The notes below the pieces were generated by a model. That model was not told the origin of the DNA. It made no database searches and saw only the letters and a program-made list of their open reading frames with translations. Shown in pieces: positions 1 through 64,000 of a DNA stretch of 64,000 nt. The translations under genes were made by a program, and so were the position numbers. The stretch comes from Octopus vulgaris (taxonomy: Eukaryota). The stretch is from contig OX597826.1 of NCBI GenBank assembly GCA_951406725.2, positions 31,806,001-31,870,000 of the forward strand, in the 5' to 3' direction. Position 1 is the stretch's first letter; every line of letters begins with the position of its first letter.

Positions 1-614
1 CATTATCTAATATAAATATGTGTCTTCTGGCACCTAATCAAAATTTGTAAAAAAATATAATTGTTGGCTATAAAGATCGAAGGGTTTCAAATGTTCATAC
101 CTTATATAATACAAAATCAATTAAGTATTAGTTTAATTAAAGACGAATATTTTGAGGATCTTTTGCATCATTACCGGAAAGAAATATTCAATTCAAGATT
201 TTTAAGACAAAAAAAAATGATGGATCATGATTTTACAAAGTTATCATTTTGCTCGTCCCATTATCCAAAATTTAACGTTTAAATTATTCAGAATATAAAT
301 AGTGTTATTAAATAAAATGGATAAAAATTGTTTAATAAAAATAATAAAGATACAACAGTTGACCAATGAACTGACAGAAGATAAAACATCACTGCTTTAC
401 TAATTGTATGTTGGTGATTGCGCAGGAAATGTATGCAATCACGTGGTATATTTTAATCTAGTAACATTATGGTGAATACATTCTGTGATTCGATAGGAAA
501 CTTTCTCTGCAATAGTCTTTACGATTTAATAAACTTGCATTTTAAGCTTATTTTGATAAGATAAGATACTGGTTTCAAATGTATATAAAATATAAAATAT
601 GCGATGTACATTAC

Positions 615-829
615 CTTTGGTTACAAAATTTGACACAATGCAATTTAATCCACTGAACATCAGAAAGAAACAAATGGGCCTCCGGTGGTCAAAACGTTTA
701 AACAAGCAGTAAGCAGCAAAAAGAGAAGGAAATTCCACGAAAGCTAATAACAGGAAGATTATATAGCGGTTTCCAGTCATGTCCACAGAATTAAGATTTA
801 TTCCACAATATATCATACCGGCGACAAAC
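615..829 (-). CDS. SLC22-like gene 1 exon 7 (gene continues left of window)
   Basis: 215-nt exon FVAGMIYCG...VEFPS...RFDHRRP; phase fits exon 6. C-terminal exons are not in the window. Confidence 0.9.
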
Positions 830-1460
830 CTGTAAAAGAATATCTTACAAATCATGTGACCAAATTTATGTTATTTACACCTGTATTGCAACTTTTGCAT
901 TAGCATTAAAATATCAGAAAATATTTCAAACATATTTCTGTGTGAAACGCATACAGTATTATTTATATACCTACACTATGTATCTATAACAATTCGACAT
1001 ATTGTAAACTAAGATTATATCAGAGAAATCCAGCTTATCATAGTCTTCATCCAACAATAGTACAAACTTTTATATCTCCATCTACCTGAGAATCAACAGG
1101 TGTATTTAAAAAATCATTGACACCTCTAATGAGATTTGCAACTATTCCACTCATCGTATGGCTTGCCGTTATCCATACTCTGTAGACTATCAGTGGTAAT
1201 AACAGCTATTTCTTGCACATAATTATTTCGGATTGCAATAAGCATCGAACAACCCCTGGATTCATCAGAATGTACAGTTAACAATACAATCACAATGGCC
1301 AATGCCTCTCTTATCCTGTTATCCTCTTCCAAAACATTTATAACCTCCCGCTCCCTAACACTGATTATTCTAAATTAAATTCTAGATCCCCTTAAACATT
1401 TATAGTAATATTATTACACAAGCATTCAAAGAGACATGTAAAATATTAAGAGATCTTTAC

Positions 1461-1730
1461 CAGCTAAAACAAATATTCACAGTGGTAAATGCAAGTCTCG
1501 GTCTTTTAAATAGATCAATAAAAGTATAATTGTTTTGAGCTAAGACTTTCTTCTCGGGTATATTTTCATGAAAACTGTTCTTTAATGACAATTCTTCCTC
1601 GTTATTTGGAAAAAGTTCTAATAAATCCTGATATCGTTTTTTATTTTTCTTCATTATTTTTCGAAAAAGTGCTTTTGCTTCTGTAGAACGTTTTCTTCCA
1701 ATAAGCCATCTTGGAGATTCAGGGAGAAAT
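1461..1730 (-). CDS. SLC22-like gene 1 exon 6
   Basis: 270-nt exon with FLPESPRWL and FIDLFK...CFSW; AG/GT ends. Confidence 0.93.
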
Positions 1731-2095
1731 CTGAAAATGATCAGTAAAAAAGGCGAGCTCGAAAAATAATTTGCTTATAAGATATTAAGCATGAAGATCA
1801 TAGCTTTGGACATAATAACCATACACACAAATTACACATATTTATATATGTATGTTCTCTTTCTAGTATAGAGTTAATTTCAACTGGCCACCTACTTCAC
1901 AGCTTTTTTGTAAAGGGAAGCATCTTGTTTTGTTTGTCACCCTTTAAAGTTTAAGGTCTTATAGATATCATGATCACTTGTAGTGTATGAATTAAGGATT
2001 CGTGTTGTATGTATGTATGTATGTATGTATGTGTGCATGTATGAATGTATGCATGCATGCATGTATGTATGTATGTATGTATGTATGTATGTATG

Positions 2096-2126
<31 letters not shown>

Positions 2127-4220
2127 TTTCCGTATCCGTTTCGACGATGGGAATACAGTCGTTAGGTCAACAGAAATATCTACTCTCTTGCAAAAGTCAG
2201 GTGTAATCTAAATGAAAGATAGAATTAGCGTAAGGTGAGGAACAAAACTAATGTTTAGAATTTTAGAGACAATCTGTTGGGTGGGCTTCCACATAGTCTT
2301 CATGTGTCACACTGCAATCACAAATTTTTGGTCAAAGTGAAGTTCTGGTAAAATACAGAAGATATCATACAGTGGGTTTAAACATTGGCCCTTATGCTTG
2401 CGATCTGGACAAAAAGTACTCAAAGCATTATGTAGAATATATTGTCATATTTATTCGACTGATTCCTTCAACTGCAGATTCAGATTCGACGAATGGTCAA
2501 CATATTAAAGAAGTATTCTTGACTATGATGAAAATCATGAATTAATTCAAGATGGTACCAAGACAGCTATTTTATTGGTTAATAGAAACTGTGTGACTCA
2601 CACATAGTAGCATGTAATCTACATCTGAAAAGAGAATATGTTCCTTACAAGGAGATCACTTTTTCACTTAAAGGTAAAAGCCAATATTTAGCTTAACATT
2701 GTATTTGGTTTTCTGCGTCAGGTTTCTTGACACACTCTGCTTCACACAGTGCACATGACATATTTTTTCTGAAAAAAGTGACTACCATACTTGACTCTGT
2801 CAGCAGGAGTCAAAATCTATTTTAGACTTCTGATTTCTTTCACGTGTCAGATTTCTTCTTCGTCTGGCTATAAACTCTATGTTTACATATTCTTCAATTC
2901 AAATTTTACCGAGACAGGAATACGTTTTAATGTATGAATTTTTATTTCTTTTTCTGGAGCTACAATGAAACACTTTCTTCTCTCCTATTATAGATTGGGT
3001 CGTTTTGAATAAGAATTGTCTAGATACATATGAAAATACATCACTATGTATCCTTTAGATAAAAAAAAGAAGCTGCCAAAAGAAATAGTTACAGAGCAAT
3101 GTACAATCGGTAGCCCGAAAAAATAAAAACCTGCATCGAGTTAACCGGGAATATATTTAAAATTATATAAAAACAACATACTCATTCGTTCAGATATGGT
3201 AGTTAGTGTTATTCCAGGTCTATTTCGAAATACATTTAGTTAGAAACTGAAAGAGGAGGAACAAACAATTCCATGATGATTAAAATATTGTCGCAAATGT
3301 CAATACATACAACGGCCGAACTAAACAAGAAAAGAGTGATGCATTTGTTATCGGCCAATGTTGATGAAAACTATTACAGTGTTAGAAATTTACTCTAATA
3401 ATTGAAATTATAAGCTTTTGTACACTAGTATATGTAATATATAGTAAGAGCCGTAGAATGGAAAATACAGGAGAATAAATTAAACGAATATAATAAATCC
3501 CTCGCCATATCGCGGTTCAGTTATCGCGCACTCAGTACATCGCGGATTTGTTTGACTAATGTACGTAAATTTATATCGCGGACTCCTCACTGCACCTTGG
3601 TTTTGGCGGCCGGTAGGCTATTAAATTTTCTTTAATTTTAATTATTTCTGTGGTAAAATAAACATTTTCACGAATAAAAATTAATAAATTAATAAAGTTA
3701 AGGAATTCGCATTGCAGCCACGTGGTTTCGAGTTCAATCTCAATGCGCGGCACTATTGCAAGTGTTTCCTACCCTGTAGGTTCGGGCCGACTAGAGCTTG
3801 ATGAGTAAATTTAGTAGACCGAAACTATATGGGAGTCCGTTGTTTGTATGTGTGAGCGTGTATGTTTGTTATTAAGTGTGTGTGTGTTTTCGTGTGTTCA
3901 TATTTCTGTTTGTCCCTGCACCACTTGTCAATCCGTGTTGATTCGTTTACGTTCCCGTATGTACTGGAGACGATATTTTTTTCTATTAAACCTCAGTCAA
4001 GACTGTACCCTAGCAAGGCTGCAGTCCAATGACTGAAACAAGTAAAATATTGAAGGTAAAATATAAATGTTGCTTTCATCAAAAACAAAAATGAAGATAA
4101 ATTTCAGAGCTTTTCTTTTCTATTTTATTCTTCTGAATTTCTTACTAGAAAATTAACGAAAATATTCTTGAGTAGAATCAAAGAACGAACAATAAAATGG
4201 CTGAACTAAAATATACTTAC

Positions 4221-4389
4221 ATCCAAATGAAAAAACTGATTGCAGGTAGAAGACACACCGTCAATTCTAAGAAATGCCAGTCAGGGATACAATACACCAG
4301 CACTGTTACAAATATTGCTGCCACTGGATAGAGACACATATACCCAAAACTAATACGGGTACGTAGTTTTGAGGAAGTAAATTCCAAAG
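4221..4389 (-). CDS. SLC22-like gene 1 exon 5
   Basis: 169-nt exon LEFTSSKLRTRIS...IPDWHFLEL...FFIW, GTAAGT donor; same size as the paralogous exon at 47061. Confidence 0.9.
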
Positions 4390-5276
4390 CTGAAAAAGGA
4401 TCACAAATTGGATATAATTAGTATGTTTAAATAATTAATCTCGTATCTTATACTTGTTTCAGTCATTAGACTGCGTCCATGCTGGGGCAATCCGTTAAAG
4501 AATAGACACCAGCACGTATGTTTTTTGTTTTTAGGATGAGAGCATATATAGGCGTGTTTGTGCGAATGTGGCATAGATATATGTATACGTGGAAATATGT
4601 ATTATCTAAATTTTGTGCGATTCTTTTACTCTGTTCCCCTCATACTTTCTTCCTCTTTTCTTTTTCTCGCTCCCCATCTCGCACATTCCTTGGCTCTCTC
4701 TTTCTTCAATCCCTACGTTTCCTCCTCGTTTATCTCCCTTGTTTCGTTTATTTTAAGCAGTTTTGTTATAGCAGCATTACTTTCGCCTTTTTCTGAAGGG
4801 TTATGATTGTATTTTGGTCTATAGCCATTATCTAATTTATAAATCTGAATTCATTTAGTCTGAAACAAAATAATACCCACTAAGCTTTTATAAGGATGAA
4901 TCATTTTCATATCTATCACATTTATTGATAGATAGTATAGTCCTTGTTTTTAGTCGAAAGACACCTGTTGTTAATGTCTTGTTGTTTGTATTTGTAACTG
5001 AGTACCATTTCTCGTTTCTTTCGTCCTTGTTTTCGTATACATTCGCTTGCTTTCTTCCAAAGAATCTAGTGCTCTTAGCTTGGATTTTCTTGGGCCGGCC
5101 AAATTAGAGCAGTCTCGAGAGTAACCGGCCGAAACTGCAAAGATGATCTGGTACTTGACTGAAGAATGATGCTCCGAATGACCCATCCTTGTTTTTTTCC
5201 TGTCCTTTTATGTATCGTCCAAATGTCCGAATGTTTTGGCTCACGCCTGTTACGTTATTCGTCCATTTTGTTTTGC

Positions 5277-5335
<59 letters not shown>

Positions 5336-5378
5336 TAAAGAAATGGAGTTAAACGCAGGTGTTATTCAAATCTTTATA

Positions 5379-5466
5379 CTTCCGACATACGTTTCGAAGA
5401 AAACTTTGGTATTATTTCAGAGGGAATAAAATGATGTAAAACAATTCGATCTTCTCATCAGGTAAA
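5379..5466 (-). ncRNA. type I hammerhead ribozyme motif (inverted partner of 5848)
   Basis: C-CTGATGA-GAAGA...TCTTC-GAAAC-GTAT-GTC-GGAAG on the minus strand. Confidence 0.72.
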
Positions 5467-5847
5467 AAGAGAGAGAAAATCACATCAATAAGCCATTGAC
5501 TGCGTGTATGATGAAGAGTACGTAAGCAAGTTATTTTAAGAAAACCGTTTATAGATTTAACATCAAATGCAATTTCGAGAAAAAGGAGGTTAAAGAAAAA
5601 ATAGCAGAAAACCATGAGTGGAGAAATGTAGTGCGATAGATGTATGAGAATAAAGCTTGAAGGCGCGGAAATAGATATGTCTAATGGAAATGAAATGTAA
5701 GACAGTTAAAGGTCCGCTTTTGCTAAATTGCATTTGACGTTAAATCTATTAAGGATTTTTTAAACTACTTTCTAACGTTCCCTTCGTCATATATGCAGTA
5801 ATTACATTCGGTTAAAATGGCTTATTGATGTGTTTTGTTTCTCTCTT

Positions 5848-5932
5848 TTTTCCTGATGAGAAGATCGCATTGTTTTACATCATTTTATTTCCTCTGGAAT
5901 AATACCAATGTTTTCGAAACATATGTCGGAAG
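5848..5932 (+). ncRNA. type I hammerhead ribozyme motif
   Basis: TTTTC-CTGATGA(5853-5859)-GAAGA..CATTG/CAATG..TTTTC-GAAAC-ATAT-GTC(5925-5927)-GGAAG: full core plus stems I-III. Confidence 0.75.
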
Positions 5933-6170
5933 TATAAAGATTTGAATAACAACTGCGTTTAACTCCATTTCTTTATTTATCTGTTAAACAAAAGCATTTC
6001 AGTAAACCGTGGAATTTCTACCTTTATAAGTAGGCTGTAATATCCTTGGAACTTATGTGAATTTTTTGCTACCCTGGTAACTAATTACTTATTTTTCTGT
6101 GTTATTTGTGCAGATTGAAAAAATACACATACGTTTATACACACACACACACACGCACACACATACACAC

Positions 6171-6221
<51 letters not shown>

Positions 6222-6232
6222 TACATATATAC

Positions 6233-6280
<48 letters not shown>

Positions 6281-6301
6281 TTACGGAATGGAGTAAAATT
6301 C

Positions 6302-6384
6302 GGGCTACATATTTCTTAGCTGGCGGAACCTCGGAAGAGGTAAAACTCCAAGTGAGGTACATACCGTCGGCTTTTCTTCAGACC
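6302..6384 (-). ncRNA. degenerate hammerhead motif
   Basis: GGT-CTGAAGA-aaAGC...GCTaa-GAAAT-AT-GTA-GCC; base of stem II mismatched. Confidence 0.45.
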
Positions 6385-6467
6385 AAGGATATCTTGATTA
6401 AATTAAAGATTACACACGCGCGCGCGCACGTGTGTGTGTGCGTGTCTGTCTGATGAGAATAACTTAC

Positions 6468-6622
6468 TCAGTGAATATAAGGCAAGTGCATTTCCCGTGT
6501 AACCACAGGCTTGAATACAGTGCAGCATCATAAGAATTATCAACGATGGTACGAAGATTTTCCCAGTTCCACAGATGACTATACAGGTGTTTGCCAATAA
6601 AAATACGGGTCTTCGTCCAAAT
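6468..6622 (-). CDS. SLC22-like gene 1 exon 4
   Basis: 155-nt exon starting FGRRP (completes SDRFGRRP), GTAAGT donor. Confidence 0.92.
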
Positions 6623-6680
6623 CTATGAAAGACGGAAATAAAATTTTAAATTTTCAACTATTTATATGAACACGGAATAC

Positions 6681-6741
<61 letters not shown>

Positions 6742-7339
6742 ACACACACACATATCTATTCATTTATTTACTTATTTTATGCAATGCATACAGCGATTAC
6801 CGTGTAGAAGACATATATTGGCATTCAGAAAGACTCGAAGACATTCAACTTCGCTTGAACATTTATTTTTAATGTGGTGTCAAAGTTTCCGTCGCCTGAA
6901 ACCGTGTCCGTTTCACTAAAAACTTTGCTGCATCTCAAAATTCTCGAAAATACCGCAATATATATTGCTCGGAATATTTCTTTTCTTGCTTTTGTTTGGA
7001 TAGGTCTATCGTTCTGGTTGAGTGGACATAACTGGTCAGTTTTACCGATTTTTAGGATCAGCTGTCTTTCGTATTTTCCTTCTTTCTTTCTCTCTTCAAG
7101 AAAAGAAAGCGAGAAGTAATTTTGACAACTATAGCAGTTAATTCTCACTGTTTCTCTCTCTTTGTTTTCTCTCTCTCTCTCCTTTTCCCTCTCTTTCTTC
7201 TTGGCCTCTTTCTCTTCTTTATTTGCTATTTCTCTTCTATGTCTGTCTTTCACTCTTTCCTCCCTCTTCTTTCCAAGTCCTTTGTTTCCTTCCCAACCAA
7301 CTGCAATACTGAAGGGTGTGATGATGAGTTGGTATGGAC

Positions 7340-7380
7340 GTGCGTGTGTGTGGTGGTATGTATACGTAGACAGAACGGGA

Positions 7381-7415
<35 letters not shown>

Positions 7416-8380
7416 GATGTGTATTGGTGTGTATGTGTGTCTTACACTCTCTGCATCACTCTGTCTCTGCCATTCTCTGTACATGTATGCGTTCCTGTGT
7501 GCGTGTGGGGATGTGTGTGTATGTGAGAGAGAATAAAACTGTATGTACGTGTATGCATCTATGAGTGAGTTGTGTGTGTGAAGGATAGTATGTGTGGATG
7601 TATATGTGCATTCATGTGTGACATGTGCGGGTTTATGTAGTGTGTATGTATGTGTGTGTGTGCATCTAAGAGTGTGTTGTGAGCGTGGAGGGTTGTGTGT
7701 ATGGAGGTATATGTGCGTTCATGTGTGTGCATGTGAGTGCCTGCGTGAGTGTGTGTGCACGTGCGTGAGAAGGAGAGAAGGGTGAGGTGGGCTGTGGGTG
7801 CGTTATCTGACGAGTGTGTGAATGGATGGGTGCGGCTGTGTAAATGGGTGAGAGTGGCTGTGTGTGTGCGTGTGTGTACAGTGTGAGAGGGAGAGAGGGT
7901 GAGGCGACATGTGGGTGCGTTGTCTGAAGGATGTGTAAATGGGTGAGGGTGCTTGTGTGCGTATGTTGGTATGTGTGTGGACGGGTGGGAATGTGAGTAT
8001 GTGTGTACCTGTGAAGTGTGCGTCTATCTTTGTGTGTCATTCTGTCGCTCTCTCTATAAATGTGTGCATGTGTGTGTGTACCTATCTCTATGTTACTATG
8101 TTGCGTGTGTTGTGTGTGTGGAAGTGTATGTATGTGCGTGTATATGTCAGTATATCTGTGTATGAGTGTGCGTTGTGTGTTTTGCGCGCGTGTGTGTGTT
8201 GTGTGTGTGGAAAAAGATTATATGAACAGATCAGTGATGTGTGTGTGCCTGTGTGTGTGTAAGTGTGTACGTGTAAGTGTCTGTGTAAGTGTGTGTGTGT
8301 GTGTGTTAGTGTGAGTGTGTAAGTGTGTGCATGTGTGTGCATGTGTGTGTGTAAGTGTCTGTGTGTTTAAGTGTGTGTAT
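7340..8380. repeat. ~1-kb degenerate (GT)n low-complexity tract
   Basis: Interrupted GT/TG dinucleotide repeats. Confidence 0.9.
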
Positions 8381-8620
8381 GTCCACCGCCACCGCTTGAC
8401 AACCGGAGTCAGGGTGTTTACGTACTCGTAACTTAGCGTTTCGGTAAAAAAAGACCGATAATATAAGTATTAGGCTTAAAAAAAATTAAAAAGTGCTGAA
8501 GGTCATTCATTTGACTAAAATTCTGCAAGGCAGTGCCCCAGCATGGCCACAGTGAAATGTCTGAAACAAGGAAGAAGAAAATTTTAAAAATTAAAATAAA
8601 ATATAAAAAAAGTATATTAC

Positions 8621-8724
8621 CTGTCAGAAAAAATACCAAATATAATTGCTCCAAGAAGACAACCAGCGAAATAAACGGACTGCAAGGTGGATCTTAACCA
8701 TTTTCTTTCACACACCAAATTAAA
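8621..8724 (-). CDS. SLC22-like gene 1 exon 3
   Basis: 104-nt AG/GT-bounded exon: FNLVCERKW...GAIIFGIFSDR (SLC22 xLVC motif, first half of MFS motif A). Confidence 0.93.
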
Positions 8725-8855
8725 CTGTGAGAATAAACAAATTAAAATAGATGCAATTAAATGGTTTATGTTAAAATATAAGATACTGAAATTAAACTTC
8801 AAGTGTTTTACAGTAATTAATTGATTTACAGCAATTAGTTGATTGGGTTACTCAC

Positions 8856-9229
8856 CTCACTTACAATTGTAGAAAAATCTTCTGTCAGAAATTTCCGTCC
8901 GTAAGAACACTGTAGTTTAGATGAATTACTTGGTGGTGTTGTATAATATGTCCCAGTGAAGCTATTGTTATATACAGAACATTGACTGTCGCCGTCCGGT
9001 TGAAGCATTTGTAAATATTCATTCTCTGTAAGATTCGCAGGAATTAACGAAGCATTAAAGTTTGGTGGGTAGCATAAGAAGGGAACATTTGCACTGATAA
9101 AAGTTAAATTCATTGCTGTCATTATAGTCACAGTGCCTATGATAATAATATAAGTGTACAACCAGCGCTGGTAGGGTCCAAATGTGCCACATTGTTCGAT
9201 AAGCTTTGTAATATCTTTATCAGATGAAG
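8856..9229 (-). CDS. SLC22-like gene 1 exon 2 (TM1 + large Cys/N-glycosylated extracellular loop)
   Basis: TTTCAG acceptor, GAG|GTGAGT donor, 374 nt. Encodes CGTFGPYQ...STIVSE, typical of SLC22 N-termini. Confidence 0.92.
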
Positions 9230-10601
9230 CTGAAATTGGAAAAAAATTTGTATGATAAAAATTATACAATATGTGTTGTAATCTCTACAAAAGTAAATGG
9301 TATGTTTCGGATTAATAACTAATTCAAATATCAAAATGAAAATGTTCAGTTGAAAGACTGGTCTGACATGTAAAACTCTTCAGGTGATTAGCTCTCATTC
9401 TGTATGCTATTTATGGAACTACCTTGTGTCAGGTAGAATGTGAATGTGTCAAGTAACCACGTGAAAATGTAACTTAAGAAATTGTTGTATTTAGGAATGG
9501 TCATTTTGCCAGTTTAGCCAATAAATAATATATAAACGTAATTTACGAAAGAAATCTATATATATTAAAAATGAACTTCAACCTGGCTTCCTTGCAATGT
9601 TTCACAGCCAAACTGGCACATAATGGGAAAATACTTTCAAAGTATAGGGCCCCTGAAATGTGAATACAAACAGTATAAAGTAAGTTTCACGTAAATCAGA
9701 CCAGTTGTTATTGAGATATTCATGGTTTGGGGGTATAAATACCCAAAACGGTGCATAATAGGAAAATACTCCGAAAATAACTTAACCCTGAAAGGGAAGA
9801 AACTCTAACCTTTCCATTAGACACATTATGGGGGACAAAATATTTTAAAGTGAAAATGACTTTAAAAATATGACAAATATATCGTAAAATACCCTTCGTA
9901 ATCTCTGTGTGAAATATTTTTCCATAGGTTTCTTTCGAGTGCATTCAACGTATCTCACCTCCAATGATTTAGCTGCAATTTCTAACATAACCTGCTACCA
10001 CGTAACAGTTATTTGCAATAAAGGACACGAAACACCTGTTACGTTGTCGCATCGCGTGCAAGAAATAGCACCATGGTAAAGGTAGAAGAGATTTACTGAA
10101 GTCATATACGTGTTTTACTCCAGTTTGAGGCTTCTTATTTACCAATATCAAGAATTAAGAATTATACGTAATAAATCTTGTGAATGCCTCGCAAAGGATA
10201 ATGTTAAGATATAACATTCAAATTGGGAATCAAATTATCATCCAGCTATTGAATTTTAAATTCATTTTTATTTTGTTACTAAATGAAGAAAATCACAAAG
10301 AATGAAAGTATAAATCCACCAGAAGAAAGCTAGACACTACATTTCGTAGCTTAATATACTGAGGGACAGGCATGGGATAAGAAGTTTGTTTCCCAACAGT
10401 ATGGTTCCAGATTTAGTGCCACTGCGTGTCTACTATAGCCTCGGACCGACCAAAGCATTGGGAGTGGATTTGGTAGTCGGTAAGACCGTCGTATACATAT
10501 ATTGTATGTATGTATGTATGTATGTATGTATGTATGTATGTATGTATGTATGTATGTATGTATGTATGTATGTACATACGTATGTATGCATGTGTGTATG
10601 T

Positions 10602-11415
10602 ATACAAGGTGTTCGGGCTAAATACGGCGATTATTCATGTTTTCTGTTTTGTCAGAAACAGTTTGATATATTGGTGAAGAGTCAACGGCGTTGGAGAACA
10701 TAAAGATTAACGTTGGAGTTGATAAAATAACTGACATGTTGCACTAGAAGACATCTGAATATTGTATCATAATGATTCGCATAGGGTGTCAGACCGGCAG
10801 CGTCATACCCTGTAAATATTGTAGGACGTGATATGGGCGTCATGAAAACTAAGTTCCTCTAAATTGCAATGGTTTTCGGGTGTGTACCTAGTGAAGGTAA
10901 TGTCATACCGACCCACATCTTTGAGTAAGGTTTTAGGCTCAATTTAGACCAATATGTGGAACTGGTGGAGACCGTGCTCAAACTCTGGTCGGAGAGGGTT
11001 GCTGATAGAAGACCACATGTCAGTTCGAAGAATTCAGGTCCTTGTCATACCTCCGGAAAGCTTCAGAAGATGTTGTTTCTGGCCTCGTAACGCTCCCAAC
11101 TATAATTCCATAATTTACTATGTATGGGTCAATATCAAAAAGGACTTCAACTGCACTGCCTTCAACACCAAGGCCGAGCTAAAGGTCAATATCAAAGAGA
11201 TGTTCGCAGATCCAACCAGTGAGGAATGCATGCGCCAGGTTCTGGAGCCGTTTTGGACCAGTTGTGAAAGCCGAGGGAGGGTAATTTGAGTTAACCTATC
11301 TCCCAATCATAATTTTGTCAATTGTTTTTAACTTTTTAAAATGCTTTTATTTTTGTATGGGATATTATTTTCTTTTGCTTTTATGAAAATGGTCAAACCT
11401 AGCACGAACGTTCTC
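10602..11415 (+). mobile_element. Tc1/mariner-superfamily transposase relic inserted in a SINE
   Basis: End CAAGGTGTTCGGGCTAA; degenerate MVFGCV..EG, FWPRNAPNYNSIIYYVW (WPPxSPDLNPLDY-like). Related ends at 34333 and 61234. Confidence 0.7.
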
Positions 11416-11986
11416 TATATATTTGTGAGAAGTTGTGGGGAGTACGGAATGTATATTAGAGGGTTTTGTCTGTGTTTGTCTTCTAGCAGTGCTTGAAAAC
11501 TATGCTGGTATATAACTTAGCAGTTCGGCAAACGTGAACGATAGAATAAGCACCAAGCTTTAAAAAATAAGTACTGAGGTCGGTTGGTCCGACTGGAATT
11601 CGTGAAAGAGTTTTTCCAGCATGACCGCAGCCTAATGACTGAAGCAAGAAGATAATCCTTTCCACTGGAAGCATAAGGCCTCAAATTTGGAGGAACGTAT
11701 TAAGTTGATTACATCGAGCCAAGCGCATAACTGGTACTTATTTAATCGTCCCCGTAAGGATGAAAGGCAAAGTCGACCTCGGCGGAGCAGAACATGGCGG
11801 CAGACAAAATACCGCTAAGCATTTTGCCCGGCGTGCTAACGGTTCTGCCAGCTCGCCGCCTTGAAGCAAGTAACTTAAAGATAAAGACATTTAAAGAATT
11901 ATTACATTATTTCACAGATGAGTATTACAGTAATTAGTTCATAGAAACGTTTTATCAAATACCAATTTGAATAAATATTTATTTAC

Positions 11987-12038
11987 GTGTAGCCATTTGG
12001 TTTTCTAATTTCAGTTGATTTTCTTCTTCTTCAACCAT
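11987..12038 (-). CDS. SLC22/organic cation transporter-like gene 1, first coding exon (MVEEEENQLKLENQMAT)
   Basis: ATG at 12038-12036, 52 nt, phase-1 donor ACAC|GTAAAT. Homologous to the + strand first exons at 33602 and 60511; joins exon 2 in frame. Confidence 0.8.
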
Positions 12039-13192
12039 TTTAAAGTAAAGTCTCTGTAGAAATACCAATTCTTTTTACCTAGAAAAACCCCCCAGAAAAG
12101 CATCAGATAAATCAGAAAAATATATCAAAGTCTACTCACAGTATGCAGTAATAGTTTATACATTATGGGGTTATTTATCAAATTAATATTCAATTATTTA
12201 AGGAAGGCGGCGAGCTGGCGGATTTTTAGCTCAGCCGGCAAAAATGCTTAGCGCCATTTCGTCCGTTTTAACGTTGAGTTCAAATACCATCGAGGTTGAC
12301 TATGACTCACATACTTTCGGGGTCGATTAAATAAGTACCAGTTGAACACTGGGGTCAATGTAATCGAGTTATCCCTTCCCCTGGACTTACTGGCCTTGTG
12401 CCAAAATTTGAAGCCAATATTTTCCAATATCCGATAAGACGGAGTTAGTTTGATTAATCGACACAATCCCAGCACGTTCTGAAAGTAGAACATTAACTAT
12501 TCAACCATAATAAAATATCGTGATCATTTGTAGTCGAAACACTGAAACACCAATCGCTAGATAACGTAATTAAACCATCCCAGTACCTATTATCTGCTGC
12601 ATCATATAAAATAAATAATTGGATAAAGAGCAAATGTGAAAACAAGATTATAAAACTATGTTGTCAAAATTTACATTCCTTTGTTGTTAGGACGTTCACC
12701 GATTATTGATGCAGACGTGGTGGTGCGGTAACAAAAAAATCTGCTTCTCAACCACACAGTTCCGGGTTTAGTCTCATTGCACTGCACCTTGCGCGAGTTT
12801 CTTCTAGTATAGCCCTGGTCCTACCAAAGCCTTGTGAATGGATTTAGTAATTTAAGGAAGCCTTTTGTCTATATATCAGTGTGTATGATTGTGTGTGTTC
12901 CTGTGTATGTGTTTCTTCCCACCAACGCTTGACAAAACGGTTCGGCAAAAACACCCGATAAAATAAGTACCAATTTAAAAAAAATATGTGCTGGTATCGA
13001 TTTGTTCGACTAAAACCCTTCAAAGCGGTACGTGCCGTAGCACGGGCGCAGTCCAATGATTGAAATAAATAAAAAATAACGGAAAGATATTCATTTAAAA
13101 TGTTAGTTTTAACTGATTATTCTCTGCTGGATGTAATAACGCAAAAGATAAATTTAAAACAAACATCGACTCAGCTCTGATACCTGCAACGT

Positions 13193-13223
<31 letters not shown>

Positions 13224-13234
13224 GTACATACAAA

Positions 13235-13290
<56 letters not shown>

Positions 13291-13329
13291 GTTATATTTC
13301 TCTTACCAAGCGTATAGATTGCGTAGAAG

Positions 13330-14318
13330 TGCTCAAGTCGAACCTGAGGCGTTAGACAGGTATCAAAACTAAAAGGTAAAAATTAAGATTAGTCAAACCA
13401 CTATCAACACACATGTGTGCGGATTTGATCAAGATAAAATTCGTCCGAAATTAAAACATATATTCATATACCAAACATAGAAAAAATATAGGAATATCAA
13501 AAATGTATACAGATATATAAGTATATGAATATGAGTGTAGAAAGACAGTGATAATAGCAAAAGTGGCCCATTTGGCACCGTGCATTCGTTGCGTCGCAAT
13601 GGCTGCGTTATACAGATCGAATACAGATAAGACGGTTTTTTAAAAGATTTGAAAAGATAGGGAAAAGTTAATAACAGATTTCTAATAAGGTTTCGGGTTA
13701 CAATTTTTGATGATATTCCGGCGGCCTTTTCTGGGGTTCATTCTTCCGGGTAATTAATGAATCTTGAAATGCATATTCGGAGAATGTATCCTTCGTCAGG
13801 GTAGAAAAAGTGATATCCACGGAAGATATGCATTCAGAGCATTGCCCAGGTGGGAGGCAATCGCAAAATTATATAGAAGAATAGGTAAATATATATATAT
13901 ATGCAAATAATGGAGGTCTTTACGAGGGCGGATGACATAAAAAGCGTTACATACAGAATTTATTGAAATTTATATTCGGCAATATATTGTTATAGGTAAT
14001 AAGATATTAAGATGTGCAACACATTCGGACTCATAGTATCTCACGAAAGTAGAGTAATATCTTTGGTTACACGAGTCAATAGCATCGGAAAACTTATCTA
14101 ATATAGAAGAATTGTATGGGCGAAGGATAGTGTAGAATTATTTTGTATACATTCTACATCTACCCTTAATCGTATTGTAACGAGGGACCTCATCTATAAT
14201 AGACCAAGATAGTGTGTAATTAATATTTTGTAATTTTAGATCATATATAGAGACCTAACTAGTGTCGTTGAGTTTATGCATTTTAGCTAACTGAAAGAAT
14301 TTAAATAGGTTGTATACC

Positions 14319-14320
<2 letters not shown>
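13330..14320 (-). mobile_element. degenerate 3' end of a Neptune-type PLE (GIY-YIG C-terminus + 3' repeat with hammerhead relic)
   Basis: Translation IYDLKLQNINYTLSWSIIDEVPRYNTIKGRCRM resembles PLE endonuclease C-termini; CTGACGA 13799-13793 and GAAAC 13694-13690. Boundaries approximate. Confidence 0.6.
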
Positions 14321-14388
<68 letters not shown>

Positions 14389-14444
14389 AAAAAATGAAGT
14401 TCGAAAATGCTGCTATATTATACAATTTTTAATTTTTATATATA

Positions 14445-14490
14445 CATTATAACATGTTTCAGTTCCTGAAATGAACCTTATCAAAAAAAG
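14445..14490 (-). ncRNA. minimal hammerhead-like motif (U3-A8 variant) in the PLE 3' repeat
   Basis: TTGATAA-GGTTC-atttcag-GAACT-GAAAC-AT-GTT; stem I weak. Confidence 0.55.
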
Positions 14491-14622
14491 TTATATATAA
14501 AAAAAGACAGCTCATGCCGTCAAACACAAGAAATTCATTTATAATACACAACGGAGTCAGACATCTTAGAGTTCATGTATAGTTGATACATAGTTTGAAG
14601 TAAGTTCATTCATGCTATATGT

Positions 14623-15348
14623 TCAAAGTGTTCGATACGTTTCTCTAATGGTTTGGCTTTTGTGTACCTTAGGGATACCATAGAACAAACTCGATTTGCA
14701 TTTGAAGTTAGTGATGTATTCATACTCCTTGTTCGTGAGTCCTTCTTGGTATGTGTTGATTAATGTCCTAAGGTTATGCATTATTTTTTGCTGGTTATAC
14801 TGTTGGGCCCTTTCATAATACTTTTCATCTCTTAATAGGGATAGCACTAAATTTTTATAATCGTTTGTATTCATTATTACTATCGTGTTGCCCTTATCTG
14901 CCTCCTTAATTGTTATTGTTTTGTCTTCTCTTAGTTTGATGAGGTCGTTCCATTCTCTTTTGTTGAAGTTAGGGCTGTGTTTTTGTTTCTTGATGAATTG
15001 AAACGGGAAATTAGTTATGTAGTCACAATAGCGGTCTAAGGCTTTATTATTTCCCTTGGTGGGGGTGTAATTGCTCTTGTTTCTAGCTATTGAGTCCTCC
15101 TCTATTTGTTTGTCTTGAAATGCCTCGGTGAGTCTTAGTTTTCTGCAAAATTCCGAAATATCATCTTTCATTTCATAGTAATTAGAACGTTGTGGGGTGG
15201 GTGTAAATTTGAGTCCTTTGGAGAGTATGTTTATTTCGTTAGGTGTAAGTTCTTTGTTTGAGAGATTGATTATCTTAATTACCTGAGGTTTCTTTTGTTT
15301 GTCCTTTGCCATCGTGTGTCCCTGTTCCTGTGTGTAAGGTCTAAAAAA
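14623..15348 (-). CDS. PLE reverse transcriptase ORF, N-terminal part only
   Basis: Motifs above; truncated by the terminal-repeat copy at 14636 before the catalytic DD motif. Confidence 0.8.
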   Translation of the reverse strand, partial: FFRPYTQEQGHTMAKDKQKKPQVIKIINLSNKELTPNEINILSKGLKFTPTPQRSNYYEMKDDISEFCRKLRLTEAFQDKQIEEDSIARNKSNYTPTKGNNKALDRYCDYITNFPFQFIKKQKHSPNFNKREWNDLIKLREDKTITIKEADKGNTIVIMNTNDYKNLVLSLLRDEKYYERAQQYNQQKIMHNLRTLINTYQEGLTNKEYEYITNFKCKSSLFYGIPKVHKSQTIRETYRTL

Positions 15349-16678
15349 TGGTTGGTGTAGTTATGTTCAAAGCTATTATTTATCTGTCTCATGTTGTTAT
15401 AATTGTCAGAGTGAGTTTGTGGTGCTCTGTTCTGGAGTCTGTTGTTGAACCTAGTGTTCCGTCTTAGTTCATCAGGTATATTGTGTTGGTAGTTGTTTCC
15501 TCCGTAGTGCATTTGTTGTTTGTTATGGTTGTATGGTTGGTTCCTGGGGTGGATGTTTGGTAGTAGCGTTTTGGTTTGGTTATGTGGGTTGTATTTTATA
15601 GTATTGTATGTTGTGGCTCTTAGGTTCGTGGAATGGTGTGGTGGGACCCTATAAGTGTTTTGGGGTTGGTGTAGGTAGTGTGGGGTGCGTTTTAAATGCA
15701 TTTTTCTGGTGTAGAGTGTGTTTGGATTTCTTGGTGGTTGTTCTGCTCTGTTGGTATGTCTATTTTCGAACTGGTGTGGTGGGCCTCTGTAGGTGTTTTG
15801 GGGTTGGTGTAGGTAGTGTGGGGTGTGTTTTAGGTGTACTTTTCTGGTGTAGAGTGTGGTAGGATTTCTTGGTGGTTGTTCCGTTCTGTTGGTATTTGGT
15901 TTTGATTTACTTAATTTTATGAAGGGGTTGTTGGATATGTGTTCATTTTTGAAGTTGGTTTCATAATCTAGAAACCAGATGGCGCTCTTTTCCCATCGTT
16001 GGAGGGACTTAAGTTCCTCTTTTTCACATTCTTCATTCCATAGTGCTGGTAATGTTTCAGTATTGATGTCGTCTATTAGTTTGATGACTTCTTCGTTGAT
16101 TTCCTCGTCTATGGTTTTTACTTTTTCTTCATTCGTTTTAGCTCTCAGCTTAAGTAGTTCTATTTTCATCTTCATTTTTTCTAATGACATTTTTTCTCTA
16201 AGTTTTCTTTGTTCTTCTGGTTCTTCCGAGATGGGCTTGATTTGTAATTTACGGGGTATGACTAGGAGTGTTGAGTCTAGCCATTTTTGGTAAATCTCTG
16301 CTTTATTCTGATTTTGTATCATTTTCCAAAAAGCAAATTTTCTGTTTCGCTGTAGTGTTCTCCATTGGGGCGGACTTGGTTCTTTATTTGTAATGTTGAA
16401 GTTGCTCGGTTCTTCTCATGTGTTCCTTCTTTTTGTTGCTCTTGTTTCGTAAAGTTTGTGAAGAATGTCGTCATTGTATCGCATAGATTTTCAACTTTCT
16501 CGAATATTTCGGAGGGTGTTTTATTCGATTCGGTTTCCTCGTTAGTTTGTGTAGAATGTCGAGGTGTTAAGTTGAGTTTGTTTAACACTGCTGTTAGGTT
16601 TGAATTTATGCTTTTCAATTCTTTCAGTATCTCTTCATTTATTGAGGAGATGTCATTGGTGTCTTTTTTAGCAGGCAT
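15279..16678 (-). CDS. PLE ORF1-like protein (coiled-coil, then N/H/P-rich region), split in two frames near 16320-16420
   Basis: 119-aa and 347-aa ORFs overlapping at ATGA; E/K-rich helical segment; two 46-aa tandem repeats. Confidence 0.6.
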
Positions 16679-16804
16679 TTTCGGGAGCTCGTACGTGATA
16701 TGATATTTATAATAGGATTAGCTCGTATACGAGTAGGTATATATTTGTAAAAAATGAAGTTCGAAAATGCTGCTATATTATACAATTTTTAATTTTTATA
16801 TATA

Positions 16805-16850
16805 CATTATAACATGTTTCAGTTCCTGAAATGAACCTTATCAAAAAAAG
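16805..16850 (-). ncRNA. minimal hammerhead-like motif (U3-A8 variant) in the PLE 5' repeat
   Basis: Identical to the 14445-14490 copy. Confidence 0.55.
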
Positions 16851-17452
16851 TTATATATAAAAAAAGACAGCTCATGCCGTCAAACACAAGAAATTCATTT
16901 ATAATACACAACGGAGTCAGACATCTTAGAGTTCATGTATAGTTGATATATAGTTTGAAGTAAGTTCATTCATGCTATATGTTCAAAGTGTTCGATGCAG
17001 TGGCCCACGGTGGCGATACGTATTCAATACAAAAAACAGATCAAAGTGGTGGAAAGCAGTCAATACAGAAGATTGATGTTTCCGAAAGAGCGAGGAATTC
17101 ATTTTTACCTTAAGCAATTGTGATGACCCATGGTGGGTGTTAGCTGGGTGGTTCTAGTGAGTTTTGTGAAGTGCTCGGTTTTATAATGCCTGTTAGGTGG
17201 TCAATCTAGCGTAGCGTGACGTCATCAACGTTTTGACCAATCGTTTCGTTAGGTGGCTTTAGTCAAGCAGAACGGGACGTCATCATCATTTTGACCAATC
17301 GCTGCATTATAACTGCCTCTTGTTTGTTTCCTGTTTTGACCAGTCGCTTCGTTAGTCAAGCAGAACGGGACGTCATCCAGATTCTGCCCAATCACGACTT
17401 ATAGCTACATTAGATCTGCCTCCTGTCTGTACTTGTTAGGTGACTAGTCAAG

Positions 17453-17486
<34 letters not shown>

Positions 17487-17507
17487 GCCACTACACACAT
17501 TTATATA

Positions 17508-17560
<53 letters not shown>

Positions 17561-17562
<2 letters not shown>

Positions 17563-17728
17563 CCACTACACACATTTTCTTTTCTCCTTGTTTTTTCTGT
17601 GTCCCTTTCTGTAGAAGAGCGTAGGCTCGAAACGTAAAATACTTTTTCTATTCTTGAGCGTTATACTAATACATCTGTTTGTTTTGTACACCACCTGTCT
17701 TCGTCTTTTGTTTTTTTTTGTAAACTCT

Positions 17729-17732
<4 letters not shown>
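17561..17732 (+). mobile_element. ~170-bp (TA)n-embedded element with hammerhead-like CTGTAGA variant
   Basis: CTTT-CTGTAGA-A-GAGC-GTAG-GCTC-GAAAC-GTA-AAA; homologous copy at 44225-44398. Confidence 0.6.
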
Positions 17733-17772
<40 letters not shown>

Positions 17773-19322
17773 TAGTTCACATTTTTCTCTTCAGAGAACT
17801 AAGCATTTCATATTTTGCAGGTGATGCAGCTGAAATTGACGTCGATGGAGCCTATCAGTTGCGTGAGATAAACATGCAGCTTCTCAGCAAAGCAAAACGA
17901 CACTCGACAATTTTTTTTATTCAATGACATTGTATATAATGTTTTTATTCGTGTATTCGCATATTTATGTGTCTTAATAAATACACATGTTTAATCAATC
18001 GGCGAATTAGTCCCCTCGGTTAATAAATCCCTCGTTTAATAAATCCAAAATAGGCGGCCTCAAGATTCTTTTGTTGTCTTATCATTTCTATTAATATACA
18101 TACATACATACACACACAAACACACACATATATATATATATATAGGGGGAGAGTTTTATATATATGCATATATACAAACATACACACTCATATTTGTATA
18201 TATTCGAGTGTATGAATTTGTGTTTGCCCTCTCAAATACTGGTATTGGTCTGTTTACTTCTTCGTAACTGAAGGGGTTGTCAAAATACCTGATTAAATAT
18301 AAACCAGATATAAAAATAAGTACTGGGGTCCATTTGTTCGACTAACCCTTTTAAAACAGTGCCCCAACAAAATAAAATGATAAAGAACAAAAAATAATAA
18401 AAGAGAGATATTTGGAAAGAGGCGGGAAAAAAGGAAGAGATAAATTCACCAGTAGCCAGGAGGTGCTGAGCTGTAAAGTAGAAATAGATTTGACTTGGGA
18501 TGCAAAAGGACAATGTGTAGCGACCAATAATATTAAGAATGGAATACTGGGAAACATCAACTGCGGGCCTTGAAACCAGTGAAATGTAATCAATTGGTCA
18601 CATGATTTCCGGACGTCTAGCGTATGCTGCGATCAAGTCTGTTGCTGTGTTAGCTGAGTAGAATGTCGATATTTCTACGCGGAAACGGATAAAAAGCGAT
18701 AAGCGTACATCACATTTGTTACACGTAAACGTATAACAAGTATCATACATAACAATCATCGAACCGTAATGAATGGGAACGTTACCGGGAGGATGTTGAC
18801 ATCTAACTAAAGCATAACCCTGAATGAAGCGGAGATACTGCCGTTGTCAAAGTATAGTGAAATTGAAGCTAGCAAGATGTACGACATAAAACTGAAATTG
18901 AAATTAATGCTATTATTAATTAGTACTAATAATTAATAGTAGATTCACTATAATAACAAAAATATCTATTGAACAATGACATATCCTGCAATGTTACGCA
19001 CAGCTGGAAAGTTGTTTCTATTTAGAACGAGAGAATCTTACAAAATCAATATTCCGCGATCTAACAGTAGCAAATCAGATAATTTGCATGTTAAACAGTT
19101 GTCGCTCATCGATATGCTAAACTCCACTGTCCCACCCAGGGACGATGTGCTGAACATATAACAGTTGTCGCTCATCGATATACTACACTCCGCACAGCAC
19201 AATCTACATAGCAAATATAAAACACACAGCGAAAACAAAACACACAGACACACCCAACAAAGGAATTACTAACTCACATTACACATACTTTTCAGCACAT
19301 AAGAAATACTAAACAAACACTA

Positions 19323-19363
<41 letters not shown>

Positions 19364-21793
19364 ATCTCACCTTCACAGAGATACTGCTCTTTTTGAGGGA
19401 GGAGTGCAGGAGACTACATGGACCTCAGTATGCAACTGGTACTTAATTTAATCGACCCTGAAAGGATGAAAGGCAAAGTCGACCTCGGCCGAAGTTGAAC
19501 TCCGAACGGAAAGATAAACGAAATACCTATTTCTTTACTGCCCACAAGGGGCTAAACACAAAAGGGACAAACAAGGACAGACAAGCGGATTAAGACGATT
19601 ATATCGACCTCAGTGCGTAACTGGTACGTATTTAATCGACTCCGAAAGGATGAGAGGCAAAGTCGACCTCGGCGGAATTTGAACTCAGAACGTAGCGGCA
19701 GACGAAATACTGCTTAGCATTTCGCCCGGCGTGCTAACGTTACTAGCTTGCCGCCTTATGCTAGTAGAATATTACTGAAAACATAAATAATAACAATACA
19801 CTGTTAATGATCTCATAACAGTATTAAATAATTTCCACGTTTTGTAAACCAGCAGAGTATAAATAAATAACTAGTGTACATAACACCGTCAAAGGAATAC
19901 AGTATAGTGATCGTGGCATTGACAATACGAACAATAATTTCATATATGTAAACTGTAAACATTTTTGTTTACACTTGCTTTCATTTAAGATAATTCTTCC
20001 AAACACCTAACATTCATTGTTGAGTATTTCTTCTCCTGTACACGCTTCCACTCACACTTTTAAGTAACTGTATGTTCGTGTTAGTGTACGCTCATGTATA
20101 GGTGTGTATGCAAATATATGTGAAAAGACAAACGTAACGTTAGACGTTAACGTGTTTACAAAGACACGTTGTCATTAAAGCCATTAATATTTGTTTTTTA
20201 AAAAGGAATTTCTACAGAAACAAAGCCATTATATTTACCGATTTGTTCTGTTCTACTTTGTAATAAACCATATGAATGTTTTCACCCGGTTCACGGAATA
20301 ATGATTTCTTTTTTTATGGGGTATTCTTCTTTCTCCCCTCCCGCTGTTTCTCCCACTTGCCTACTGGCAACAACCTCAACCTTTATTGAATCACAAAATG
20401 ACTTAATTGTTTCGACTTCATATTAAACATGCAACATCGCACAAAATGTTTTACTCATCGCGGTTACTCACCTGGAATAAAAGTGCAAACTGTTGACTGG
20501 CGATTTTATCAGTTGATCGGTAAGTTTGTTGAAGCTGAAACCAGTTATACATGTTATGTAGGTTAGTGTTAACAGCTGTAACTGAGAATGCATCAGACAG
20601 CTCAGTTGAAATCAGTATTCAGTGATGCACGACAAAGTTAGTCAAAAACTCATTTTATTTGAATTTTTCTGGCATGTACATACGACACGCAATGCACAAC
20701 CTTTGATAGATCAGAATTATAATATGCAGACTTAATTAATTATTTACTATTAACATTACAAAAGCAGCAGGCCGGATTCGTAAAGGAAACGAAACCGTGT
20801 CTCAGACTCAGTTATTCTTTGTAAGCTTAGTCCGTATTCTAACGGTCTCTTTTGCCGAACAACTAAGTTACGAGGGGGGGGGGGGGGGCTCATAAACACA
20901 CTAGAATCGGTTATTAAACGATGGAAGAGGGACAAGCACCAACACACATACTTAAAAATGTGTGTGTGTGTGTGTGTGTGTGTGTATACAACGGGCTTCT
21001 TTCAGTTCCTGTCTACCAAATCCACTCACTAGGATTTGGTCGACCCGGACCTATAGTAGAAGACACTTGCTCAAGGGGCCACGCCGTGGGGCTGAACCTG
21101 GAACCACATGGTTGGGAAACAAGCTTCTTACCACACAGCCACTCTTAATCCTGTTTTTACTTTTTGTTCTACGGCGTCCCATAATTGAAGTATAAACTCT
21201 CTTTCACCTTGGACCGCACAATACCGACGATGAGATATAGCTGCCTTCACACTACTCTACGGTGTCCCATAAGTGACGTATACCGCTGATAAGATATCGC
21301 GGTCTTCGTACTTCTCTAATTTATTGTATATATCTTACTACCTATATATTAAAGGAATGCAGAGGAAAATAACCACCCTCGCTCGCCGTACTTTTTACCC
21401 GATGATTTTAATTATCAGCTCTGAGATTTTCTTCTTGTGATTATATGAATCAGTAATTAAAGTATCAAAACGATAAAATTAGACAAAATGACATCTTGTA
21501 GGTGAACCACAAATATCTGAAAATAATTGTCTTGAAATTATTTTCAAAACGGCACCACCACCATTAAAATGAAGGACACGGTGGCTTAATCAATCTTACA
21601 TTCATTATTTTCTTTCCTTCTCTCTTTTTGTTTTTTAATAAAAAGAAAAATGATGGTCAAGCTAAAAACTAAACCTACACCTCAGTAACACCGGAAACTT
21701 GACAAGAGAAAAATTTTGACTTCGGGACGACAAGGAAGTAATAAACTGTAGTATTGAATCAATAAACAGTAATATGCTACTGTATTTAGAAAA

Positions 21794-21832
<39 letters not shown>

Positions 21833-21834
21833 CT

Positions 21835-23778
21835 TTTTTTTCTTCTTTCAAATTTGATTCCATTTCTTGCCGAGTGTCTTCCCGACTCCTAGGGCAAAGA
21901 AACTCAGTATACATTGGTAGGCCATTAAACTAAACTCACTAGTTCGTTAATTTTTTTTAAAAGTTAAATTAAAATACATGGGTAGTAATAGTTCTCACAT
22001 CGACAATGCTCTTCTCAATACGTGTGATGTACCAGTTAAGACAATCTTTTGCACTTCTTGCAGGGATGGTAAGCCAGGGATCATTCTCATATAATTTTCG
22101 GTTCCCTTCTTGATCATCCCTAGTGCTCCTACGATCACTGGTATTGTAACCGCCTTGAGATGCCACATTTTCTCAATTTCAATGAGTAGGTCTTTATATT
22201 TTCTGAGCTTGTGAAACTCTTTCGCCGAGATATTATGATCACAGGGGATGCTCATGTCGATCAATAAGCAAACTTTATTGTTTTGGTCTTTCGCAACAAT
22301 ATCTGGTTTATTGGCTTTGATAGTTCGGTCTGTATGTACTGGAAAGTCCCACAGAATCGTTACATTTTCTCCTTCAGTTACAGCTTCAGGGTGGTGATTA
22401 TACCACTTGTCGGCAGTTTTGATATTGTAATGCCGACTTATTAGCCAGTGTAGATATTGGCCAACTCTGTCATGTCTTAATTTATACTCCACTGGTGCTA
22501 AGACTTTACATCCAGATATTAGGTGGTCCACTGTTTCAATCATGTCGTTGCAGAATCGGAATTTTGGGTCTGCTCCATTTTCATCACATTGGCCTGGTAG
22601 TTCCGGGTTAATAGGCTTTGATCTTGAGCAGCCAGGGTGAAACCTTCGCTCTCTGCTTTTAGCCCTGTGCTCCGTAGCCACTGATGGGTTTGCTTCTGGT
22701 CAACTTGTTTGCTGCGGGCCACATATTTGCCGTGCAGAGGTTTCTCCCCCCACCTATCAGCCAATTGCTCGTGCACTTTTTTCGTTGCCATTATTTTCAC
22801 CTTCTTTGCAACAATAGTTGCCGTACTTCCCTCGGGTTGTTCAGTTTGGGTATCCTGCACGAGATCAATAGCAAATTTTTTGCTTTCCTTTATGATAGAA
22901 TGAAGCTTCTTTCGTCTCTCGTGATTTTCCACGAGCTTTAGCATCCAGTCATTCGTTATTTCGAGATATTTGGCCAGTCCAATTGTGGTTGTTTTGTAAG
23001 CTAGTTCAAATTGGATCAGGCCTCGACCTCCTTGGGCTCTGGGAAGGTAAAGGCGATCTACGTCTGCCTTTGGGTGGTGCATCCTATTACAACTCAGCAG
23101 CTTGCGTATTTTCCTATCTATATTCTTTACTTCACTCATATTCCAGTTCAACACATTGTAGCTATAAGTAACAACTGGAACTGCTAAGGAATTTATAGCT
23201 AACACCTTGTTACGTGCATTTAGTTCAGATTTCAGGACTGCACGAACTCTCCTATAACATTCCTTCCTGATCTTCTCTTTCATACTTGCATGCTGAATAC
23301 CAGAGCCTTTATTTATCCCTAAATATTTGTATGTTTGTTCTTGCTCAAGCTCTCTTATGACTGTGTCAACATCTTACACGACTGAATTTGTGGTCTTCAC
23401 TTTCCCTTTCTGGAAAGTGGCCTTGGCACACTTCTCAAGCCCAAACTCCATCCCGATGTCATCGTTGAATGCTTTCACAGTGCGCAATAGGCCTTCAAGT
23501 TCATTATCGTCTTTACCATAGAGTTTTAAGTCATCCATATAAAATAGGTGGCTTGAGATGCCACATCTTTTCGATTAGCAAATCTTTATATTTTCTGAGC
23601 TTATCAAATTCTTTTGCCGAGATATTATGGTCACAGGGTATGCTCATGTCAATCAATAAATAGACTTTATTGTTTTGGTCTTTCGCAACAATATCTGGTT
23701 TATTTGCTTTGATGGTCCGGTCTGTACATACTGGGAAGTCCCAAAAGATAGTTACATTTTCTCCCTCAGTTACAGCCT
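21835..23778 (-). mobile_element. R4/Dong-like non-LTR retrotransposon 3' part (RT end + restriction-like endonuclease), joined to an older RLE fragment at 23552
   Basis: HLFYMDDLKLY (RT), RFC...ETVDHLISGC, RHDRV, KPDIV...LIDMSIP; frameshifts; 3' end at an (ATT)n tract. Confidence 0.88.
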
Positions 23779-24596
23779 CTTATATTGGAAAGGCTCATCA
23801 CGAAAAAAAAATACAAAAAATAAATAAAAAGAATAGAATGGCTGAAGCTTGAATGCTTGAAGGCAAACAACCAACACAACACTAAAAACTAGACTTAGTG
23901 TGTTCACCCATAGCCACATAATTTTGTAATGAAGGAGTTTGTATACCTGTTGTTATGCGTATATGTGTAAGAGGTAGTTTGTTTTTTATCACTTCTCTCC
24001 AGACATTAGGTCTAATATAGGAAAAAATCCTCACTAATACAATTGATAAACGATTCCCACAACCACTTTGACCTAGTTACATCTTTTTTCTTGGTTACTT
24101 TCCAATCTTCTATCAAAACCATCAACCGTAACCATTACTTCTTCAGCTGCTTTGCTTTCATTCATGAAATCCCTGCATCGTGTCATACACCATAACAATC
24201 AATTCTCGTCTCCAAAATGAATGTCTGATCCTGCATCAGTTTAGAAATCAACAACTTTATACCATTCCGTTTCACTGAACTGGATTTACCTGGTTAAGAG
24301 AGGTTTGACTGAAATCTTCAGTAAGGAGGTGCCAAAATTTATATTATAGTCAAACTTTGGAAACATACTCATTGAAGAAACGCTTTTAATCTTGCTAGAA
24401 ATATAGAGCTGTTTATTTGAAGTGACTGACATTAATGTGATAACTAACTTCTAAACGTATATACTAATATTGTATACTCTGAGTAGACGGGAATAATTTA
24501 ACACATTAAATCGATGTTTTCTATATCTGAAATATTTTTCTAGGTAAAAAGAATTACAAATTTATAGAGGAATTTTAACGAAAATCTGTGTTTACC

Positions 24597-25942
24597 ATGG
24601 CTGAAAGTGAAGAATATCAACTGAAATCAGAAAAACGTAATTAATCTTATTTTTTTAAGCTTTGGCCTTGTTAAAGACGAATTACTGAAATATTTCATTT
24701 ACTTATTGGAAAATTATTGGTATCTTAAACTGGGAGGTGTTTAATCTATTTTGCCTTAATAGTTTAATACTTGGGTTGTTTGTTATTTACTCTAGTGGAG
24801 ATGCAATGGCCTAGTAGATAGGTCAGCGAACTCGCGGTCGTAAGTTCGCGGTTTCGATTCCCAGACCAGGCGTTGTGAGTTTTTATTGAGCGTAAACACT
24901 TAAAGTTCCCCGAGGCACCGGCATGGTGGTGGTGGCGAACCCTGCTGTATTCTTTCTCGGCAATTTTCTCATACTCTTTCTTCCTGTTTCTGTTGTAACT
25001 GTATTTCGAAGGGACAGCCTTGTTACACTCTATGTCACCCTGAATCTTCCCAAGAACTACGTTAATTTCACGAGAAGGCTGTTCCGCTGATCGGATCAAC
25101 TGGAACCCTCGTCGTTGTAACCGACGGAGTGCCACGAATTTACTTTAAAAAATTTGATTGCCAACCACATTGTTCCGGGTTCAGTCCCACTCCTTGGAAA
25201 CTCGAACAAGTGTCTTCTATTATAGACCTACTAATCAGAGTCACGTGAGTAGATTTGGCTGACAAAAACTGAAAAAAGCTCGTCACATATATATGTATAT
25301 ACGAGGGGTACTGAAAAGTTCCTGGCTTTGGGTAAATGAAAATACCGCAGAATCAGTTAATTATGATTTTATTCAACTTATTTCTCTCTATGATCCATAC
25401 ACTTATTGCTGGAGTCCTTCACTTTTTCTAAGCCCTGTAAAGGAACTCGGAATTCTAGGGCTCCAGCCAGGCCTTTTGTGACCCTCATGCGCTCTTAGGC
25501 TTCGATGTTAGTTGCAAAACCAATCCAATGCATGCCGAAGAAGTGGCTAAAACAGCGCTGATGGAATCACTCGAGGAGTTGTCGGTGATGCCGAGATGAC
25601 CCACGTCTCTGAACCATACGAGAATGTAGTCAGAACGACGGCCTGATATGAAGTGATCGTTATTTCTTTAATCAGATGGTTATTGTTTAAGATTATTTCG
25701 TATAGTCTGCCTAGTACGAGATGGTGCACCCTTTGTAGGGAACTGGTTGAGTGTCAATACTTCAGTCAGCCCGATGATGATGTAAGGGGTGGTATTATTT
25801 TAGAAGTGCGGGTTGATGGACAACTTCTGCATTCTTTAGACTCACATTTCGAGCCGTCTCTTTGTAGGCAACAGTGGCAGTATCGTCTTCGAAAAGGAGC
25901 GGACTTCTATCTCTAACGTAATTTTCTACAATTGAAAGCGAG
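24597..25942 (+). pseudogene. SLC22 relic in duplicate copy A: first exon (24597-24636) and last ~20 nt of an exon 2 (25922-25942)
   Basis: MAESEEYQLKSEK exon identical to 39357; TTTTCTACAATTGAAAGCGAG|GTGAGT matches 53828-53854. Confidence 0.8.
24797..25135 (+). mobile_element. tRNA-derived SINE family 3 (duplicate 39557-39895)
   Basis: TGGCCTAGTAG A-box-like and GGTTTCGATTCCC B box followed by a non-tRNA body. Confidence 0.65.
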
Positions 25943-27245
25943 GTGAGTGAGTCAGTGAGCTAAATGCAGTAAAACAATATATGTAGGGGTGGGGGACATT
26001 GGTAGTGCAGTGGCTAATTCTTTATTTAGCACTTTCATCCATTCACGAGGATTATTCAAAATAAATTTTATAGAAAATTTCTTGGCTTTTATACAAATGG
26101 GGGGAAGGAGGTATGAAAGAGAAAAGAGATAGGAAGTGAGGAGAGGAGGAGAGAGAGGAAGACAGAGAGGACAAAAGAGAAAGCAGAAACGAAGAATGTA
26201 TTTGGAGATGGTCTATGGGGAACAGGTAGAGATAATGCTTAATGACATTTGAAGATGTCAATTTCGTTTTTTAAAGAAAGGGAGAAAAAAAGTCAGAAAG
26301 AAGCACAAGAGGGAAAGAGAAAGAAAGAGAAAGAAAGAGTTCTCTCTTTTGCTTCTTCCTGTCTTCATTTGTGTTCACATATATCTAACGTTTTTTAAAA
26401 TTTATTATTACGTTTTCCTCATCACTTAGTAACTCTTATTTTATCTTCCTCGCTTACTAATGTATACCACCCATCTTTGTTTGTCTGTTTGTTTGTTTGT
26501 CTGTATGTGTCTCTCTGTCTGCCTCTCTCACTCACTCACTCTCTCTCTCTCACTCTCTCACTTTCATTTGCACATAAACAATACGTAAATATATTAACTC
26601 ACTCTTGTAGTCTTTTGCTAGTATCACGTTTCAATTACGGATGCACATTTTCATTGTTGCCCGAACATGAAACCCGATTGTTACATACCTTCATCTTAAC
26701 GCGGTTAAAGATCTTCTCTGTTATGAGACCTTGTCATAGACAAAGCGTAAAAAACATTTTTCGAAATACGTTACGTAATTGTGTAATTCTAGCGCTCAGT
26801 TTTTGCTCCTATATTTATTAACAATATGGTTCCGGTTTCAGTCCCACTGCGTGGCACCTTGGACAAGTGTCTTCTACTATCAGCTTCGGACGGACCAAAA
26901 CCTTGTGAGTGGATTTGGTAGACGGAAACTGAAAGAAGCCTGTCGTATATATATGTATATATTTATGTATGTGTGTGAATGGGTTTGTGTGTCTGTGTTT
27001 GTCCCCCCACCAACATCGCTTGACAACCGATGCTGGTGTGTTTACGTCCCCGTAACTTAACGGTTTAGTAAAAAGGTGACCGATAGAATAAGTACTTGGC
27101 TTACAAAGAATAAGTCTTGGGGTCGATTTGCTCGACTAAAGGCGGTGCTCCAGCATGGCCATAGTCATATGACTGAAACAAATAAAAGAGTAAGCCCTTT
27201 TAAATTTCTTTTAAAATATTTTTAGCATTTCTGATTTCCATATAG

Positions 27246-27390
27246 ATTTTTATTGCTTGCAAATACATGCTTTGCCGTTTGCTGAGTTACCAAAATTTTC
27301 ATACCATCTTTGATAATTTTTTCCCAATTCTTTATTGGATTCAGGCTTCTGGTAATATCGGCATACTATTTAGAAGTTATACATATAATA
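27246..27390 (+). pseudogene. degenerate SLC22 exon-4 relic (duplicate of 55168)
   Basis: Similar to exon 4 (LLANTC...KIFIPSLI...WIQASG) with FGRRP deleted, stop/frameshift and broken donor. Confidence 0.7.
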
Positions 27391-27479
27391 AGTTACTCTC
27401 ACATACATACATACATACATACATACATACATACATACATACATACATACATACATACATACATACATACGTAGATATC

Positions 27480-28330
27480 CGTCGGACAAAGAAATAACCC
27501 ACAGTGTAGTAGAAGCTATAGCCACTCATGATATAAAGGAATACTGGTGGAATACCTCAATAGAATGTAAATACAACAGACCGGATATAGTGATTTTGCG
27601 ATAGGGAAGAGAAATTGTGCACAGTTGTGGAAATTAGCTGCTCAACGGATGTTAATATAAAGCTGAAGATTAGTGAAAAAGAAAATACTTGTGCTGAGCT
27701 ATTGAGAAACCTGCAGTTACTCTACCCAGATTACAAGTTCAGGTTTATACCTGTAATTATTGGGGAACTGGGATTTATAACACACTACCTAGATACCAAT
27801 CTTGATAAATTAGGCTTCTCAAAACCAGAAAGGAGAAAGCTAATTTGAAGACTACAGATCCAATCCATCACTGGAACTCTAAATAGTTTGTTTTCTTTCT
27901 CAATTGAGACTATGTCTGGCTTCCTATTCTGTATTTCGTGGTCATACTGAATCATAAAATCCCACAGAATCTTTGCATTATCATTTTCCATGATGCCTTC
28001 GGGTTTATGGTCGTGCCAATTTTTTGGTCTGTCAAGTCCATACTTGTGCAAAGTGTCCTTGCTATATTGTCGTGGCGTCTCTTATATTCCTTCTGCGCTA
28101 GTGGCGTATACTGCCTCGTAATATGCCATACGGTTTCACCATTTTGTCCACAGATTCTATACTTATCACTTTCTGATGTGTTGTCTATTCTGTATTTTAT
28201 GTAATTTGTTTTTAGTGCTTGCTCTTGGGCAGCAAATATTAAAGCCTCCGTTTCCGGTTTTAAATCCCTTTTAGTCATCCACAGCCTTTTTTTTTCTCTG
28301 ACTGTCTCATCTTCAACATCCCTATGAATC
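27480..28330. mobile_element. two convergent RLE-LINE fragments (shorter duplicate at 55460-56105)
   Basis: + strand RPDIV...VVEISC...FIPVIIG; - strand ETEALIFAAQEQAL, RRHDN, ILWDF, KPDIV. Confidence 0.8.
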
Positions 28331-28343
28331 ATCATCATCATCA

Positions 28344-28387
<44 letters not shown>

Positions 28388-29169
28388 GATTGGAATTCTC
28401 TAGGAAACCTATATCATTAAGGTAATATATTAGAATCATCTAACGGAATATGTCTCTGAATTCTTATCTTATTAGAATTATTTTGGGATTTATATACTAA
28501 CCTTTGAATAACCTCTTTTGAATACCTAACTGTAAGCAAACCGGTAAACTATCGTAGAAACCACCTACTAATTACCAAAGTAATTATTATTGTTATTTAC
28601 CGAGCTAACAAAATGTCTGATTGGAGAAGATAAGTGTTGAAGAATCCTTGAGAGATATTACACGCCGATACAGACATTCACAAGCATAGATTATACATGC
28701 ATATAATCACAGACAGGTCTACATATAAAGCTTAAACATGTGAATATGACATACACATACAGACTCACTCATGCAATTGCGCGCACATATTTTGCAGATT
28801 TCATAAGAAATTTGAAACCACTGTCACCGAGGCAGCAAGCGTATATTTAATAATTATATTAAATCTAGAAGACAGGTAGCAGCAGAGAAACGAATTACGA
28901 ACACAGTCTGATAGATGAATAGAGAACGTTCAGATAGTTGGTTTTTACTCAGGAACTGAACAGGTAAGTAAATATTTCTTTGTTTTTGTAGGAATTCCGT
29001 CTTAATTTGAATGAGTAAAAAATATTACTAAACATGCATGGTATCATTGAGAAAAGTTTTGTCAAATCCACCTTTATTTATTCAAATTTATTCAAAATGT
29101 GACCGCGTGTGTACCGTTGGCGATTTTTTTCCCTCCGCCTTCTCTTCTTTGGATCTTTCCTTTTCTCAT

Positions 29170-29204
29170 GTTTCTGACGAAGAGCTCCGCTCGAAACGTT
29201 AAAC
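29170..29204 (+). ncRNA. minimal hammerhead motif
   Basis: GTTT-CTGACGA-A-GAGC-TCC-GCTC-GAAAC-GTT-AAAC. Confidence 0.6.
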
Positions 29205-29826
29205 CTTCCTTCTTTCCTGAGCGTCCAATAATACTATACTTGTTCCACGTCCTCGCGTGGTTGTGTTTTCTCTTTGTGCTTTCATGTTTGGATTAACTTT
29301 ATTTATATACATCTAAATTTGTATCAACATATATAAAAATGCACTCAAACAGACACACGCACATAAGCATGTACGCACAAACGCATATCGGAGGGCGGGA
29401 CGCTGAAAAGTTTCTGGCTTTGAATAAAAGAAAACAGAGACGGATCAGTTAATTATGATTTTATTCAACATATCTACCACTCAGGCTCACTCACTTTTCA
29501 TTCAACTTTTCTAGCCCCTGTAAAAGAACTAGGACGGTTGGGAATCCAACCAGGTCTTTCGCAATACCCTTAAAAGCAGGAAATTTTCAGCAGACACATG
29601 CTGAAGCAACGTTTTTGTCTGAGAGATGTTGAAAATGACAATCTTTATATTCGTAGGTTGTATTAATCTTTGTTTTTTATTGTTAACCTTACACATGACA
29701 GAGCGTAATGTTTATTAAGTTTAATCTGTTAATAATGATATAATCGACTGGCCCCTTCCCCCAAAATTCCGGGCCTTGTGTCTCGAGTAGAAAAAGATAT
29801 ATACGTATATATATATACATACACAC

Positions 29827-29868
<42 letters not shown>

Positions 29869-30025
29869 CATAATGGATGTCCACGTAGTGGTCATCCCTC
29901 TTATGTGTATGTAATGTTCTTTTTCTGAATCTTCAGATTTTAATATGCTAGATTACTGGTTTTAAATTGATATTAATCAACTTAATATTCAATTTTCCAC
30001 CGTTATTATTTTAAATTTTAAATTT

Positions 30026-30056
<31 letters not shown>

Positions 30057-30059
30057 TAG

Positions 30060-30172
<113 letters not shown>

Positions 30173-30186
30173 TGTGTTTGTGTGTG

Positions 30187-30490
30187 TACAGAACGCAGCA
30201 TGTAATGATCAATAGTGTTCGTTCAGGCAGAGGAAAAGTCATCAATGGTGTCCCACAAGGCAATGCATTAGGCACATTCCTGCTCCTTATCTACATATCT
30301 GACATCATCAGGGTTATTAAATACAGTAATTTTAAAATTTTCGCGGATGACTCTAAGTTTCTGACGGTTGTCAGCAGGGTGGGAAACCGGACAAATCTTC
30401 AATCGGAGATAGTTGCTGTTAACATGCAACTGAACGAGAACAAGTTTGAATTAATCTACTTTGGTTCAGAGGCTGCACTTAAACACATTT
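30187..30490 (+). mobile_element. CR1/L2-like LINE RT fragment
   Basis: GVPQG...LIYISDI...KIFADDSK. Confidence 0.75.
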
Positions 30491-30577
30491 TGATAGCAAA
30501 TATACATCACGATGTCTTGCAGCTACTGTTTATACCTCGCTCAGAGATTTATTATATACATACATACATACATACAT

Positions 30578-30648
<71 letters not shown>

Positions 30649-30666
30649 ATTTTAAGGGCTAAAAAC

Positions 30667-30704
<38 letters not shown>

Positions 30705-32509
30705 TTATGTATACATACATATTTACATATATATGCATACATACATAAATATATACACAGATGTGTGTGCGTGTGTGTATAGGGTTTTAAGACAAGTTCA
30801 AGTCTCATGATTTAGCCCGTCTGCGGCCAAGCTTTCTGATTGGTTGACTGCCTCAATACGTCATTTGCTTATCAAATGTTTTGGTCACTTGCTTTCGTCG
30901 ACTTGTAGTCCAGTGCTTTGCCTGCTTGATTTTCTGTGTATATCATTTTGTTTCTCAAATAACTGGGTCACGTGATTTTGCCTGGTATGTGTCCAGTGTT
31001 CTGATTGGTGGGTTCCCATAGATCGTAATTTGATTTTCTGATCTCTCGGTCCGCTGAATGTTTAATAGCGTCATTTCTTTTCTTTTGCGGGGATCTGTTT
31101 TAAAATCAAATTACAGTTATTATAATAATCATATATTATAATAAACGACACTACCACTACAACTGTTATTATTGCTATTGTATCTTTGTATGGAGTGAGT
31201 GTTTGGGAGCACAGTAACAGGAGTAACAGTAACAGAACAGCAGCAGATATAAGTTACACACAAAAGTTGACGGATTCAGTCTCAACTAAGCAGCTTCGCA
31301 CGGACTACCAGATGCCTGGTATGCTGACTGAAAATGGAGAAAGGTTTTGTTTCTGCCATTGTTAAGGTTAATGCAATTTGGGGAGGGAATTTGTCGATTA
31401 CATATATTCCAGTACACAACTGGTACTTGTTTAACCGACCACGAAAGATTGAATGGCAAAGTCGACCTCGGCGGAATTTGAACTCAGAACGTAGTGATGG
31501 GTGAAATACCTATTTCTTTATTACCCACAAGGGGCTAAACATAGAGAAGACAAACAAGGACAGACAAACGGATTAAGTCGATTACATCGACCCCAGTGCT
31601 TAACTGGTACTTAATTTATCGACACCGAAAGGATGAAAGGCATAGTCGACCTCGGCGGAATTTGAACTGAGAACGTAACGACAGACAAAACACCGCTAAG
31701 CATTCCGCCCGGCGTGCTAACGTTTCTGCCAGCTCGCCGCCTTGCTTTATTCTAAATAATATTCGGAACTAACTGGTTTAGAATATAATAACAGAAAATA
31801 TGTCAAAGACTGCAAGACAGCAACTCAATCCGGAGTAAGTGGTGCACACCAATTCGATAAAAGAAACCTGTCCATGTATACCTGCTAACAATTTCGACTC
31901 TCGAATTAAGCAGTGTGTTGGAATTCTGTTATTTTGTTTTAAACCAGATGTATTTAATGAGCTTTCTGCAACAAGGGAGAACGAGGAGCTTTATGTTCTT
32001 GATTTCGTTTCTGTTTTTATTTTCTCGTTTCATTTTTTGCACCAACCCTCTTCATTTTTTTCCCTATTTTCATACTGCCCAGCGTCCTTGCATATAAAAT
32101 AAATATATAACGCATATACAAAGCTTGAAAGATTATTTTAAGACACATGGCGTATTTCATAAATATTCCTGTTCAAGTATCATAAAAACATGAAACATGA
32201 AACTATTGGTAGCTCTTTCGGTTGCGTATTAAAATACCGGTATGGTATTTTAATAAATTTGTATGACTATAATTCGTTTAAAGAACCAGGTGTATTTGTA
32301 ATCCTCTAACTAATTTTCCTAGATTTATGCTTGCGTAGATGATAGCTTCAATTTTTATCGTATTTTTGCTAGAAATATACTAGAATTTCTCCATCGAAAC
32401 TACGATAAAAAAATCCTTCGTTTTGGATATGGCCATATTGTGAGTAGACGGGAATAACTTTAACTATTCTGTTGACGATTTTCTCTTTTCTTTTCAAACA
32501 TTCTCCTAG

Positions 32510-32617
32510 GAGAACAAAAATGCAAATTTGAAGAGAGATTTCAGAAAACCTGTATTTAGCATGGTTGAATCTATAAAACATCCACTTAAAACGAAAAAAA
32601 GAACTGGAGGATACTGG
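32510..32617 (+). pseudogene. diverged SLC22 first-coding-exon relic (ATG 32561)
   Basis: CTAG acceptor + CAAATTTGAAGAGA...CTGT.TTTA.ATGG aligns with 33550-33605; 3' end runs into a SINE. Confidence 0.55.
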
Positions 32618-33601
32618 TACTTATTTTATAGATGCCCATAAGAGATGAAAGGCAAAGTCAACCTTGGCAGAATTTGAACTCAGAACGTCGAGACGGACGA
32701 AAGGTCGTTAAGCATTTTCCTTCAGTTATAATAATGTGCGACAATACTGGTTAATAGTAATGTTATGTTCCGTATTTTTTTTTTATCGGCTGTGTTGGTT
32801 ATTTTGCTTTCTCTATTATTTCTAGTATTTGAACTCGTAACCTCTTTACAGCTATTTAACTGACCTCTATGAATTTCGAACACGAGAATGAATATTGGAT
32901 ACTTGGAAAGTTTATCTTGCATATCAGAAAGAAAAAAAATATTTAGACTTTATGTAGAGTTCGTGTTGTCAATTTTGCGGTCATTCGTACATTCATTTAA
33001 CAATGTTATTGTCACTAGTTTATTTATATATACGTACTCTACTGATTTACGAAACGTAAAAGTCATTGATCCAAGTCATTTGAAGTAGTACATTGATCGA
33101 ATTCTCAGGTCTGACTTGAAATTATTTAAAAATATACAGTGTTCGCCATTTTCGTCCTCTAATACAATTTTAAAGTATATTGGAACTGTCTCGATGGGTA
33201 AAATAATTCCATTTACATTGATTTTTGACAAATATTAATTCAAGAGAAGTGATATTATCTCTTGTACTAAAGATACGCATTCTCCCAGATATGATAACTA
33301 ACCTTATAATGTATTTATTAATACTGTATATTCTGAACGTTTCATTGAATGCATGATTGATCGTAAAGGATTTTGGAAAGAAAAAAATCTTTCTTATTCT
33401 TGCCAGAAAAACTGAACTTTTAATCCAAAATGACTGATGTCAATGTAATAAACAGCCATATTCTGTATATATCAATATTGTATTACCTGAGTAAACGGGG
33501 TAATTTTTTTTTCATTTCAATGATTTATCTGTTTGAAGTAATCTTTTAGGTAGAAAAATATTACAAATTTGAAGAGAAATTCTAAAGTATCTGTTTTTAC
33601 A

Positions 33602-35531
33602 ATGGCGGAAAATGAAGAATTTCAGCTGGAATCAGAAAAACAAATGACTACAGGTTAGTAATAATACAAATATATGCTTGATAAAGTATTTCTATTTACA
33701 AATTATTTCCATAACTTATTTCTTCAGAAATTCTTGATATTTTAATCCGAGGCATGAATTTGTTTTTGTTCTTGTAAACCGTTTACGATTTTACTTTATT
33801 TAGGGAATGAATAATAAGTTGAAATTTCACATAGTCGATACTAAATTTAAATATTTTGTTTCAACAGACAAAATTGGACTTTATCCCTTCCTAAATATAC
33901 AAGAAATGTGTTGTGCATATCTTTAATATTCCTCCCTACATTGATTGTGGTAAATAAGTAACACCAGGCTGCAGTTGAACATGGTGTGCCATACCTGATG
34001 CTCGCACATTAAAAAATCAAGACAAATCTAGTGATAAAGGCTATAAAACTAAATATAATCCACAGACAGTTGTTAATCAGTTATTTACTTTAGAAAAACA
34101 AACTACTCACGTACTTATGAAGATCATGCGTTTGTGATCAACTATATAACCAATCATTTCATTATATTGAATATTAAAAAAAATATTGTCATAGCTTTCT
34201 TCCTAGATTTTCGAAGTTTTTACATGACCAATGATCTGTTTAACGGATTATTTCTTTGAGGAAAGTGTTGAGAACATACATACAATGAAACAAAAGGTAT
34301 AGTAGTGACACATTTGCATTTTTGTCTTGATATACAGGGTGTTCGGGCTAAGTTACACAGTTTGTATAAAAGGAACAGAAAACAATATCAAGCCCCAAAA
34401 TGAAAAAAAGTATTTAAAAAAAGTAAAATAATATGAATAGTTTATGGTTGAGAGATAATTTACTGAACGTAGCTGCCCTCAGCTTCCACTACAACCTCAA
34501 GATAGCTCTAAATCCTGGTACATACGTTCCTCACCGTGTACCTGGGAAGGTCTTTGAACACCTTGATCTTGGCCAAAACCTTTGCCTTGTAGGCGGAATG
34601 AATGGCATCCTGCTCATTCAGTTGAAAAGTTATCAATTACTATTGTATTATTTAAATATTTATTGAAGGCGGCGAGCTGGCAGAATCGTTAGCACGCCGG
34701 GCGAAATGCTTAGCAGCATTTCGTCTCTTTACGTTCTGAGTTCAAATTCCACCGAGGTCAGCTTTCCCTTTCATCCTTTCGAGGTCGATAAATTAAGTAC
34801 CAGTTGCGTACTTGGATCGGTCTAATCGACTGGCCCCTCCCCCAAAATTCCGGGCTTGTGCCTAGAGTAGAAAATATTGTTTAAACATTTATTGAAGGCG
34901 GTGAGCTGGCAGAATCGTTAGCACGTCGGGCGAAATGCTTAGCGGTAGTTTACAGGGCTTTACACTCTGGGTTCAAATTCCGCCGACGTTGACTTTACCT
35001 TTCATCTTTTCTAGGTCGATATGTTAAGTACCAGTCAATTAGTGGAGTCGATATAATCGACTATCCAACTCCCCACACATTTCAGGCCTTGTTCCTATAG
35101 CAGAAAAGATTATTTAAATATCTATTACATAAAGAGTTATATTATTTTTTTTTTCAGATATGTCTGATAAAGATATTACACATATTTTAGAAAAATGTGG
35201 AACGTTTGGACCTTATCAGCGCTGGTTCTACGCTTATATTACAATAATATGCATGCTATGCACAACGCCGGGTATGAACTTTACATTCATCACTGCAAGC
35301 GTTCCTTTCTTATGTTACCCACCAAACTTTAATGCTTCGTTGATTCCTGCAAACCTTACAGAGAATGAATATTTACAAATGCTTCAACCAGACGGCGACG
35401 ATCAATGTTCTGAATATAACAATAGTTTCACTGGGACATATTATACAACGCCATCAAGTAATTCATCTGAACTACAGTGTTCTTATGGACGGAAATTTCC
35501 GACGGAGAAGTTTTCTTCGGTTGTAAGCGAG
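33602..35531 (+). pseudogene. SLC22-like cassette D: intact exon 1 (33602-33653) and exon 2 (35158-35531), truncated by the end of the duplicate unit
   Basis: Near-identical to gene E exons; two changes at otherwise invariant loop sites (CSVY>CSEY, KFLT>KFPT); no own exon 3 downstream. Confidence 0.75.
34666..35110 (+). mobile_element. two tandem tRNA-derived SINEs (family 1; other copies ~11680-, 12203+, 19420-, 31380-, 32610-, 45300-, 46475-, 57330+, 59195-, 61572+)
   Basis: Head AAGGCGGCGAGCTGGCAGAATCGTTAG (A box), GAGTTCAAATTCC (B box), shared body GTCGACTTTGCCTTTCATCC...AAGTACCAG. Confidence 0.85.
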
Positions 35532-36095
35532 GTGAGTCAATCAATCGACTTTAGTGACGTTGTTAACACTTCTCGTTGACAACTTAAATCTGATCGTTCT
35601 AGGAAATACCAAATTCTGCGTGAAGTGTTAACTTTCAACTAAATAGTCATGATATTATCCAGCTGTCGTTATCTGTGTTTGTTAGCTCTTGGATCTTTTC
35701 TCTTTGAACGACAGATAGAGAAATTAATTTTTTGTAACTAAACACTTTCAAACTTCGGACACTAGTAGAACGTGTCATATAAAACATATCTTACTCTTAG
35801 CGTTGTTGAGAAAAGTTTATATTTTCAAAGTTATTTCGTGTTAAAGTAGTTATATTTCGGTAATTTCAATCAACCAATGACGTGTATTCAGCTGAATAAC
35901 ATTACTGCCGTTGTTTGTCAACAAGTTTCAGGCAAGTGTCTACTGCACCTCCTCTGTGTTGCTGGGGTATGTGCAGCATTGTGTGTTTCCTTTTGCTGTT
36001 GGGAGCGTGCAAACTCCCCCCGGTATTGTATCCCCATTTATGTGAAACCACTTATTCAAGTTCAAATCATTGATGCAATTTTATACGAATTGCTA

Positions 36096-36151
<56 letters not shown>

Positions 36152-37034
36152 ACACACATAATAAGGGTGAAAAATTGAATATTAATTTGATTAATATGAA
36201 TTGAAAACCAGTGGTGTAGCATATTAGACCATAGCGGATCTTCTTCTAGCAAAATGGATGTCCACTGTTAATTTTTCATCCCTGTTATATAATAGTTTCA
36301 CTTTAATAGTTTCAGTATTAAAGTGAAAGTGTCTGTATTACAATAGAGAGACGTTTTTGTTTCACTTTTAACACGTAATACTGAAATAGTGAAGATATGA
36401 TATTGCTGTGGGGCCTCCCTAGGGAAAAAGTGATGATGACACTCCCTGGACCTTAAGTAAGGCATGTGTAAAATTTGAATGAAATTGGTTGTGTAGTTCT
36501 GAAGTTTTAGGGAAACACTCAGATAGACAGACAGACAGACACACATTCTCAGTTTTATATATAGAGAGATATCTTACCACCTATATATTAAAGGAATGCA
36601 GAGGAAATAACTACTCTCGCTCGCCTTACTTTTCACCCGATGATTTTAATTATCAGCTCAGTGTTTTTCTTCTTGTGATAATATGAATCAGTAATTAAAG
36701 TATCAAAACGATAAAATTAGACAAAATGACATCCTGTAGGTGAACCACAAATATCTGAAAATAATTGTCTTGAAATTATTTTCAAAAAGCCACCACCACC
36801 ATTAAAATGAAGGACACGTTGGCTTAATCAATCTTACATTCATTATTTTCTTTCCTTCTCTCTTTTTTTTTAATAAAAAGAAAATTGATGGTCAAGCTAA
36901 AAGCTAAACCTACACCTCAGTAACACCGGAAACTTGACAAGAGAAAAGTTTTGACTTTGGGATGACAAGGAAGTAATAAACTGATGTACTGTAGTATTGA
37001 ATCAATAAACAGCTATCCGCTGCTGTATTTAGAA

Positions 37035-37073
<39 letters not shown>

Positions 37074-37079
37074 TTTATC

Positions 37080-37705
37080 TTAGACGTCGCACAGTATACA
37101 ATATCGTGAGGTTGTTGATTGAAGATATTGTGTTTACCAGGGGTTTGTACTGTTTGTCAAATTAAAACACGGACCTCAGACAAACATTACATTACACAAT
37201 ATGTGTGCAGTTCCAAGTAAAACCGATTTTTGCAATATATCTAGAATCTAGGGTATCTCTAAGGTTTTCAGATGTTTTTTTTTCAGATTGGGTGTTATGG
37301 AACCCAATGCTTCGATGACACTAGGTATAAACTTTATGTTCAACTCTCTTAGCTGTCATATCTTAGCGATCTCAATTCTTAGGTCTCCATATTTATCAAC
37401 GTTTTCTCTTTCTTTCATGATGATATTTTGTTGGGGATATAGCTAAGTGGTAGAGTTTTCGACTATCTTTCGACTATAGATCGAGAAGTCCTCGGTTAGA
37501 ATCCGAGTGTCCCATCCAGTTTCATACCACCAATTTTTTTATAGGCGTGGGAGTGGCTATGTGATAAATAGCTTGCTTCCGAACCACATGGTTCCGGGTT
37601 CAGTCCCACTGCGTGGCACCTTGGAGATGTGCCTTCTACTATAGCCTCGGGCCGACCAAAGCCTTGTGAGTGGATTTGGTAGACGGAAACTGAAAGGAGC
37701 CCGTC

Positions 37706-37791
<86 letters not shown>

Positions 37792-38540
37792 GTGTGTATA
37801 TGTTTGTGTGTCTGTGCTTGTCCCCCCAACATTGGTTGACAACCAATGCTGGTGTGTTTACGTCCTAATAACTTAGCGGTTCGGCAAAATAGACCGATAA
37901 AATAAGTACTAGGCTTACAAAGAATAAGTCCTGGGGTCTTTCAATTATGTTTCTATTTCTTGCCGAGTGGCTTCCGAACACCTAGGGCAGAGAAATGGAC
38001 TCTATACACTGGTAGGCCATTAAAATACACACACTAGATTGTTCATTCACAAAGTCATGTGATAAAGGAAAGAGAATGACAAGGAGAGAAATAAAAAAAA
38101 TAAAATAGTAAACAAATAAAATAAAGTGGAAGGAAAAGGAAAGAATTCACAGCGCCAATGCTCTTCTCCATACATGTGACGTACCAGTTAAGACAAGCTT
38201 TTGCACTTTCTGTATGGATGGTAATCAAGGGATCAATTTTAAATTAATCTAATTCTTTTTTTGATCGTTCCAAGTGCTCCTACAATCTCTGGTATTGTAA
38301 CCGTCTTGAGATGCCACATCTTTTCGATTTCGATTAGCAAATCTTTATATTTTCTGAGCTTATCAAATTCTTTTGCCGAGATATTATGGTCACAGGGTAT
38401 GCTCATGTCAATCAATAAATAGACTTTATTGTTTTGGTCTTTCGCAACAATATCTGGTTTATTTTCTTTGATGGTCTGGTCTGTACATACTGGGAAGTCC
38501 CAAAAGATAGTTACATTTTCTCCCTCAGTTACAGCCTCTT
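37080..38540 (-). mobile_element. RLE-LINE 3' fragments with an intervening SINE (37543-37940)
   Basis: TIFWDFPV...KPDIVAKD...IDMSIP...KMWHLKTVTIP homologous to the 22000 element. Confidence 0.75.
37543..37940 (+). mobile_element. tRNA-derived SINE family 2 with internal microsatellite (copies ~3700, 8380, 10365, 12715, 20990-, 26828, 50770-, 54716)
   Basis: GGTTCCGGGTTCAGTCCCACTGCGTGGCACCTTGG...GTAGACGGAAACTGAAAG repeated across the window. Confidence 0.85.
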
Positions 38541-40229
38541 ATATTGGAAAGGCTCATCACGAAAAAAAAATATACAAAAAATAAATAAAAAGAATAGAAT
38601 GGCCGAAGCTTGAATGCTTGAAGGCAAACAACCAACACAACACTAAAAACTAGACTTAGTGTGTTCACCCTAGACACATAATTTTGTAATGAAGGAGTTT
38701 GTATACCTGTTGTTATGCGTATATGTGTAAGAGGTAGTTTGTTTTTTATCACTTCTCTCCAGACATTTGCTCTAATATAGGAAAAAATCCTCACTAATAC
38801 AATTGATAAACGATTCCCACAACCACTTTGACCTAGTTACATCTTTTTTCTTGGTTACTTTCAAATCTTCTATCAAAACCATCAACCGTAACCATTACTT
38901 CTTCAGCTGCTTTGCTTTCATTCATGAAATCCCTGCATCGTGTCATACACCATAACAATCAATTCTCGTCTCCAAAATGAATGTCTGATCCTGCATCAGT
39001 TTAGAAATCAACAACTTTATACCATTCCGTTTCACTGAACTGGATTTACCTGGTTAAGAGAGGTTTGACTGAAATCTTCAGTAAGGAGGTGCCAAAATTT
39101 ATATTATAGTCAAACTTTGGAAACATACTCATTGAAGAAACGCTTTTAATCTTGCTAGAAATATAGAGCTGTTTATTTGAAGTGACTGACATTAATGTGA
39201 TAACTAACTTCTAAACATATATACTAATATTGTATACTCTGAGTAGACGGGAATAATTTAACACATTAAATCGATGTATTCTATATCTGAAGTATTTTTC
39301 TAGGTAAAAAGAATTACAAATTTATAGAGGAATTTTAACGAAAATCTGTGTTTACCATGGCTGAAAGTGAAGAATATCAACTGAAATCAGAAAAACGTAA
39401 TTAATCTTATTTTTTTAAGCTTTGGCCTTGTTAAAGACGAATTACTGAAATATTTCATTTACTTATTGAAAAATTATTGGTATCTTAAACTGGGAGGTGT
39501 TTAATCTATTTTGCTTTAATAGTTTAATACTTGGGTCGTTTGTTATTTACTCTAGTGGAGATGCAATGGCCTAGTAGATAGGTCAGCGAACTCGCGGTCG
39601 TAAGTTCGCGGTTTCGATACCCAGACCAGGCGTTGTGAGTTTTTATTGAGCGTAAACACTTAAAGCTCCACGAGGCTCCGGCAGGGTGGTGGTGGCGAAC
39701 CCTGCTGTATTCTTTCTCGATAACTTTCTCTTACTCTTTCTTCCTGTTTCTGTTGTAACTGTATTTCGAAGGGACAGCCTTGTTACACTCTGTGTCACGC
39801 TGAATCTTCCCAAGAACTACGTTAATTTCACGAGGAGGCTGTTCCGCTGATCGGATCAACTGGAACCCTCGTCGTTGTAACCGACGGAGTGCCACGAATT
39901 TACTTTAAAAAATTTGATTGCCAACCACTTTGTTCCGGGTTCAGTCCCACTGCTTGGAGACTCGAGCAAGTGTTTTCTACTATAGTACTACTAATCAGAG
40001 TCACGTGAGTAGATTTGGCTGACAAAAACTGAAAAAAGCTTGTCTTATATATATGTATACACGAGGGGTACTGGAAAGTTCCTGGTTTTGGGTAAATGAA
40101 AATACCGCAGGATCAGTTAATTGTGATTTTATTCAACATATTTCTCTCTATGATCCATACACTTATTGCTGGAGCCCTTCACTTTTTCTAAGCCCTGTAA
40201 AGGAACACGGAAGTCTAGGGCTCCAGCCC

Positions 40230-40720
40230 TCATACGCTCTAAGGCTTCGACGTTAGTTGCAAAACCAATCCAGTGCTTGCCGAGGAAGTGGCTAAAGCAG
40301 CGCTGATGGAATCACTCGAGGAGTTGTTGGTGATGCCGAGATGACCCACGTCTCTGAACCATACGAGAATGTAGTCAGAAGATGGCCTGATATGAAGTGA
40401 TCGTTATTTCTTTAATCAGATGGTTATTGGTTAAGATTATTTTGTATAGTCTGCCTAGTACGAGATGGTGCACCCTTTGTAGGGAACTGGTTGAGTGTCA
40501 ATACTTCAGTCAGCTCGATGATGATGTAAGGGGTGGTATTATTTTAGAAGTGCGGGTTGATGGACAACTTCTGCATTCTTTAGACTTACATTTCGACCAG
40601 AGTCCCAGACAAAGCAAAAGGTGATGCGTTGCGCGTCCATCTCTTTGCGAGCAACAATAGAGAACTTCTGTTTTCCTTAGACTGACTTCTAGATCAAAGT
40701 TCCGGACATTTTTGCAAAGC
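40230..40720 (-). mobile_element. RTE-like LINE relic (partial duplicate at 25490-25850)
   Basis: LEVSLRKTEVL and YQAVVLTT.SYGSETW motifs of the RTE RT C-terminal region. Confidence 0.55.
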
Positions 40721-41299
40721 AAGGGGTGATGCGGTGCAGAGCCGTCTCTTTGTAGGCAACAATGGCAGTATCGTCTTCGAAAAGGAGCGGACTTTGTAAT
40801 TTTATTATACTATAACTTGCCCATTATGTTGTGCGTACTATTCGAATATTTATATATATATTCATATTTCTGATATTTCAGATAAAGATATTACAAAGCT
40901 TTTCGAAGAATGTTTAATATTTGGGCCTTATCAGCGCTGGTTCTACCTCTGTATTATTATTGTATGATGTTTTTCATCCATGCCGGCTATGAATCTCACA
41001 TTCAACAGTGCCGATGTTCCCTTCTTATGTTACCCACCAAACTTTAATATTTCGTTGATTCCTGCAAATCTTACAGAGAATGAATATCTACAAATGCTTC
41101 AACCAGACGGCGACGATCAATGTTCTGTATATAACAATAGTTTCACTGGGACACATTATACAACACCACCAAGTAATTCATCTAAACTACAGTGTTCTTA
41201 TGGACGGAAATTTCTGACGGAGGAGTATTCTTCGATTGTGAGTGAGGTGAGTCAATCAATCGATATTTTGAAATCAATTTGGGGATTAACGTTTCTCTT

Positions 41300-42380
41300 T
41301 AACAGCTGTAAATTGATTGTTTTAGGAAATACACGGGTAATTATGGTTTTCTCTCTGGAAAAAAATTCCAGGGAGGTAGGCCTTGGAAAAAGCGGCAGAA
41401 GAGTGGCCTGAAAGATGCGCACATTATGTGTGTTGATATATACAGGGACAGTTGAAAGTGTCTGTATGAATAAGAAGCAAATCCAAGCAGTTTTAGGGAA
41501 CATTAGGGACCGAAGTTTTGAGTTTTGTTTGGGAGTATATTTCTGTAATTCAGTAGTCGTCACTGATCTGAGGGTGCGGTCTAGGATTTGTGTATGAAGA
41601 AAAGCAGTTTCGTCTTGAAAAGGAATATTCTATTATGAGACTTATTTGAGCGTTGGAAATTGTTTGTAGATGCTGGAGGCTGATGTAATTTCTGACTCTC
41701 AAGCATAAGACCAGTCTTTGTTATGATCGATGTTGTATGATCCCAGGGCTGTTCTTCAGTCTTTCCCTTGATGGTTCTTCTTCCGTGTTTCTTATTTTTA
41801 TGGTGGCGATAGTATAATTTTTTTTTAGTGGTTGTGTATTTGCCTCTTTGAAAGAGATAACATAGACTTGATCAGAACGGAGAATATTTCCGATGTTCTT
41901 GGCCATGGAATCAGTGGAGGTCTGGTATTAAGTGTCTATACTCTGTTTATATGATCCTTGTGTGTAGAGATTTTGTGAAGAATGAAGGCAGCAGTTATAC
42001 GCATAAATGTGATATCTTGTTGAAGTGACGGAACGTAGTCATTGATGCATACGTCACAGTGTTTGGCATACAACAAAACTGAACCTTGAGGCTACCAGAT
42101 TTGTTAAAATTTGGGTGAAAGAGAGTTTCATCAATAAATGGTGATGTGGTTTGACAAGAAGACACCGACACGAGAGACATGAGAATGATGAATCTCACAG
42201 GAAGGCAATGCGTATTGGGCTTCTGTGCTTAAGAAATAGTTGAATGCTTTGCCTACGTCAAGTGCCCTAAACACTGTATGAAATTCCATAAGGGTGTGAG
42301 TCCGTAGACGATTGTCATCCGAAAGATAACGACGAACACCATAACAGGGTTGACGAATGACATACGAGAACGTACACTTA
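41300..42380 (-). mobile_element. highly degenerate Neptune-type PLE fragment in gene B intron 2
   Basis: FHPNFNKSGSLKVQFCCMPN resembles the HKIFNRNTLKVSYSCMPN linker; VGKAF upstream. Boundaries approximate. Confidence 0.45.
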
Positions 42381-44189
42381 AATTTAAGCAGCATACATCA
42401 AATATACTGTATGTATTGTTTATACGGTACTTTAAATTTGAATAAAATTTATTGAAATTTTTATTTCATCTGTTTTTTAAATTGTTTCACAGTTTGATTT
42501 GGTATGTGAAAGAAAATGGCTAAAATCCAGTTTGCAGTCAGCTTATTTTTCTGGTTATCTCGTTGGATCAATTGTATTTGGGGCCTTATCAGACAGGTGA
42601 GATGTTATTCCTTTTCGCTCTCATATATGAAGTGTATTGGAAGTTGGCCCAGAATTCTTTCCTTTTGTAGGGTTCAATAAATTTCAATAAATTTATAGTA
42701 AAATTAATCATTGAAGGAAGATGTCAATAATTTTATACATGATGTATATTGCTAACAGTTTCTCTTTTAAAATTTCAAGTAAGAAATGTGCTGTTTGACA
42801 GGTCAGGTTAAACGACCCGTCAATTCTAATGATAATGTTTTCTGGCGAAGAAAGTGCAACATATTTTATAAGATTTTGTCCTTATTCTTCGTAGAAATAT
42901 TACTGCTCTGCTAAACAGAGGGTGGCAGAAAACATTTGACGCTCTTGCTGGTTTAGACGAGTGTCTCGTTTCCAGTCATCAGTGATGTAAAGTAAAATGT
43001 TGTCAACTCAAATCCATGGCAAGATGAACATTTCAACGATTCTCCAGCCATTAAAACATCGATTCAGCTTCTTTTCTATAAAACATAGGTCCGTTTCATC
43101 ATGCGAGCACTCTGAATATGACGCTAAGTTACACAAAAAAAGTTCCGCACGGAACGATACTGTAGCTCGGTTTCAATTCCCAAATTTCATTTCGTTTATG
43201 CCTCTAATGAACATATAAAGAATGAAAGTCACAATTTTCCATTTCTTCGGTTCTAAGAACATCTTATTTCATTTCAATGTAAGAAATGATTTCAACATGT
43301 AGACTGCCTCTACATATTCAGACGAACTGTTTACCGTAGAAGTGACAGATTTTGCTGGACAAGTTCCCTAGATACTTTTGAGTGAAGATGCATGTCCTGG
43401 TGGTGAGGGAGATGTTCTCACGATCGTACGATCGTGGTTTCGATTTCCAGACTGGATTGTTCATTTTCTGGTACTCCAGCTGAAAAATCGTTGCAGCAAT
43501 AAATGGCGAGTTCATCCTGAAAACGATTGGTTCAAGGAAGATTGTTTTGAACTCAACCACTATATACAATGTAAACTAGGTTGATCTGTGTTATGATTCC
43601 TTGGGCTCATGACTGACCTAGGTCCAGTATCATGTGCCTTAAGACTTTAAAATAACATACATATTAAATATCATGCATATTAAAACTCTGAGGTAGACAG
43701 TTTAAATATTGAATTGCAGACAAAATTGTATACAAATTCTTTATTATATTCTCTTTCGAAACCAAATTTAGCATTTAAATCTCTACTAAAATGTGATAAT
43801 TCAAAGCAAAGAGAGAGTTCAAAAGAAATCCAAATTGTAGCTTAATCTTTTTTGTTCAGGTTTACTTAAAAACTCCTTTAATCTACAATATATATCCTAA
43901 TGAGGTTTTCCAATGTGTTCATATAAGTAATTAAATTTCCATTTATTTTCACTGTTGCATAGGTTTGGTCGGCGACCCACTATTCTCTTGACAAATACAT
44001 TACTGGTAGTCTTTGGAATTACCAAAATCTTCGTACCATCATTGTTTGGTTTTATTATTCTCTATTGTATTCAAGCTTCTGGTTTTATCGGATTCATACT
44101 TTCCTCATATGCACTGGGTGAGTTACTCTCATACATATGTAAATATGTGTACACACACAAGCACACACACAAACACGCACGTACATACG

Positions 44190-44224
<35 letters not shown>

Positions 44225-44226
<2 letters not shown>

Positions 44227-44390
44227 CCACTACACAAATTTTTTTCGCTCCTTGTCTCTCTCCTTGTTTTTTTTTTGTGTCCCTTTCTGTAGAAGAGCGT
44301 AGGCTCGAAACGAAAAAAACATTTTCTATTCCTGAGCGTTATACCAATACATCTCTTTGTTTTGTACACCACCTGTCTTCGTCTTGTGTT

Positions 44391-44398
<8 letters not shown>
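44225..44398 (+). mobile_element. second copy of the ~170-bp (TA)n-embedded hammerhead-variant element
   Basis: AGCCACTACACA...CTGTAGAAGAGCGTAGGCTCGAAACG...CACCACCTGTCTTCGTC shared with 17561. Confidence 0.6.
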
Positions 44399-44475
<77 letters not shown>

Positions 44476-44541
44476 ATATATTAATTATACGATAGTGTAA
44501 AATTATACACACAAGGAACCTACACCTAGGGTGAAGATATG

Positions 44542-44580
<39 letters not shown>

Positions 44581-47500
44581 CATATTCACATATATACACA
44601 TATATGCTTTACAATTTTGTGTGTGTGTTATACGCTTATTTATTCTGACTAGAGTTCACACTTTGGTTTGTTAAAGTCTCAACGTTTCGGCTTGTAATCA
44701 TGAATTCCTGGATTATGTATACATATACTAACTGGAGGATCACGCTCACACACACACACACATACACACATACACACTCACACACACACACACACTTCTT
44801 ACTTTACCGCACTTAACATTTAATCAACCCTGTACTGAGTGTGCTATTGTCCCATTGGATAATACAAGGTCTGAAATTAAGTGTTAACAAGATTAATGTA
44901 ACTTATGACCGCATGAATCTTTCCCCGCAAATAAAATTTCTGCCCTTCCTGCCTGTCGTAGAAACTATTATAAATCGCACTGAGTTGTTGGGAGACAGGT
45001 TATTTTCCGGTTTAAGGCAGACGGATACACTAGATATCGTATCAATTATAATTAAACTTATATAAAAGATGAGAACGAAATATCCGATAAATTAATACCT
45101 GATGAATATTGGAAATGTTGTTAGATCTTATATAACTGGTACGAGATTAATTGGAATAACTGTTAAATCAGTGATGTATAGTTTGTGCATCCGTCCTAGT
45201 ATTTGCCATGTTATTTTTATGCGAAATAGTTCAGCAATGTTTCAGTTGGATGTATCGAGATAGAGAAATAATCATATTTGATATAGTTTATTGTTATATG
45301 TTTCTTTATTACCCACAAGGGGCTAAACACAGAGGGGACAAAAAAGGACAGACAAACGGATTAAGTCGATTACATCGACCCCAGTGCGTAACTGGTACTT
45401 AATTTATCGACCCCGAAAGGATGAAAAGCAAAGTCGACGTCGGCGGAATTTGAACTCAGAACGTAGCGACGGGCGAAATACCGCGAAGCACTTCGCCCGG
45501 CGTGCTAACGTCTCTGCCAGCTCGCCGCCTTGTATTTGATATAGTCTATTATTATAAGTAGAAACGCAGTGTGTCACCTCTCTTACACCTTAATATTCGG
45601 AATTGTAAGCCGTGAAATACTTCCTCTACATCAATATTTTATGAACATTCGTCTCCAATATATTACCTCCTCTAATACACACAAGGTTAAAGTACGGCAA
45701 ACACGGTAGGCTTTTCAGGCCAGACTTGCATTGCCTACACGAAAAGTGGCCTTGAAAATATGAAGCGGTCTTTTGCCAACATTATCTTCTGCAACGGTCT
45801 CAAAGACACAGATCACATATCATTTTAAGTATATCTTACTCAGAACTCTCCAAATAAGACCATCACGCAAAAAGGCTAGGCTTGACGATTTTTTTCAGGT
45901 GATTGCCTATATTCAACGTAGCAAAGTGTGGCTCAGGCTGACTCTGCTTCATCTTCAGGACAGGATAATACTTCAATCTCCCATTACTTTCCCTCTAAAA
46001 AGTTGTGTACCAGAAAGGCTGTTCTTAATCATCAAGACAGCATTATATTTCATACTCCCGTAACACTCCTGCTATATATTTCAGGTGGGACTTCATCTAG
46101 AACAGCATTTCTACTTCACACAGAGGATTTCATTCCAAATAATTCACCTGAACGATATGTATGATGTCGTACATCCACACACTCTCACCCTCATATCTGC
46201 TGTTTCTACTTTCTACTATTACATGGAGGTTTCTGATCTGCGAGGCCTCTTGCCTCATATTTCTTATACTCGGTCATTTCAAATTTGCTCATTTTTACCT
46301 CTCTCGTCTCTATATTATACACATCACCAGATGCTGCGCTACTAGACTGATCACTTTCATCTCTGGAATTAATCTTATCCACGTTTTACGTACGGTCATC
46401 ACTTTCTAATTATTCTAGAGCTTCATTAACAAAATTTATCTTACATATATCGATGAACATTGAAAAACATCAATACCTATTTCTTTACTACCCACAAGGG
46501 GCTAAACACAGAGAGGACAAACAAGGACAGACAAACGGATTAAGTCGATTATATCGACCCCAGTGTGTAACTGGTACTTAATTTATCGACCCCGAAAGGA
46601 TGAAAGGCAAAGTCGACCTCTGCGGAATTTGAACTCAGAACGTAACGGCAGACGAAATACGGCTACGCATTTCGCCCGGCGTGCTAACGTTTCTGCCGCC
46701 GGACAAAATACTTAAGCAGCATTTTCCCTGTCTTTGCATTCTGAGTTCAAATTCCACCGAGATCGGTTTGGCCTTCCATTCCTTCGGGGTCGATAAAACA
46801 AGTATCAATCGATCTAATTGACGTGCTATTTCCACCGAACTTGCTGGAGTTGAAATCAGTATATTACTGAACTGACTTCAAATATCTCCAACGTTTGAAC
46901 ATTTAGAAAGCGGCAGGATTTATCTGAATGACCTATGTTATTATCCCAGTAAATTTGAACTATTCAAGCCACTCACTGTATTCATACTTATATCAAAATA
47001 TCAAATATATCCTTATTATAGAAATAAACTAATCCTATTTATGTTGTGTTGCTCTTACAGCTATGGAATTTACATCTTTAAAACTACGTAATCCACTTAA
47101 TCTTTGGATGGCTTGCGGCAGCCAGACAGGTCCACTGTTCTTGCCAGGACTCGCCTATGCCCTCCCTGACTGGCATTACTTAGAATTGGTTTCGTGTCTT
47201 CTGCCTATAATCACTATTTTCTTTTGGATGTGAGTTGAATAGATTTTTGTCTTGATATATTTAATTGTCAATAAATCTAATTCTAAACCTGAATATTTCA
47301 TCAGTTTGACAGTTACGTAAATGTGTTTATGTAGATGCCTATTGCCTGCTAGTGATGTGACTCTGCTTGGTGAGAAGTCACAGGCTCTGTTGTGCCGTTC
47401 ACAGTCATAAATAGGCAATGACTATTAATATCAAATTAATCCTGCGTGCGAGTGTATGTGCGCAAAACCAGGCAAGTATGTGTGCTTGTATGTGCGTGTA

Positions 47501-49115
47501 CGTTTGTACGAGCGAGTGTACGTATGCCAGACGACGTATGTGTGGGCGTTTATATATCAATATCTGCTAATGATTATACCTTATATTTTTTCACTGTATT
47601 GTCTATTTGTTTCTTTTTACATCTGTTATTCGTTCTAGATCTTCTATAAGTATGAAGCTGTATACCTTAATTTGTTAGTTATATACGAAGACCAAAAATA
47701 AATCTTGCGAAATACAGTTCATTTTAATGAGATATCTCTTGAAATCACCTGAGGAGACACATCTACACCGACGGATACACCTAAACCAAATGTTCAGTAT
47801 CCCACTCTCGAAAGATCAATGCTAAATGGATAGAAACAAATGTAGTGATCTCTAAATATTCTTGAATCTTCGATCACCTGTCTCTGTCATTAATAAAATA
47901 TCCAACGAACACTGAATGTGCAATACTGGCAAACTACCATACGTATAACATACGATTAATTAATTATTAATAAATAATATATATATATATACACAAAAAA
48001 GTACATAAATATACATATATACAGATTAATCGATATGTTCAAATTGAAGTTTGCTACAGACGCAAAATTGATGCATAGTATCTTATTAGCAATTCTTTTT
48101 AATATTTATTTCAATTGAAAACTTTCAGCTTTCTCCCCGAATCTCCAAGATGGCTTATCGGTAAAAAACGGTTTTTAGAAGCCAAAACACTGCTTCAGAA
48201 AGTGATGAAGAAAAATAATCTGCAAAAGGAGGAGGTGTTTGTTGTTTTTACAAACAATGAAGAGGAGGAGACTTCATTCGAGAACAGTTTCCAAGAAAAT
48301 ATCCGGGAGGAACAAGTTTTACCCAAACAAAAGAATTATTCTTTTATTGATTTGTTCAAAACATGGCGGATTGCATTAATCACGCTTAATATTTGTTTTA
48401 GTTGGTAAATATTTTTTGATAATATTTTACATCTTTTAATACATGTTGATGTCATTATTTTGCTATAAATTTTCTTAGATGAACTGGAATTAGACTAAAT
48501 TAGGGAGTAGGAAGACGAAACAATTGAATATTACATCGGGATATCAAATGTGTTGGTAATTAAGAGTATAGGCTCGGCATCACATTCTAATAAAACAGTC
48601 TTTACATATACAGAGCAACCGGTGCTTATAGTGATTTAAGGTAACAAGCTATTATTTATTGGTAAATAGCATCTATTATTGAGAGATAAATGTTTATGTG
48701 ACTGACAAATTGTAGCGTGGACCAAGAAATATTACAGTGAAATCCTATAATTTCATATCCAGGAGAATTTGATTCTTGCGATGTTCTTTTAATGTGCTAA
48801 AAAAACCCCAAAAACAATGAGACTCACATGTAGCAACAACTGACAAATATATCTAGTTCATAATAAAGATGCGCTTATCAACTGGAACAAAATATCTGTT
48901 GCAATATCGAAATAACATCCACACAAATATTTTCATCAGTGTCAATAACGTTATTACACGGAGATCGTTTCTATCTCTTATTGGTGACGCTTATTCTATA
49001 CTTAAAAATCAAATCCTTTCATTTAGAACACCAATCTGCTATGACATGTAGTTTGTAGCATTCTTGATAGGAGGATGAGAGTAATTATCTGAAATGTATA
49101 TGATTAGTATATCTA

Positions 49116-49158
<43 letters not shown>

Positions 49159-50244
49159 TTTTTAAATTATGCAGAACATTGTAGATGAATGACACTGTTT
49201 TCATTCTGATGCTGTTGGATTTTAATATACTACATGATTATATCTAGCTGTTGTACAATTAGTAAACCAATAATAGATTTACCATCTGTTAGATTATATA
49301 TTTTTGATGTACAAGCAACGTGGCGGTGATTGGTTTTTGATCTTTCAATGTATTTACTCAGTTGTTGAGTCAGTATTAGTTCTATTAACCGTTTAGCGCT
49401 CAGATTATTTCATTGTTTTGAATTAATCATGCGTTATCCCATGTCTTCGAGATTTCGATGACGTGATTGTTTACTCTTAGAATGGCATTGTAGGATAGAC
49501 GTGACAGGTTGGATCTGGAGTTGTATCGATTATTCATTGGATTCAGTAATGTTACACATTGTCATAGTTTGTATGATACTTTCCTGATATTCCATGCAGA
49601 AATGATAGCCTCTCCATTGGCAAACTAATGATCCATCACCTGTTTTAGTCTTCACCATTATGGAATTAATGAAATATACCTATTTCTAGCAATGAACTGG
49701 GAGTTACTTCTAAATTCTCCTTTTTTATACCAATGTTTAATACTCGAAGTTTGACCGTTCTTTATGTATGAGGTGGAATAGTTAATACGTAACATGTTTA
49801 TAACCAAAACTATATCTCAAAATTGCTCATTGCGCACTCGGATACAGCTACTTTTAATGGATAACCTGTGCCTTAATGTAGGTCTGTGAGTCCCAAAATG
49901 TGTGGTAAATCTTTGTACGAAACGCAATGGTATGTTAGAATGGCAGAGGTGTGATATATTATCAAATCTTGTATTCTCGTATTTTAGGTTCGTTTTGGTT
50001 TCCCCTGATTCTGGTTGTTCTGGGAAAGTTCGGAATCACTGCCGCTTTTAATGCAATTTATCTTTTGTCGGCAGAAATATTCCCTACCGTAGTTCGGTAA
50101 GTGTTATTTCAGTAATTACTAGTGTTTTGAATTAACAAAATCGATAGTCGACAATACTCTCTCTCGCTCTTTCCCCCCTCTCTCTCTCTCTCTCGCACGA
50201 ACATCGGTTGTGAAGTGATGGCGGAGAGGACACACACACATATA

Positions 50245-50766
50245 CCGTAAATCCTCGAGTATAATCCGCATTTCCCCGCATAAATTTAAAGGTCAAAATT
50301 CCTATTGCGTACTATATACAAGGCTAAAAATGAAAAATATTTTCTAAGCAATGTCAGTGTCTCTATTTGCTGTCCAGCAATGTTTATTCAGACGCATTTT
50401 GTGATGTCAGGCGCGAAAATACCTTAAGCTAAGCCTGAAAGTAATGAAGTCATAAAAGAATCGCCCATAACTTGCAGTAAGCAACATTTATTAAAATAAA
50501 AGTATTCAGAACACAGAATAACATGTAACAAAAACAATTTGCAAACATGTTTATATTCTCATATAACAATTAAGAACATCACCATTATTGTATTACGCAT
50601 GCGCAGAAGTGTTTGTACGACTAGGTGCTGCTGGCTTAATTACGCACGACTCAAGATAGAGAAGGGATGCGTATTATACACAAGGTTTAGGTTTTTCAGA
50701 GGTACAGCCCCCTAAAAATTCCCTGCATATTATACTCAAGGGCGGACTATACTCGAGGATTTACGG
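50245..50766. mobile_element. complete pogo/Tigger-like MITE
   Basis: ~25-bp TIR CCGTAAATCCTCGAGTATA(A/G)TCCGC at both ends; TA target duplications at 50243-44 and 50767-68. Confidence 0.88.
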
Positions 50767-50930
50767 TATAGACAGGTTTCTTTCAGTTTCCGTCTACGAA
50801 ATCCACTCGCAAAACCTTGGTCGGCCCGAGGCAATAGTAGAAAACACTTACCCAAGTTGCCACACAGTGGGACTGAACCCAGAAACATGTGATTGGGAAG
50901 CCAGCTTCTTACTACACAGTCACAACTGCG

Positions 50931-50966
<36 letters not shown>

Positions 50967-51326
50967 AACGTGTGTGTGAGGAGAGAGAGAGAAAGAAAAG
51001 AGGGGAGAGAGTCAACAGATGAGGTTGAGAGAACCTCAATATTGTAAACTTTTTGTACCGCTCAAGTGATCGAACTTACACTCCGATATTTTCATCGAGA
51101 ACCAGGTCAGCATGGTAAAAAGTGTTTATAATGGGGATCCAAGTGTGCAGATTTGAAGACAATGATTAAGATACACATATAAAACCTTAGGTTTTAATGT
51201 ACAAAATATTTATACATGTGCACATATAAACGACAGGGCGAAATCATAATTTAAGAAGGTAAGCATTCAAGTATATATAAATATAATATATATGTATAAA
51301 TACATTATATATATATATATATATAT

Positions 51327-51850
51327 ACAATTCATAAATGAGGGCAAAGGAAAACATTTCTAATGCCAAATATCCCGAAAAATTGGACATATTGTCCATT
51401 AACCATATAATTTTTCACAATACGCACGCTACTCGAAAAAAGGTCGACAGAAATTTCTAAAAATTTCCATTATTACAATATCGGACCGATTTCAGAGTTA
51501 GCTACTAAGAGTCCTCTCTTCGTCAGTGATACATGTGGCAAAAGAAATAAATGAGATACTTACTCATACCCATGGAAGAAGCAAATACTAAGTCATGGGC
51601 ACAACTAAGTACCCCAAATACATCCAAAATAGAAATAACCCGGCCCATTCGAGGCACGTGCGATTTGAACTGAATGGATAATATGTCCAATTTTTCGGCA
51701 TATTTGGCATTAGAAATTCTTTCCTTTGCCCTCATTTATGAATTGTTTATAAATTTAACCGTTAAAGGTATTTTTTAATATGCTGGCCATTGATAACATT
51801 TTTTTCGAGAAAATATATATTTTTTTCGAAAAGAATTTTATCCTCACATT
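51327..51850 (-). mobile_element. PLE-derived relic with ~73-bp inverted repeat and hammerhead motif (51477-51532)
   Basis: 51327-51400 is the reverse complement of 51673-51746; TATCA-CTGACGA-AGAG...CTCT-GAAAT-CG-GTC-CGATA on minus; (TA)n both sides. Confidence 0.62.
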
Positions 51851-51908
<58 letters not shown>

Positions 51909-52516
51909 ATAGATAGATTTTATGACTAAAATACCCTTCAAGGCGGTGCTCCAGCATGGCCACATTCGAATGACTGAAACATATAAAAGAACAAAAGAAT
52001 AAATATGCGTGTGCGTGTGTGTGCGCGTGTGTGTGTGCGTATGTGTGTGTATGTGTGTGTGTGTGTATATGTGCGTGCGTTTGTGTTCACATATTCTGAA
52101 TAATATACCTTTAAATAATTTTGTTATATGTACAATTGGTTAATCGAATCCAAATAGAAATAACTCTATTCTAATCTATATTGTTTTTGTTTTCAGAACA
52201 AACGGTTTAGGCATAAGTTCAGTGTCTGCCCGCATCGGTGGTGTGATTGCACCCTTTATACTTCAACTCTCGTTCTACGTCAAATGGCTTCCCCTAAGTA
52301 TTTTCGGCTTTTTGTCAGTGATAGCTGGATTATTGTTGCTCTTACTACCAGAAACGAAGCACAGAAACTTACCTGAAACACTTGAAGATTTGGACAGTTG
52401 GAAAACCTAATACTGTGGTAACACAAGAAGTTTCACCGACAAAGAGATGAATATTTTATTCCACTGATTAAACTGGAGAATTTCAGTTTTAAAATTTCTC
52501 AGCTCTTATATTTTAC

Positions 52517-52522
52517 AATAAA
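52517..52522 (+). promoter_or_regulatory. candidate polyadenylation signal of gene B (second AATAAA at 52697)
   Basis: AATAAA ~110 nt after the TAA stop; AT-rich context lowers specificity. Confidence 0.35.
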
Positions 52523-53445
52523 TAATTTCGGAAACAAAGTCCAATGATTTTCTAAATTTTATATATCTCGTTTTGTTTAGTTCCAAGTATTATCTGATAA
52601 TCACTTGTTGTATTGTTATATAGCCAATTGTGTTATTAAATTTAATATTGAAAATAGCGTTATATTTTCCAAAAATTTCAGCTCAGATTTCAAATGAATA
52701 AAATCATTGAGAAACGGTGTTCATGAAATAACCACATTCACCAGAAACACAAAATTAATGACAACAAATCAACAGATCTGATCTTATAAGATAGAAAGGA
52801 AGCTTATGATAACGTAGTCCAAGACACTCAAATTAAATCTGTATAGCAGTTTGAAATTCCCAGCTGTCTTTGTAACTGGTTTGTCTGCATTGTCACTCAT
52901 CGTAGTGCAAGATCGATTCTTGGTAATGATGAAAGGCAAAGAATATACTTTTCCAATGTCTTTCACAGAGATCTCCAGTTTCGACCATTCCATTTCTATT
53001 TTACACAACAAACTTGTTTAATTCATCTTACATCATCGTCAATGAAAGTTATGTACGTCCTTGACAACTGCAGTTAAATGGTTAAAACTATTTAACGTAC
53101 AGCTGATTCATTTCCGTAACTCAGATGTTAAGGGAAACGGCAAAGTTGGAGAATTAGCTAAAGAGGGAACACAAAAAGAAAGAAGATAAACTCCTACGTT
53201 CACGGCGTAGTACCAAAAATAACAAGATGGACTTTACTGGTCAGATTGTTGTTTCAGTTTGCTTTTTCGTAAGACCAATGAAATGATGTATCACACAAGT
53301 AATTTTATATTCAAAATTTCTATCTACAATATAATTTTATTGAACAACAAAATCTTATTAAGGAGTATTTTCATTTTGATATTTATATAATAATTATTAT
53401 TATAAGATATACATTACATGGCTTGTATTATTAAACATGTTTCAG

Positions 53446-55312
53446 AGATATCAGATAAAGATATTACACACATTTTAGAAAGATGTGGTAGTTTTCGACC
53501 GTATGAGCGCTAGTTGTTAGCTTATAATTTTATTATATGGATGTTGTCAGGATTTCCGGGACTGAATTTGACATTCCTCATTTGGAGCGTAGCATAACAA
53601 GCGAACATCGGCAGATGTTCGCTTGTTATGCTACGCTCCAAATTTTTAATGTTTCGTTAATCCCAGCAAATCTTACAGAGAATGAATATTTACAAATGCT
53701 TCAACCAGACGTCGACGATCAATGTTCTGTATATAACAATAGTTTCACTGGGACACATTATACAACACCACCTAGTAATTCATCTAAACTACAGTGTTCT
53801 TATGGACGGAAATTTCTGACGGAGGAGTTTTCTACAATTGAAAGCGAGGTGAGTGAGCTAAATGCAGTAAAACAATATATGTAGGGGTGGGGGGCATTGG
53901 TAGTGCAGTGGCTAATTCTTTATTTAGCACTTTCATCCATTCATGAGGATTATTCAAAATAAATTTTATAGAATATTTCTTGGCTTTTATACAAATGGGG
54001 GCGAAGGAGAGGTGAAAGCGAAAAGAGATAGGAAGTGAGGAGAGGAGAAGAGAGAGGAAGACAGAGAGGACAAAAGAGAAAGCAGAAACGAAGAATGTAT
54101 TTGGAGATGGTTTATGGTGAACAGGTAGAGATAATGCTTAATGACATTTGAAGATGTCAATTTCGTTTTTTAAAGAAAGGGAGAAAAAAGGCAGAAAGAA
54201 GCACAAGAGGGAAAGAGAAAGAAAGAGAAAGAAAGAGTTCTCTCTTATGTTTCTTCCCGTCTTCTTCATTTGTGTTCACATATATCTAGCGTTTTTTAAA
54301 ATGTATTATTACGTTTTCCTCATCACTTAGTAACTCTTATTTTATCTTCCTCGCTTACTAATGTATACCACCCATCTTTGTCTGTCTGTTTGTTTGTCTG
54401 TATGTGTCTTTCTGTCTGCCTCTCTCACTCTCTCTCTCTCACTCTCTCACTTTCATTTGCACATAAACAATACATAAATATATTAACTCACTCTTGTAGT
54501 TTTTTGCAAGTATCAAGTTTTAATTACGGATGCACATTTTCATTGTTGCCCGAACATGAAACCTGATTCTTACGCACTTTTATCTTAACGCGGTTAAAGA
54601 CCTTCTCTGTTATGAGACCTTGTCATAGACAAAGCGTAAAAAACATTTTTCAAAATACGTTACGTAATTGTGTAATTCTAGCGCTCAGTTTTTGCTCCTA
54701 TATTTATTAACAAACCGTAGGAGAGGCTGTGTGGTAAGTAGCTTGCATACGAACCATATGGTTCCGGATTCAGTCCCACTGCGTGGCACCTTGGGCAAGT
54801 GTCCTCTACTATCAGCTTTGGACGGACCAAAGCCTTGTGAGTGAATTTGGTAGACGGAAAGTGAAAGAAGCCCGTCGTATATATGTATATATTTATGTAT
54901 GTGTGTGAATGGGTTTGTGTGTCTGTGTTTGTCCCCCCACCAACATCGCTTGACAACCGATGCTGGTGTGTTTACGTCCCCGTAACTTAACGGTTCAGTA
55001 AAAAGGAGAATAAGTACTAGGCTTACAAAGAATAAGTCTTGGGGTCGATTTGCTCGACTAAAGGCGGTGCTGCAGCATGGCCACAGTCATATGACTGAAA
55101 CAAATAAAAGAGTAAACCCTTTTAAATTTCTTTTAAAATATTTTTAGCATTTCTGATTTCCATATAGATTTTTATTGCTTGCAAGTACATGCCTAGTCGT
55201 TTGCTGGGTTACCAAAATTTTCATACCATCTTTGATAATTTTTTGCTCATTCTTTATTGGATTCAGGCTTCTGGTAATATCGGCATACTATTTAGAAGTT
55301 ATACATAGAATA
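53446..55312 (+). pseudogene. SLC22 pseudogene C: broken exon 2 (53446-53848) and exon-4 relic (55168-55312)
   Basis: TAG at 53511 in place of the conserved YQRW Trp, inverted insertion at 53580 and frameshift; exon 3 not found. Confidence 0.85.
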
Positions 55313-55320
55313 AGTTACTC

Positions 55321-55351
<31 letters not shown>

Positions 55352-56500
55352 CATACATACATACATACATACATGCATGCATGCATGCATGCATACATAC
55401 ATACATACATACATACATACATACATACATACATACATACATACATACATACATACATAGATATCCGTCGGACAAAGAAATAACCCACAGTATGGTAGAA
55501 GCTATAGCCACTCATAATATAAAGGAATACTGGTGGAATACCTCAATAAAATGTAAATACAACAGACCGGATATAGTGATTTTGCGATAAAGAGAAATTG
55601 TGCACAGTTGTGGAAATTAGCTGCCCAACGGATGTTAATATAAAGCTGAAGATTAGCGAAAAAGAAAATACTTGTGCTGAGCTATTGAGAAACCTGCAGT
55701 TACTCTACCCAGATTACAAGTTCAGGTTTATACCTGTAATTATTGGGGAACTGGGATATATAACACACTACCTAGATACCAATCTTGATAAATTAGGCTT
55801 CTCAAAACCAGAAAGGAGAAAGCTAATTTGAAGACTACAGATCCAATCCATCACCGGAACTCTAAATAGTTTGTTTTCTTTCTCAATTGAGACTATGTCT
55901 GGCTTCCTATTCTGTATTTCATGGTCATACTGAATCATAAAAATCCCACAGAATCTTTGCATTATCATTTTCCATGATGCCTTCGGGTTTATGGTCGTGC
56001 CAATTTTTTGGTCTGTCAAGTCCATACTTGTGCAAAGTGTCCTTGCTATATTGTCGTGGCGTCTCTTATAGTCCTTCTGCGCTAGTGGCGTATACTGCCT
56101 CGTAATATTGCGCACACATATTTTGCAGATTTCATAAGAAATTTGAAACCACTGAGACCGAGGCAGCAAGCGTATATTTAATAATTATATTAAATCTAGA
56201 AGACAGGTAGCAGCAGAGAAACGAATTACGAACACAGTCTGATAGATGAATAGAGAACGTTCAGATAGTTGCTTTTTACTCAGGAACTGAACAGGTAAGT
56301 AAATATTTCTTTGTTTTTGTAGGGATTCCGTCTTAATTTGAATGAGTAAAAAATATTACTAAACATGCATGGTATCATTGAGAAAAGTTTTGTCAAATCC
56401 ACCTTTATTTATTCAAATTTATTCAAAATGTGACCGCGTGTGTACCGTTGGCGAATTTTTTCCCTCCGCCTTCTCTTCTTTGGATCTTTCCTTTTCTCAT

Positions 56501-56535
56501 GTTTCTGACGAAGAGCTCCGCTCGAAACGTTGAAC
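56501..56535 (+). ncRNA. minimal hammerhead motif (duplicate of 29170)
   Basis: GTTT-CTGACGA-A-GAGC-TCC-GCTC-GAAAC-GTT-GAAC. Confidence 0.6.
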
Positions 56536-56729
56536 CTTCCTTCTTTCCTTTTTTCCTGAGCGTCCAATAATACTATACTTGTTCCACGTCCTCGCGTGGT
56601 TGTGTTTTCTCTTTGTGCTTTCATGTTTGGATTAACTTTATTTATATACATCTAAATTTGTATCAACACATATAAAGATGCACTCAAACAGACACACGCA
56701 CATAAACATGTACGCACAAACGCATATCG

Positions 56730-56950
56730 GAGGGCAGGACGCTGAAAAGTTCCTGGCTTTGAATAAAAGAAAACAGAGGCGGATCAGTTAATTATGATTT
56801 TATTCAACATATCCACCACTGAGGTTCACTCACTTATTGCAGAAGTCATTCAACTTTTCTAGCCCCTGTAAAAGAACTAGGACGGTTGGGACTCCAACCA
56901 GGCTTTTCGCAATACCCTTAAAACCAGGAACTTTTCAGCATCCCCTCCTA
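56730..56950. mobile_element. mariner-type MITE (relatives at 25300, 29390, 40060)
   Basis: Inverted ends GAGGG..GCTGAAAAGTTCCTGG / CCAGGAACTTTTCAGCATCCCTC. Confidence 0.65.
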
Positions 56951-57202
56951 CACTCGCAGACACATGCTGAAGCAACGTTTTTTGTCTGAGAGATGTTGAA
57001 AATGACAATCTTTATATTCGTAGGTTGTATTAATCTTTGTTTTTTATTGTTAACCTTACACATGACAGAGCCTAATGTTTATTAAGTTTAATCTGTTAAT
57101 AATGATATCAGCCGTTTTGGATGTTCTGTGCCTTAAAAGGGAGATTAGCTGAAGCTGCGTTATGCTATAATGTTAATGCACCAAAAACACAAGCACGTAT
57201 AT

Positions 57203-57263
<61 letters not shown>

Positions 57264-57548
57264 CTCTCTCTCATATATATGCACGTCAGTATCTGTATGT
57301 GTGTGTGTGTGTGTGTGTGTCAATACGTTTGGCGAGCTGGTAGAATCGTTAGCACGCCGGGCGAAATATTTTGCGGTATTTCGTCTGCCGCTACTTTCTG
57401 AGTTCAGATTCTGCCAAGGTCGACTTCGCCTTTCATCCTTTCGGGGTCGATAAATCAAGGACCAGTTGCGTACTGGGCTCGATATAATCGACTGGCTCTT
57501 TCCCCCAAAATTCCGGGCCTTGTGTCTAGAGTAGAAAAAGATATATAC

Positions 57549-57595
<47 letters not shown>

Positions 57596-57793
57596 TATAT
57601 ACATATATATATATACACCATATATATGGACATCCCTCTTATGTGTATGTAATGTCCTTTTTCTGAATCTTCGGATTTTAATAAGCTAGACTACTGGTTT
57701 TAAATTGATATTAATCAACTTAATATTCAATTTTCCACTGTTATTATTTTCAATTTTAAATTTATATAGATAGATAGATAAATAGATGGATAA

Positions 57794-57860
<67 letters not shown>

Positions 57861-57862
57861 TG

Positions 57863-57905
<43 letters not shown>

Positions 57906-57909
<4 letters not shown>

Positions 57910-58225
57910 AGAACGCAGCATGTAATGATCAATGGTGTTCGATCAGGCACAGGAAAAGTCATCAGTGGTGTCCCACAAGGCACAGCATTAGTCCCACTCC
58001 TGTTCCTTATCTACATAAATGACATCATCAGGGTCATTAAATACAGTAATATAAAAATTTTCGCGGATGACTGTAAGCTTTTGAAAGTTGTTGAGAGCAT
58101 GGAAGACCTGAAAAATCTTCAATCGGACCTAGTTGCTGTTATCCAATGGACGCAGAAACATAACATGCAACTGAACGAGAACAAGTTTGAATTAATCCAC
58201 TTTGGTAAAGAGGCTGCACTTAAAC
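57906..58225 (+). mobile_element. CR1/L2-like LINE RT fragment (duplicate of 30187)
   Basis: SGVPQGTALVPLLFLIYINDI...IFADDCKL...LQSDL. Confidence 0.8.
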
Positions 58226-58318
58226 ACATTTTGATAGCAAATATACTTCACGATGTCTTGCAGCTACTGTTCATACCTCGCTCAGAGATTTATTACATAC
58301 ATATACATACATACATAC

Positions 58319-58375
<57 letters not shown>

Positions 58376-60510
58376 CCTGCTCGCTTAGCCAGCGGGGTGG
58401 CGTCGTTCGAAGGCTAAAACAATGCGAACGCATTGTGACCAGCGATGTGTAGCAACATCTGATGGTCTGGTCGGTCACGTGATCACGTGATATATATATG
58501 TATGTATATTTTAAGGGCTAAAAACCACGACATATATATATATATATATATATATGCGTATGTATACATACATCTTTACATATATATGCATACATACATA
58601 AATATATACACAGATGTGTGTGTGTGTGTATAGGGTTTTAAGACAAGTTCAAGTCTCATGATTTAGCCCGTCTGCGGCCAAGCTTTATGATTGGTTGACT
58701 GCCTGAATACGTCATTTGCTTATCAAATGTTTTGGTCACTTGCTTTCGTCCACTTGTAGTCCAGTGCTTTGTTTGCTTGATTTTCTGTGTATGTCATTTT
58801 GTTTCTCACTTTTGCCTGGCATGTGTCCAGTGTTCTGATTGGTGGGTTCCCATGGATCGTAATTTGCTATTCTGATCTGACGGTCCGCTGAATGTTTAAT
58901 AAGAGGATCTGTTTTAAAATCAGATTACAGTTAGTATAATAATCATATATTATAATAAATGGCACTACCACTACAACTGTTATTATTGATGTTGTATCTT
59001 TGTATGGAGTGAGTGTTTGGGAGCACAGTAACAGGAGTAACAGTAACAGAACAGCAGCAGATATAAGTTACACACAAAAGTTGATGGATTCAGTCTCAAC
59101 TAAGCAGCTTCGCACGGACTACCAGATGCCTGGTATGCTGACTGAAAATGGAGAAAGGTTTTGTTTCTGCCATTGTTAAGGTTAATGCAATTTGGGGGAG
59201 GGAATTTGTCGATTACATATATTCCAGTACACAACTGGTACTGGTTTAACCGACCACGAAAGATTGAATGGCAAAGTCGACCTCGGCGGAATTTGAACTC
59301 AGAACGTAGTGATGGGTGAAATACCTATTTCTTTATTACCCACAAGGGGCTAAACATAGAGAAGACAAACAAGGACAGACAAACGGATTAAGTCGATTAC
59401 ATCGACCCCAGTGTTAACTGGTACTTAATTTATCGACCCCGAAAGGATGAAAGGCATAGTCGATGAATTTGAACTCAGAACGTAACGACAGACGAAATAC
59501 CGCTAAGTATTCCGCCCGGCGTGCTAACATTTCTGCCAGCTCGCCGCCTTGCTTTATTCTAAATAATATCGGAACTAACTGGTTTAGAATATAATAACAG
59601 AAATTATGTCAAAGACTGTAAGACAGCAACTCAATCCCGAGTGGGTGGTGCACACCAATTCGATAAAAGAAACCTGTCCATGTATACCTGCTAACAATTT
59701 CGACTCTCGAATTAAGCAGTGTGTTGGAATTCTGTTATTTTGTTTTAAACCAGACGTATTTAATGAGCTTTCTGCAACCAGGGAGAACGAGAATCTTTAG
59801 TTTCTTGATTTCCTTTCCGTTTTTTTTTTCTCGTTTCATTCTTTGCACCGACCCTCTTCATTTTTTTCCCCTATTTTCTTACTGCCCAGCGTCCTTGCAT
59901 ATAAAATAAACATATAACGCATATACAGAGCTTGAAAGATTACTTTAAGATGCATGGCGTATTTCATAAATATGCCTGTTCAAGTATCATAAAAAACATT
60001 AAACATGAAACTATTGGTAGCTCTTTCGGTTGCGTATTAAAATACCGGTATGGTATTTTAATAAATTTGTATGACTATAATTCGTTTAAAGAACCAGGTG
60101 CATTTTTAATCCTCTAACTAATTTACCTAGATTTATGCTTGCGTGGAAGATAGCTTCAATTTTTATCTTATTCTTGCTAGAAATATACTAGAATTTCTCC
60201 ATCGAAACTACGATAAAAAGATCCTTCTTTTTGAATATGGCCATATTGTGAGTAATATGGCATGATTGATCGTAAAGGATTTTGGAAAGAAAAAAATCTT
60301 TCTTATTCTTGCCAGAAAAACTGAACTTTTAACCCAAAATGACTGATGTCAATGTAATAAACAGCCATATTCTGTATATATCAATATTGTATTACCTGAG
60401 TAAACGGGGTAATTTTTTTTTCATTTCAATGATTTATCTGTTTGAAGTAATCTTTCAGGTAGAAAAATATTACAAATTTGAAGAGAAATTCTAAAGTATC
60501 TGTTTTTACA

Positions 60511-60562
60511 ATGGCGGAAAATGAAGAATTTCAGCTGGAATCAGAAAAACAAATGACTACAG
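60511..60562 (+). CDS. SLC22-like gene E first coding exon (MAENEEFQLESEKQMTT)
   Basis: ATG, 52 nt, phase-1 donor CAG|GTTAGT; in frame with exon 2. Confidence 0.8.
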
Positions 60563-61833
60563 GTTAGTAATAATACAAACATGGACTTGATAAAGTATTT
60601 CTATCTACAAATTATTTCCATAAATTATTTCTTCAGAAATTCTTGATATTTTAATCCGAGGCATGAATTTGTTTTTGTTCTTGTAAACTGTTTACGATTT
60701 TACTTTATTTAGGGAATGAATAATAAGTTGAAATTTCACATAGTCGATACTAAATTTAAATATTTTGTTTCAACAGACAAATTTGGACTTTATCCCTTCC
60801 TAGATATACAAGAAATTTGTTGTGCATATCTTTACTATCCCTCTCTACATTGATTGTATTAAATAAGCAACACCAGGCTGCAGTTGAACATGGTGTGCCA
60901 TACCTGATGCTCGCACATTAAAAAATCAAGACAATTCTAGTGATAAAGGCTATAAAACTAAATATAATCCCCAGACAGTTGTTAATCAGTTTAGAAAAAC
61001 AAACTACTCACGTACTCATGAAGACCATGCGTTTGTGATCAACTATATAACCAATCATTTCATTATATTGAATATTAAAAAAAATATTGTCACAGCTTTC
61101 TTCCTAGATTTTCGAAGCTTTTACATGACCAATGATCTGTTTAACGGATTATTTCTTTGAGGAAAGTGTTGAGAACATATATACAATGAAACAAAAGGTG
61201 TAGTAGTGACACATTTGCATTTTTGTCTTGATATACAGGGTGTTCGGGCTAAGTTACACAGTTTGTATAAAAGGAACAGAAAACAATATCAAGCCCCAAA
61301 ATGAAAAAAAGTATTTAAAAAAAGTAAAAAAATATGAATAGTTTATGGTTGAGAGATAATTTACTGAACGTAGCCGCCCTCAGCTTCCACCACAACCTCA
61401 AGACAGCTCTGAATCCTGGTACATACGTTCCTCACCATGTACCTGGGAAGGTGTTTGAACACCTTGATCTTGGCCAAAGCTTGGCCTTTGCCTTGCAGAG
61501 GGAGTGACTGGCATCCTGCTCATTCATTTGAAAAGTTATCAATTACTATTGTATTATTTAAATATTTATTGAAGGCGGCGATTTGGCAGAATCGTTAGCA
61601 CGTCGGGCGAAATGCTTAGCGGTAGTTTACAGGGCTTTACACTCTGGGTTCAAATTCCGCCGACGTTGACTTTACCTTTCATCTTTCCTAGCTCGATATG
61701 TTAAGTACCAGTCAATTAGTGGAGTCGATATAATCGACTATCCAACTCCCCACACATTTCAGGCCTTGTTCCTATAGCAGAAAAGATTATTTAAATATTT
61801 ATTACATAAAGAGTTATGTTATTTTTTTTTCAG

Positions 61834-62207
61834 ATATGTCTGATAAAGATATTACACATATTTTAGAAAAATGTGGAACGTTTGGACCTTATCAGCGCTG
61901 GTTCTACGCTTATATTACAATAATATGCATGCTATGCACAACGCCGGGTATGAACTTTACATTCATCACTGCAAGCGTTCCTTTCTTATGTTACCCTCCA
62001 AACTTTAATGCTTCGTTGATTCCTGCAAACCTTACAGAGAATGAATATTTACAAATGCTTCAACCAGACGGCGACGATCAATGTTCTGTATATAACAATA
62101 GTTTCACTGGGACATATTATACAACACCATCAAGCAATTCGTCTGAACTACAGTGTTCTTATGGACGGAAATTTCTGACGGAGAAGTTTTCTTCGGTTGT
62201 AAGCGAG
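61834..62207 (+). CDS. SLC22-like gene E exon 2 (gene presumably continues right of window)
   Basis: Poly-T CAG acceptor, GAG|GTGAGT donor, 374 nt, open, CGTFGPYQRW...SSVVSE. Confidence 0.85.
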
Positions 62208-62879
62208 GTGAGTCAATCAGTCGACTTTAGTGACGTTGTTAACACTTCTCGTTGACAACTTAATTCTGATCGTTCTAGGAAATACCAAATTCTGCGAGAA
62301 GTGTTAACTTTCAACTAAATAGTCATGATATTATCCAGCTGTCGTTATCTGTGTTTGTTAGCTCTTGGATCTTTTCTCTTTGAACGACAGATAGAGAAAT
62401 TAATTTTTTGGAAATAAACACTTTCAAACTTCGGACACTAGTAGAACGTGTCATATAAAACATCTTTTACTCTTAGCGTTGTTGAGAAAAGTTTATATTT
62501 TCAAAGTTATTTCGTGTTAAAATAGTTATATTTCGGTAATTTCAATCAACCAATGACGTGTATTCAGCTGAATAAAATTACTGCCGTTGTTTGTCAACAA
62601 GTTTCAGGCAAGTGTCTACTGCACCTCCTCTGTGTTGCTGGGGTATGTGCAGCATTGTGTGTTTCCTTTTGCTGTTGGGGGTGTGCAAAATCCTCCCGGT
62701 ATTGTAAGTGTCAGTTTCTTTCTTTATGGGGTGTAATACAATATTTTGTTTTATTATTGTTTGTATTATCTTTTGTATGCGTAATGTGTTGAATATCCAG
62801 CCTGCTGGTGGTAGTTGATTTTATAGGGTGTGTTTTTATGTTTGTGGATTGTTTTATTTGGGTTCTATTGTTGAAGTGA

Positions 62880-64000
<1,121 letters not shown>

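Follow-up and report, generated by a model that had tools for sequence, protein, structure and literature searches.

How does a reverse transcriptase (RT) come to be expressed when its reading frame opens inside the end of an upstream ORF and lies in the -1 frame relative to it? We met this arrangement in a Penelope-like element (PLE), a member of the sister group of telomerase RT, on the minus strand of a 64,000-nt stretch of the Octopus vulgaris genome (GCA_951406725.2, contig OX597826.1, positions 31,806,001 to 31,870,000; hereafter, the window). The initial annotation had proposed that programmed -1 frameshifting at a U_UUU_UUA heptamer produces an ORF1-RT fusion. In what follows, family A is the window's own family, and families B, C and D are sister families; sister families were recovered by an ORF1 search at about 64, 61 and 53% identity. 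The features of the element, in window positions, are:

14322..14377, and again from about 17453, no strand assigned: (TA)n microsatellite at the insertion end.
14378..14636, minus strand: downstream pseudo-LTR of 259 nt, matching 16738-16996 and truncating the RT at 14637.
14637..15360, minus strand: 5' part of the RT frame, with an IINLS motif at 15273 and DKG near 14898; it ends before the RT core.
15279..15363, minus strand: ORF1/RT overlap, bounded by the stop closing the -1 frame and by the ORF1 stop.
15310..15312, minus strand: RT-frame ATG, overlapping an ORF1 Trp at codon 11 after UUA; not conserved.
15342..15348, minus strand: putative slippery heptamer U_UUU_UUA, read as Phe-Leu in ORF1 and as Phe-Phe-Arg in the -1 frame.
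15279..16678, minus strand: ORF1, 466 aa in intact copies and broken near 16366 in the window.
16688..16734, minus strand: short inverted repeat directly before the ORF1 ATG, in families A, B and C.
16738..17450, minus strand: upstream pseudo-LTR region, duplicating the 3' UTR of the element; TGACGTC boxes recur in it, and a TATA-like site lies near 17186.
16810..16845, with a second at 14450-14485, minus strand: hammerhead-like motif with a degenerate core, recognized by eye in families A, B and C.
17104..17131, minus strand: upstream ATG and AG/GT donor-like site after the TATA-like box, in family A and not found in B or C.

The geometry of the junction is as initially described. Re-deriving the register, we found that ORF1 reads AAC CAT TTT TTA GAC on the minus strand, which places an X_XXY_YYZ heptamer in frame; a TAA at 15363-15361 closes the -1 frame four codons ahead of the heptamer; past it the frame stays open, for 245 aa in the window copy (to 14623), while ORF1 stops at 15281-15279, 20 codons past UUA. 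Across the 2-kb body of the element in the window, the sense strand has no other T6A. Given His-Phe-Leu, the codon usage of the element yields T_TTT_TTA with p of about 0.015, and none of 12 other x-Phe-Leu tripeptides of the elements uses it, which argues that the heptamer is more than chance.

As assembled, the window copy is defective: ORF1 loses its frame near 16366, and the RT is cut at 14637; because three of four short-read runs carry one more base near 16366, the loss of the ORF1 frame there may be an assembly or private lesion. In intact copies the RT frame is 778 aa and comprises the RT, a CX4CX2C (Zn) linker and GIY-YIG. Among the 20 long copies closest to the window, nine hold the 778-aa -1 frame, six hold a whole 466-aa ORF1 and three hold both. 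The RT is of the PLE type, with N-terminal motifs and DKG, and its RVT_1 match (E 1e-6, 28.9 bits) falls slightly below the 29.6 cut-off; GIY-YIG (PF01541) scores above cut-off, is C-terminal and has a Cys pair between GIY and YIG, and a CX2-5CxxC-type linker motif was found in 88 of 89 long RT homologs. Pseudo-LTRs formed by partial tandem copies are likewise as expected of a PLE. At G000:C9:10674953-10684309 and C9:55714285-55723598, family-B copies are arrayed head to tail, with a repeat unit of about 4.4 kb.

As judged from sequence features set out in the available part of PMC8557442, the element is an endonuclease-bearing, Neptune/Nematis-like (EN+) PLE. It has two ORFs where canonical EN+ PLEs have one, its endonuclease is C-terminal rather than N-terminal as in Naiad/Chlamys, and it has neither the missing endonuclease nor the telomere association of Athena/Terminons. 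The initial annotation was right in calling it a two-ORF PLE; it had noted that an upstream coiled-coil ORF is known from Athena-type elements, but this element is not Athena-like: GIY-YIG is present and copies are spread across many large contigs. In an RT tree of 36 rows, all of them unnamed loci (L157, from which no frame was recovered, was left out), nine ORF1-bearing elements are separated from the other 27 by a branch with SH-aLRT 98.

The structure model of ORF1, built from 8 sequences with a mean pLDDT of 56, predicts helices at residues about 8-246 followed by a low-complexity, disordered tail of Asn, Pro, Gln and Arg. ORF1 had no Pfam family match and no family match in Atlas (best 0.76); a PDB fold search with this model returned nothing at E below 0.001, a metagenome scan with the ORF1 alignment and a viral scan gave no matches, and a Pfam search of the window's broken frames gave nothing useful. 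Inside the low-complexity tail, the window carries a 138-bp duplication (90%) at 15634-15895. The inverted repeat before the ORF1 ATG is kept in three families (also in L083 and L088) despite widely differing UTRs. The hammerhead core consensus is CUGANGA; the hammerhead-like core of families A, B and C departs from it, and Rfam returned no match to the motif. Elsewhere in the window, a minus-strand reading frame at 8835-9284 resembles an exon of a host gene, which by its motif we take to be a solute-carrier (organic cation transporter-like) exon.

The junction is conserved across copies and families in the genome. A T7 run in other copies, giving one continuous ORF, had been named as the result that would overturn the frameshift proposal; the copies of families A and B carry T6. 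A variable-gap pattern found T6A in 64 of 69 family-A copies (T5 in two, T7 in one, substitutions in two), and the first 100 listed of 131 family-B copies held T6 in 98 and T7 in two. The initial annotation had also called for an alignment of copies. Of 20 sister loci picked solely for ORF1 similarity (52-65%), 18 include the junction, and each of these preserves the 12-mer around the heptamer together with the -1 offset. Different codons encode 42-50% of the residues that are identical between families A, B and C. An H-F-L-D/E pattern allowing any codon gave 506 matches, versus 47 in the control; when the first 100 listed were inspected by eye, 87 were element junctions, with the heptamer intact in 85, 12 were judged random and one was without junction support. 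Two single old copies read C_UUU_UUA or U_UUU_CUA.

The two sides of the site also differ in the -1 frame. Among 12 family representatives, some of which came from patterns that partly demanded the motif (those used to find families F-M), a stop interrupts this frame in the 12 codons preceding the site in 10 and in the 12 codons following it in one, a degraded copy, which argues that the RT frame is maintained from the heptamer onward. A high-copy repeat (L121-L126; G000:C1:2931195-2931286) with U_UUU_UUA_GGG and a hairpin was dropped for having no PLE RT or ORF1 match, and is probably the antisense strand of another element; loci L106, L130 and L132-L134 were left out.

Conservation extends well beyond this genome. 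A profile search recovered 851 ORF1 clusters at 50% identity; the best 150 of the ORF1 matches are at most 553 aa long and include no ORF1-RT fusion protein, and a longer-length search also returned none, which is weak evidence. We analyzed the 85 ORF1 homologs that are 300 aa or longer, setting aside another 67 below that length; median pairwise identity is 30%. Phe-Leu occurs within the last 60 aa of 69 of them (shuffle mean 7.4, maximum 16), compared with five in the preceding window, and Phe-Phe in 4/85. The residue before Phe-Leu is Lys, Glu, Gln, Met or Trp in 0/69 proteins against a background of 18%, as expected if the preceding codon must end in U; we read this absence as the signature of a required U.

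Nucleotide sequences from other samples point the same way. We collected 81 outside DNA loci, 53 of them with enough upstream sequence, and in all six that carry both ORF1 and RT a U6 run lies in register (five UUA, one UUG), whereas an in-register U_UUU_UUA is present in 0/47 related outside loci without ORF1. Some PLE RT-GIY-YIG sequences (L137-L142; P0167, P0199, P0204, P0236 and P0244) lie on short contigs filed under bacterial MAGs or symbionts, likely as host-animal contamination.

We propose that -1 ribosomal frameshifting on U_UUU_UUA is the best reading of the junction, with a probability of about 0.88. The initial proposal of a two-ORF PLE that makes an ORF1-RT fusion in this way is supported by the conserved heptamer and offset and by an ATG that is not conserved. 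A fraction of ribosomes would slip back one base on the heptamer, by tandem tRNA slippage as at the HIV-1 site, and continue into a predicted fusion of ORF1, RT and GIY-YIG (about 1,220 aa); the majority would terminate 10-40 codons further on, yielding free ORF1 protein and a protein ratio like that of gag to gag-pol, with ORF1 perhaps acting as an oligomeric RNP scaffold. As at canonical -1 sites, the in-register X_XXY_YYZ heptamer is conserved beyond coding need, and the -1 ORF is open from the heptamer without a conserved start of its own.

A further canonical feature, a stable stem-loop or pseudoknot 5-9 nt downstream, was not found. The initial annotation saw no strong stimulatory hairpin, and folds of 45, 70 and 100 nt in a family-A copy (L033) bear this out at -2.4, -3.2 and -4.6 kcal/mol (z -0.3 to +1.5). 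No downstream pairing is shared among 13 genome representatives (z above -2.3 in all), and the best downstream stems are mostly within the shuffle range; with no stimulatory structure, the efficiency of frameshifting could be low. The exception is L149 (about 914-938), where a downstream hairpin has z -2.8 and ORF1 stops one codon after UUA. This locus, the most divergent two-ORF element and the one with the strongest downstream stem, is possibly a structure-stimulated variant.

The alternative that survives best, although improbable, is that the RT is started separately, through reinitiation or internal initiation at an ATG or near-cognate codon overlapping ORF1 codon 11, in a form of stop/start coupling. 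The initial annotation offered the ATG at 15312 as an alternative start, and it is indeed present in the RT frame of family A and in 4/12 representatives; other representatives have ATA, GTG or TTG there, and as a start it is not conserved and is absent in most families. Many elements place the ORF1 stop at codon 11 after UUA (families B, C, D and F), as such coupling would lead one to expect, yet an overlapping ATG occurs in 0/5 elements that stop there. Similarly, although protein data show a Met 5-14 residues before an IINLS-like motif in 34/120 RT homologs, an ATG precedes that motif in 0/6 of the outside ORF1-bearing loci, and in the young, high-copy families B and C the first Met is at residue 60, past the conserved N-terminal motif. 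The -1 frame is, moreover, stop-free from the heptamer to codon 11 in 11/12 representatives, and a separate start leaves the fixed UUU UUA register unexplained. Because of the Met near IINLS in that fraction of RT homologs and the ATG at codon 11 in some representatives, a second route to the RT may nevertheless exist in some families.

Slippage of Pol II or of RT on T6 would instead produce U7 transcripts with one continuous ORF, and the available part of PMC5737442 reports such slippage by RT at a U6A site in HIV. T7 copies do exist (1/69 in family A, 2/100 of those listed in family B); however, U7 RNA would template new insertions, and T7 copies are as rare as T5. Short-read contigs contain no U7, and transcript slippage needs no codon register, a poor fit to the prevalence of Phe-Leu (69/85) over Phe-Phe (4/85) in ORF1 homologs. 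We regard this route as quite unlikely.

Splicing is less probable again. Here TTTTTTAG would serve as a 3' splice acceptor and the RT would be made from spliced RNA, and three observations fit: the sequence is acceptor-like, and every genome family has the AG; upstream in family A there is an ATG exon whose AG/GT donor-like site has the right phase; and near that donor two contigs depart from the element. That PLEs carry introns is stated in the Fig. 1 legend of PMC8557442. The AG nevertheless appears from sequence to be dispensable, since the residue after Phe-Leu cannot begin with G in 21/69 proteins and L137 has UUG followed by UU, without an AG. Nor is there a conserved phase-2 donor in ORF1, or one in families B and C, and contigs of six runs in two families contain no joint to the site, although contigs show presence, not absence. 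The two contigs, both from one short-read run, diverge from the element at 17104 and 17107, continue in unrelated sequence, and possibly represent the element promoter spliced to host exons or truncated genomic copies.

A single-ORF element with a homopolymer error in its assembly, or with a private deletion, is scarcely credible, even though a family-D C-run is one base short in 39/51 copies and 4/4 short-read runs carry the extra base there, because short-read contigs have T6 and no indel at the heptamer in the two families examined, the offset recurs in independent assemblies, and 69 predicted proteins end soon after Phe-Leu; we rejected it. The same contigs, from runs presumed to be RNA, do correct a real homopolymer error elsewhere, in the C-run early in the family-D RT (L097:3556). 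The assembly systematically under-calls some homopolymers, and we discarded a second frameshift in family D for this reason.

If ribosomes shift at the heptamer with no shared RNA structure, the distance to the ORF1 stop is of interest. That stop lies at least 10 codons after the Leu of Phe-Leu in 69/69 proteins and after exactly 10 in 21 of them; the 690 intervening positions contain 45 Tyr, Trp or Cys codons, each one step from a stop, and the later stop hazard is about 0.09 per codon. On a quick ORF1 tree the 10-codon floor holds in 73/73 rows, and the exact-10 stop occurs in 22/30 rows of one clade, which includes the genome's own families, versus 2/43 outside it; because exact-10 stops are clustered in this way, p-values based on independence overstate the spacing. 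With ten codons in between, UUA lies 11 codons upstream of the stop. In the available part of a disome profiling study (bioRxiv 10.1101/710491), queue peaks recur every 11 codons upstream of stops and +4 C is enriched; +4 C is found in 3/5 DNA-level elements with the stop at codon 11.

We therefore raise, tentatively and as the doubtful part of our account, a structure-free -1 frameshift in which a terminating ribosome is the roadblock and the stop is held 11 codons off or further. A ribosome queued behind the terminating one would hold UUU and UUA in its P and A sites and may slip; that the ribosome 11 codons ahead would supply the pause in place of RNA structure is the least certain step. 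Against this, family A encodes Trp at codon 11, its ORF1 ending only after 20 codons, and in L149 the stop, with its hairpin, comes one codon after UUA. The spacing could instead reflect a minimum ORF1 tail or inheritance. We make no claim of stop periodicity at 20 and 30 codons, since 0-frame stops at those distances arise from the hydrophobic codons that encode the IINLS region. If queued ribosomes do drive the shift, RT output would rise with ribosome load and slow termination.

PLEs with a frameshift and a pseudoknot are the EN-deficient Athena/Terminons. An ORF1/RT frameshift is already mentioned for some PLE type in the Fig. 1 legend of PMC8557442, where the ORF1 of one type is separated by a frameshift with a pseudoknot, the clade being unnamed in the text. 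The elements described here share with that type a coiled-coil-like ORF1 upstream of a PLE RT and a frameshift between the two; they differ in having an endonuclease, in inserting across chromosomes and in having neither a pseudoknot nor a conserved stem. Canonical EN+ PLEs are single-ORF according to the abstract of Craig et al. 2021 (PMC8557442), and the available part of PMC12602865 gives a killifish Neptune a short, non-overlapping ORF1 and mentions no frameshift. Our elements resemble Neptune/Nematis in their EN+ features and differ in that the clade has a separate helical ORF1 of 400-500 aa that overlaps the RT in -1.

The HIV-1 gag-pol site has a stable 3' stem-loop. Its heptamer is U_UUU_UUA and its direction -1 (PMC5009743, in the part available), the same as here, with a structural ORF upstream and the RT downstream; in contrast, the present clade has no conserved stem, a variable base after the heptamer, no protease and a constrained 0-frame stop distance. 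In coronaviruses a 0-frame stop five codons away lets the pseudoknot refold (Bhatt 2021, PMC8168617, in the part available), whereas this clade lacks a pseudoknot, and in 69/69 proteins the stop keeps a distance of about one ribosome length or more. Our search of the openly available literature found neither a slippery-site frameshift described in EN+ PLEs nor a queue-stimulated -1 shift, and Penelope is unmentioned in the available part of the Atkins 2016 review.

Taken at the level of sequence, the junction is a real and deeply conserved candidate for -1 frameshifting, and it defines a clade of EN+ PLEs with two ORFs. The clade is large (851 ORF1 clusters, with hundreds of copies in this genome) and would combine a gag/pol-like layout with a slippery site identical to that of HIV. 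Because its RTs would be expressed through such a layout, they are probably annotated without their real N-terminus, and the clade carries a helical protein family that is absent from Pfam. It would also provide dozens of natural -1 sites that lack RNA structure and whose stop distance is constrained, making a collision-programmed -1 slip, set off by a terminating ribosome, directly testable.
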